A stretch of DNA of 64,000 nt from Octopus sinensis (lineage: Eukaryota). This document shows, in pieces, positions 1-64,000 of the stretch. The stretch is taken from positions 111,042,001-111,106,000 of the forward strand of contig NC_043003.1 of NCBI RefSeq assembly GCF_006345805.1, written 5' to 3'. The translations under genes were made by a program, and so were the position numbers. Below the pieces are notes generated by a model. The model was not told the origin of the DNA. It did not search any database and was given only the letters and a program-made list of their open reading frames with translations. The stretch's first letter is position 1. Each line of letters opens with the position of its first letter.

Positions 1-205
1 TTTTGGTATGGTATTAAAGCATATTAAGAGCAGACGGTAATTTCAGAGAATCCTCTTTTCCAAAGTGGATGAAATTCAATTTATCTTCACATAGAGGCAT
101 ATTGTTTTTTCCGCCCGTTGAACAACAGCAAACAGCAAACAGATCCGACTGAAGGCATGTTCGGTTTTCTATAGCGTTTATGGCTTTTTGGAGTTTGGAA
201 TCGTA
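1..205 (-). mobile_element. CR1-like LINE reverse transcriptase fragment
   Basis: The end of ORF 14..505 reads YDSKLQKAIN..EN...LQSDL.AV....NNM.L.EDKLNFIHFGK, a degenerate post-YADD RT region similar to 62310-62460. Confidence 0.65.
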
Positions 206-659
206 TGAATTGCTGTGATGGTTGTTGTTGTTTCTCTGGTGGCTGTTGTTGTTGCTGCCGTTGTTACCATGGTTGCTGTTGTTGTTGTCGTTGACGTGGT
301 GTTTGTTGTTGTTATTGATGTTGAGTAGTATTTGAAGAGAATATACGTTGGAGTTTTTCAAAATATCAATTAATGAATTGAAATGCCATTTCAGGCGAAG
401 AAAAAGGACATGGACCGCACCCGATTTCGTATTTTCTTCTACAGAAACCCACATTTTGTTTCGACTGCTAGTATTCCGAATCTGCGAAAAACATCGGCAT
501 TTCAAATCCTCAAGAATTAGGAATTAAAATTTAGAGATGTTTGAGTTGAGATGGCTTCTGTTCTTTCAACTGCTTACTAAACAGAGCAATAGAAAACGTC
601 CGGTTGCCATGACTGCCGCATACATACACACATACATACATACATACGTACATATATGC

Positions 660-731
<72 letters not shown>

Positions 732-739
732 GTATGTAT

Positions 740-1320
740 GAATAATAAATGGAGTTAAATGCAGTTGTTATTCAAATTCATTTACTCCCGACACATGTTT
801 CGAAGATATCATTGGTATTATGCCAAAGGAATAACATGGTATAAAACAATGTAATCTCCTCTTCAGGGAAATGGAGAAATGAAACTCGTCAATAAGACAT
901 TTTAACAGAATATTCTGTTAAAATATGATAAAGCAACGATATACTAAGCTGAAGTAGTCTTTAACACTTATAACTGCCGCACCTATATCATTCTGAAAAC
1001 TTCTGGAATGGCAAATTAAATAGTATGTTTCTGTACAGCCCAATTATCGGTAGGATGTTCACGACAGTTGACAGAATAGAACATTCAGGAGTCTATACAG
1101 GGTTCAGCTGAAGTTCGGTGTGTCAGTGTAATCTATTTGAGCAATTGAGCAATAATATTCTTATATTTGTACTTTTGCAAGAAAAAATGCTGTTCTATTG
1201 CAATCAAATACTTATCTTCTTCAATGACATGAATGAACTAATGGCCCTTGATCTTTTGCTTGGCCACGAAGTTCAAAGATCAGAGTGTTCCGAAAGATGT
1301 TAAATAAAATAATCTCAAAT
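740..1320 (-). mobile_element. Probable Penelope-like element 3' fragment ending near a (TA)n array
   Basis: Contains a hammerhead motif (786-870) and abuts the (TA)n/(CATA)n array at 620-740. The upstream part is too degenerate to assign protein domains. Confidence 0.45.
786..870 (-). ncRNA. Type I hammerhead ribozyme motif
   Basis: Minus strand: ttcc CTGAAGA GGAGAT..ATCTTC GAAA C-atgt-G TC ggga. Intact core, helices I and II, minimal helix III, GUC cleavage triplet. Confidence 0.8.
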
Positions 1321-1921
1321 TAGAGCCAGTTTCAACCCTATTGAATTTCACATTACTTACAATGCGTGTATGTATTGTGTGACTTAAAACTTATCTTTGC
1401 AATCCTATACTGGGAAAGTAGATTAAAAGTCTAGTACAAGGTTATGAATTTAGGTAAGATACAATGCAAAGAGATTTTAGTAAACTTTAAAGTGACCTTT
1501 AGATAACAATTCGAGTAAATGGTCAAATATCATTAGTTCCTAAATATATGTCTATGAATAAAAACTGTTCAGTCTTGTAATGAAATAGTTTGCTTCTGGC
1601 TACAATGCTTAAATTATTAACAAACTCTACACGTACATCACATACTATCGACCTTGATGCATTTAACTTTTACAAAATCCTGCATATAAATTATAGATTT
1701 TTCTGCTGTTTCTGCAGACCTGAACAGCCCATGGGGAAATTCTGTGTAGACTGTCAATATTGCATCATGTAAAATATATCATTGATGTTCTGTTATACTG
1801 TTTTCATACATACATACATACATGCATACGTACATTCATACATACATGCATACGTACATTCATACATACATACATGCATACGTACATTCATACATACATA
1901 CATACGTATATATATATATAT

Positions 1922-2057
1922 ATTCTCTGTTTATTTCATCGTGTTCCTTTCTGTTAAAGAGCGTAGGCTCGAAACGTAAAAAGCTTTCTCACATTCCAGA
2001 GATTGAGATTAATACATCTCCTTCGTCTTTTGTTTTTCTGTAGATTTCAACAAAATT
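1922..2057 (+). repeat. Short (TA)n-associated repeat with a degenerate hammerhead-like motif
   Basis: ttt CTGTTAA A GAGC gtag GCTC GAAA CG TA aaa. A related copy lies at 48385-48528 and both share the tail taatacatct..cttcgtcttttgttttt. Confidence 0.5.
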
Positions 2058-2084
2058 TATGTATAGACAGACAAACAGACAGAC

Positions 2085-2161
<77 letters not shown>

Positions 2162-3303
2162 CAGATAGATAGATAGATGATGGCGACGGTGTCGGTGGTG
2201 GTGGTAGTGGTGGAGGGGGTGGGGGGTATATATTTTTCTCGTAGTCTGAAATTGAGGAAGACCATTCTGTAATTTCTTATTCACGCTTGCGCAAAGGATT
2301 GTGTTTATTATGCTGACATCGTGTGCCATGTATTAGCCCAAACTCTCCATCAAATCGACGTTCCTTGAATATGCGTTTGTTACGTAGCATAAGTTTATAA
2401 CTTGGAACAATTTTGTTTTTAATGCATTAATTTTTAAGTTTAGGATTTTTTATTGAATGCTGAAGGCAAATATATTTTCATATAAATGTTTCCATTTTAG
2501 TGTGGGAAAGAAAACGGAATACCTGGAAGCGATGCTTTTCGTTGAGATAATTCCGATAAAATATGTTTTTGTGCAGTCAGGTGAGACCTATAGATGCATT
2601 TATGTCAATAATTCCTCATCAGAGTATCATTATATATTCACTTATGACCAATCATTTTCTTGAGACTTGCAAGAAAATTTAGCACCTCTATAGTTTGCAT
2701 AATGATGTATGTAAGAGAGATAAATATTTTCGGCTTAGATGAAACTTTATATTGTAACATATTAAAATACACATGCCAAATATTCTCAACTGATTAGAAT
2801 TTTTCTAAAGAAGAACAAATAAATGTTAATCTTTCATCTGTCCATAACACCGAGTTTAGAAACTTAATGAAGTCTCTGAAATTAAAGGGATTTTTATATG
2901 GACTAAAATTGGAAAGCACTTTTCGACCGTCAATCAGGAAATATTCATATAAAATGCTTCCGGTTTTGCGAACATTTTGATATCTTTTACAAAATCGTAT
3001 ACTTTTCAAGTTTAGAAACACGCCTTGATAATTAACGCGCGAAAACATCATAATCAATTCCATCTGAAAGAATAATTGGCTGAAACCAATCAAAGCAATA
3101 TATGTAGAAACACGTTTCTTATATATTTTCAGAAAAACTGTTGATTTACAATAACTAATTAACGAAAATACATTTCACAAAACAGTGTATGATATCCGAA
3201 TATTTTGTACTGTATTTATTATATACATGTTCAAATCTATACATGTCATATAGGTCATATGTATTGCAAATGCATTTCTAACTTTTAATATATGATTCAG
3301 TAA

Positions 3304-3745
3304 AGGCGGCTAGTTGGCTGGATAATTAGCATGCCGGGTAAAATGCTTAACGGTATTCCGCTTAGCGGCAAGCTGGCAGAAACTTTAGCACGCCGGGCGA
3401 AATGCTTAGCGGTATTTCGTCTGCGTTACGTTCTGAGTTCAAATTCCGCCGAGGTCGACTTTGCCTTTCATACTTTCGGGGTCGATAAATTAAGTACCAG
3501 TTACGCACTGGGGTCGATGTAATCGACTTAATACCTATGTCTGTCCTTGTTTGTCCCCTCTGTGTTTTGCCCCTTGTGGGTAATAAAGAAATAGGTATTC
3601 CGACCGATTAAACTTCTAAGTTCAAATGCCGCCGGGATCAACTCTGCTTTTAATACTCACGTGGTCGATAAAATAAGCACTGGTCGAAGAATTTGACTTA
3701 AAGCTTCCCCCGGAACTGTTGGCCTCGTGCCGAAATTTGAAACTA
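3304..3745 (+). mobile_element. tRNA-derived SINE interrupted by a younger copy of a related SINE
   Basis: Outer SINE at 3304-3360 and 3594-3745. Inner SINE at about 3361-3593 with A-box-like agctggcag, B-box-like gagttcaaattcc and core gcctttcat..tttcggggtcgataaattaagtacc. The direct repeat ggtattccg occurs at 3352-3360 and 3594-3602. Confidence 0.8.
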
Positions 3746-3807
3746 TTATATAATTCATTACTGTATAATTTACTTGACATACACCTGCAGACTTAAGATA
3801 AATATTA

Positions 3808-4020
3808 ATTTCAAATATCGACACGATGCAACCAATTTCTTGGGTGCAGGTAAGTAAATGACATCGACCCAAGATCGTCGGAGGAACTTATTTTATTGAC
3901 CTTGAAAAGAATAAAATCTAATGCTGACCTCGGCAGAATTTGAACTTAGAAGGTAAAGACGGATAAAATGTTGCTAAGCATATTGACCGGCGGGCTAAAG
4001 GTTCTGCCACCTTGACGCCC
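3808..4020 (-). mobile_element. tRNA-derived SINE (same family as 3361-3593), diverged
   Basis: The reverse complement matches head ggcg..ggtggcagaa..ttagc..gccgg..atgcttagc and B-box aagttcaaattctgccgaggtc. Confidence 0.75.
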
Positions 4021-4370
4021 TAGAAATAAAAAAAAAATTAAATTAATTTCCACCTAAAATATTGAAAATGTCGTGTCAGGACCAGTGGCACAGAATTTGC
4101 TAAAAACTGTATAATATATTGCACGCTTCAAGTAAAACTGTCTTTATATCAACTAAAGCATGTTTTCATATCGCTCAAATTATTTTAATACAAACAGGAA
4201 AACATATTTCAGAGAGTAGAAAAGTTTTAGAGTTCTCATTTTCACCTGAAACTAATAACTTACATAAAATTACACCTCACAAACACATATACAGAGGTGG
4301 ACGGACGGAGTAAGGCAATAGATGTATAAATAAATATAGCTAGATAGCCATAAGTATATATATATGTATG

Positions 4371-4413
<43 letters not shown>

Positions 4414-4614
4414 ACATGTATATATATATACACACATATACACACATATATATATACACATACACATATATGTATATATACACATATATATATACTTATA
4501 CATATTAATACATCACACATATAATCAATAATTGAATTTAGATACAGGTATGAAATGTAACTTAAGTGCATATAGTGCATTATGGTATTAATTTAACTAT
4601 CGAGAACATATATA

Positions 4615-4649
<35 letters not shown>

Positions 4650-5145
4650 GCGTGTGTGTGTGTGTGTGTGTGCATTTGTGTATGTGCGTTTGGTGCGATG
4701 CATATAAATGCATATGCATTAATATAAGTATTTATAAAGAGGAGAGTGAGAGAGAGAGAGAAGTACGCAACAACTGTGAATGTGGAATATGCTCCCATTG
4801 AGACGAATCATTTATATTGAAAATGTTCTCTGGAAAGTTATATAGCTGATATCATAACCCATTCTTCTGCTCACAAATGCTAATAGTACGTCATGAAATG
4901 AAAGCCGGACTAAATTTCACTCACTTAAATTCACTACGTGATTCTATGAACATCCTACTCTCATGCATACGATCTCAGTGTTCATATATCTATAAATATA
5001 TATCTTTATCTATATATATATATATATATATTACAGAGAGAGAGAGCGAGATACAGAGATACATGCATACATACAGGCACATACACATGCTCGCATATAT
5101 CCCCACAGAACACACTTGTACATATATATATATATATATGTAAAT

Positions 5146-5216
<71 letters not shown>

Positions 5217-5482
5217 CTTCTGACATAGCCTGTTGACAGACGCCTGTTTGCATAAGGGAATCTAATAATTTACCTGCGTCTTTTTTTTATTCTTTCATTA
5301 TCAATATCAAACGAATCTCAGATTCTCCTTTTTTTTTGTCTTTTAGTGTATTGCGATATTCGCGCTTTTTCCTTTTACAATTCAATGCATTCAGTGCTTA
5401 TGATTATGTCTGTCTGATTTAGTTCGGTATTTTTCTAAGCTTTTTCATCTTTACAGGAATTGCATTATTTGTAAATATTGTA

Positions 5483-5528
<46 letters not shown>

Positions 5529-5580
5529 ATATATATATGTGTGCATATATATATATATATTATATATATATATATATATA

Positions 5581-5973
5581 AGATCGACAAAATTTAGATT
5601 CAGATGAATATGGTACTTAAGTTAAAGGCATCAGAATTTTGTATGGTATTATCCATATAATTCAAATATGGTGATTATAATCAAAATAAGCAAAAAGTAT
5701 ATCCGAGGTAGAGTAGTACAATTGGTTCATGCTACTTCATTTTATTGAACACCGTAAATATTACATCAGTTCTAAAACACATCTACCCTCTTTAAAATGT
5801 TGGCAAATGAAATAGAGATAAAATGTGCATTGTCCGTTTTGCTGGAAAATTCTATAGGTGGCTGAACATTGCTCGACATTTTAAAACTGATGTAATATTA
5901 CAGTGTTTAATAACATGAAGTAGCATGAAACAATTGTACTACTCTACCTCGGATATACTTGTTACTGATTTTG

Positions 5974-5978
<5 letters not shown>
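5581..5978. repeat. Fold-back element between (TA)n arrays
   Basis: Imperfect inverted arms of about 100 bp (5677-5777 and 5878-5978, sharing agtatatccgaggtagagtagtacaattg), a spacer of about 100 bp and an unpaired tail at 5581-5676. Confidence 0.85.
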
Positions 5979-6016
<38 letters not shown>

Positions 6017-6240
6017 CAACTTACTCGAAACATCGATGTGTCAGAGTCCCGAGAGAGGGTGACACTTTTTACCATAAGAAAGATCCATTTCTTCACGGTA
6101 ACATAAGTGGATTTGCCTTTAGCAGTTGAAAAATATGACAAATATATTTCAAGTAACGTAAATTGTGATTATAAGTAAACACTGGTTAGCACACTTACTC
6201 ATATATATATATATATATTATATATAATATATATATATAT

Positions 6241-6537
6241 AAACTCTTCCGTTTTCTCTATAAGACCTTTGAGATATTGTTTCCGTGCAGGGATAGGTAT
6301 ATTTTTCTGAGAAAAATGCAGCGGGTAAAGTTCCATCTTTTTCAGCTGTTTGTTCTTCCTACTTGTGCAGAGTCGCTCAAACTTTTATAAGTAGCGGGTT
6401 ACACCGGAGTAAACACATAAATGTGAAACAAGGTGGAAAAAAGAGTACTCAAATACCAGTGGTAGAGTAATATTACTCTACCACTGGTATTTGAGTACTC
6501 TTTTTTCCACCTTGTTTCACATTTATGTGTTTACTCC

Positions 6538-6540
<3 letters not shown>
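6241..6540 (-). mobile_element. Penelope-like ORF N-terminal fragment capped by a perfect 138-bp palindrome
   Basis: 6403-6540 is a perfect spacerless palindrome centred at 6471/6472. The minus strand at about 6241-6330 encodes FSQKNIPIPARKQYLKGLIEKTEEF, resembling a PLE ORF N-terminal motif (S.KNIPIP...Y...LIEK.E) as recalled. (TA)n flanks both sides. Confidence 0.7.
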
Positions 6541-6576
<36 letters not shown>

Positions 6577-6928
6577 GCCCCCTGTCCAATGGATGGTGTC
6601 TAAGTTGTCAGGCATTTTAAACTAAATTTTCTCAAAACAACTTGTCCGACCGTCCCATAGGCCTGCTCTTTTAAAAAACTGATTTAACCTATATTTGAAA
6701 CATTGTGCATTTTTCTATCGTACGCGTAGAATCGATGACAACAGCTGATGTTCTTGCGAGTACAAATGCACGTTCCCACGCCTTTATCGGTCACATTCTC
6801 ACCTGGACTTTTGTACTTTTTTTCAACTTATACACGCCCTGATACTGTTGGTATCTACATATCAAATTTCATCGGAATCGGTTGGATGATGCTCGAGATC
6901 CTAGAAGACACTGAACGGGTTTTATATA

Positions 6929-6935
<7 letters not shown>
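6577..6935. mobile_element. Possible non-autonomous Helitron/Helentron-like repeat
   Basis: Motif caaatttcatcggaatcggtt and terminus gggttttatataatata resemble DINE/HINE-type elements. No coding sequence. Confidence 0.3.
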
Positions 6936-6978
<43 letters not shown>

Positions 6979-7732
6979 GTGCATGCATGTATGTATGTAT
7001 GTATGTATATATGTATACATATATATACACACACAATATGCATGAAGAGTGTATGTATGGAATATACATGTATGCGCAAAACGTTATTCGAAATTAATTT
7101 TCATCCTCGCTACTATATTGATAAAACCACATCCATGTTTAAGTGCTCTGTCTTGTATTTCTGTTGGTGTTGATTCTAAATGGCCTGAAATTTGACCATA
7201 TTTTGCTTTTCTGCTAACTTGTTGCACTCGTATGTTTTCCTTCGATTGGGCAACTAGACGTATATTTTCAAAATTCTTTCTTATCAGGCATCAATAACTA
7301 AATCGAGAGCATTGGTAATTGTTTGAAGAATCATTTTCATAGTGATTCTGTAATTTCGAGAAACTGGCTTCGCTATTAAATGGATGTAATGTCTCTTTTG
7401 TAGCAATAATTGTCGCATCTGTTCCTTATTCTCATCTCTTACCTTCTCTCACATTTGCTGTTTGTGTGCCTCTGTCTCTGTCTCTGTCTGTCTTTCTCTT
7501 TATGCCTCTCTCTCTCTCTCTCTCTGTCTCACGCTCTTTATAGTACTATTGCACTTTTCGTATAATTATATCCCCCAAATATGCTATAACCTTATTTTTC
7601 ACGCCAGGAACATGGAAATTTCATTGGTTTCTAAGGGAAACAATGTTTTGTAACATCTGCATGGATAGTCACTTGCAACAGCATAAGAGTAGATGCACAT
7701 AGATATAAATACGCCCACTAACACACGCGCAC

Positions 7733-7773
<41 letters not shown>

Positions 7774-7890
7774 GACTCTAACACACACATTCAGAAATAC
7801 TAACGCATACATACGTATATGCAAATATATTTATCCGTATTCTTCTGAAGTGGTTATCCATTCCATATACGTATAAAGTATTTACAAGCA

Positions 7891-7945
<55 letters not shown>

Positions 7946-8003
7946 TATTTATATCTTAAATATATTGTTTAAATATTTCTGATTATATTTTAGATACTTC
8001 AAT

Positions 8004-8066
8004 CACCCGAAGAATGACTCGAACTCGAATTTTTAGGAATTGGACAGCCATGAAACGATCGTAGTG
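8004..8066 (+). ncRNA. Hammerhead ribozyme motif with one core substitution
   Basis: cac CCGAAGA ATG..CAT GAAA C-gatc-G TA gtg. Palindromic helix III; U4 changed to C. It lies in a roughly 250-bp insert between (TA)n tracts (7950-8195). Confidence 0.65.
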
Positions 8067-8211
8067 TTATACTAAATATCTTTTTTTAATAATTTTGATA
8101 TATATTTAAAAGAATATCAATTAATTAATCTTATGTATCGGCTTAAGTTTTTCATTGTATGATTTGCCTAATAGTGGTTTTATCTCTAATTTAATATAAT
8201 ATATATATATA

Positions 8212-8425
8212 TATTATACATTATATATCATATATATGTACATGTATAGTATGTACACCGTATATACGTTGGTACACATTTACAGACACAAACACACACA
8301 CACACATATATATTATATATAATATATATATATATATATATTATACATTATATATCATATATATGTACATATATAGTATGTACACCGTATATAAGTTGGT
8401 ACACTCTTACAGACACACACACACA
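8212..8425 (+). repeat. Direct duplication of about 95 bp separated by (TA)n
   Basis: ttatacattatatatcatatatatgtacat..agtatgtacaccgtatata.gttggtacac..ttacagacac occurs at about 8213 and 8341. Confidence 0.85.
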
Positions 8426-9090
8426 CCTACCACTTTTCCTATTTCACAATCAACTTCAAAAATGAACCCTTAGCTGTATTACTGACCTTTATCTCGCTAT
8501 TTCCTACTTTCTGTTCGGATAAGAAAGCAGCGTTTAAAGATATGCTTGTTTTGAGCTATCGCTGATGGCATTTCATAAATTTTGCAAACATCTTATACTT
8601 GCCCTTAAGCAAAGTAGCTTAGGAATGTAGTTGTGCTATATTATTATGAAGCTTTCCTGCTCTGCATTAAGATATGATTGGTTACTTCATGTACACTAAC
8701 GCTGTTAATTCTGTCTGTTTTTAGCTCACATAATTAAACTTAATTGGATACTTTTCGCACAAGCTGACAACTCGAACTTTGTTCAACCTTTTATCCCGTG
8801 TTCTATAGCATCAAGAATGTCAAGAAGAATATTCTTATCCACAGATATAATCTCCTCACTGACAACAGGAAATTACATTCCTCCCAACATCGTGAAAGAA
8901 GTACTAGTAGTTTTACCATTATTATTATGATTAGCAGTGGTATTAGAAGAAGAAGAAAAAGAAGAAGAAAAGGAAGAAGAAGGATAGGAAGAAGAATTTC
9001 CATGCTAAAAGCATTAATACTAGTAATTAGTTCAGTAAATACGTCATAGTGAGCTGTGTATATGCATGCTTGTATATGAGTGAGCGTATG

Positions 9091-9132
<42 letters not shown>

Positions 9133-9180
9133 CGTGTGTGTGTGTATCTGCATATATACGGCTACCTATCTATCTATATG

Positions 9181-9211
<31 letters not shown>

Positions 9212-9440
9212 TATATATATGTTTGTGCGTGTGTGTGTGTATATACACGCATATAATATTCATGTATATGCATGAACGTTATATATCATGTGCATGACAG
9301 TTTTAATCGGCAGAATTGATTGAAGATCTGCGAGCTTTGTTCCAAGCATTTCACAAATATTGTAAATCCTCAGCGCAATAAAAGCCCGTGTGTCACTTTT
9401 GTTACTTTCAGTCGATTATAGATGCATATACATACATACA

Positions 9441-9496
<56 letters not shown>

Positions 9497-9499
9497 TTA

Positions 9500-10750
9500 T
9501 GTTGTAACATAAATGGAGGAATTCCCATTATCTAAACGTACTGAGTTGTAAGGCAATATATATATATATAATAAAAGATGGAAATGCACTCACTTAGATT
9601 TAATATATTTTATATATTGTGCTTGTCGACCTGTTTCACTTACGCCATTCATGACATTGACATTATTGTATTTTCGTATTTTCTTCAGAACATATTTGTC
9701 CATTCTGTGTGTGGAAAAGTTTATGAATTAATGATTCAACAAGTCGAAAAATCGAAAGGGAGGTAATTAGTGATCGTTAGTATTGTGGGTCAGAGGCGGT
9801 AATTGTTTGTCTTTCGAGGAGGAGGGGATAAATATACACAGAAGCCAAAAAGCTAAGGTAGTGAGAAGAAATAAGTTCAGTGATGGGTAAGCATCCGTGG
9901 ATTAAAATATATGCTGAGATCACTGTTGGTTATTTAGATATTTTCTGTATTTTTCGATAAAAAATTTCTTTTTTACACTAATCTTTGCTGTATTCCGTTG
10001 TGAATTGAATGTTAGGTTTTACATTATTGAGTATTAAATTGAATTCCGACATTTTATGTATGGTCTCCTTCCAAATGATAAAGCAGTCATCAAGGCATCT
10101 TTTCCAGTTCTCTCCATATTTTTGCAGTGACACTTCATATATGGTGAATTCAAAATATCCCATTGTTAGTTTCGCAAGTACAGGGACTGCCTACGTTCCC
10201 ATTGCGATTCCGCCCTTTCTTATGATAGTAGGTGTCATCAAATAGGAAATCATTTTTCTGAAGTTTAAATTTTAAAGATTCAATAATAAAAACTTGATTT
10301 ATGCGTTCCAGAAATTCATCATGGTGTTTTCTAACCAGAATTTTGTAGCCTGCCTTCCATAATCATGTGGAATGTTGGTGTAAAAATTACTACCATCGAA
10401 GAAAACCAAGACTGCCTCGTCATTAGTTGTTTGTTGGTGGTCTAGCATTTCTAGATCGTCTCTAATGAAACGTTTGATGTCTTTCAGCAGGGTCATCAGT
10501 AGGATGTTTAGAAAATTGCTTACGAGGTAGGTCTCAGTCCTTTTCCATGTAGAAGTATTAAGGACGCAAGATATTTTATTGCCTTCTGTTGTTTATAATC
10601 TACAACATTTTCGTAGAAGGCATCTTTTTCTAGCATGGATAATACAAAGTTTTGTAGTAGTCTGTGTCCATCATGACAACTCTTCGTCCTTTGTCTGATT
10701 CTGTAATTGTTGATTCTTTGTAGTTTTGTTGTACAATTACATTTTCCATG
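9500..10750 (-). mobile_element. Degenerate Penelope-like element (RT fragments and 3' region)
   Basis: ORFs 10299..10496 (FIRDDLEML..FD..NFYTNIPH) and 9978..10163 (NWKRCLDDCFIIW..NIQFTTEYS) match the RT at 39621-40160. A degenerate hammerhead lies at 9624-9656 (tgtc ATGAATG GC gtaa GT GAAA CAGG TC gaca). Confidence 0.8.
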
Positions 10751-10768
10751 CTAGCATGGGTTGGACCC

Positions 10769-10803
<35 letters not shown>

Positions 10804-10809
10804 GAGTGG

Positions 10810-11178
10810 ACACAAGATCACCTCCTTCAATGCTCCCTCCCCTCTCAAAGGATCTTTGTCTTGCAAGTTTCTTGGTGACCCTGCCAGTGCTGGTGCCACG
10901 TAAAAAGAATTCAGTTCACACTGTGAATTGGTTAATATTTGGAAGGGGATCCAGCTGTAAAAAAAAAAAAAGTCATTCCAAAACTGACCTCACCTGTGCA
11001 TGTGCCATGTAAAAAGCATTCAGCCCACTCTACAAAGTGGTTGGTGCTAGGGAGGGCATCTAGCTGCAAAAACCATGCCAAAACAGGCACAGAAGCATGG
11101 TGCTGGTTCCTGCCTGTCCAGCTCCTGCCAAACTGTCCAACCCATGCAAGGAAGACATTAAACGTTGGTAATGATGTA
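10810..11178 (+). mobile_element. RTE-type LINE 3' UTR fragment
   Basis: Shares motifs with 12640-12830 (gccacgtaaaaag, gtggttggtgctagg.agggcatc.agc, tgtccaacccatgc). Confidence 0.65.
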
Positions 11179-11370
11179 TAGCTATATACATCCATCTTTG
11201 TTTATCACTAGAGTTTGGTTCAAATTGAAAATATTGTGATGAATGAATCCTCTCCAGACACTTGGTCAATGGAATGAATGCTGAGACTCATTGATGTCAG
11301 TCGTTGACCACTGCTTCAAAGCTTCCACTGTTATATATTTTTTAAAATCATCTCTACCCTTTCCTTATTC

Positions 11371-11472
11371 TGGACACTAAAGAAAGCTGACCAGAAGAGA
11401 ATTAATGCTTTCGAGCTTTGGTGTTGGAGAAGACTTTTACGGATTCCATGGACAGCGAGGCTCACCAATGGA
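11371..11472 (+). mobile_element. BovB-like RTE LINE fragment
   Basis: Translates WTLKKADQKRINAFELWCWRRLLRIPWTARLTN, a characteristic RTE/BovB C-terminal motif. Confidence 0.8.
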
Positions 11473-11479
11473 GAAGCAG

Positions 11480-12832
11480 ATCAGGCCAAAAATGTCGTAA
11501 TCAGTAGGAAGGTAGACAAATCACAAACGCCTTCAGGTAGATGGCCCTGCTCGATCTGTAGAAAAGGTGTAGGTAGAAACTCTATAAGATGCACCAAGTG
11601 TAAGCTATGGACACATAAGAGATGCAGCAATGTCAAAGGAAGGCTAACTAGGAAGATGGTTTTTGTATGTGGCAGATGCTGAGGAACAATAAACACTGAA
11701 AATGCTCTGAGACCAACTTCCGTCACTTTCCAGGGAGAAAAACTAGAAATAGTTGATAGTTTCCGTTACCTAGGTGACTAAGTCAGCAGCGGGGCGGGTG
11801 TGCTGAAAGTGTAACTGCTAGAGTAAGAATAGCTTGGGCACAGTTCAGAGAGCTCTTACCTCTGCTGGTGACAAAATGCCTCTCGCACAGAGTGAAAGGC
11901 AGACTGTATGATGCGTGTGTACGAACAGCCATGCTACATGGCAGTGAAACATGGGCCGTGACTGCTGAGGATATGCGTAAGCTCGCAAGAAATGAAGCCA
12001 GTATGCTCCGATGGATGTGTAATGTCAGTGTTCATAATCGACAGAGTGTAAGTACCTTGAGAGAAAAGCTGGACCTTAGAAGCATCAGTTGTGGTGTGCA
12101 AGAGAGACGATTGCGCTGGTATGGTCATGTGGCAAGAATGGATGAAGATAGTTGTGTGAAAAAGTGCCACATCCTAGCGTTTGAGGGAACCTGTGGAAGA
12201 GGCAGACCCAGGAAAACCTGGAATGAGGTGGTGAAGCACAACCTTCGAACTTTAGGTCTCACTGAGGAAATGACTAGAGACCGAGTCCTCTGGAAGTGTG
12301 CTGTGCGCGAGAAGACCCGGCAGGACAAGTGAGTCCATAACCCGTGGCCTTCTACTTGGGATGGAGCCATTCTACGTATGCATACCTTCCCTTCTTGGGA
12401 CACAAAACTCTACTTGTGAAGACCCGTTAAGGCAAGTGAGGATCAGAATCGAAATCGATCAATGGAAATTGCGGATGTGCTACCAGTGCCGGTGGCATGT
12501 AAGAGAACCTTCCGTTTCGCGACCGTTGCCAGCACCGCCTCGTTTCGTGTTCGTTGCCAGCCTCGCCTGGCCCTTGTGCCGGTGGCACATAAAAAGCATC
12601 ATCCGTTCGTGGCCGTTTGCCAGCTCTGTCTGGCACCTGTGCGGGTGGCACGTAAAAAGCACCCACTACACTCACGGAGTGGTTGGCGTTAGGAAGGGCA
12701 TCCAGCCGTAGAAACACTGCCAGATTTGACCGGGCCTGATGAAGCCTTCTGGCTTCACAGACCCCAGTAGAACCGTCCAACCCATGCTAGCATGGAAAAC
12801 GGATGCTAAACGACGATGATGATGATGATGAT
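11480..12832 (+). mobile_element. 5'-truncated RTE-clade LINE with a PHD-like finger and (GAT)n tail
   Basis: WPCSICRKGVGRNSIRCTKCKLWTHKRC..FVCGRC, LEIVDSFRYLGD, and ORF 11868..12332 (KGRLYDACVRTAMLHGSETW..RRLRWYGHV..GRGRPRKTW). The 3' UTR ends in gatgatgatgat. Confidence 0.9.
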
Positions 12833-12879
12833 ACGTATATATATATATACATATATATAGATATATACATATATATATA

Positions 12880-12910
<31 letters not shown>

Positions 12911-13017
12911 CATACATATATATACATATATACATACATATATATATATATACATATATATGTACATATATATATACATATATATATACAAAATAAAAAC
13001 ATGATGCCAAGGATTCA

Positions 13018-13095
13018 GCGGTACATATGTTTCGGGCCTTTATTAGACAGATTTATAACAATGCATAATGTATGTCTGTGGCCTTCTTCAGCCGC
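13018..13095 (-). ncRNA. Type I hammerhead ribozyme motif (inverted copy of 15102-15178)
   Basis: Same core and helices on the minus strand of the left arm. Confidence 0.75.
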
Positions 13096-15101
13096 GCACA
13101 ACAGCTTCCACAAGGACATGTGTTACATCAAAAATTCTTGGTTGGGGATGCAAATCCTCTCATTCGCGTACGACATAATGCGGCAACAGCATAGAATTGA
13201 AGCGTCCATCTCTTTCTTCTCTCAATGTAGAATGAGGAAATTTGGATGTTGAAGTAATGTAAATAAATAAATACATATATAGACGTGAAGATGGAGGGGC
13301 GAGAATTCAGGACGAGGGATAAAAAATGTATGTATAAAAAATGTAAGTATAGAAACATAAAAATGTAGAGTATAAAGATATAAAGGGATATAAGGAGATG
13401 TAAAGGGGGTATAAAGAATATAAAGAAATATAAAGAAATATAAATGAATGTAAAGGCATAAGGTTATAAAGTAAAGATAGAAATAGAAATAAAAGTAAAA
13501 AGTAAAAAAATAAAAATAGGAATAAACATGATAAAAATGTAAAAAAATATTTAAAAATATAAAAAATATAAAAAAATATAAAAAAATATAAAGATAAGGG
13601 ATGTATAGAGGTTATGGACCAAACATGGTGGTCAGGAGATTGACCTTTATTCTCATTTTTATTTTCATCTCTTATCTTAATTCTTATAATTTTTATAATT
13701 TTTATATTTCATTTCTAACTTTTACATTGTATTTCTTATTTTATATTGTATTTCTTACTTTTATTTCTAATTTTACTCTTACCCTCATTCTTACCCCTAA
13801 CTTATCGCTTTATATCTCTATATATGTCTATTTTTTTTGCTTATCCCTTATTTACTTACCTATGGATCCGCTTTATGATGATACGAGCGTCCGTGTACGT
13901 ATGTATACGTATACATATGTGTACATATGTACGAGTAAACATCTACGTCTGGATGTGCATACCCCGTATTTCTTTACATTTTTTTACATGTTTTCTTATA
14001 CTCATATGTTTACACCTATTTGTATACATCTTTTAATATCTTATAGCTATACCCATATGCGCGTATGTCTCTGTGTGTGTATGTAAGTGTATATGTGCAC
14101 GCACATATGGACACACAGCCGTGTGTGCGTGCACGTGTGGACGTGAGTGCGTGATTCTTTACATACGTTCTTATATACATCCTTTAATATCTTATATCTA
14201 AACCTGGAAGCGTGGGCATATGTGTATGTGTATGTAAGGATGGACGCACGTATGTATATATGGGTGTGTACACGTATAATGTCCGTGTATACATGCGGAT
14301 ATTCTGTTGTATGTATGTATGTGTACGCGCGTGCGTGTGGGTGTATGTGTGTTTATGTACATGCTTACACGTGAGTGCGTGTGTATGCTTATAGGCTTGG
14401 AGCCGTGTATGCGCGCGTATATGTGCGCGTGTATATGGGTGTATGTATCCATGATGGTATGGATGTACAAGATGACCAATTCAAAGAACTAGATTAAACG
14501 CTCAACAGCTCTGATTTACAACACACTAGGTCCCCAGACAACTTCTACAACTAAACTTTATCAATCTCCTGACCACCATGTTTGGTCCATAACCTCTATA
14601 CATCCCTTATCTTTATATTTTTTTGATATTTTTTAATATTTTTTAATATTTTTTTACATTTTTATCATGTTTATTCCTATTTTTATTTTTTTACTTTTTA
14701 CTTTTATTTCTATTTCTATCTTTACTTTATAACCTTATGCCTTTACATTCATTTATATTTCTTTATATTTCTTTATATTCTTTATACCCCCTTTACATCT
14801 CCTTATATCCCTTTATATCTTTATACTCTACATTTTTATATGTTTCTATACTTACATTTTTATACATACATTTTTTATCCCTCGTCCTGAATTCTCGCCC
14901 CTCCATCTTCACGTCTATATATGTATTTATTTATTTACATTACTTCAACATCCAAATTTCCTCATTCTACATTGAGAGAAGAAAGAGATGGACGCTTCAA
15001 TTCTATGCTGTTGCCGCATTATGTCGTACGCGAATGAGAGGATTTGCATCCCCAACCAAGAATTTTTGATGTAACACATGTCCTTGTGGAAGCTGTTGTG
15101 C

Positions 15102-15178
15102 GCGGCTGAAGAAGGCCACAGACATACATTATGCATGTTATAAATCTGTCTAATAAAGGCCCGAAACATATGTACCGC
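15102..15178 (+). ncRNA. Type I hammerhead ribozyme motif
   Basis: gcgg CTGAAGA A GGCC..GGCC C GAAA C-atat-G TA ccgc. Palindromic helix III; A-C mismatch at the base of helix II. Confidence 0.75.
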
Positions 15179-15313
15179 TGAATCCTTGGCATCATGTTTT
15201 TATTTTGATCAATTTACTCCACCACCTACACCACCAAACGGTATACACAGGTGCTTATAATTATCAAGTACTCACCCCGAATTTCTATACTCAACTCATA
15301 TATATATACACAC

Positions 15314-15346
<33 letters not shown>

Positions 15347-15366
15347 AATATATATATATAGATAGA

Positions 15367-15398
<32 letters not shown>

Positions 15399-15411
15399 CA
15401 TATATATATAT

Positions 15412-15445
<34 letters not shown>

Positions 15446-15473
15446 CATATATATATATACATATATACATATT

Positions 15474-15516
<43 letters not shown>

Positions 15517-15560
15517 TATATTATATATATATAATATATACATATATATATACATATATG

Positions 15561-15759
15561 ACTTAGAATAACTTAGAAAGGTTTTGGCCAGTATTGGCCC
15601 AGGCCATGTCTAACTTAATAGCACCACCTGGGAAGTGGAATGCTTACAGCACCTAGGGTTCCCAAGCGGTCACCCATCTAATTACTAACTAGGCTCGATG
15701 TTGCTTAACTTCGGTGATCGGACGAGAACCGGTGCTTTCAACGTGATATGGCCGTAAGC
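15561..15759 (-). mobile_element. 5S rRNA-derived SINE (SINE3-type) with a LINE-derived 3' tail
   Basis: 15641-15759 is a 119-nt 5S-like sequence (gcttacggc..gctgtaagc terminal stem, box A cgaagttaagc, box C gatgggtgacc). It has no oligo-T terminator and is followed by a tail matching 63162-63226. Inserted in (TA)n. Confidence 0.85.
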
Positions 15760-15760
15760 C

Positions 15761-15842
<82 letters not shown>

Positions 15843-15846
15843 TTAC

Positions 15847-15932
<86 letters not shown>

Positions 15933-17224
15933 AGATGAGTTGATAGAGAGAGAAGTGTACACATAATGGGCTTACATTGAAGCCTATTCATACTTTTTGA
16001 TTTAAGAAACCTATACCTATATACATGTGTGCTTGTTTGTGCATGCATGTATGAATGGATATATATATAATTTTGCATGTATGTATGTATGTACCTAGAT
16101 ATGCATGTGTGTTCTGTATGTTCAGCATGTTCATTATTTTACATTCTCTCATGTAAAGATGATATTAAGTCAGATCTTAAGATACATACCTATATTCATA
16201 GACACATAATATCCCGTACATATACACGCTTGTGTATAATACATATCAGTATACAACGCAACGCTCACTAGCACATATTTACATAATAAATATATGTATG
16301 GCAAGATTTCTTGAATTATTTTTAGCAATTGTTACTTGAGGATATTATAATAAATACATGTAGTAAATGTCTTTACTTTAACTCAGCAGCGGTAACGTGA
16401 GTTTTAACGAGCAGAGCAATTACTTACATCTTTGGAAAGGTCAGTTTGAAATGATTTTAAACTTTCGTAATTATTGATTTGGTATAACATTAGTGAAAAA
16501 TATAAATTTAGGTTAATAATTTCTGAGAAGTTATTTCTATTTGATGCGATTCATTTTAGTAATAGAAACATTACAGGATATAAGTTAAATGCATCAATTA
16601 GTTTAATATTATTTTGTGTATAGGTTGTACAGAAAATATTTTCGTAGATGTATCACTTATAATACGAGATAAAAATTTTCTTGGGGTAAAGCCACAAAAA
16701 CGACAATGAATCATAAGGTGATTCATACTTGATTATAAGATATTTAACCTATGATAACTACAGAGTAGCGTGTTCGATTCATAGCCGCAGTATGGTAGAC
16801 AATACAAGTTGACCTCTGTATTTCCGTCCGCCCAATTGAAAATACATGACATAAATATCTTCGTTAAATTTATAAATAGTTCTGGGTTGCGAAATAGTTA
16901 TAAAACAAGGATAGCAGGTGATTTCTGAGTCATTAATCTATGAGCATATAATTCGTTACATATTCACGTGTAAGATGTATAAGTGCATACGTATACGCGC
17001 ACATAGGGGCACTGGTATGTGTGTGTGTGTGCGCGTGGGACTATGTGTGTTTGGCACTAGACATGCAATATAACGAAACTTGTACAAAAAAAGGATTCTT
17101 CTGAAAGCGAATAGGAATAAGCTCAGTTTTAGTATCTCTAAAATTTAGAATACTGTCACTAATAGTACAGCCTAAGTCCTCTATCAAGCATTGACACACA
17201 GTAAGGATATATAACGCCCAGTAA

Positions 17225-17420
17225 TACTGTCAAAACGGGATTTGTTTCATAATGTCAAGGCTCCATCACAGACGTACTTGCTTTCAATGGCTACTGCGTG
17301 AGACTGTGGCTTTGAACTGGTTGACCACCGTCTCTATACCCCTGATAATATACCATCTGACTATCATTTGTTTCCCAACATGAAAAACATTTGGCTGGGA
17401 ACCAAATTCGCAGTGATATA
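17225..17420 (+). mobile_element. mariner transposase fragment
   Basis: Translates DCGFELVDHRLYTPDNIPSDYHLFPNMK, matching the mariner H.PYSPDLAPSDY motif. Confidence 0.7.
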
Positions 17421-17771
17421 AAATAGATATGTCTGTGTATTCGCTGTTCACGGGAAAACGACTTCACCAATTACTTCCATACATATGATGCATGAATAAT
17501 TTCACCTCTTCATTTGATCTTTTAAAAATAAAATTATTGCTTCATATTTATGACTCAGTTGTTTAAAAAGGTTTCACATTGTCAACTTCCGGTATTGACG
17601 TAAAACCGGCGAGGTCTCTCACTCTCTATTTTAATGTTCGCTATTTGTAAATGACTACGTAACTTACTGAAAGAAATATTTACGAAGTTCATAAATTTAA
17701 ATAAAATTAAATATCCGTGTTTTTATTTACACGACCTTTTCATTCCATATTAATCTCATTCATTGCTTGCA

Positions 17772-17817
<46 letters not shown>

Positions 17818-18088
17818 ACACACGCACATACACACACACAATCCACGCTTCTTTCGTTACGAAATCGTACACTTCGTTAATTTCCCTAAAAACTTTTTAT
17901 GTATTTTTATTCAGTCACACGCGCACACGTGTTTTGTCTGTACGTTTGTATACATTTATGTATGTGCGTGTGTGTTAGTGAAGAGTGTGTTGTCATGTAT
18001 ACGTACATACATGGATAGATATGTATACATCTTTTTTCAATGTATGTATACATGTATGAGTGAGAAAGAGAATGATGTCTAAGTGGCA

Positions 18089-18122
<34 letters not shown>

Positions 18123-18214
18123 GTTTCTCGCACACAGACACACACACACACACGTCCATTTCTTCTAATGGTTGATACTGTATGTATATGTATGCGAGTG
18201 TGCGGCGTTCTCCA

Positions 18215-19400
18215 ATCGCCAGACAAAAGCAGAAGAATTTTCTCTCTTGATGATCCTGGTGGCACAGGTAAAACATGTGTGACATTGCTTCTCTCCAAGG
18301 TAAGGTAACAAAAAAGATTGCAGTTGCTGTAACGTTGTCTGGCTTTGCTGCCGTCATTCTGCGAGGAGGACAAACAACTCATTCTGCTTTTAAATTACCA
18401 TTAAACCTGGTCAAAAATGATTGTCCAATTCGTAATAGAAGCAAAGATTCAGGTTCAGCAGAAGTGTTGTGCCAATGCCTCTTTATTTTTTTGAATTAAT
18501 ACAACATGTCACATGGGAAGACTTTGCAGGGCATCAGAGGCAAGAATAAATCTATGGGACGAGTTGCAGTTTTACTAGGAGATTTCAGGCAGACATTACC
18601 AGTCATTGTGAGACGAATAAGATCTGGTGAAATAAAAGCATGCATTAAGTCTCCACACCTATGGAATAAAGTACTGAAATTCTCCCTCAATACTAATATG
18701 CGAAATTCGTTACATGGGGACCAATGTGCAAAACAGGTTTCAACCTTGTTCCTCTAATTTAGAAATGGATAAGTACCATTTGATGGAAATGGTGATATCA
18801 GTTTTGCTCATATCGCTATCAAACTGAATTCCCCAGCTGAATTGAAGAACGGTATTTCCAGACTTTAGTAATAACTATAATTCATATAAATGATTGTATG
18901 AGAGACCAATTCTTACTCCATAAATGAGACAGTAGAAAGGATTAACCATGAATTAATGAAAAAAGATTCCAACCGTCATTAATAAGTAAAATCAGTTGAT
19001 TCAGTGCTTGATGAAAATTAATCTGTCCATTACACAATAGAGTTCTTTAATACTATTGAGGCACTGGAACTCCTCTACGTAAACTTTCTCTGAAGGTTTG
19101 AGTCCTAACATTGCTCCTAAGAAATTTAGATCCTCCTAAATTATGCAGTGGTACAATGTTGATTGTGAAGACATTAACACCTAATGTGACAAAGCTACCA
19201 TCATTAATGGATGTGCCCCTGGGGAAAAGACTTTCATTCCAAGAATTCCAATCAAACCAACAGGCATGCCATTTGAGTTCAAATGAATACAGTCTCCAGG
19301 GCGACTTTGCTTTGCAATGTATAAAGCTCAAGAAGAGTCTATAAAATCTACTGGGTTGCTTTTCTTGTGGTCGCCTATATGTTGATTGCTCCAGGGTACA
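18215..19400 (+). mobile_element. Helitron PIF1-type helicase pseudogene fragment
   Basis: FSLDDPGGTGKT (Walker A), GGQTTHSAFKLP, VLLGDFRQTLPVI and LLRNLDPPKLCSGTMLIVK, with stops and frameshifts. Confidence 0.85.
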
Positions 19401-19826
19401 TAGTTTGCAACATTTGAGACGGAAATTGCGGGTTATTTTTGTTTATCGAAGAGCGATAAGCAGAAAAAGAGTTCTTTACATATTCATGGTAGGCAAACAG
19501 GGGATCTGAATGTGCGAAAAAGAATACAAGAGTTACGGAATGGAGTAGGAAAGATCCGATCTACATAGGGTTTATAGCGGGTGGAACTTCAGAAGTGGTA
19601 AAATCCAAGTGAGATCTATACGCTGGCTACTCTTCAGGCCAGAGTAGATGAAATGCTACGCTGTGTCCAAGAGGTAAATGTTGATGCAAAGAGATTCCAC
19701 TTGCTATGAAACATATGTACCCTGGATTCTTTCTATCCCATCCCGTCACTATAGATAAATAGATAGATATACAGATAGATACACACATACATAAATACAT
19801 ACATAGATAGATAACTAGATAGATAA

Positions 19827-19899
<73 letters not shown>

Positions 19900-20132
19900 C
19901 AGCCAGGCAGTCAGACAGAGAGACAGACAGATAGAAAGATAAACAGATAGATAAACAGACAGTCAGACAGAGATATACAAATGGACATATATATAGACAC
20001 ACAGATAAACAGATAACTAGCTAGCTAGCTAGATAGATAGATATAAATACATCCATATATAAATATACATGTATTTATATGTATATGTATATATAATATA
20101 AATATATAATTTATATATGTGTGTTTACATAC

Positions 20133-20163
<31 letters not shown>

Positions 20164-23100
20164 AGAGAGTGTGTGTATGCATATGTATGTATGCATATGA
20201 GTATGTATGGAGAGAGACATATCGAGAAAACGAGAAAGACAAAGATAGTGGAGAAGAAATATGGTGTCGAAGTGCTCATTTGCTCGGCCTCCATTTTCTC
20301 CGATAACAAGTTTCTGCCTATTATTAGAGACATTTAGTTTGCGTTTTAACTTTTATAACACAAAATAAAGAGATAGAGATGTATTACTCATGATTGGTGA
20401 GTATTTGGAACTAAAATGTTTTATGCAATTGTCTACTTCTAATATTTGTTATTTTCTATGTATAGTTTTCAGCGTTTTATTCATCAAATTTGCATTTTTC
20501 TGTCGTTAGTAATGTGCTAAAATTGAAAAAAAAAAAATCATATAATTCTTTGATTTCTATCACAAAAAATTGGTTAGCGAGAAAATTATTATTATTACAT
20601 ATCTTTACGTTAGGAAGCACTTTACAGAAATTTCCCTTGAACACATTAGTAAACGATCGGTTAGAAAACATAATAGAGAAGTAATGCTATGGATGTATGC
20701 AAATTTAATAGACATATTATTGACATATGCAAAAGATTTTGCGCAGTATAAGCAGCTGCGTTATATTTCACTAAATACGTAGTTTACATTCAGACTTCAG
20801 CTGACTGCATCAAAGGATTATATAAAAAAATATAAAAATATCAATGATATACTTTTATCAAGAAATCGTAATCAATACTCAAGTTATAGCATATTGAATT
20901 TTTATTTTTTTGTTACTCATCTGTTTTACCCTTTTTCACACTAACGGAAGAAATTTTATTTTATTTTCACATTTTATTTCTAAAAATGCGACATCGGTTC
21001 CAATAGGTACCCATGCATATCCAATTGTTAAATTTCATCATTTGTAATTCAAAAGAGAGAAAAATAATGTACAGTCGACTAACTGATGAACGCTTTGTAT
21101 ATGTCTGCAATTTAGTCTACTAGTTATAAGAAAATACATCCTTACATGACATCAGACATCGTAATCAGCGCCGAGAAATATAAATGTTTAAAGAAAGACA
21201 ATGCATAGCAGACAATGCCAGGCATAACATTTTCCATATTTTTGTGGTTCGAGAACTGAAAGTTATTTTCAAATCTTATGCATATGAGAAAAGTAACACT
21301 GTAGAAGAGGCAAACTAATCCATAGAAACTACCACTTGAATATAATAAATTAGAAATTAATTTAATTGAAGTCCGTAAACAAAACCTCTTCCAGATATTA
21401 ATTAACGTTATTACACAGTCAACACCCCAAAGTTGATGTAAAGACCTTTTTATCAACCGATCTCATTAAACATAAATCAACAAACAAAAAGAAAAATAGC
21501 TAACATTACTAAATTGTATGCAACCAGTGCAATGTATGATTTCAGCTGCCAAGTCCCAGTTCATACACAGCTGTTATTGAGTTTGCAGCAGTAACTGCTG
21601 AGCAAAGTACCGGTTCTTTGACATATGCGTAGACACAATATCAATACTGTATATAGCATCAATCTCGAAAGAAGTGTATAAGACATGATGGTTCAGATTG
21701 AAAGGATGATCAATGAAAACACTCCAAATATAACTTTTAAGAGTGGATATTTTGATAAGCTGGATATATACAGGTGAAAATATTTACATGATGTGGTTCA
21801 TGTCAGTGAAATCAATACCAATAACAGCAGCGGGCTAAAAATATAAACAAGAAACAAAATCATATGCTAAGACAGACTCGGTACAACCATACTGCGTACA
21901 TACACCGACGTATATTGTACTCATTAAAATAACATAAAAGAGCAACTCGGCAAAATAGATTAGATTACGAAAATAAATTTAAAAAATCCTCCCATCGACC
22001 AGAAAAAAACAATGTTCTTTGGACCTCAGAAACACCTATTTGCCTACAGTTGCACATTTCATTTCTCACGTAAAGCATAATAATAAGAATTATCATAATA
22101 AGAATCCTTACAGAAGCCAATAATGAATATTTAAATTTAAAAACACAATATAAAGAGCCAAATTCTTCAGAAATGTATTGTGACGTAGATAATGTTTTCA
22201 CAATGAAAGTTGGAAGAGGAGAGGCTGTCACTAAATTTTATATACTCTATAACATGAAAACAGTTAGTAATGTTTCTATAGACAATATATCGGATCTGTT
22301 TGATATCGACCTACCATATTTATGATCAGTCAAAACACCGACAAGCTCGTTCAAAATATGCAAGGCCAATTCAGATTAAAAAGACTCCGATGGATGCAAG
22401 AAACGAATACAAACGAAAAGTGCAAATAATATTCAATTTGGAAAACTCCGGTTGTAATATCTAAGAGAAAGAGTTAAATTACTAGGAAAAAATATTTAAC
22501 AACAAACTGAAAATCATCAAAGTGATGGGAAAATATCACTGTTACCACGACTAACAAGTATTACCTGAAACTATACACACATAACCTGTCAATACGCTGG
22601 TAACTGAGAGACTTAACTGTAAACGTATCGCAATTTAAATATGTTCAAGAACATAAAACTGATAAAAACGCCTTATGCAAAGGGCACGCAAAGTAATCGA
22701 GCCCCCGCATTATCTTAGGCTTAGTGAATACTGTAATAATGTTGAGTAGGAGATCAAAAAGAATTAATTATTGAGTGATTTTCCCAAACGTATATTTTAG
22801 AGACGTTAGTCAAGAGCAATGTGCAGCAAAGGTACGTGAGCATTTAAAGATATGACTAAACAGCGAACAGTTTTAATGTTGCAGTAGTAAAGAAAAATTT
22901 TGCAAATTTACATATTTCTTTTTGATAAGAATCCCTTTGTTTCCTTTTCCCTGTCTGGTGGCAATCCATTTAAACACGCTGAGCTACAGTGGAATCGATG
23001 CTAATTTAGACTTGACTCAGAGAAAAATTGTAATTCTTTCAACTGCACGGTATATGAATTATCACTCATAAACGATCTAAAATCTGACGAAGGAAGGAAT

Positions 23101-24033
23101 AGTTACTGTAAATGCGAAAACATTTGTGGCATATATTACAATAATTCTAGTACCAAAGAAACATCGCAGAACTAGAGAAAATGCAATAAAACCGATAGAA
23201 ATATCGTGTGAATATCACCAAAAATTAAACGTTTTGCTATATTTATGGAACGAAACCGAGTTTAAAGTAATGAATTTCAGAATATGGGGCAGAAATGTTT
23301 AAAATTTTTCTAAGCATTTTGTGTATTCTGAAAACGAAACGCTAAAACAACAATAAGAAACATTTCAGTACCTGAGAATAATACCAGTAATGGGGAAATA
23401 AATATGAAACAGAAGCATTGATTACGTAGTGCACAATTCCTAAATTAAAAAATCACAGTTAAAATATTTTGAGCATTCAAAGACAGGAAATTAAGCCAGA
23501 GGAAATATTACAGGCAAGGCAATTGAAACCGACCGAAATTCACACGGTCAGTAAAAAATTCATTAACATAGCATTGGCCACGTGCGCTTTACTACCTAAC
23601 ACTGACATTTTTGGGTCACTTTTCTCGAAGCACTTATTGGCAAGATATAGGAACAGTATTTAAGCATAAGTATCTTAATAAGAATACCACTGTTGGCCAA
23701 AGATTAATCTTTACAATCGCTGAATAGCAACCAGTCAACAATTTCAAGCCTATTTCATTTACTATCTTGTAATTTATTCCTTATAACGTCTATCATGTTT
23801 ATTTCAGACGTGTTCAATACAATGATGTCAATTTAATATTCTGTCACAACCGTTCAGTATCTCAACTATATTAAACCTTCGAAGACAGACATTGTTTTCC
23901 TTCTGATGCTACGAGATATCGGGCGGGAGGCATGTAGTTTTCAAATCAGTTGTTGTTTAAAAGTCATTGTCTTTTGTGGAATATGAAGCAGCATTAACTT
24001 AAATATTTTCCTTCTCTCTCTCTCTCTCTCTCC

Positions 24034-24124
<91 letters not shown>

Positions 24125-25090
24125 TATATTTGTGTATATTAGTCCTCGATATGTCTTTAAAGTGCATCCGATGTTGGGGTTCTGGAGTTCCAGGGTTTAT
24201 CACCACTTCTTAGCCCCTAGTATCTCGAAGTCTAGTCCGACCCGGCGTGGCTGCACCTGTCAGTACCCCCGCTTTGGTTTGACTAGCGTATATAATGACA
24301 ATACACCTGAATGCGCTGAGGCAGAAATACATTTGCTTAGTGTCAAGCCGCCCAATGAAACCCCTGGGAGATAGGAACTTTTTACTGTTGGAACAGCATC
24401 CTTCTAAAAGGGGGACACACTGATGTAAAACGTAGTTTCACCCAATTACTATCCACCTTGCTTTGGCCTCTCACTAGCAACTAATCATAGAGACTCGGAA
24501 GGTATAATTTGATCTTACGAGCGTTTATCGCTATACTCCATTGGCATGCAGAAGTCCCTTTACAGTGATCTCATTAGTTATTCTCTCTACTGAAAGACCT
24601 ACGCTGAAGGAAGAAGTGTGACACGCTCTCTTGTAACCAATTGGAAGTGCACAATATGTTACAACTTTCATCTTCACCTATGCTCCATGCAGCTCTATTG
24701 AATAGTCATAAATACCATTGACAAAAGGAGGTGTGTTGAAACGACAATCATCTGTGTAGATGATTATCGTTTCCTTGTGTTGTAATAACCATATGTGTTT
24801 ATAGAAGGAAGAGTGTAATTTAGTTATGTATTTTAAATATGATTATATTGTGGCTTAATTATATTTTACGTTTTATCAATTTATTATTCAGGTTCTACAT
24901 GAAGCGCAATAGTTCTCAGAATTTCACAGTAACAAGAAATTGTACTCGAAAACATAAAAAATTCGAAATGATAAAAAATGCTAAAAACAAATACACATCC
25001 TAGTCCTTCTTATAGAATATACATATGTAGTTACATAGGCATGGGCACCCAAACCCATAAATACTTAATATATATGTATATATATGTATA

Positions 25091-25132
<42 letters not shown>

Positions 25133-25224
25133 TATATATATATATATATATTCATACACACATACAAATATATACTTATTTATTTATATAGTCATATGTA
25201 TACCTAATATTTTCTTCACTATTA

Positions 25225-25257
<33 letters not shown>

Positions 25258-25340
25258 TATTTAGACAAAACCCTATTTTGCAAAACAAACAAGGAAAGAC
25301 TTAATCAATACATAAAATTAATAAATAGTCAAAAAAACCG

Positions 25341-25380
25341 CCACTACAATCGTTTCTTGTCATCGACAATCTTCAGGTGG
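25341..25380 (-). ncRNA. Minimal type I hammerhead ribozyme motif
   Basis: ccac CTGAAGA TTGTC gat GACAA GAAA C-gatt-G TA gtgg. Confidence 0.8.
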
Positions 25381-25437
25381 ACTTCCAATAATTCAGTTAC
25401 AAATCACTTCATAATTTGTAACTGAATTATTGGAAGT

Positions 25438-25481
25438 CCACCTGAAGATTGTCGATCAAGACAAGAAACACGATGTAGTGG
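25438..25481 (+). ncRNA. Minimal type I hammerhead ribozyme motif
   Basis: ccac CTGAAGA TTGTC gatcaa GACAA GAAA C-acgat-G TA gtgg. Confidence 0.8.
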
Positions 25482-25653
25482 CGGTTTTTTTGACTATTTA
25501 TTAAATTTTATGTATGATTAAGTCTTTATGTTTGTTTTGCCAAAATAGTGGTTTTGTCTCAAATAATATTTTATAAATTTTACTATAAAATGGATTAATC
25601 CTAAATCTGATTTTTTCCCGTAAATTTGGATATATTCCCTAATATTTATTATT

Positions 25654-25685
<32 letters not shown>

Positions 25686-25790
25686 CGTATGTATATATAT
25701 ATAATATATATATATATATATGTATATATATTCATCTATATTTCTGCCTGTCTTTCTGTCTCCCTTTATAAATATATAATATATATTATA

Positions 25791-25848
<58 letters not shown>

Positions 25849-27300
25849 TAATATAATATATTATTGTATCATTCGTTATATGTTGTGCGTTTGAGCACAC
25901 ATTTGTATACGTCTGTTTCCGCCTGATTTGGTTATCACTTTAAGTGTTATGTCCTGAAAAATATTATTCGTTTTCTCATTCATGTAAGCAATAATTGAGA
26001 CGTTCGCTTTCAAAAATTGACATAAGAAATATGATTGATACCTTCAGCTCCACTGTAAAAAAGTAACACTCCAATGAAAAAATAGCTTAAATGTTTCTTC
26101 TTATTAATGTGTCCCAACCTAAAAGTAACTGAGAAAATGAGTACTATTTTAAGCATCGTTTATTAGGAAGAAACTATGGTAACTCATTGAATTATCTTTA
26201 ATATTACGTCTTTGAATCAATAAGTGTATTGCAGTAGAATTATTTGCAATAAGGTAACTACAGTTAATGACAGTGGAAGACTCGAGAGGATATCATGGAC
26301 AGAGCAATAAAACACGTCAGTATACTTAAGAATCTAACATATTTAGGATACTTACAGTAAGTATTAATAGAAGGCAAATTGAACGGAAAAATTGAGAGGG
26401 TTAGCAAAGAATAATGTGGATGGATAATACTAACTGAATACATTAAATAAATACAGGATATATAAAACTGCAGAGAAGTAATGAAGATGCACTTTATTCA
26501 ACCAGACGATACTTGAGGATGATGGCAATTCGCTGTTTCTTTGAATATGATTTATAAAATGTTTGTTTCTTTCTACTTCCTCTGAAAAAGTACCATTATA
26601 TGATAGGAAGCTTTCTTATATTTACTGATGTGCTAGCAAGATTTATTAATGGAATCAGTATCTTTTATTCTAGCATCTTTAGTGCTTATACACTGTTAAC
26701 ATTCACCACCATTTTGCTGCTGTATATTCTAAGTGTATGTATCTATGCACATTGTCGATGCACAATCCGATTATGCTGGTTAGTTATACTGCTTCCGATT
26801 TTTGATTTCAGAAATTTTGTAGCGTACTGATTTCTTCGGAAACTGAAATTATTCTGTCTGCTCTTGTGTAACTTCATGTTTACTCTCGTGTAATGACAAC
26901 CACAAGGGGAGAAGATCGAGTATGAAAGATTATAATCATTTCAAATTAATTGATTTATATTTGGAATTTTGTCTCATAATTCACTAATGATTTAAAGTGG
27001 AATATCTATGTTCAAGAGGCATGCAACTGTTTTTCAACTTTTAACTTTTTTTTCTTTTTTTCTCTACATTTCACAAGACAAGTCTAAAGAAATGTATCAC
27101 TGTATATATGAGAACTGACCTTCATATTTCAGTTTCTTTTACGGTGGATTTCAATACTTATGTTCGGTTAGGATAAAAATAAATCATTTTTATGTATTGG
27201 GCGGAATCTTTAAGGAATAATAAACCTTTGTGTATGCGATAACATTGATGCTATACACACTTGAAATACCATAGTATTAATGCTTAATGCAAATGCAGGA

Positions 27301-27330
27301 AATAATAATAATAATAATAATAATAATAAT

Positions 27331-27420
<90 letters not shown>

Positions 27421-27860
27421 CCAACCCCAGAAAATTCTACGAAGAGCTTGGAGAAAATAAAATAGATATCAATGCAGCACCAACAGAAAAGTGCCACAAG
27501 TTTGGAAGGTAATATGATCGGAGAAGGAACGACTTCAGAAAATATCTATCTAAATAACAAACAGAGGACCTTAACAACACTGGACTCCAATAACAAGTAA
27601 AGAGGTCACCCAGGGACTTCAGAATTTAAGCTAGTGGAAGGCACCCAGACACCACAAGATCCTCAACTTTTGGTTGTAATATCTAACAGGAACACATAAA
27701 ACTCTGGCTGAGAAATTACCTGGATGGCCTCTGGAATGGATATTATATATGGATGAAATAAAACTGTACGCTACAAATGATAAGACTCTGGAAACATTAC
27801 TACACACAGTACAAGGATTTACCAAATAAATAAACATGAAATTTGGCTTAGAAATAGGCA
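27301..27860 (+). mobile_element. (AAT)n array followed by a degenerate R4/Dong LINE RT fragment
   Basis: About 40 AAT units, then sequence encoding WKAP, LLYMDEIKLYA and MKFGLE, similar to the RT at 29942-31147. Confidence 0.65.
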
Positions 27861-28305
27861 GTCTTGAATTTTCTTAATATATATGTCAAGCAGATTAGCG
27901 CAATGAGGAAGTGTAATGGAGAGAAATGTCCTTGCGTATTTTCACTTTTCCCCAGAGATACTTTTGCACTTGTTAGCTCTACTTAGCACACACATTGATT
28001 TCTCCATAAGGTTGTTTATATTCCCTTTGACTCCAAGAGTTTTCAGATACACCAAGAACAAAATGTCTGGGACATTGTCCTAAGCACTCTTATAATATAG
28101 CTACCCAAAAGCTACATTCTTCTACCTTAAGCTTGTCTCCTGTAATACCCTAACAACTATACGTACCATCATTGGTTTCCCCTTCATTAATTCCTACATC
28201 CTCTTTGCACCTCTTGCAATAGCTTCCTCTTTTACATTATATATTCGATCTGCTAATTGAACAGTTATTAGTAATAAGAAAATGATAGATGCACAGTTAT
28301 TGACG

Positions 28306-28336
<31 letters not shown>

Positions 28337-28400
28337 CTTCTTCTTCTTCTTTCTTCTTCTTCTTCTTCCTCTTCTTCTTCTTCATTATATTATTATTATT

Positions 28401-31400
28401 TTTTTTTCTTCTTTCAAATTTGCTTCCATTTCTTGCCGAGTGTCTTCCTGACTCCTAGGGCAAAGAAACTCATAGTATACATTGGTAGGCCATTAAACTA
28501 AACTCAATAGTTCGTTCTTTTTTTATAAGTTAAATTAAAATACATGAGCAGTAACAGTTCTCACATCGACAATGCTCTTCTCAATACGTGTGATGTACCA
28601 GTTAAGACAATCTTTTGCACTTCTTGCAGGGATGGTAAGCCAAGGATCATTCTCATATAATTTTCGGTTCCCTTCTTGATCATTCCTAGTGCTCCTACGA
28701 TCACTGGTATTGTAACCGCCTTGAGATGCCACATTTTCTCAATTTCAATGAGTAGGTCTTTATATTTTCTGAGCTTGTCAAACTCTTTCGCTGAGATATT
28801 ATGATCACAGGGGATGCTCATGTCGATCGATAAGCAAACTTTATTGTTTTGGTCTTTCACAACCTTGATGGTTCGGTCTGTATGTACTGGAAAGTCCCAC
28901 AGAATGGTTACATTTTCTCCTTCAGTTACAGCCTCAGGGTGGTGATTATACCACTTGTCGGCAGTTTTGATATTGTAATGCCGACTTATTAGCCACTGGA
29001 GATATTAGCCAACTCTGTCATGTCTTAATTTATACTCCACTGGTGCTAAGACTTTACATCCAGAGATTAGGTGGTCCACTGTTTCAATCACGTCGTTGCA
29101 GATTCGGCATGTTGGGTATGCTCCATTTTTCATCACATTGGCCTGGTAGTTCCGGGTTAATAGGATTTGATCTTGAGCAGCCAGGATGAAACCTTCGCTC
29201 TCTGCTTTTAGCCCTGAGCTCCGTAGCCACTGATCGGTTTGCTTCTGGTCAACATCAGCTTGTTTGCTGCGGGTCACATATTTGCCGTGCAGAGGTTTCT
29301 CCTCCCACCTATCAGCCAAATGCTCGTGCGCTTTTTTCATTGCCAACAACAGTTGCCGTACTTCCCTCGGGTTGTTCAGTTTGGGTATCCTGCACGAGAT
29401 CAATAGCAAATGTTTTGCTTTCCTTTATGATAGAATGAAGCTTCTTCCGTCTCTCGTGATTTTCCACGAGCTTTAGCATCCAGTCATTCGATATTTCGAG
29501 ATATTTGGCCAGTCCAATTGTGGTTGTTTTGTAAGCTAGTTCAAATTGGATCAGGCCTCGACCTCCTTGGGCTCTGGGAAGGTAAAGGCGATCTACGTCT
29601 GCCTTTGGGTGGTGCATCCTATTACAACTCATCAGCTTGCGTATTTTCCTATCTATATTCTTTACTTCACTCATATTCCAGTTCAACACATTGTAGCTAT
29701 AAGTAACAACTGGAACTGCTAAGGAATTTATAGCTAACACCTTGTTACGTGCATTTAGTTCAGATTTCAGGACTGCACGAACTCTCCTATAACATTCCTT
29801 CCTGATCTTCTCTTTCATGCTTGCATGCTGAATACCAGAGCCTTCATTTATCCCTAAATATTTGTATGTTTGTTCTTGCTCAAGCTCTCTTATGACTGTG
29901 TCAACATCTAACACGACTGAATTTGTAGTCTTCACTTTCCCTTACTGGAAAGTGGCCTTGGCACACTTCTCAAGTCCAAACTCCATCCCGATGTCATCGT
30001 TGAATGCTTTCACGGTGCGCAATAGGCCTTCAAGTTCATTATTGTCTTTACCATAAAGTTTTAAGTCATCCATATAAAATAGATGGCTTATTTTTTTATT
30101 GGCAATTTTATACCCATATCCTGTTCTGTTTAATTCACTTGTAAGGGGTATTAGGGCTATGCAGAATATTAAAGGTGAAAGTGAGTCACCTTGAAAAATT
30201 CCACAGTTGATGTTTATATTTTCTGAGGCAAGTACTCCATTAGAGTGGTATAATTGGAGATTCGTATTCCACAACGACATATTGTGCTTCAGGAAGTTTG
30301 AAATCACTGGGGAAATTTTGAAGATGTCCAGCGATCTCAAGATCCATGGATGCGGTATACTGTCGAAGGCCTTTTTATAGTCAATCCATGCGGTGCTGAG
30401 ATTTCTGCGCTTGTTGTGACAGTTCTCAAGGATCATACGATTGATTAGCAGTTGATCTTTGCATCCGTAAGAGCCTCGGCGGCACCCTTTTTGTTCAGTG
30501 GGGAAAATATCGTTCTTCTCCATGAATGCATATGTTTTCTCCGCCAGGATAGATGTTAGGATTTTATACGTGGTGGATAGACAGGTTATAGGCCGATAGT
30601 TTTTTGGAAGGTTGGTTTCGTTATTCTTTGGGAGTAGGTAAGTAATGCCACTTGCTAACCATTCAGGTGTTTTCTTTGGGTCTCTCATAATACCATTGAG
30701 CAGCTGAAGTAGCTTACCGTGTTGGCATGGGAGCGATGCGAGCCAGAAATTCGGCACCCTATCTTTACCGGGGGATTTCCAATTATGGGCCTTCGTGAGT
30801 GCCTTTCTTAGGTCTGCTATTGTGATGTCTTCCCATGCTTGTTGTTGTAAATTTTGGTAGGATCCTTCAGTTTGTATAATCCAGTCTGCATTTATGGTGT
30901 ACGTCTTCTTGTCACTCCAAATCCTTTTCCAAAAGTTTTGAACTTCTTGCATGGGAGGGGGGTCTTTAACGGTTACTTTCTCCTTCCCTATTTCTCTGTA
31001 GAATTTTTTGGCATTGGATGTGAACAGCTTATTTTGCTTGTAAAACTTGTTTCTCTTCTCAAATCTTCGTATTCTTTGGGCTTTTGCTTGGACTTTTTGT
31101 TTCAGCGTTTCTTTTATTGATATCAGTTCTTCTTGGTGAGGATCCAAATTTTCTCTTCATCTTTCTTCCTGTTCTGGATCTTACATCATTTCCACATATT
31201 AGTTCATTTAATATTGATATTTCCCCTCTCATAAATTCAATCACTTTTTCAATTTTACTTCTCCAGGTTTGATTTCTTCCCAGGTTTTGTTTTCTTTGTT
31301 TTTTCGGGGGCATACAGCTGGTTTCAATTGCCCTAGCAGAAGCGTAAATAATTTCATTTAACTCAGTAAAATCAGGTTTTAATTCTCGTATTATTTCATT

Positions 31401-32270
31401 TGTTACATAGTTGCCAATTTGGTTTTATTTTTTATTTTGGTTTGTATTTGAGAGTTTATGAAGTGGTTCTCTATCATTCATACTTGTATGTCTTACAACT
31501 TCAAGCGTATTTAGAATTTTCTGCCTCATTTCTGCCATAGACTCTCAGCAAATGCGAGATCTTCAGTTACTGTTGTTTTTTCGTTTTCCTGGCTATCTTT
31601 AACAGGTACAATAGAATTTCTGGTATCTTCAGGCCTTTGCGTACTTTGGTCAGATGGCAGTCTTTCAATTAAGCCTCGTGACGGGATATACTGTTCATCT
31701 GATTCTTCATTTCCTTTGTGTCTTATATTTATGTCATTTTCCGTTGCGTGCTTGATCGCGCTTATTTCACTGTCTGTGAGTCTGTTGTTTCTAAGGATAT
31801 CCCTCCTCACATTTGCTAATTTGTTCTTGTCCAAATAGGGCCTACTGTCTTGATTCCGTGTTCTCCATATACTGTAAGAGTTTGCGGTGTGTCTCTCTTG
31901 AGATGGCCTACCTAATGCATAGTAATAAGCGTATATTACTTCTTTATACTCTTCTCGGGTCCATTTGTTCCGCTTACATTTTTCTTTCTGTGGTGGTTGT
32001 GGTGGTGAACTTGGAGGGCTCGAGTTGGGGTATTTCCCGTTCAAGTGACCATCCATGTCCGTATTCGGAGAAGTGTTTGTGCCAGTTGATGACTTTTCGA
32101 TCCCATGCTGGCTCTTCCCTGGGGGGCGCGCTTCTAGATTAACCATAGGACAAGCGATTTGGTATACTGATTTAGTTTTCCTTTTAGTTTCCAAAAACAT
32201 TTTGGTGCTACGATAATGTTATCATTTTTTAGCTTTGATTGGCTCGTGGGGAGACGGCCATCATTGCCGT
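28401..32270 (-). mobile_element. Near full-length R4/Dong-type non-LTR retrotransposon (RT plus restriction-like endonuclease), frameshifted
   Basis: N-terminal KRNKWTREEY (31526..32200); RT with NYRPITCL, WIDYKKAFDS, GIFQGDSLSP, HLFYMDDLKLY (29942..31147); C-x2-C..H..SGC and RHD (29005..29409); RLE with IDMSIP..K..KY.DL (28561..28860). The 3' end runs into (TAA)n. Confidence 0.92.
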
Positions 32271-32618
32271 TACAATTATAATTGTACCATTATAGCAGCC
32301 GTAATCGGCTTATTATTGTTATTATCATCACCATTATTATCACTATCATCATTATCACCACCATTACCATCATCATTTTCGCCATCACCACCATCATCAT
32401 CAATGATATTGTTTTATGTGTAGTCACAGCAGTATCTTATTATTGTTATTTTTGTTTTTTTATCATTATCACCATCACAGTAGTGTCCGTCTGTCTCGTT
32501 GGCTGGCTTGGTGGTTGGCTGGCTGACTGTCTTCAACGCCAGAGTTGCCTGTCAAATAATACTTTCATATTTGGTTAACAATAGAGCCGAGGTGAGGTTT
32601 GTGTTGGTTGAACTGTTT

Positions 32619-32657
<39 letters not shown>

Positions 32658-32720
32658 GATAGATCAGCACTATTACTATCATTATTATCATCATCACCAT
32701 CATCACCATCACCATCAGTG

Positions 32721-32751
<31 letters not shown>

Positions 32752-33311
32752 TTTTTTTTAGGTGGGGTCCTATCGGTCAAAAAAAGTTCAGATGTTTACT
32801 ACTATTAGGCTTTAGAAAAATTAAGGAAGGGCTGTTCTGAATTGTTTGTGAATAGAGAAGATGTGTTCGACCAGAGAGAATCTTAACATCATCATTTTTT
32901 TTTCCATGTGCGTTTGTGTTATTGCAATAAAAAGTGTTTGTATATTTCGCGTAAGGTAATATTGTGGAGGTTGAAGTTGACCCATCTAGAGATGTTTGTA
33001 TGTCCAGTTAGAAGAACAGGTGTGTTTTTACAATAAAAAGTATATGTTTACATTTATATTTGAATATTCTGGGAGGAAGCAAAGAAAAGTCAGATTTTCA
33101 TAGAATGTTTTAGCGTTTTGTAAGTCCACAAAAAGAAAAGCGTGATGTTTTTAGAGAGAAGAAAAAAAAGGGTGCTTACAGAGGCAGTTGTGGGTATTAA
33201 AGTTTTTAAAGCCGATCGGATGTATGTTTGAAAGCTGCAGATATGTAAATTTGTAAATTTCTTAACCCACTTTGAAGAGAATTTTAAATACTCACGAGGT
33301 ATTGTATTATT

Positions 33312-33378
<67 letters not shown>

Positions 33379-34329
33379 TGGGCTCTTTTTTTAAGGTGCG
33401 AAAATAATAATATTGGCCATTGCTAAAATGTCAGGATTTGGCATGTATTTTGATATAGCTTTTATATTATTGAAACATGTTCATGTTCAAAAGCATTTTC
33501 CGAATGTTGTTTTAAATATAAAACCTAGTTAGTGAACACTTAATATCAACATGTCACACAATTCCTGACTACTAAATTCATTCAAATCCCTACGCCAGAC
33601 TATAACTGACACTCCGTCTCAAACTACAACGATATATCCAATGTCGAATTTATGAAACTGTTTGATTCTACAAGCACTATTTCTATTTAAAGTACTTGAA
33701 GTGTCTTAGATAATTTACTTCGGTGAAATATTCTCTCTACAGTAAAGTAAAGATAACTCATTCAAGATAATCCTTTCTTATACAAAGAGGAAGATAAGTT
33801 GTTATATAAATCATCATCCCAATTCCTGCCTATCACTATGTATCCTCTGCTTTGAACTAACTTAAGGATGCGATAAAATTAATTTACATCACGAATGTAC
33901 CCCAGCATGGCCACAATCAAATGATTAAAGCATATAAAAGATACACGATGCCAGGCGTGAATCATATCTTTCTATATCAGATCTTTGATGTATATATCTT
34001 GAGTAATTTTCTAGGGCTCCTAAAAGTATTCCTTTCTCATGATGAAAGTATAAGAAACCATTCGATATTAACTTTGTAAATAATAGCCTGATTTTCTCCG
34101 CACAATTTGTTCTTTCTCCTTTTTCTCATCTCTGGACATTTTCCACTTTCTGACGAAGAGCCATGCTCGTAACATTATTTTCACAGCTACTTTTCCGTCT
34201 AAAAATTTTAATGAGCGTCCATCTAATTTATTCATTTTGTTCTTCTATTGAAATTATTTTCTTTACTGTTCCGTAATTTCCATGTGTGTTTGTCTGTGTG
34301 TGTGTGTGTATGTGTACAAATCTACACAC

Positions 34330-34625
34330 ACATATATAACTATTTTTTCTCCTATTTGTTTCAGTCATTAGACTGCGGCTAAGTTGGTGCTCTCCTTTAA
34401 AGACTTTTAGCGAAAGTTTATTCATTTAAGCCTAGTATTTATTCTAACGATCCCGTTTACCAAAACGGAAATACACCAACACCGGTCGTCAAGCTCTGGT
34501 GGTGCAGAAGCAAAGCACAAAGTGGCACACACCGTCTATCAAGTCCACTCATAAGGATTACTTTAGCCCGAAGCTATAATAGAAGACACTTTCCAAAGTA
34601 CCACGCTGTTGGACTGAGCCGAGAA
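34330..34625 (-). mobile_element. tRNA-derived SINE, family 2, diverged
   Basis: The reverse complement resembles 57140-57340 (cagtccaacagcgtggtacttt, gtgtcttctattatagc, gagtggacttgatagacgg). Confidence 0.6.
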
Positions 34626-34868
34626 ACACGAAACGCATAAATGATACAACAGCAATAGCTTGAACAACACTTTTCAACAGAAAAATTAGCATGCCTAATT
34701 AGTCTGGGTTCATGTTCCATTGGTAGCTAACGATATGAAAGGACTATTAAAACCACCATTTACATGCTATTATCTATAGATCTATCTGCTTCGATTTCCA
34801 TTAAAATTCACATACACACAAACACATACACTCAAAAAGAAACATGCACACACATACATATATATCAT

Positions 34869-35035
34869 AGGGCAGGCGTATTTTTGTGGTAGGAAGTTTG
34901 CTTCTTAACCACATGGTTGCATGTTCAGTCCTACTGCGAGGCACCTTGCGCAAGAGCCTTCTTCTATATCCTACGGCAGACCAATGATTTCCGCATGGAC
35001 TTGGTAGACGGAAACTGAAAGAAGCCCGTTGCATA
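34869..35035 (+). mobile_element. tRNA-derived SINE, family 2
   Basis: gtggtaggaagtttgctt..aaccacatggtt..gttcagtcc..gcaccttg.gcaag..ggtagacggaaactgaaagaagcccgt. Confidence 0.75.
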
Positions 35036-35126
35036 TATTCCTGCTTCCATATTTCCTGAGCGCCTATTAATAATAATACTGTAATTGTTCCACGTGTTGT
35101 TGTTTTTTTGTTTTCCCGTTTGGATT

Positions 35127-35164
<38 letters not shown>

Positions 35165-35975
35165 GGATACCCCTAGGAAATTGACAACCGTCAGGTTGGT
35201 ATCCATAGTTATGGTAAGACCGAAAGTTTTCATCATTTGGACAATGCCCTTCCTAAACCGATCTTGTGCTGGTCCATTAGTATTTGTCGTCATCTTTGTA
35301 AGTGGCGAAATATATGTCCGAAGAAGTCTTGCCCAACGAGTGGTAACAGTCCAATGAGATCGCATATGCCTACTCCATCATATGCCGACATGGTCACAGA
35401 TAGAACCTGCATTTTATATTGTGTCCATTTACAAGAATCTTATCTCTTTCTCTCCCTATATATCTCTCTCTATATATATATACATATTTTTATATATTTG
35501 TTTATATATTTTTCTTGCTTTATATATTTTTACATATTTTTTCTGTATATTACCTTTCACCCTGCATATTTTTGTGCATGTGCGTATATAGACATGTATA
35601 CGAACATAATTGTGCGCGTATAAGTATATAGATATATGTATACATATGTGCGTGTGCGTGTGTGTGTGTGTGCACGTATAGGCGTATGTGTGGGTATGCA
35701 TGTATGTGTTTCACGCGAGTGGACGTGAGCATATGCATATAGGCCCATGTACGTGGGTGTGCGTGCGTGCATGTGTATGTATGCAGGTGCGAGCATACGC
35801 GAATTCTATAAGCGTTTTTTTTTTCTTTATTTCTCTGACGAGATGCCGGAGCAGATTTCCGCCCAGTCACCCGAAATTCTGAGTTTTATTATGACAACCC
35901 AATAATTGCCATATTATAATACAGATACATTCCACTATTTGCATAATATCGAGTTCTCATTCATTTTTTTGTTGT
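35165..35975. mobile_element. PLE RT fragment (minus) joined to an oppositely oriented pLTR-like segment (plus)
   Basis: Minus-strand NGPAQDRFRKGIVQMMKTFGLTITMDTNLTVVNFL resembles a PLE RT after the DD motif. The plus strand has hammerhead-like CTGACGA..CGAAATTC at 35835-35879, and its UTR resembles the 13650-14450 spacer. Confidence 0.6.
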
Positions 35976-36026
35976 TATACTATTACTATTAATGCACACA
36001 CACACACACACATACACACACACACA

Positions 36027-36500
<474 letters not shown>

Positions 36501-36534
36501 ATTATATATATCTATATATATATATACATATATA

Positions 36535-36745
36535 TTTGTGTATGTGTCTTTGTATCTGTGCATCTCCCGTCAGCACCGCTTGACAGCTGATGCTGGTGTG
36601 TTTACGTCCACGTAACCTAGATTTTCGAGAAAAGAGAGATATAGAAAAAGTACTAGGCTCCAAAAAATATGCCTTGGTGTCGATTTTCCTTGTACAACCC
36701 TTGAAGGCGGTGTACACCGTGGCTGCATACAAATGACGGAAAATT
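36535..36745 (+). mobile_element. SINE family 2, 3' half
   Basis: accgcttgaca.ctgatgctggtgtgtttacgtcc..gtaac..aagtactaggct..ggcggtg..caccgtggctgca; similar to the reverse complements of 34330-34500 and 59410-59560. Confidence 0.55.
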
Positions 36746-36856
36746 AAAAGCTCATATATCCTGTATTTCACGCAATAACGTATTCAAAATAATAAGCAAC
36801 ATTTATTTTCTTGACTCTGCTGATCGTAATACACATAAAAAATTGATAAAATATAC

Positions 36857-36994
36857 CTGCGTCATATTCCACCATTTTGAAATTTGCACCATAGGTCCTG
36901 TCACGTTAAAACATGCGTCGCCAAATAATATGATTTTAGTTGTGTTTTCGTGCATCATATCAAAGAATAAGCGGGTAGCAACAGCCATGTCGCA
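36857..36994 (-). CDS. Internal coding exon of a GABA-B receptor subunit 2-like class C GPCR (Venus flytrap domain)
   Basis: Open 138-nt phase-0 exon bounded by polypyrimidine-ttacAG and CAG|GTatat. It translates CDMAVATRLFFDMMHENTTKIILFGDACFNVTGPMVQISKWWNMTQ, which resembles the invertebrate GABA-B R2 segment C..A.....FFDMM....K..LFG.AC..VT.P....SK.W..TQ as recalled. Other exons were not found. Confidence 0.85.
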
Positions 36995-37334
36995 CTGTAA
37001 GAGGAAAACATAAACATAAAAACATATTAGTAATGAAAAATGTCTTAAATATTTGTGAAGACAGGACGACATGAAAATACATAAATATTATATAGAGAGA
37101 AAAGTACGTATGACTCTGACGGAAAGAGATAAGTTATTTTTATATAATTTGTATTTTATACTTTCATTCATAAACTGTTTAATTAGGCACTTAATTTATC
37201 AAATTACCTGAGAAACTGTTCAAGTCATCCACACATCCGGATTTCTATATCAAATTTCTGCCGCTTTGCTTCACAAACGCGAATATGCAAACGAACCGAA
37301 ATGCATATATGCATACGATACTCATTCACAAGCG

Positions 37335-37415
<81 letters not shown>

Positions 37416-37681
37416 GGTGTGTGTGTGTGTGTGTATTTGTGTATGTGTATGAGTCTGTGTGTACCTGCGTGTACGTTTCTATGTGTGTGTCTGTGTTTGT
37501 TTGTGTGTGCGTATGAATGTATGTATTCGTCCATGTATAAAAATGAATGCCATATGAGCACCAGATAGAGGGAAATCTAGAAATATAACAACGCTTAATA
37601 TAATACGCAGTTCAGATTATACAAAACCATATATATATAAATATATAAATATTATATAATATATATATATATAGATATATA

Positions 37682-37718
37682 TATAAGCATGTGTGTGTGT
37701 GAGCGTATGTATGTGTGA

Positions 37719-37772
<54 letters not shown>

Positions 37773-40700
37773 ATATATATTTAAAAAACAGGAGATGTCG
37801 AACACGAGTGGTGATATATAAAAAAGGAAATGAAGAAAATGCTGACAAATAATTGAAGTAATTTATGTAATTTAATTAGGTGAAAGTTCTTTTTACCGGT
37901 TGCGCATTTGTTATGCTTATCAAATATAAAAGAGAGATTAGAGTCTGTCTCTTATATGTGAAAAAAAAGAGGCTCCAGAGTTGTTTTGGATTTGCTTGCT
38001 TGGTTTCGCGCCTAAAATTTGATTGGTCATTATGAAGGGGTCACGTGAATGTTTGAATGGAAGTTGGTGTTGGGGTAAGAAAAAAGGCTCCAGAGAAGTT
38101 AAAATTTGGCTAGTGTCCCGCCTAAAATTTCTTATTGGCCATAATAAAGAGGTCACGTGAATGTTTAGAATTTTCGAAAATAGTGTTGTTGAAATTTCTT
38201 ATTGTTCAGGCTGGTCAGTAGACGTCATGTGGATATTTTAAATAGCTTTTTAGCGCGTAGTTAGGGAGTGTATTTTCCGCTTGACTGGATAAGTAAGTTC
38301 GTTTAGAACAGGGAGAGCTGTATGTATGTATGTGTGTGCGCGCGCGCGTGTGTGGTGTTTATATGTATGTTGGGGCGCGCGCGCGTGTATATATGTGTAT
38401 GTGTGGGTACAATTTTCAATATTTATAGTTCTGCTGGCCTTGTGCCTGTATCGGGAAGCAACGTATTTGTGTGAAGTCAATATTTACAGCCATTTCCAAA
38501 AATAGTGTTGGATGTTTTGCACCCGTATTCAATTATGTGTATGTGTGGAACCATATATTTGTGGTGTGTCATGGTGTTATATCTGGGTAAAGGTGTGTGT
38601 AGGGTGTGTGCAGTGTTTGTTGTGGGTTCGTGTTAGGGGCATGTGTTTAGATGGTCTGTATTTATTAATAAGGTGGGATTCCATGGTTATTCGCTGGGTA
38701 TGAGTGGCATTGTCTTTAAATTTGTAGAGGGGAAAGATTCTAAAATTGGGATGGAGTTGTGCGGCACAGGTATCAATATGTGCACTAAATGCTATTTTTC
38801 TATATTCCTGTATTTTTATTTGGGATCTGTGGACAGTCATGCGTTGGCGGAGGCTATTTTTTGTTTGGCCTATGTAGTGTTCATTACAGCCCGAGCAAGT
38901 TAAGACATATACTAGGTTTTCTGATGCGCATGTGAATTGTGTTTTACTGGTGAAACGTTGTCCTTGTTTAAAAAGGATTCCGGACCTTCTATTAGGTTGA
39001 TGCATATACCACAGTTGGGTCTATTGCATTTGTTTACTGTGGGTTTAGTTGTTGTGGTTGGCAGTACTTTGGCATTTGTTAGGATGTTTTCAATGATTTG
39101 GGTTGCCTTTTGCTCTTTATGATTTCGTGTGTTAGGAGGATTTGGTTCATTCTATGGTCCTTTTGTAATACAGGAATGTTCTGGAGGATGGTGTCAAAAG
39201 CTTCATTGTTCAGGGGGTTGTATGTAGAGATGTATGTAGAGTATGGGGTTTCGATGTAACAGGTTTAGGGCGTCTAAGTTCCTGCGTGCTGAGTTTTAGG
39301 GCGCGTTGGATCCCATTGTCAATTAGTGACGTGGGGTAATCCCTGCTTGTTAATGTGCCCTTGAGTTCTTGTAGACGTAAGAGACGGGTGTTTTTATATG
39401 GAGACTATAGTGCAAATTCTCTTGGCTAAGTTGTAGGGAATGTTAATTTTAACGTGTCTAGGGTGGCATGAATTGAAAGGGAGGTATTGCTTGGAGTCTG
39501 TGGGCTTGTAGTATATGTCTGTTTCTATTTTTTTGTTGTGAATTTTAATGAGGATGTCGAGGAAGGGAATTTGTTGAGGGCTGTATTCCATTGTGAAAAT
39601 AATGTTTGTGTTGAGCCCATTTATAAGAGTGTGAATTCGTTAAGCTTCTCGACGGTTTCGGGCCAAAGGATGAAGCAGTCATCAAGATATCTCTTCCAGT
39701 TCTTCTCTATGTGTGTGTGGAGAGTGGTGCCAAATTGGTTAAGAACGTTATTATAGAGGGTGATTTCCAGGTATCCCATGACTAAGTTGGCGTAAGTAGG
39801 AGCTGTTTTCGTTCCCATTGCCGTCCCTGATTTCTGTCTGCAGAATTTGTTGTTGAAGGTGAAGAAATTATTCTCTAAGATGAATTTGAGTCCTTCTAAA
39901 ATAAATTCCTTTTTGATGCGGTGTGGGAGTTCGTTGGAGTAATTATCCAGCCAGAATTGGATAGCTTCTATTCCTAGGTTGTGGGGGCTGTTGGAGTAAA
40001 GATTGACTACATCGAATGTTACTAGCAGGGTTTGTTCAGCAAGAAGTGTATTGGGGAGGTGGTTGAGCATATCTAGATCGTCCCTTATGTAGCTTTTAAT
40101 GTGTTTGAGGAACGGCTTGAGAAGGGTATCAATGAAGTTGCTAAGGCGGTGGGTTCGCAAGCGGGACCTGCTATTATAGGTCTCAATTTGAGGTCATTTG
40201 GTGAGGGGACATTGATTACAGAGTTTGTGGCTTCCTTGCATGCCTTACTTATTAATTCGCTTTTATGAATTTTGGGAATACCGTAGAAGAGGCTGGTTTT
40301 ACTAGTGAATTTTGTGATGAAGTGAATTCTTTGTTAGTGAGTTCTTCTTTGTGGGGGTTGATCAGGGTTTTTAAGTTTCTCATAATTTTCTGTTGATTGT
40401 AGTGTTCAGCCTTTTCGTAATATGTTCCATTTTCCAAGGTGGAGAGTGCTAAGTTGATATAGTATTCTGTCTCCATAGCAGTACCCACACACATACACAT
40501 ATATACACGCGCGCGCGCCCCAACATACATATAAACACACACACACGCGCGCGCGCACACACATACATACATACAGCTCTCCCTGTTCTAAACGAACTTA
40601 CTTATCCAGTCAAGCGGAAAATACACTCCCTAACTACGCGCTAAAAAGCTATTTAAAATATCCACATGACGTCTACTGACCAGCCTGAACAATAAGAAAT

Positions 40701-41118
40701 TTCAACAACACTATTTTCGAAAATTCTAAACATTCACGTGACCTCTTTATTATGGCCAATAAGAAATTTTAGGCGGGACACTAGCCAAATTTTAACTTCT
40801 CTGGAGCCTTTTTTCTTACCCCAACACCAACTTCCATTCAAACATTCACGTGACCCCTTCATAATGACCAATCAAAATTTTAGGCGCGAAACCAAGCAAA
40901 TCCAAAACAACTCTGGAGCCTCTTTTTTTTCACATATAAGAGACAGACTCTAATCTCTCTTTTATATTTTGATAAGCATAACAAATGCGCAACCGGTAAA
41001 AAGAACTTTCACCTAATTAAATTACTTAAATTACTTCAATTATTTCTCAGCATTTTCTTCATTTCCTTTTTTATATATCACCACTCGTGTTCGACATCTC
41101 CTTTTTAAAATATATATA

Positions 41119-41164
<46 letters not shown>

Positions 41165-41203
41165 CTCACACATACATACGCTCACACACACACATGCTTA
41201 TAT
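37682..41203 (-). mobile_element. Penelope-like element (Neptune-type), 5'-truncated, with inverted pseudo-LTR
   Basis: RT with TFDVVNLYSN, QKSGTAMGT..APTYANLVMG, WKRYLDDCF and IPFLDI; linker KCNRPNCGIC; GIY-YIG nuclease NLVYVLTC..C...YIGQT...LRQR (38577..39005). Inverted arms at 37682-38410 and 40481-41203. Several frameshifts. Confidence 0.93.
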
Positions 41204-41652
41204 TCACTTTAGCTATATACTTCCTCAAGTATTGATTTATTTCCTTACAATTTTGACAATGCCAAATAGATGTAAAAAGCTAGAAGCTGCATATTTAGTT
41301 TATATTTAGTTGTATAACATAAACTGTAATACGATGATACACAAGTGTTCATTCGAGCACTTACGTTCCATAAACCTTTAGGTGTTTTGACTCGTTGTCA
41401 AATGTTATGTTAGTCTGCTGACGAAGTGGAAGAAATTCACCCAGGAATAATAGAAACGGATAACTTAGAAATTTATCATTAAACTTGTGATGAATATTAT
41501 TTATATTTTTTCCTCTATAGTCATCTTTTCATTGATTGTTTTCACTGTTTACCGTCTGGAGCACTATGGGTGTTTTGTATGTGCAGTGTTTTGATTTATC
41601 TTGTAGTTTGTATTGAAAGCATCCTTTGTAAATAATATTATTATTATTATTG

Positions 41653-41714
<62 letters not shown>

Positions 41715-41715
41715 T

Positions 41716-42170
41716 ATGGTTTCTTTTCATTATAACTTTCTTTCTGCTGCTTTAGTAGTAGGCATCTTCTGGGGGTCAAGAGTATCAAGGGCACTTTCGT
41801 TTTGCTATGCATGCTAAAATTGTCACCACATTCATTCCATTCGAAACAAAGAGCGCTTTCCGTAGTATATGGGCTGTACCCATCAAGGTTACCTTTTGTA
41901 GCACACGGAGATTGGAGTTACTACTAGTGAGTTGCTTAATGCACTTCTCAGCCCCCTTCTTTATCATTTCCAAAATACCAATTACTACTTGTATTGTATT
42001 ACTAAGCTTTCACATTTCAATTTGCAGATCTTTACAGTGAGAAACATTTTTGCATAACTTTCTTGAGACATCTTGATCTTGTAGGACAGATGTATCTATT
42101 AACAAACAACTTCCTCTGTTGTAGTCCTTGATCACAATGTCTGGTCGTTTGGAGTCCATTTTTTTCTGTC
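41716..42170 (-). mobile_element. R4/Dong LINE 3' fragment (restriction-like endonuclease) ending at (TAA)n
   Basis: KRPDIVIKD...CLLIDTSV..D...KDLQIEM and LQKVTLMGTAHILRK. It abuts the (TTA)n array at 41635-41715. Confidence 0.8.
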
Positions 42171-42174
42171 TGTT

Positions 42175-43050
42175 TGTATTGGGAAGGTCTCTTTTGACCT
42201 CTGAGGAGTACAGAAACAGGATTGGTCGGCCATTGAAGATGGCACTGGCAGGCGCGATTATTAACAACAAATGGTGGCGTGCCCTCAAACGAGCCATCAA
42301 ATTTGAGTCAATAAAATTTACTAAAAAATTAACAACTCAAAATGATAGAGTAGGAACGGATTTTGTTAAGACCCTAGAAGAAGCATTGAGTACTGGCAGT
42401 GCAACCCAAGTGTTGGCTGCGACATTGGCGCTCAAGCAACACCTCAAGACTCAACACGATGGGTGTATTTTGAGGGCTAAGATTCATGCAGGGGTGAGAG
42501 GGATCAGTACAGGGAGATGGACCCGTGTGAGGACCATCCAACATGGCAACGATGCCAGAATAAGGTCTGTGATGAACAAACACGTGTAATTGGTAAACGA
42601 ACCCGAGGAGATGTGCAACGTTTTTTACAAGCATTTCGGCCAGCTTTTCGGGAGGGGTGATAGACCAGCACGCAGGGTGGATACTATGGACTTTCCCGCC
42701 AGTTTGTCACAGCTCTCGGGGCGGAAAGCAGAATGCTGTGAAAAGCCGATCAGAGCTGCGATAGTAGAGGATGCCTTGTCGGATTGTCGTGGGGTCAGGT
42801 CACCGGGACAAGATAGTTTCCCTACGAATTTTATTATTGCATTTCATAATTGTTTGGGCACTAGGTGGCTTGCGTCGTCACAAACTGACAATATAATGGG
42901 TTCATACTCTAATCTGTGAACCGAGGAGTGGTGACGGTGCTAAGTAAGGACCCAGATGATGGGGATCTTGGGAATAATGTTCGACACATCCCTCTGCTCA
43001 ACGCAGAATTGAACATTTTGACCAGGGTATTTGCAAACAGATTGGCAAAC
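42175..43050 (+). mobile_element. L1/Tx1-like LINE ORF2 fragment
   Basis: GCILRAK, FYKHFGQLF, PIRAAIVEDAL..RSPGQD and GVVTVLSK....RHIPLLNAELNILTRVFANRL; degenerate. Confidence 0.7.
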
Positions 43051-43074
43051 AATTGGTGGTGCATTCACACACAC

Positions 43075-43602
43075 ACACATCGTGACATTCTTCGCGCATC
43101 ACCATACCCACGTAATCCAGGAGGACAATGCTCCCTCCCATGTGACCATCACCACGGACTTCCTGCATCAGCACAACATGCCGTGGCCGGGTCTTAACCC
43201 GGATTTGAGCCCAAATGAGCAAAACCTGTGAGATGGAATCCAGACATGGCTGAACCAGGTTGTCCGAAGGCCGGCAACTCGTGTTGAACTGGAAGCAGCT
43301 TTCCTCAGGTTGTGGGTACAGGTGCTAGTGGCTTTTGAGAACTGCCTCATGCATTCCATGTTCCGATGGTGTATGGCCGTTTTGAACACCCAGGGAGGGC
43401 ACACACGATAAGAAATTTGTCGATCTCGATGTACTGGACCCTCCCATTACCAGAACACATGACTACAACACATGGAATGTGGCCAATGTGCATCCAGGAA
43501 ATTGACTTTATCAGATTCATCAATATTTAGCGTTGACCTATTGAAATTAAAACATATTTCACAGTCACAAACGTCTCGCCTTTCCCTCGCTGTTCAGTGT
43601 AG
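43075..43602 (+). mobile_element. Tc1-family transposase C-terminal fragment and probable right end
   Basis: IQEDNAPSH, WPGLNPDLSPNEQNL and SM..R.C.AV....GGHTR motifs; ends ..ttcagtgta. Confidence 0.8.
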
Positions 43603-44002
43603 TGTGAAAGTTGTTAACACATTTCATCTTTCACTCTTTTTTTCCTTCTTATCTGCAATGTAAACTCACATACATATCGATAACTCTCTTTTTAATATCT
43701 TCTTCATCTGATATCTCTCTGCCAAATATAAGAAGTCAACAACTATCATTATTAGTGTTACTGCTATAATTACTATTATGAAGGCGGTGAGGTTGGGGAA
43801 TTGTTATTACGCAGGGCTAAATGATTAGCGTATTTCGTCAATTGTTGTTGTTGTTATTATTATTATCATTATTATTATTATTATTATGTATTTTTATCAC
43901 ATGTTCTGCTGGAACACCTGGAGTCTTGCATACTCAGCAGGCTTGCTGCCTGCAGCCTTAGATATAATGCTATCTGTTTGTTTCAACTAATACTTTACTG
44001 AA

Positions 44003-44178
44003 TCGATAGCAAACCGGGCGAAATGCTGAGCGGTATTTCGTCTGCCGCTACGTTCTGAGTTCAAAATTCCACCGGGGTCGACTTTCCTTTCATCTTTTCT
44101 GGGTCGATTAAATAAGTATCGCGATGAAGTAGACTAACCCCTCCCGCCAATTGCAGGCCTTCTGTCTATAGTAGAAAT
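44003..44178 (+). mobile_element. tRNA-derived SINE, family 1
   Basis: ccgggcgaaatgct.agcggtatttcgtctg..gttctgagttcaaa..ggtcgacttt.cctttcatc..gggtcgat. A separate SINE head lies at 43782-43840. Confidence 0.8.
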
Positions 44179-44209
44179 GATTATTATTATTATATTATTA
44201 TTATTATTA

Positions 44210-44266
<57 letters not shown>

Positions 44267-45239
44267 CCTCATCATTATTATTATTGTTGCTATCATTATT
44301 GAATGAGAGAGCAGTGCTTGTCATCTAAGAGACACTGGGATAAAATATACGAAGCCCAGTATACTAACCATTACTACACTTCTGATAAGGGTATACCAGG
44401 CACATGCATCACAACCATATGTGCGCAAGATAGGGATCTCATATCAAGATAAACAGCGCATGACCTTGCAGGTGGGGACCAGTTAGAATTTTTTTCGGGT
44501 TGAGTAGCCCATCCTGATCAAAAAGTCCCTGCACAAGGGTTGTTTAATGATGTTAAACAGAACACTCATATTTCCAAAGGTGAATTATCTAAACTCCAAA
44601 GACTTCATCTCAACTCAGGGCTATGGTGGATTCCACTACTTCTACTCGTGATCAGAGATGCACATATCGTCAGCAACTAATGGACATGCTCAACTGGTTA
44701 AGGTCAAGCAACTGACAAGCAGTGCGCAGAATATTTAATGTTATTGCATGTGAGCACCTATGGCTAAAAATGAATGATTTATTATTATCATTATTATAAT
44801 CCTTAATCAATATAAATCTCAGTCTCAACATTTTGGTTAACTATACGGCGAGAACTTTGAGTTAGAAAATTCTCCCATTACTTTCAGTTATACATTAATG
44901 CCTTGGACGTATCTTACTTTGATTAGTAAGCAATTTCATTCCCAGCGGGACTTGAAAACAATATCAGCTGAATTACATTCGTGCCGGTGTCTGTGAAGAT
45001 TGGTATAACCAGGATTTTGTCGTTTTGTGTCTCTCTGAAATATATTCTCTTGTGTATTTATTGAAATATATTTCTCTTAGTAATTCATGATTTCCAGTAT
45101 ATTCAAAAGCTCAATACACTTAGTCGAACATTTTATTTTAACTTGGCTAAGGTAAGGCAGTTAGAGACAACGTATTAAATTGTATCTCACATTCAACATA
45201 ATGGTAATTTACGTAAGCACTCTGCTTTGCTACACACAC

Positions 45240-45277
<38 letters not shown>

Positions 45278-45280
45278 ACA

Positions 45281-45331
<51 letters not shown>

Positions 45332-45441
45332 GGCCTGCTCGCTTAACCAGTGGGGTGGCGTCCTTTGAAGGCTAAAACAATGCGAAGCGCATTGTGACCA
45401 GCGATGTGTAGCAACATAAGATAGCCTGGTTGGTCACGGTG

Positions 45442-45482
<41 letters not shown>

Positions 45483-45737
45483 CCTGGTGAGGAGATTTTG
45501 ATTGTGTGCCATGGTAAATTTAGCTTTTGGTTTCAGTCGTGAGTTCTGGTAATCTTAAATATTCTTTATATAGTCTCTTCGTTTCGTCTGCATAGATGTT
45601 GAGATTCATTTCGTGCTACATTTCTTACGTAGCATTTCGTAACCTAATTTATCTTCGCTTTTAGACTTTTAATTTTACACTTACTCACATACTCACACAT
45701 ATATACATACACAAACGAATATATAAATAGAAATTAA

Positions 45738-46910
45738 TTAGCAGAGTTACTCGACGTTGCCCGGAAATGACAGTGTTCCTTATATATTAGAAGAAAAAAG
45801 CAAAATATGTTGTATAGAAATTTGTTATTCTAAATTCAATTTATTCTTCCATTGCGATACAATTGATTCTTCAATTGAGAAATCAATTCTGAATTCATAG
45901 TACAAAAATGCAAAAATAATAATAATCCAAAAAAAGCGAAAATACAAAATTTACGACTTTTATGAAGGGGGATGAATTCTATCACATACGTTGAATCATT
46001 ATTATGACCCCTTCGTTCAAAAAAAAGTCTACGTGGAGGAGTTTCAGTGAATTGAGAGAATGAAAGAACTCTGTTGTGTAATGGGCAGATTGATTTTAAC
46101 GACAGACTGAATCTGCTGGTTAGTACTATTTAATGACTGTTGCAATCTTATTCATTAATTCATGGTTGATACTTGCTACTTTCTAATACTTGGAGCAAGA
46201 ATTGCCATTTCACACAACCATTTATATGAATTATAACTATTACTTAAGTCTGGAAATACCCTGTTCGTCAATTCAGCCGGGGGATTCCATGATAGCAATA
46301 TTAGCTAAAGTGATATTACCAATTTCATCAAATGTTACTTTCCTGTTTTGATAGATCAGCTGTAACAAACATTGTTCCGCACATTGTTCCCCAACAAGTA
46401 AAGCTCATACATTAGTATCTAAGAATTTCTGTACTGTATTCCATAGGTGTGAAGACTTAATGCATGCTTTTATTTCATCAGATCTTGTTCGTCTCAGAAT
46501 GACTGCTGATGTATGTCTGAAGTCTCCTCATAAAACTAATTTAACTCCTCCCATAGATTCACTGTCGCTTCCTTTTTCTGCTGTGTGTTATCAATCAAGA
46601 TCTTCCATTGCACCTTTATGTGTCATGTTGCATTCATCCCAAATGATTAGGTGGCATTAGCACGACACACCTTTTGCATCTAAGCTTTGCTTATGTTACA
46701 AAATGGACTGTCACTTGTGAACAGGTATAGCGGTAATTTAAAGGTAGCATGAGCTGTTTGTCCTCCTGAGTGTGGAGTTTCAGCAATGCAAGTAGACGCC
46801 ACAGCAACTGCAATTCTTTTTTTGTAGCCTTACCTTGGAGAGAAGCAATGTTTTACAAATGTTTTAGCTGTGCTATCTGGAGCATCAAGAATGAAAATTC
46901 CTCAGAATAT
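45738..46910 (-). mobile_element. Helitron helicase remnant with 3' terminus
   Basis: Homologous to 18215-19050 (ILDAPD.T.KT, GGQTAHATFKLP, GDFRHT). The minus strand ends ccgggcaacgtcgag..CTAA|T, a degenerate hairpin followed by CTRR. Confidence 0.75.
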
Positions 46911-48384
46911 TTTTCTGTGTGTGTGTGAGTGTATTATTGTTTCATGTTCTCAAAACTGTCTTCTTTTTCTGAAGCTTTTGTTTTAAATATTAATATATTC
47001 TAAAAGGAAATTCCACACAACGATTTTCTTTCAGTTTCGTTTGTGCCTTTTAGCTATTTGTCAGTATTAGTTTAATATCATTCTCTACTAGTTATTTTTT
47101 GTCCTAAAATGGTTTTCGAGCTCTATTTGTGAAAAAAAACATTTGAGAATTAAAGGTTAGGAGTTATATGCTAAATCTCACTACTATTATTATTTTCTCG
47201 TAATTATATGCGTTTTCTTATGTAATAAGAGTCATGTATAGATTATTACAACCAATATAAATTACTGATTGAGAAAAAGAGTAGAAACCTAAATTCGATT
47301 TTGGTATTTAAGTGAGCTTCTGGGTAGTAAATTAACACATTTTGAATAGTCTGTCCTAACATTTTATTTCCTTCATTTGTGCATGTTCAAATCTTTGATT
47401 TCCAAAATATTTAAAAATCAGTGTGGTTTCTGTTTTTACCGTTCATTTAATCTCTTACATCATCTAACATATCAGTGGTAGTAATTTTCTCATTTCAAGC
47501 TTTCTCTAATTTAGTGTATACGCGTGCTGTTTGTATGCTATTAGTTGTTTATCATACCAGGAAGAGGTGCAATTTAACGTCATGCGTATCTCGCAATACA
47601 TATAATGAGACATGCCTGTTTTATATGTATGTATATATATATATTTTTTTTTTCGCAGCGTACTTGCACAAATCTCTTTATGTTTGTCATATCTCCAGCC
47701 TTGCACGATGTCTTTACACTTTCTCTTTCCCTTCCGCCATTGCTTCTTTGCCAAGTTGTTTTGGCGCCTTTTTCTCGCAGCCTCTCTGATTCCTTATCTC
47801 TCTCTCTCTCTCTCTTGGTCACTGCTTCTGTCCTCAGCCTTCCACCCTCCTTGGTCCCCTCTCTCTCTCTGTCCCTATTTCCCTCTCTCTTACCCCTCTC
47901 TCTCTGTCCCTCTTTCCCTCTCTCTTACCCCCTTCTCTCTCTAACCCTCTTGCGACTTGCTGTCTCAGCCATTCCGTTGCCAATGGCAGCTTGTTCAACA
48001 TGTGTCCCGACACCGAAAAGGTAATTGTTTTTCCACGCTTGCTGATAAATTGTTTTTGTGTCTCACTTTGTCTCAAAGCCCTAGGGTGCCTGTGTCATCC
48101 TTGTTTTTAACCGTTACTGTCTTCAAAAAAGTTTTTTTCGTTTCATGTTCGTCTCTAATGCGTTACATTCTTTCCTTCTGGGGCTGGCCGATTCAGAGCA
48201 GATCTCAGAATTAAACAGCCGAAATTTGCAATGATGAATCGGTTTCTGACTGAAGAATGAAGGCTTTGAATGACCTGTCTGTTTTTTATGTTCGTCCCTT
48301 CGTGTATTTCACGTTATTTATATTTATATGTGTAAACTTTTATTCTATATATATATTCACCATGATAGATCGTTAGACCGTACA

Positions 48385-48527
48385 CACATTTTTTCTGTGT
48401 CCCTTTCTGTAGAGGAACATGGGCGCGAAACATAAACTACTTTTTCTATTCCTGAGCGTTATACTAATACATCTGTTTGTTTTGCACACCACCTATCTTC
48501 GTCTTTTGTTTTTTCGTAAACTCTCCC

Positions 48528-48528
<1 letters not shown>
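48385..48528 (+). repeat. Short (TA)n-associated repeat (family of 1922-2057)
   Basis: cctttctgt..gcgcgaaacataaa..ttcctgagcg..taatacatct..cttcgtcttttgttttt followed by (TA)n. Confidence 0.55.
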
Positions 48529-48597
<69 letters not shown>

Positions 48598-48887
48598 GCA
48601 TATATATATATGTTGATTAAACGTGTCCAAATGTGATTCAAGAGAAACAGGATCACTAATTATCTTTGAATATTGCCCTTCAAATTTCCTTTGGTCTTAT
48701 ATCTACAAATTTCAGTGTTGTTTTCTCTTAAATCTTTTCACGTACGTAATATTTATTGGCGTTCTCCCTGAAAAACAATCGATTCCACGGTACACAAAAA
48801 CCAAGATCCTTTGTTCAATAGCAAAAACTCACAAAGTCTGAATTTTAAAAATAACAATAACGACAACGACAATGACAATGATGGGTT

Positions 48888-49088
48888 AGAAATTTTGGCT
48901 CAAGGCTAGCAATATAGAAGCAGGGGTAAGTCGATTAAATCAACATCAATGTTCAATTGATACTTAATTTACCGTCTCCGAAAGGATGAAAGGCAAATGT
49001 AATCTCGGTGGAATTTGAACTCAGAACGTAAAGCCGGATGAAATGCCTCTAAGCATTTTGTCCGGCTGCTAACTGTTCTGTCAGCTCA
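48888..49088 (-). mobile_element. tRNA-derived SINE, family 1
   Basis: Plus strand cgaaaggatgaaaggcaa..ctcggtggaatttgaactcagaacgtaaag is the reverse complement of the family core. Confidence 0.8.
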
Positions 49089-50649
49089 ATAATAATTTGA
49101 TTTCTTCCTTATCTACATGGTGGCATGTTACTACGAATAATAGGCCTCCTATTCCAAGAAAACAGCTAAGCAAGTAAGCAAATTATTTTTGAAAACTACC
49201 AATGCTATTACAGAAAGTTTCACAGGAAGTTTCACAGGAAGTTTCACAGGCGTCTCTATATAACATATGAATGTATACAGGAGATAAATATTTATTTCGC
49301 TTTCAGTTTTAAATATGACAGTCACATTTCATAGGGAAATAAAGGGATCTAAGTTGATGAGCGACATACAAATAGAAAATATAAGGCTTGCAACCCTGCA
49401 ATTCTTTCTTAACTTCGGAATTTCTTTCAACATTGTCAACATTCCGTATTCCGTTGAAGTGGAAAATGCGGAATAGGATGAAAACACAATGCTGAAACAT
49501 ATTAAACTGTAGAGATTTTATTGCTATAGATATCTGGGTAAAGATGAAAGTAAAATTCCGTCTGTAAAGATGACTGAAGGCGAATGAAATGAAATCGTGG
49601 CAGGATTTGGAGACGTGTTCTAAAAGACGAACTATAGTAAAAAGAACATCCTATTTGCGATTAACACATGTTTCTGTGAAAATGAATTAGAAATATCAGG
49701 AATCTCAAAAAGAAAAGAGAAAAGACGATATTGTATACTGACATTGATATTCAGTAATTATGTATAGTAAAATATTTAATGTGGAAGTGATAATATACTA
49801 CCAGGTTGTAGGGGAATAAGGCAATTTTCCAGGGTTCTCCCTCCTTGCTTATATGATAACAGTGTATTCTTCAACCTATTCTTGCTTTTTACAACTTGTA
49901 CTAATTCTAATATAGTTCGCCAACAAAATTATTTTTGTTTTCAAAGCAACTATGCTTTGATATGACCGTATATCACATGAGAATCATGGTGTTGATTCTA
50001 ATCTCAATTGGTGACTGAAGGATTGAAGCAACATTTGATGCTTGGGGTCTAGAGCAGTAGAAAAGTCATATTAATTCTTGTGTAACGTTTACAAAATAAT
50101 TGACAAATTATTCTGTAATATCTGTTCGCACAATATTCTCTGAAACAATGTAGAATATTCAATAATGTTTCCCACAAAATATATTTAGAGACAAAATAAC
50201 GTGGTCAATCAGGTTTATTTGCTAATAAAAAAAGTCCATGTCAATGTGTCAAATATCATCGAGATAAAATCTAATGGAATTTTAGAATATAAATACATAC
50301 ATATGATATCATATAATAAATACGATATCATGTTCCGTAAGAAAGATGGCATTTGTATATGAATAATCAACGACAGGATGCCGAATGAATATAATGCTGT
50401 GTAGAGAGAAATAGAGACGTTAATGAATTATATTCAATTAGCTATTGAATTCATAACGATACAGCAGTTAAGAAATTAGTCCCTCAGTACATTTGTCCTC
50501 GGATATTCTTAATTCTATACGTATAGACATCAAACATATTCACATCTATTTTCTACAATGTACTATACATTATGAGTCGGGAATAGAAATATCTGATGTA
50601 TTTCTGAAAGATTGGATAATAATAATAATAATAATAATAACAATAATAA

Positions 50650-52545
50650 CGATGACACATGCGAACAGCAAAGTTCGTGCCTATAATAATTGATGCGTTG
50701 GGAAAAGTAAGCCAGATATAGGCAAATGGCTGCAGGAGATTCAAATAGAATGCCCGGTAGACATCTTACTGAAAGATTGCCTCTTAGTGACAGCAAGTTT
50801 TATCTGGTGGGGGGGGGGCACGGCGACGACGAAAACCTGTTTTATATGGATAATCTCAAACTGTATACAAAGGATTAGAAAGACTTGGTTCCTCTAATCC
50901 AGACAGTAAGTGTATTTACTAAGTATACTGGGATGCAGCTTGGAGTAAATAATTTCACTAGACTAATTATGAAAAGAGGCCGGAAGATAAGCTCTAAGGT
51001 GCAAAATTACTAAGGAGACTGCAATACGGTAGGAGGAGAAATGAGAGAGAAAAAAAATTGAAAAACTGGGAAGGTGCTTGTAAAACAATTAAACCTAGGA
51101 AATATTAAAGTATTAATACGTTGGCCAATCCTGAAATAAGATGCTTTGCTTCATTTCCAAAATGAGCAATGCCCAGGTCAAAGAACATGGATAGAAGCAC
51201 CAGGAAATTGCTTACAATGCACAGCATGTACCACGTTAAGAGTAATATTACCAGGCTCAAACTACTAATAACGGAAGAGAGCAGAAAATTACTAAAGAGA
51301 GAAAATATCCTTAGTACTGCAATATTAGTATTACAAAATGATGTGCCGAATGAAGAAAGAATACTATCAGCAGCTAAATCTGTCCAAGGAGTTGTTGAAA
51401 CGGTAATAGAATTCAATTAGAGAAGAAAGATGAACAAAGGAAGCAAATAGAAAGGACTGGAATTATATGGCGGCCAATTCATGCAACGAACCGTGGTTGA
51501 TATTGAAATCTAAAAAAAAGGTTGGTTATGGCTGATGGACGTGAAGCGAGAGACCTTGGTTCTAATTCGGGCTGCTGAGGATCCAGAATCTGATAAATGC
51601 AAAGACCGAAATAATCAGTCAGATGATAAATATAGAATCTGCGGGAAGAAGACGTAAGCATCAATCATCTCTTGAGTGATTACAGTAGTTAGCATAAAGA
51701 GTATAAGCGCTGAATATGTAGATAGAAGATTGCTTTGGGATGTTAGATATGTAATTTCGAGATTACATACAAGTGTTATGAACATGAACCAGATGTTATG
51801 ACAGAGACAAAGAATTATGGTATCTTACAGCACATGCTCACATAGACTAAGTATACTCTCGAAGTTAAATGACAATTTAGTATTATAGGGGGCAACATAA
51901 GCAATATAAGATCATAGACTTTGCAATTCTCTATGATAACAGAGTCGATATAGAATACATAACAAGATCTAACCAGAGAGTGGAAGAGTCTGTGGACGAC
52001 TAACAACACAATTATTCTTTTGGTAATTAGTGCACATAGCACATCTCCCTAAAATGCAACCTTAGATATTGACAGATACTGCAATTGGGGCACGTATTAT
52101 CGATCGTATTATGAAAGAAATTCGTTAAAGAAATTTAGAAACATACAAGGGAGGGAGACTGACAGAAATACTTCAGGTTTCCTGAATGGAGAGGTCATTA
52201 CTGATTGGATAATTAGGGAGCAGTCAGCACTTCTTATGAAAGACAAAACCGAAGGCTGTATAACTACTAATTATAGATCAATCACTTACTTATGAAGGGT
52301 GTTAACAGCAATATTCTCAGTAAGCTTTTATGAGTATTTTGAAAATCGTAATTTCCTTCCAGAAAAGCAAAAGGGTAGCAGGAAGAAGCTTAAAGAAACG
52401 CATAGACTATTATAACTTGAGAAATCAGTTCTAAACAAAGTGAATTCCAGGAGGAAAGCTTTAACAACGGTATTGATAGATTATAAGAAAGGCAACGACA
52501 TAATCCAACACTCATGGATAATTGAGTGTTTCGGCATATTCAATT
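50650..52545 (+). mobile_element. Highly degenerate R4/Dong LINE fragments after (AAT)n
   Basis: LFYMDNLKLY, MDRSTRKLLTMH..YH and IDYKK..D.I.HSWI motifs, with many stops. Confidence 0.65.
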
Positions 52546-52583
52546 ACATGGGGAAATGCTAGCAAGAGAAATATTATTCTTAA

Positions 52584-53359
52584 GATTATAAAACCTGGAA
52601 AATTGCAGTACAAATTATTACACTTGGAAAAGTTTAGGACAACTTATAACATCTGGTACGGTACAGAGCAATAAAACTTTTACTTAAAATATTGCAGATA
52701 CGGATAAAATTTCTAAAGAAATTTAGATTTACAAAATAGCTTTCATTAAAACTAAAATTTTATTACGCGTTATTACTTGTTACGTCTATTAAAAATTTAA
52801 AATAACTGAATTAAAATATTTTTGCACTTTCAAAAGATTCACTTTTTTAATTATTAATTAATTATCAAATGTGTTAAAATAGGTTATAAAAAATAATAGT
52901 AGTACATAATAATTAGTACAATAAGTAAAGTAATACAAAAATTAGTTATATATTACTGTAAAATCTTCCTGTAATAAAAAATCTACAGTAGAATTTGCTT
53001 GAGTTATTGTCTGAGTTATTGCCAAGTGTTCACAGTTTTAGTCTTCACCCAATACATAATGAATTTGCCAACCATATATACTATTCTACGTTGCATAAGG
53101 CTTTAGCTATATTGGTATTTCTGGCTCACACTTTTTAAAGTATTCTAGTGTGTCAATATTTTGACAAAATAATAGTACCCTTTTTCCATCATAATGTTAC
53201 TTCGTAATTTAAAATCAAATAGTTTTTAATACTGAAATTTTATCCATAGCTGCTCTATTTTAAGTAAAATTGTTCTTGTTCTGTACTTTACTAGATGTAA
53301 TAAGTTGTCCTGAACTTTTCAAAGTGTAATAACTTATTTAATTTTCCAGGTATAAAATC
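52584..53359. mobile_element. Non-autonomous DNA transposon with roughly 130-bp TIRs and TTAA flanks (Kolobok-like MITE)
   Basis: Inverted arms at about 52584-52713 and 53233-53359; TTAA at 52580-52583 and 53360-53363; termini GA..TC. Confidence 0.65.
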
Positions 53360-53369
53360 TTAAGGAAAG

Positions 53370-54900
53370 AAGCAGTGGTCGTTTACATGATGAGAGACAT
53401 ATAGATGAACTAAAAGAAGGCAATAAAACTAATAGCAACATGACAGATGAACAAAAGGAAATATACGACAAAATAAAGGTAAGAGTGCAGGAGAACGATA
53501 GCGATATTATTTGCAGCCTTAAAAAGGTTGATCGATGGAAATTGAAACAAGAAACGAAAAATGTCAATGACATTCTGAAATATATCAGAACAAACAACAT
53601 CGCAGAAACAAATAATTTGATCAAGGCAGCAAGTATTGTTATAGCAGAAAATCTGAGTGTCGATGTCAAGAAAAAGAAACATAATTGAAGTGACAAAAGA
53701 AAAGATCCATGCAGGAAAAAAAGAATAAAAGCAGAGTTAGACATGCTCTCGAAGGAAATATCTGTGTATTAGACCGAAAAGAGAAAGGGGAACTTAACAG
53801 CAAACAAAAATACAGGGCTCTGAAAAGGAGGTATAGTATTGAAAGTAATGGCCTGAAAGTAGTATTGGAGGAACTGAAACAGCGCCTCGTTGCAAAGAAA
53901 GCAAAGATAGTAAGATGCGATTAAAGAACGAAGGGTTACCAGCAGAATAGGTTATTCAGAGTAGATCAGAGATTCTATAAAGAAATAAATGGAGAGTGTA
54001 CAGATGAAAAGTTGATACCAAATAACATTGAAAGTCAAATGTTTTAGAGCGATATCTGGAGCAAAGACAAGGAGCACAAGAAGGATGCTGAATGGTTGCA
54101 AGAACTGAAACGAACAGAATTCTGTCCGAAAGAGGTAGAACTAATCATTTCAGTTAAGGAATTGAAGGGAATCAGCCAAAAAATGAGCAACTGGAAGGCC
54201 CCGGGAACTAAAGGAGTTCAAGGCTACTGGATCAAAAGATTTGGTTAATTTCATGCACGAATATAGCTACGCAACTCAACGTCTTGTGCAATGCCGACCG
54301 AGGAACACTAGAGTGGTTGAAATTGGGTAGGACAGTGCTGTGCCTGAGAAACATCGAAAAAAGCAATACGGTAGACAATTAAATGCCGATATCATGTTGC
54401 CACTTATGTGGAAGATATTGTTTGGAATATTCGCAGATTCAATGTACGAGCATCTGGAAAAAAATGGAATCCTGCCACATGAGCAGAAGGGTTACAAGCA
54501 TAAGTGCAGGGGTACCAAAGATCAACTTCTGGTAGATACAGCTGTACTCAGAGATTAAAAGAGGAAGCGTGGCTTAGCCATGTCATGGATTGACTATCGT
54601 AAGGAGTACGATGTGATCCCACATTCTTGGATAATGGAATGTTTTAACCTGTTTGGTATTGCATCGAATATTGAACGATTGCTTGAAAAACGTATAGCGA
54701 ATTGGAGGACGGACCTGACAGCATACATAATAAGTTTAGGAACAGTAGAAATTAGGAGGGGCATCTTACAAGGGGACTGCCTGTCCCCACTGATCTTTGT
54801 ACTGACGCTGATTCTGAGGAAAATAAAAGCTGGGTATGAATTCAAAAGCCGCCAACAAAACGTCATCGATTTATTATTCATGGATGACAGAAACGTTTAA
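53370..54900 (+). mobile_element. Degenerate R4/Dong LINE (N-terminus to RT)
   Basis: [52 protein letters not shown] and LLFMDD. Confidence 0.85.
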
Positions 54901-54972
54901 ACAAGTGAATTAGTCATAAACTAACAGAGCTCAAAAAAACACACCTTTAGCTATGGTAACAACAACAACAGC

Positions 54973-55013
<41 letters not shown>

Positions 55014-57139
55014 CGTTGATGACGACGACGACGATGACGACAACGACAATGATGATGATGATGATGATGATGATTTATTTTGTTGGCCACAGGATCGTAA
55101 CCCATTGAGGGCAATGCAAGGTCTAAATACAAATACACAAATGTGAGGTTTATATGAAGGGAAATAGTCATCAAAAACCAAAAGTATAAAGAATACAAGA
55201 AAGAATTTCAACAACAAAAGTTCTCGAGTAAAGAAAATTACATCCTCAAGTTCACAACGGTGGAAGCACTTACAGATCCAGCATTAATCAGCCTTCTTCC
55301 GTTGGAACCCTTCAAACTCATCACACTTTCCACTTTCACCCACAATTCATTGATGCCACTCGATTTGATATGAATAGAATGGAAAAGAAAATACTTGTTA
55401 CAACGCGTTAAGATCTGACCGTTACCCAACCTATGTCATCCCTATGACAAGATTGTTATTAAATGAGTACGTTAAATTAGATAAAGATTAAATGAAAAAT
55501 GTATGAGATTATATAAGAAAATACTAAACTACAAGAGCATATATTACGACAAACAATTACATAACATATAGATTGGCATTAAACAATCTACTACTGCGCT
55601 CTTCCTGCATTTTGTTGTATAGTGGCTGGCTATACGTATGGTACTCTAAAGCAGTTTTTTGTTGGCCAGTCTAAAAGGCTGCTAAATCTGTAGTTTCATT
55701 TTGATTGTTATTACGTTAGGAAATTGTATCTTAGTTTAGGCAATCATCTTTGATATGTTATTTAATAATCCGCTGTTTAGTCTCAAACAAATACCTTTCA
55801 TATTCCCCTTTTACACCTTTTTTCATTCTAATTTAAAGCCGTTTCCGTTTTGTAGACGCCCAGTTAATTCTCTCTGTCGACTTCATATTATTTTAAGAGG
55901 AGGAGGTCCTCTTTATGTGGTTTGCTTTTTTCTCCAACTTCTTTCTTCTTTACTTATTTTTTATCTTCTACACTTATCTCTAAGTACTCTCAAAATGTTC
56001 ATAGATCTCATCCATTGCATGAAGATATATGGTGACATGGAGATATTTTTGTGTGTCTGAGAGCATTAACCGATTCAGGGATGAAGAATGAGACAATCCC
56101 TGAGCCATTGATGGAAATTTAAAAGGACGTTGTTGAAGGGTGGGAAGTTTTCAGATGCGTACTCCAGTTGCTAATTTCCTCTTGGTATTCGATTTTTATT
56201 TGGCTTTCAAGCCACTTGTGATTGAAAATATTCATATGACATTTACTCCATCAGCCTCAACCACTTAGCTAAGTACCATTGGTGTATGTACTCAAATTTC
56301 TGTCTTGGACAGGATATAGCTAGCTCAAATATATCTCTAAATATTTAAGATTTCATAAGGACTTGAACATTGATTTGCTTATCACCCGGCCTTATTATGC
56401 TACACAGGTAACAAGAAGCCAAATACACGTACGATAAGCCTGATTCTCATATTTTCGTTACACTGTCGTCATATCAACTACATTGCAAGAGCATGGATGT
56501 GTTTATATAACACTAACTCTGCTTGTAGACCTTTCTTTCAGTCGCGAAATGACGCAGACGCTATCCCATACACCATGCATGTTACTGTATAAAACGCTGG
56601 CCACGACTCTATTGATAACGTCTCAAAATGTATAATCCCCGCTTCTCTCTCTTTCTCTCCCCCCAGTCTCTCTTCCATTGTGAAAAATGTGTCAACATTC
56701 TCATAGAAGATCTTGCGTGAAATCCTAAACAAACTAACAAATTTCTGCCAACATTATCTTACTGTCTGGATCATTTTTATATCTAAAATTTCTTTATCAG
56801 ATATATTTGCGAAGGCTTGAGGGCAACGTCGTGTATTCACATTGTCGTCGCAGTCGTTTCCGTGTTGCTATCAACGGATTAAACAGAATCTTTCTCATTC
56901 TTATTAGGTACAACAGCAACGTTATATTTCTATGTTAAATGTTCTCAGATTTCTTTCTTGCATGATTACGTGTTTTTCTGTACAACTCAGTGATTTCATG
57001 GGGAGAAATACTCTAATGTTATTTTGTTCTCATTATGATTTCAGAAAAGTTATTCAAAAACGTATATTTTAACCAAAACAAAATAAAAATCACAACTATT
57101 CACCTTTAATATAATCCGAAAAAAAATTCACATATTCAG

Positions 57140-57340
57140 CCGCAGAAGTGGCTGTGTGGTAAGTGGCTTACTTACCAACCACATGGTCCCGGGTTCAGTC
57201 GCACTGCCTGGCACCTTGGGCAAGTGTCTTCTTGTTCTATAGCCTCGGGCCGACTAAAGCCTTGTGAGTGAATTTGATAGACGGAAACTGGAAGAATCCC
57301 GTCGCATATATGAATATGTGTTTGTCCCCCAACATCTCTA
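57140..57340 (+). mobile_element. tRNA-derived SINE, family 2
   Basis: gtggctgtgtggtaag..accaaccacatggtcccgggttcagtc..ggcaccttgggcaagtgtcttc. Confidence 0.8.
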
Positions 57341-57488
57341 CCTTCCTTTTTTGTACAAATGTGTATTATATTATATAAGTGTAGCATTATGATGTATAAG
57401 TTTTTATATTTTACATTTTTATATTTTTATATTTATATGTATATGATTGTATAATATTTTTCACTATTATAACAAATTTAATTTAATT

Positions 57489-57596
57489 CTCTGAAGAGGC
57501 CGTGGGGCATCCTTGTTAATGCCTCATTTATACCTGCCTTTATGGCTTATAGGTTAAATGAGGTATGACTGTCCTCACTGCCGAAACAGCTGTCAG
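57489..57596 (+). ncRNA. Type I hammerhead ribozyme motif with extended helix II
   Basis: ct CTGAAGA GGC.GTGGGG..ATGCCTCATTTA..TAAATGAGGTAT..CCTCAC.GCC GAAA C-agct-G TC ag. About 200 bp of tail then (TA)n follow. Confidence 0.75.
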
Positions 57597-57934
57597 TTTT
57601 GATTTATTTGCATATTATATTTGAAAATTTTTTACTTATATCTCTTTATCTTTTTACTATTACTGTATATCTCATTTCATTTTATGTATTGCCTTTACTC
57701 ATATGTAATGGTGTATTAAAGTATGGATTAAGTATCATCGGATAGTTGATGTTTTACTGATTTAAGTATGTTTCTCCATTCTCTAATTTTGTAATATATA
57801 TATATATATATATATTTAAAATATATATATACATATATGTATATATTTAATATATATATATATATATATAATATATATATATATATATTTAAGATATATA
57901 TACACATATATATATATATATTAAGATATATATA

Positions 57935-58167
57935 TATATATATAAGATACATTTATATATATTATATAATACATATATATGTGCTCATACATGCACACAA
58001 ACACACACACATATATATATATATATATAAAAACACACACCCACACATATGTATATATACATACACTCATGCAGACCCGTATGTGTAATGTGTGTGAACG
58101 AAGTCACGTGCTATTTTTTAATTTCTGTATTCTCTGTATATATTTAATATATATATGTATATATTTA

Positions 58168-58243
<76 letters not shown>

Positions 58244-58245
58244 AG

Positions 58246-58280
<35 letters not shown>

Positions 58281-58478
58281 ATATATATATATATTATATA
58301 TATATAATATATATATTTAAGATATATATACATATATATATATATTTAAGATATATATATATATATATATATTTAAGAATATATATATATACATATATAT
58401 ATATATATTATATATATTAAGATACATTTATATATATTATATATATACATATATATATGTGCTCATAGATGCACACAA

Positions 58479-58511
<33 letters not shown>

Positions 58512-58620
58512 AAGACACACACCCACACATATGTATATATACATACACTCATGCAGACCCGTATGTGTAATGTGTGTGAACCAAGTCACGTGCTATTTTT
58601 TAATTTCTGTATTCTCTGCC
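57935..58620 (+). repeat. Direct duplication of about 200 bp within a (TA)n field
   Basis: gtgctcata.atgcacacaaac..gcagacccgtatgtgtaatgtgtgtgaac.aagtcacgtgctatttttt..ttctgtattctctg at about 57980-58137 and 58458-58618. Confidence 0.85.
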
Positions 58621-59255
58621 CCTTTTCGTTGTATCAATATTATTTATATTTGTTAATCTATTTTTTCTTTTTTATTTTTGGGTTGTCACGTTATCACTTT
58701 TAGTATATATATCTAACGTAAGGGCGCCAGCTTGCAGTATAGTGGCGGCCAAATTTTAGCAGCATTTGCTGACTCTTTGCAATGTTTGAGAGCTATATAT
58801 ATCTAACACATATCTAACAATAAGAACACGTATTAGTATACAACTTTTAAATTAGCAATCACATGTATTTTATACCAAATCACTCCGGTAATCCGCTGAG
58901 AAACTCTAGAATACATAGCGAAATCTTTCATCTGAAACTGAAGGATATTCACCTCATTTAGCCACCCACAATATACACATAACTTATACAACATGGAGTT
59001 AAATAACTGGAGATGAAGCTTACAATTTCCAATCTTCATAAGTCAAAATCTCGGTGTATCTGTTCTTTTACTGTATGTGGTATTTTCTATAAACGAATTT
59101 TATCCTACATTATGCTATGTAATTGTAATGACATTATAAATCATTTGATTAATATGCGCAATTTGTAATTTTGAAACGTATGGTAGATGTGCATCTGCCA
59201 TATCACATACGATTTATTTGGTTGAATATATGCCGAGGATTAACATATATTTATC

Positions 59256-59321
<66 letters not shown>

Positions 59322-59409
59322 TGTGTGTTTGTATGCATATATTATGCATGTATTCTGTATGTATGTATGTATATATGTATATGAATATGTGTATATTTAT
59401 ATTTTATCG

Positions 59410-59692
59410 TTTACATATTTCAGTCATAAGCCCGCAGACTTGCTGAAGTACAGCATAGTAGATATTTGTCAGACAAATCGACTTGAATAAATTTTTCAAA
59501 GTCTGTCACTGGACGTAAATATTCAATCCCAGTTGCCGAACGATGGGGAAGAGGTGACAGAAATAAGTACAAAACACGCACACACATGGATATATACACA
59601 TATATTCCAAATCTACTTACAAGACACTGGTCGACTTTAAGAAATTGTAGATGACGCCAGCCCAACGTGTGACACAGTGTGCCTGAACCCAT
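59410..59692 (-). mobile_element. SINE family 2, highly diverged
   Basis: Contains tttcagtcat..gc.gc..tgctg.ag.ac, gacgtaaa.a..ca and ctgaaccc, as in 34330-34625. Confidence 0.5.
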
Positions 59693-61305
59693 ATATATGC
59701 ATACAGAGATTGAGAGATAGAGAGAGAAAGTGAGAGAGAAATAGATTCAGCTTTCGTTTGAAATCTTATTATGATATATCTTTAGACATGCTGTAGTATA
59801 CTTCTTCATGTTATGGTACACGTCTATCCCAGTAATAACACATAGCACGAATACTGTATTTTTCATGCAACGAAATAAATACATATTGAATAACACGTTA
59901 CAACATAAAAATAATTATTTTAAATGAAATAAATATAATTCCCTATTGATCAATTTCAAAGATATTAGTAAACCAACTGAAATTTTGCGAACTGAAATAG
60001 AAAGAAGTGCTATATATTCATTTACAATCTTTATATAATATATGGCGGCAAGCTGGATTAAATCTTAGCTCTCTGAGAAATTGTTAGCTCTGAGGGCAAT
60101 CGTTAGCTCTCCGGCCATTCCGGTTCAAACACGCTTATTTCAGCGTTAAATTTACACCCACTATTATGAATCAGGCGCATCTACATGTAACAAAATGCAA
60201 TTGATAATTGCTGATGTCCATCAAGGTATGTAATATATTAGCGTCCTAAAATAGGAACTAACTAAAAACAACTTTGGAGTGTGTTAATTTTGCTCGGCTT
60301 TGTGTCTCAATAAATAAATTTGTAGATAATCTCTAACATTTTATATTTAAACAAGAACTAATTTTTTAAAGGTCTTATAATTATTATTAAACATTTTTGT
60401 TACAATAATTCCATTAAAATAGATTAAATTTAGATCCATTCATCTTGAAATTAATGAAGAATATATTGAAATAAGATTGTCGTTATTAAACTCTTCGAAC
60501 AAAAATTAACAGGAAATGTTGTTAGGTTTTACTTTAGAATTCTTCAAAAGAACAAAAAAAAAAAAGCCTCAAAGAACTGGTGGCGGTCTCGGGTGGATTG
60601 GCATTAAAGTAGCTGAAGAAATATTGGAGGATAAATTGTAGAACAACTCCTTCGTTCTGAACCAGTTTAATATCCGTTAAGGTAAAAATACTGACAGACA
60701 GTTTCGAAGCATATTATCTGTGGTATTGTATACAGGATAACTAATTAAATGGAAATATATGCTGTCTCATTAAATATAGAGATCAGTAGAGTGTTAAAAC
60801 TGACAGCAAATCGAGAATTTAGAATACGCATTTAAAGTTTTAATTTTTTGGCTTTATATTTAATTTTTTCCATGTGGCCATCACGTATAATGATCTTTTT
60901 TTATTGTATTCTTCGTTTGAAGAAAGAATAAACGGCTTGAATTCGGAGCTTGTCTCTGAGACTGAAAATATCTTCGATATCAAATGAATACGACAGAGTT
61001 GCATATTTTTTGTTTATATTTTTCATGTTATGGTGATTATTGAGCAGATTGTTCAGTACGTTTCAAAATAGATAATGTATATTGACAACCTATTCGCTGG
61101 TGATATAGTATAATGTTTTAGTCGAACTGACATGTCAAGCACGAACGTAGAAGTTAACTGCTTTAATCATCTAAAGATTTTTAGAAGCTTCTCATTGAAA
61201 TTCAATACATCAGTCCTAGCAAAGAAAATATTTTTAAAAACATTTATGCTAACATGTCAGTGTATGTATTACTTATGTATGTAAATATGTATCTCTCTCT
61301 CTCTT

Positions 61306-61355
<50 letters not shown>

Positions 61356-61419
61356 GTGTGTGTGTGTGAATATATATATATATATATATATTTACATACC
61401 TTTGTGTATATATATATAC

Positions 61420-61525
<106 letters not shown>

Positions 61526-61822
61526 TATATATATATACATTTACATACCTATGTGTATGTATATATATACATATATATATATTACGTACGTCTCCTTCCT
61601 GAAATGTCTTCTCTAGATCTTCTCATTAAGAAATAGAAAAATATTCAGTAAGTTTTAATAGTTTTCCAATATTATATAACCTTTTTATCAGAAACTATGC
61701 ATCGCGTCTTACCAGACGTAACTAAATATCAGTAAATTGCGTGAAAGTATTTGGTAAGTAATGCAATTCCAAATCGTGCAATAATTCTACTCTGATCCTG
61801 CGACGTCCCTTCCAGGAAGGCA

Positions 61823-61882
<60 letters not shown>

Positions 61883-62109
61883 CTGGTAAACCGACTTTAT
61901 AAACTTCTAGCAGGGGAAGGAGTATTTATAATACTTTGAATTATTGCACTGAGGAATCGATGCAAAAGTATATGCGTGTATGTGTCTATATTTAATGCTT
62001 GATAATGTCAGTACATATCCTCATCTGCATATATATATATAAATATGAATATATATATGAATATATACATACATGCACACGCACATCCACACACACATGT
62101 ATGTATATC

Positions 62110-63226
62110 ACACCATATCGGACATAACGTTTGGGGCACTCGATGTCTTAGCGGCAATAAACAAAATTAATCACAATTCAGTTATAGTCGAAGGAGTAAA
62201 ATCAAACCCAGCCAAAGTCAGTAGTGGTGATCCACAAGTCACTGTGTTGGACCCGCTACTTTCATCTACATCAACGACATTACTGACATCATGAAGTACA
62301 GCATTATAAGAATCTTTGCAGATGATTCCAAGATGCAGGTAATCATTGAAATGGTTGACTGGGGAGGACTTCAAGCAGATCCACTGGATGTCGTTCAATG
62401 GGGGAGGGATATGTTGCTAAACGAGGACAATGTGAGTTAATTCACTTCGGAAAACAGGACACCCTTACTTCCCGTGAAGCTCTCATGGCATACAGCAACA
62501 TCAGAGACTTGGGAGCAATTGTGAACAACAACAAAAGCTGGACCGCTCATATAAACAGCAGAGTTCACATGGCCCGCAGAATGTGTTCCTGGATTCTCAG
62601 AGCATTCCTGACGAGAGATATCCACACCATTATCCTTCTCATCTCCACTTGTGCCCGACCACACTGTGGTCTCCCACACAAAGCAAAGTATCATGAAAGC
62701 TGAAGCATTTCGAAGGTTAATTGCAAAAAACATAGATGGCATGACAGGCCTTGGCTATTGGGGCCGACTAGAAAAGCTCACGCTTTATTCTCTCCAACGT
62801 CGCCGTGAGCGCTACATCATCAGCATGAGGTGGACAATATTCCATCAGCATTGCCCAAATGACGTTGCCATTGCCTTTGATATAAACTGAAGTATTGGGC
62901 CCCGTCTCACCTGCCCACAGCATAAATCATACACGCATCACATAACAATATGTCACAATTATTTCACCTCATTTGGCCCCGCTCTCTATAAAATTACACC
63001 AAAGCACATTAGAGCAAAAACAGGTCCCATAAAGTTTAAGAAGTCTTTCAACAAATTCCTTCAAAAGGTCATGGATAAACCTACTACATCCGGATATGTC
63101 TCCGTAAACAATAACTCTCTGCTCGAGGTATTTCCGATTCGTGATTTGTATAACTTTGCTGGGTGGTGCTATTTAATTAGACATGGCCTGGGCCAACACT
63201 GGCCGAAACCTATCAAAGTATCACAG
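62110..63226 (+). mobile_element. CR1-like LINE 3' portion with 3' terminus preserved
   Basis: SSGDPQ..VL.PL, SFADDSKM, LIHFGK, IRDLGAIV, Y..RL..L.LYSLQRRRERY and F....P.L. The 3' UTR has a GGCCA-acac-TGGCC hairpin and short tail repeats before (TA)n. Confidence 0.85.
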
Positions 63227-63228
63227 TT

Positions 63229-63260
<32 letters not shown>

Positions 63261-63270
63261 AAATATACGT

Positions 63271-64000
63271 AATATAAATCGGAAGAGGAAAATTTCAGTT
63301 GTCACTAATTATGACCGACGGTGTTGAGTAGCACATACATTGTCAGAAATAAGCGCTAAAAGCCATTATAGCCGAAGGAAGCATACCACAGCGATCGAGA
63401 TCACAATACTAGTCTAGTTACCACTTAGAATTAATGCTCATTATTGGTGCTAATCCATTATGAAATGGTTTGGCTACATTTCAACTGTCAGTATATAGTA
63501 TTTCATATATGAATAAGTGGCTGATTCAGCAAAATGGTAATTTGAAATTTAGAAAATATGAAAGCGGATATACGAAATATAAAATCAAAAAGGAAAGATC
63601 AATTGTCACTGAGAGTGTGGGAGAGCACATACATTGTCAGGAATAAGGCCCCTTATAGCTGCAGAAATCTCACTATGCAATGACAGGGTAGATAACAGCC
63701 ACGTGCCAAGTGAGATCACAATAAAATCTAGTAGCTCTTAGTTATATCAATATAGATGCTACGCTGTACCGTCAGTCACAACTAGTGACAATTGTGTAGC
63801 GTAGAGCGCCAGTTTCCGGTCAACCCACCCACGGGCATATATGTTTATATCATGAAAAGTTATGGATGATATAATACATCGCTAATGTCTACACAAATAA
63901 TTAAATGAGGCAGCTAATTAGCAATATTTAAACAGAAAAAGGAAAGCAGTAAATATCATTATGTTTGAGGGTGTTAAGAGCACATGCACAGCTAGAAATG
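63271..64000 (+). repeat. Degenerate tandem repeat, unit about 305-345 bp
   Basis: aatat..aa..aggaaa..agcacat.ca..agaaat recurs at about 63271, 63577 and 63923; gagatcacaat..tag recurs at about 63397 and 63712. Confidence 0.65.

What the first reader, a model, noticed from the sequence alone, without database searches (positions are those of the whole stretch)
25247..25655. Hairpin of about 330 bp carrying two back-to-back hammerheads
Seen: arms of about 160 bp with a 9-nt loop, each with a compact 40-44-nt hammerhead on opposite strands. Differences between the two ribozyme copies fall in loops II and III, while the core and helices are identical. Inference: a transcript from either strand contains one ribozyme plus its antisense, so cleavage would compete with hairpin formation. 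On each strand the antisense arm is transcribed first, which would favour silencing. The structure is reminiscent of ambisense viroid-like RNAs but more probably arises by PLE inversion.
Basis: partly seen in the sequence, partly recalled or inferred. Interest (0 to 1): 0.7.

Follow-up and report, generated by a model that had tools for sequence, protein, structure and literature searches.

The report
Spliced Penelope retroelement head-to-head stub
The hairpin is two back-to-back, intron-free copies of the very start of a Penelope-type jumping gene, likely a dead by-product copied twice from one spliced RNA, and its many siblings in this genome offer a testable clue to why full-length Penelope elements keep their introns.

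Summary
The hairpin and both minimal type I hammerheads are real. They are two head-to-head copies of the spliced 5' end (23-nt exon 1 joined to the hammerhead-bearing exon 2) of a Penelope-like retroelement (PLE) with Hydra-clade motifs, inserted in (TA)n. Long copies carry the same exons around a 1.3-1.8 kb GT-AG intron. The genome holds 1,395 exact spliced junctions against 1,153 unspliced. Spliced arms stop at an Initiator-like A (47 of 51); unspliced arms run past it (38 of 40). Head-to-head pairs never mix splice states (27+24, 0 mixed) and usually end at two fixed sites about 84 nt apart (49 of 55). Likely mechanism: two reverse transcriptions of one sense RNA, primed on opposite strands, then joined at their ends. 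The inner fold-back point varies, so nothing points to a selected or viroid-like hairpin. The loop differences are likely assembly indel errors. Inverted PLE ends with opposite-strand hammerheads are published; spliced genomic stubs were not found in five searches, though this scan noted one in another genome (e1-9506236). Cleavage and expression are untested.

The parts
25226..25247 (.). (TA)n microsatellite target, left side
   Evidence: sequence; most family copies inspected sit in (TA)n
25248..25404 (-). Short arm: copy of the spliced PLE 5' end, from about position 9 of exon 1 to the near (short) fixed 3' end
25341..25380 (-). Minimal type I hammerhead; predicted cut between 25345 and 25344; 3-nt loop II deletion is window-specific
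25405..25413 (.). 9-nt loop: simply the extra 5' end of the right arm that the left arm lacks
25406..25428 (+). Exon 1 (23 nt), starting at the A of an Initiator-like TCACTT; followed by GTAAGT in long copies
25428..25429 (+). Exon 1/exon 2 junction (1.3-1.8 kb GT-AG intron absent); mirror junction at 25389/25390 on the - strand
25438..25481 (+). Minimal type I hammerhead; predicted cut after 25477 (GUA); loop III variant is window-specific
25482..25575 (+). Rest of exon 2 up to the near fixed 3' end (ends in a TA-like motif)
25576..25652 (+). One-sided tail (about 84 nt in the family) up to the far fixed 3' end; in full elements the ORF start codon follows about 55 nt later
25653..25729 (.). 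(TA)n microsatellite target, right side

Best explanation
The hairpin is two head-to-head, intron-free copies of the first 170 and 250 bases of a Penelope-like retroelement's transcription unit, likely made by two reverse transcriptions of one spliced sense RNA. Shown: the arms are exon 1 joined to exon 2; long copies carry the intron; arms end at two fixed 3' sites; spliced arms stop at one 5' base; paired arms share splice state and subfamily letters. Inferred: the element's RT-GIY-YIG protein (probably a dimer) nicks both strands of a (TA)n tract. It primes at the far site on one strand and the near site on the other, both sites having TA-like letters. Each copy runs to or near the RNA's capped 5' end, and the two cDNA 3' ends are joined through 0-6 shared bases. 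The RNA must be uncut by its hammerhead, since the arms read through the cut site. Inferred consequence: RNA started at the element's own start site is spliced and yields only these promoter-less stubs. Full-length copies come from read-through RNA that begins upstream and keeps the intron. This copy is likely dead, with each ribozyme locked in duplex if host transcription crosses it.
For: Exon 1|GTAAGT ... TTTTAG|exon 2 in long copies, intron 1,290-1,838 nt. Exact counts: spliced junction 1,395, unspliced acceptor 1,153, donor 587. Spliced arms reaching the A: 265, of which only 16 go 7 nt further upstream; 47 of 51 inspected stop exactly at the A. Unspliced arms extend well upstream in 38 of 40. 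Copies continuing into the ORF: 14 unspliced, 0 spliced, 16 not reaching the junction, of the first 30 of 77. Head-to-head pairs on the first 177 Mb of contig C1: 27 spliced/spliced, 24 unspliced/unspliced, 0 mixed, about 25 mixed expected, p about 5e-16. 49 of 55 pairs are one long plus one short arm. The short arm reaches further 5' in 9 of 35 unequal pairs, so it cannot always be a copy of the long arm. Five subfamily-level variants are shared by both arms 56 times and one-sided 5 times in 58 pairs; 17 rare substitutions are shared. Parent ORF has RT, DKT, CxCX5C, YIG, CxxC and CxH motifs. In vitro precedent: two RT start sites defining the tail, both strands cut and extended, predicted dimer, uncut RNA the main substrate (PMC11167929).
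Against: No RNA evidence: no listed holder is on record as RNA, so splicing and the start site are read from genomic copies only. The long arm reaches further 5' in 26 of 35 unequal pairs, a bias a symmetric model does not predict and snap-back does. 43 rare substitutions are one-sided against 17 shared. The cap signature is confounded: G precedes the A in 29 of 51 arms, but the partner arm explains it in 21. Concordance could reflect two RNAs from one source locus, not one molecule. Some spliced arms are solo (9 of 48). In the anole element priming was non-homologous, unlike the TA-like pairing I infer. No intact source copy was shown; the copy in L127 has frameshifts.
Confidence: 0.75

Rival explanations
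1. One cDNA plus snap-back: a single reverse transcription from the far site runs to the RNA 5' end, folds on itself and is copied back to give the second arm.
For: The long arm reaches further 5' in 26 of 35 unequal pairs; the favoured junction can be read as a 2-bp fold-back; it explains splice-state and variant concordance at once. Self-priming was proposed for PLE palindromes (PMC3846280).
Against: In 9 of 35 unequal pairs the tail-less arm holds 5' sequence the tailed arm lacks while the tailed arm holds the tail, so neither is a copy of the other; some tailed arms start beyond position 130. It does not explain why the second arm stops at a fixed site that solo copies also use.
Confidence: 0.15
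2. Antisense-template self-priming, the published proposal for head-to-head PLE palindromes and intron retention.
For: Proposed in PMC3846280; it could still apply to the unspliced long copies, whose template was not observed.
Against: An antisense template is not spliced, yet 27 of 51 head-to-head pairs are spliced in both arms and stop at a sense start site. Long unspliced pairs use the same two 3' ends.
Confidence: 0.04
3. A self-propagating non-autonomous hairpin element (SINE-, retrozyme- or viroid-like) whose two opposite hammerheads are under selection.
For: Many copies, one favoured junction (23 of 39), intact cores.
Against: Junctions vary and arms truncate independently; subfamily letters of stubs match those of long copies; stubs start at +1 with no upstream sequence; no tandem hammerhead units at this locus; loop differences look like errors.
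Confidence: 0.05
4. A long-read fold-back chimera or assembly artefact.
For: The window copy is unusually indel-rich.
Against: The same asymmetric long+short layout recurs at dozens of inspected loci with different flanks; a read chimera would also mirror the flank, and here the flanks differ.
Confidence: 0.01

Closest known systems
EN+ PLE insertions with an inverted 5'-truncated pLTR and a one-sided 30-40 bp tail (PMC8557442 passages; Adineta Pen2a_Av in PMC3846280 passages)
   Same: Head-to-head layout, one-sided tail, Inr-like TCACT, microhomology joins, (TA)n target, hammerhead in the pLTR, intron in the 5' leader
   Different: Both arms are intron-free and begin at the start site; no ORF; tail about 84 nt; intron 1.3-1.8 kb against 75 bp in Drosophila Penelope (PMC2377424 passages)
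Hydra clade of PLEs (PMC8557442 section 11 and supplement tables)
   Same: DKT, CxCX5C linker, no CxxC inside the GIY-YIG core, CxxC and CxH near the C-terminus, hammerhead, (TA)n
   Different: KWK in place of RWK; unit about 5.6-6.5 kb against generally under 3 kb; hammerhead letters differ from all Hydra families in the part of the supplement read; no tree built
Dual minimal hammerheads 100-700 bp apart on opposite strands (PMC4209133, parts 1-2 of 4 read)
   Different: The parts read do not report spliced genomic copies or pair concordance
Anolis Poseidon (PAc) in vitro (PMC11167929, parts 1-2 of 4 read)
   Same: Two internal RT start sites bounding the tail; both strands extended; uncut RNA used
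   Different: There priming is non-homologous and the hammerhead overlaps the ORF start; here both sites have TA-like letters and the ORF starts about 230 nt after the cut site
Animal non-LTR retrozymes (bioRxiv 10.64898/2026.07.22.740005, part 1 of 5 read)
   Same: Non-coding, type I hammerhead, PLE-derived
   Different: Retrozymes are tandem direct repeats; this is an inverted pair of spliced mRNA starts

Membership tests
EN+ Penelope-like element | Parent encodes PLE-type RT with C-terminal GIY-YIG endonuclease | tested here: met
   RT motifs and YIG read in the L065/L127 frames; 15 homologues at E<=1e-10. Pfam gave no RT or GIY-YIG hit for this protein.
EN+ Penelope-like element | pLTR with hammerhead; tandem or inverted arrangement; one-sided tail | tested here: met
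EN+ Penelope-like element | Intron retained in retrotransposed copies | tested here: not met
   Not met for this copy and for 1,395 exact junctions; met for long copies
EN+ Penelope-like element | Target-site duplication | tested here: inconclusive
   Cannot be read inside (TA)n
Hydra clade | DKT motif; CxCX5C linker; CxxC and CxH near the end; CCHH absent | tested here: met
   SDKT in the N-terminal frame, CTCRDKSNC, CYLC, CRH, single C between VVY and YIG
Hydra clade | N-terminal RWK motif | tested here: inconclusive
   KWK at the equivalent place; 8 of 15 homologues have [RK]W[KR] at residue 37
Hydra clade | (TA)n insertion preference and hammerhead | tested here: met
Hydra clade | Placement in an RT tree | not tested
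   No reference proteins were aligned
Type I hammerhead ribozyme | Conserved core and three stems | tested here: met
   stem III is only 2 bp beyond the core pair; no Rfam hit at gathering score
Type I hammerhead ribozyme | Self-cleavage | not testable with these tools
   Genomic proxy unclear: 29 truncations at the cut window, 7 at an upstream control, 17 in the first 30 of 86 hits at a downstream control
Non-LTR retrozyme | Two or more tandem direct units, each with a hammerhead | tested here: not met
   Inverted pair at this locus; L029/L030 is a tandem of whole hairpins
Ambisense viroid-like RNA | Circular RNA replicon with different ribozymes on each polarity | tested here: not met
   Both ribozymes are copies of one PLE motif in chromosomal DNA; circularity not testable

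The most novel reading that the evidence does not exclude
Penelope-like elements do reverse-transcribe their spliced, capped mRNA, as often as unspliced RNA. Because priming is internal, near the 5' end, the product is only a 170-250 nt head-to-head stub made by an RT dimer from one sense RNA. Intron retention in full-length PLEs then follows from read-through templates alone, and the antisense-template model is unnecessary. This may hold across PLE clades.
Probability: 0.5. Interest if true: 0.7.

Novelty: new variant of a known kind. Interest (0 to 1): 0.55.

Why it matters
Why PLEs keep spliceosomal introns after retrotransposition, and how their head-to-head ends form, are stated as open (PMC8557442: significance unknown; PMC3846280: antisense versus unspliced sense template undecided). 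This young family records both RNA classes in more than a thousand genomic arms each and gives sharp, cheap tests. The individual hairpin is most likely inert. It also warns that ORF-less double-hammerhead hairpins in animal genomes are PLE debris, not viroid-like replicons.

Tried and rejected
Rfam at gathering score: only a 5S rRNA in the window. Pfam found no RT or GIY-YIG family for the parent ORF piece; the assignment rests on motifs and homologues. The PLE fragments in the window at 38577-40193 are not shown to be the parent; the parent was found elsewhere. Sequencing runs: no RNA holder listed on record, which is no evidence either way. Contigs of 4 runs laid on 25380-25650 carry family letters at the window's indels and depth falls sharply there, for example 1,889 against 804,887 in neighbouring bins of run X1; this fits assembly error but does not show these runs hold this locus. 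Hammerhead-cut templates: 29 of 51 pattern hits at the cut window are true truncations, against 7 of 24 upstream and 17 of the first 30 of 86 downstream (7 from one tandem array); no clear peak, at most 1-2% of arms. The cap-derived G is suggestive only. The first constrained-fold energy was a length slip, redone. The sequence look-up in earlier scan findings returned only an unrelated note. Rejected: selected loop variation, fixed fold-back point, retrozyme, read chimera.

Full report
Observation. The window holds an inverted repeat, 25248-25404 against 25414-25575, with a 9-nt loop, between (TA)n tracts. A custom scan of both strands of the window finds two minimal type I hammerheads, one per arm, pointing outward; Rfam does not score them. 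Reading the alignment, the arms differ by 9 events, 3 in ribozyme loops and 6 outside, nearly all indels. The window's right arm has 10 indels against a typical copy, where the other 28 loci have a median of 1. Contigs of four public runs carry the family letters at these places. The loop pattern is therefore likely consensus error; this is an inference, and PCR would settle it.

Family. The host is an animal with a 2.7-Gb assembly; no call named it. The hammerhead core has 2,501 exact matches. The short copies inspected sit mostly in (TA)n and end at one of two fixed 3' sites about 84 nt apart. Of 55 head-to-head pairs among the loci then held, 49 join one long and one short arm, 4 join two long arms and 2 are unclear. 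The inner junction varies, with one favoured form.

Parent. [quoted passage not shown] Its DKT, CxCX5C, CxxC and CxH motifs, the lack of CCHH and the (TA)n target match the Hydra clade as described in PMC8557442 section 11. RWK reads KWK, the unit is longer than usual, and no tree was built. Its hammerhead letters differ from those of the Hydra families in the part of the supplement I read (part 2 of 59 plus one term search).

Key result. In long copies the 23-nt leader of the hairpin arms is followed by GTAAGT, then 1,290-1,838 nt, then TTTTAG and the hammerhead exon. The window's arms are thus exon 1 joined to exon 2. Exact counts are 1,395 spliced junctions, 1,153 unspliced acceptors (an earlier stricter pattern gave 710) and 587 donors. 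Of 265 spliced arms that reach the A of TCACTT, 16 extend 7 nt further, and 47 of 51 inspected stop exactly there (48 of the first 100 listed places fetched). In contrast 38 of 40 unspliced arms, from 40 of the first 100 listed donors, extend well upstream. Among the first 30 of 77 copies that continue from the tail into the ORF, 14 are unspliced, none spliced and 16 do not reach the junction. So two templates are recorded: start-site-initiated spliced RNA giving stubs, and upstream-initiated unspliced RNA giving long copies. Splicing itself is read from DNA copies; no RNA run on record was listed.

How the two arms arise. On the first 177 Mb of contig C1, head-to-head pairs are 27 spliced/spliced, 24 unspliced/unspliced and 0 mixed, against about 25 mixed expected. 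Five subfamily-level variants are shared by both arms 56 times and one-sided 5 times in 58 pairs; a sixth recurring variant was one-sided in all 3 cases; rare substitutions are shared 17 times and one-sided 43 times. In pairs chosen for reaching the start site, the long arm reaches further in 26, the short arm in 9, and 4 are equal; 9 of 48 loci had no adjacent partner by this test. The 9 short-first pairs cannot come from fold-back copying of one cDNA, because each arm holds sequence the other lacks. The simplest account (inferred) is two reverse transcriptions of one sense RNA, primed on opposite strands at the two sites and joined by microhomology. This matches in vitro work on an anole PLE: two start sites bounding the tail, both strands extended, a predicted dimer and uncut RNA as main substrate (PMC11167929, parts 1-2 of 4). 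The 26:9 bias leaves room for snap-back in part of the cases.

The ribozymes. At least 1,395 arms read through the cut site, so their templates were uncut. Arms starting at the cut window number 29, against 7 at an upstream control and 17 in the first 30 of 86 hits at a downstream control, so cleavage in vivo is neither shown nor excluded. In the hairpin the duplex (about -205 kcal/mol) would outcompete the hammerhead fold (about -5). The stub starts at +1 and lacks upstream and intron sequence, so it is likely silent unless a host transcript crosses it.

What is known. Inverted 5'-truncated pLTRs with a one-sided tail are described (PMC8557442 passages; PMC3846280 passages and Discussion). 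Opposite-strand hammerhead pairs 100-700 bp apart are described (PMC4209133 parts 1-2 of 4). Intron retention is presented as characteristic and unexplained, with an antisense template proposed and an unspliced sense template left open. Five full-text searches did not surface a report of spliced genomic PLE stubs. The library lacks most subscription papers, including Arkhipova 2003 and Evgen'ev and Arkhipova 2005, which I did not see; supplements of the other papers were not read and may bear on this. The 2026 retrozyme preprint was read only in part 1 of 5. After forming this reading I found that the scan had reached the same one in another genome (e1-9506236), and the long+short two-arm pattern for other repeats in this genome; these are unchecked AI notes and leads only.

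Verdict. A real, inert-looking by-product of a known class, in a spliced form that appears undescribed and that makes a standing mechanistic question testable. New variant of a known kind; interest 0.55.

Noticed in passing
window 15641-15759 (-): Full-length 5S rRNA match, 109 bits.
   Followed up: no
window 38577-40193 (-): Fragments of another Penelope-like element: RT (Pfam RVT_1, below cut-off) and GIY-YIG (above cut-off). A further PLE-like RT fragment may lie at 34964-35377 (-).
   Followed up: partly
window 28561-32218 (-) and 11308-12332 (+): Broken non-LTR retrotransposon ORFs with RT-like and endonuclease-like motifs; family names not tested.
   Followed up: no
L065:680-2362 (+), residues about 230-310: The parent ORF has an asparagine-rich low-complexity stretch after the RT core, like the N-rich inserts of Adineta Penelope ORFs (PMC3846280).
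   Followed up: no
L106-L108, L113-L119, L260-L266; G000:C30:9595566-9596522: Tandem arrays of 240-310-nt units spanning the tail and ORF start of this PLE; those inspected lack the hammerhead. A possible third, downstream priming site or rolling copy.
   Followed up: partly
one search list, e.g. G000:C1:5315850 and 5316675; L063: Many long copies carry exon 1 plus donor twice, 700-1,020 nt apart, and the intron contains diverged internal repeats.
   Followed up: no
L029/L030 (G000:C16:20.686-20.689 Mb): Direct tandem of the whole hairpin insertion with a 476-nt period.
   Followed up: no
L081-L096: 16 rare spliced copies that extend upstream of the start site, most by 10 nt or more: likely spliced read-through RNA.
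   Followed up: partly
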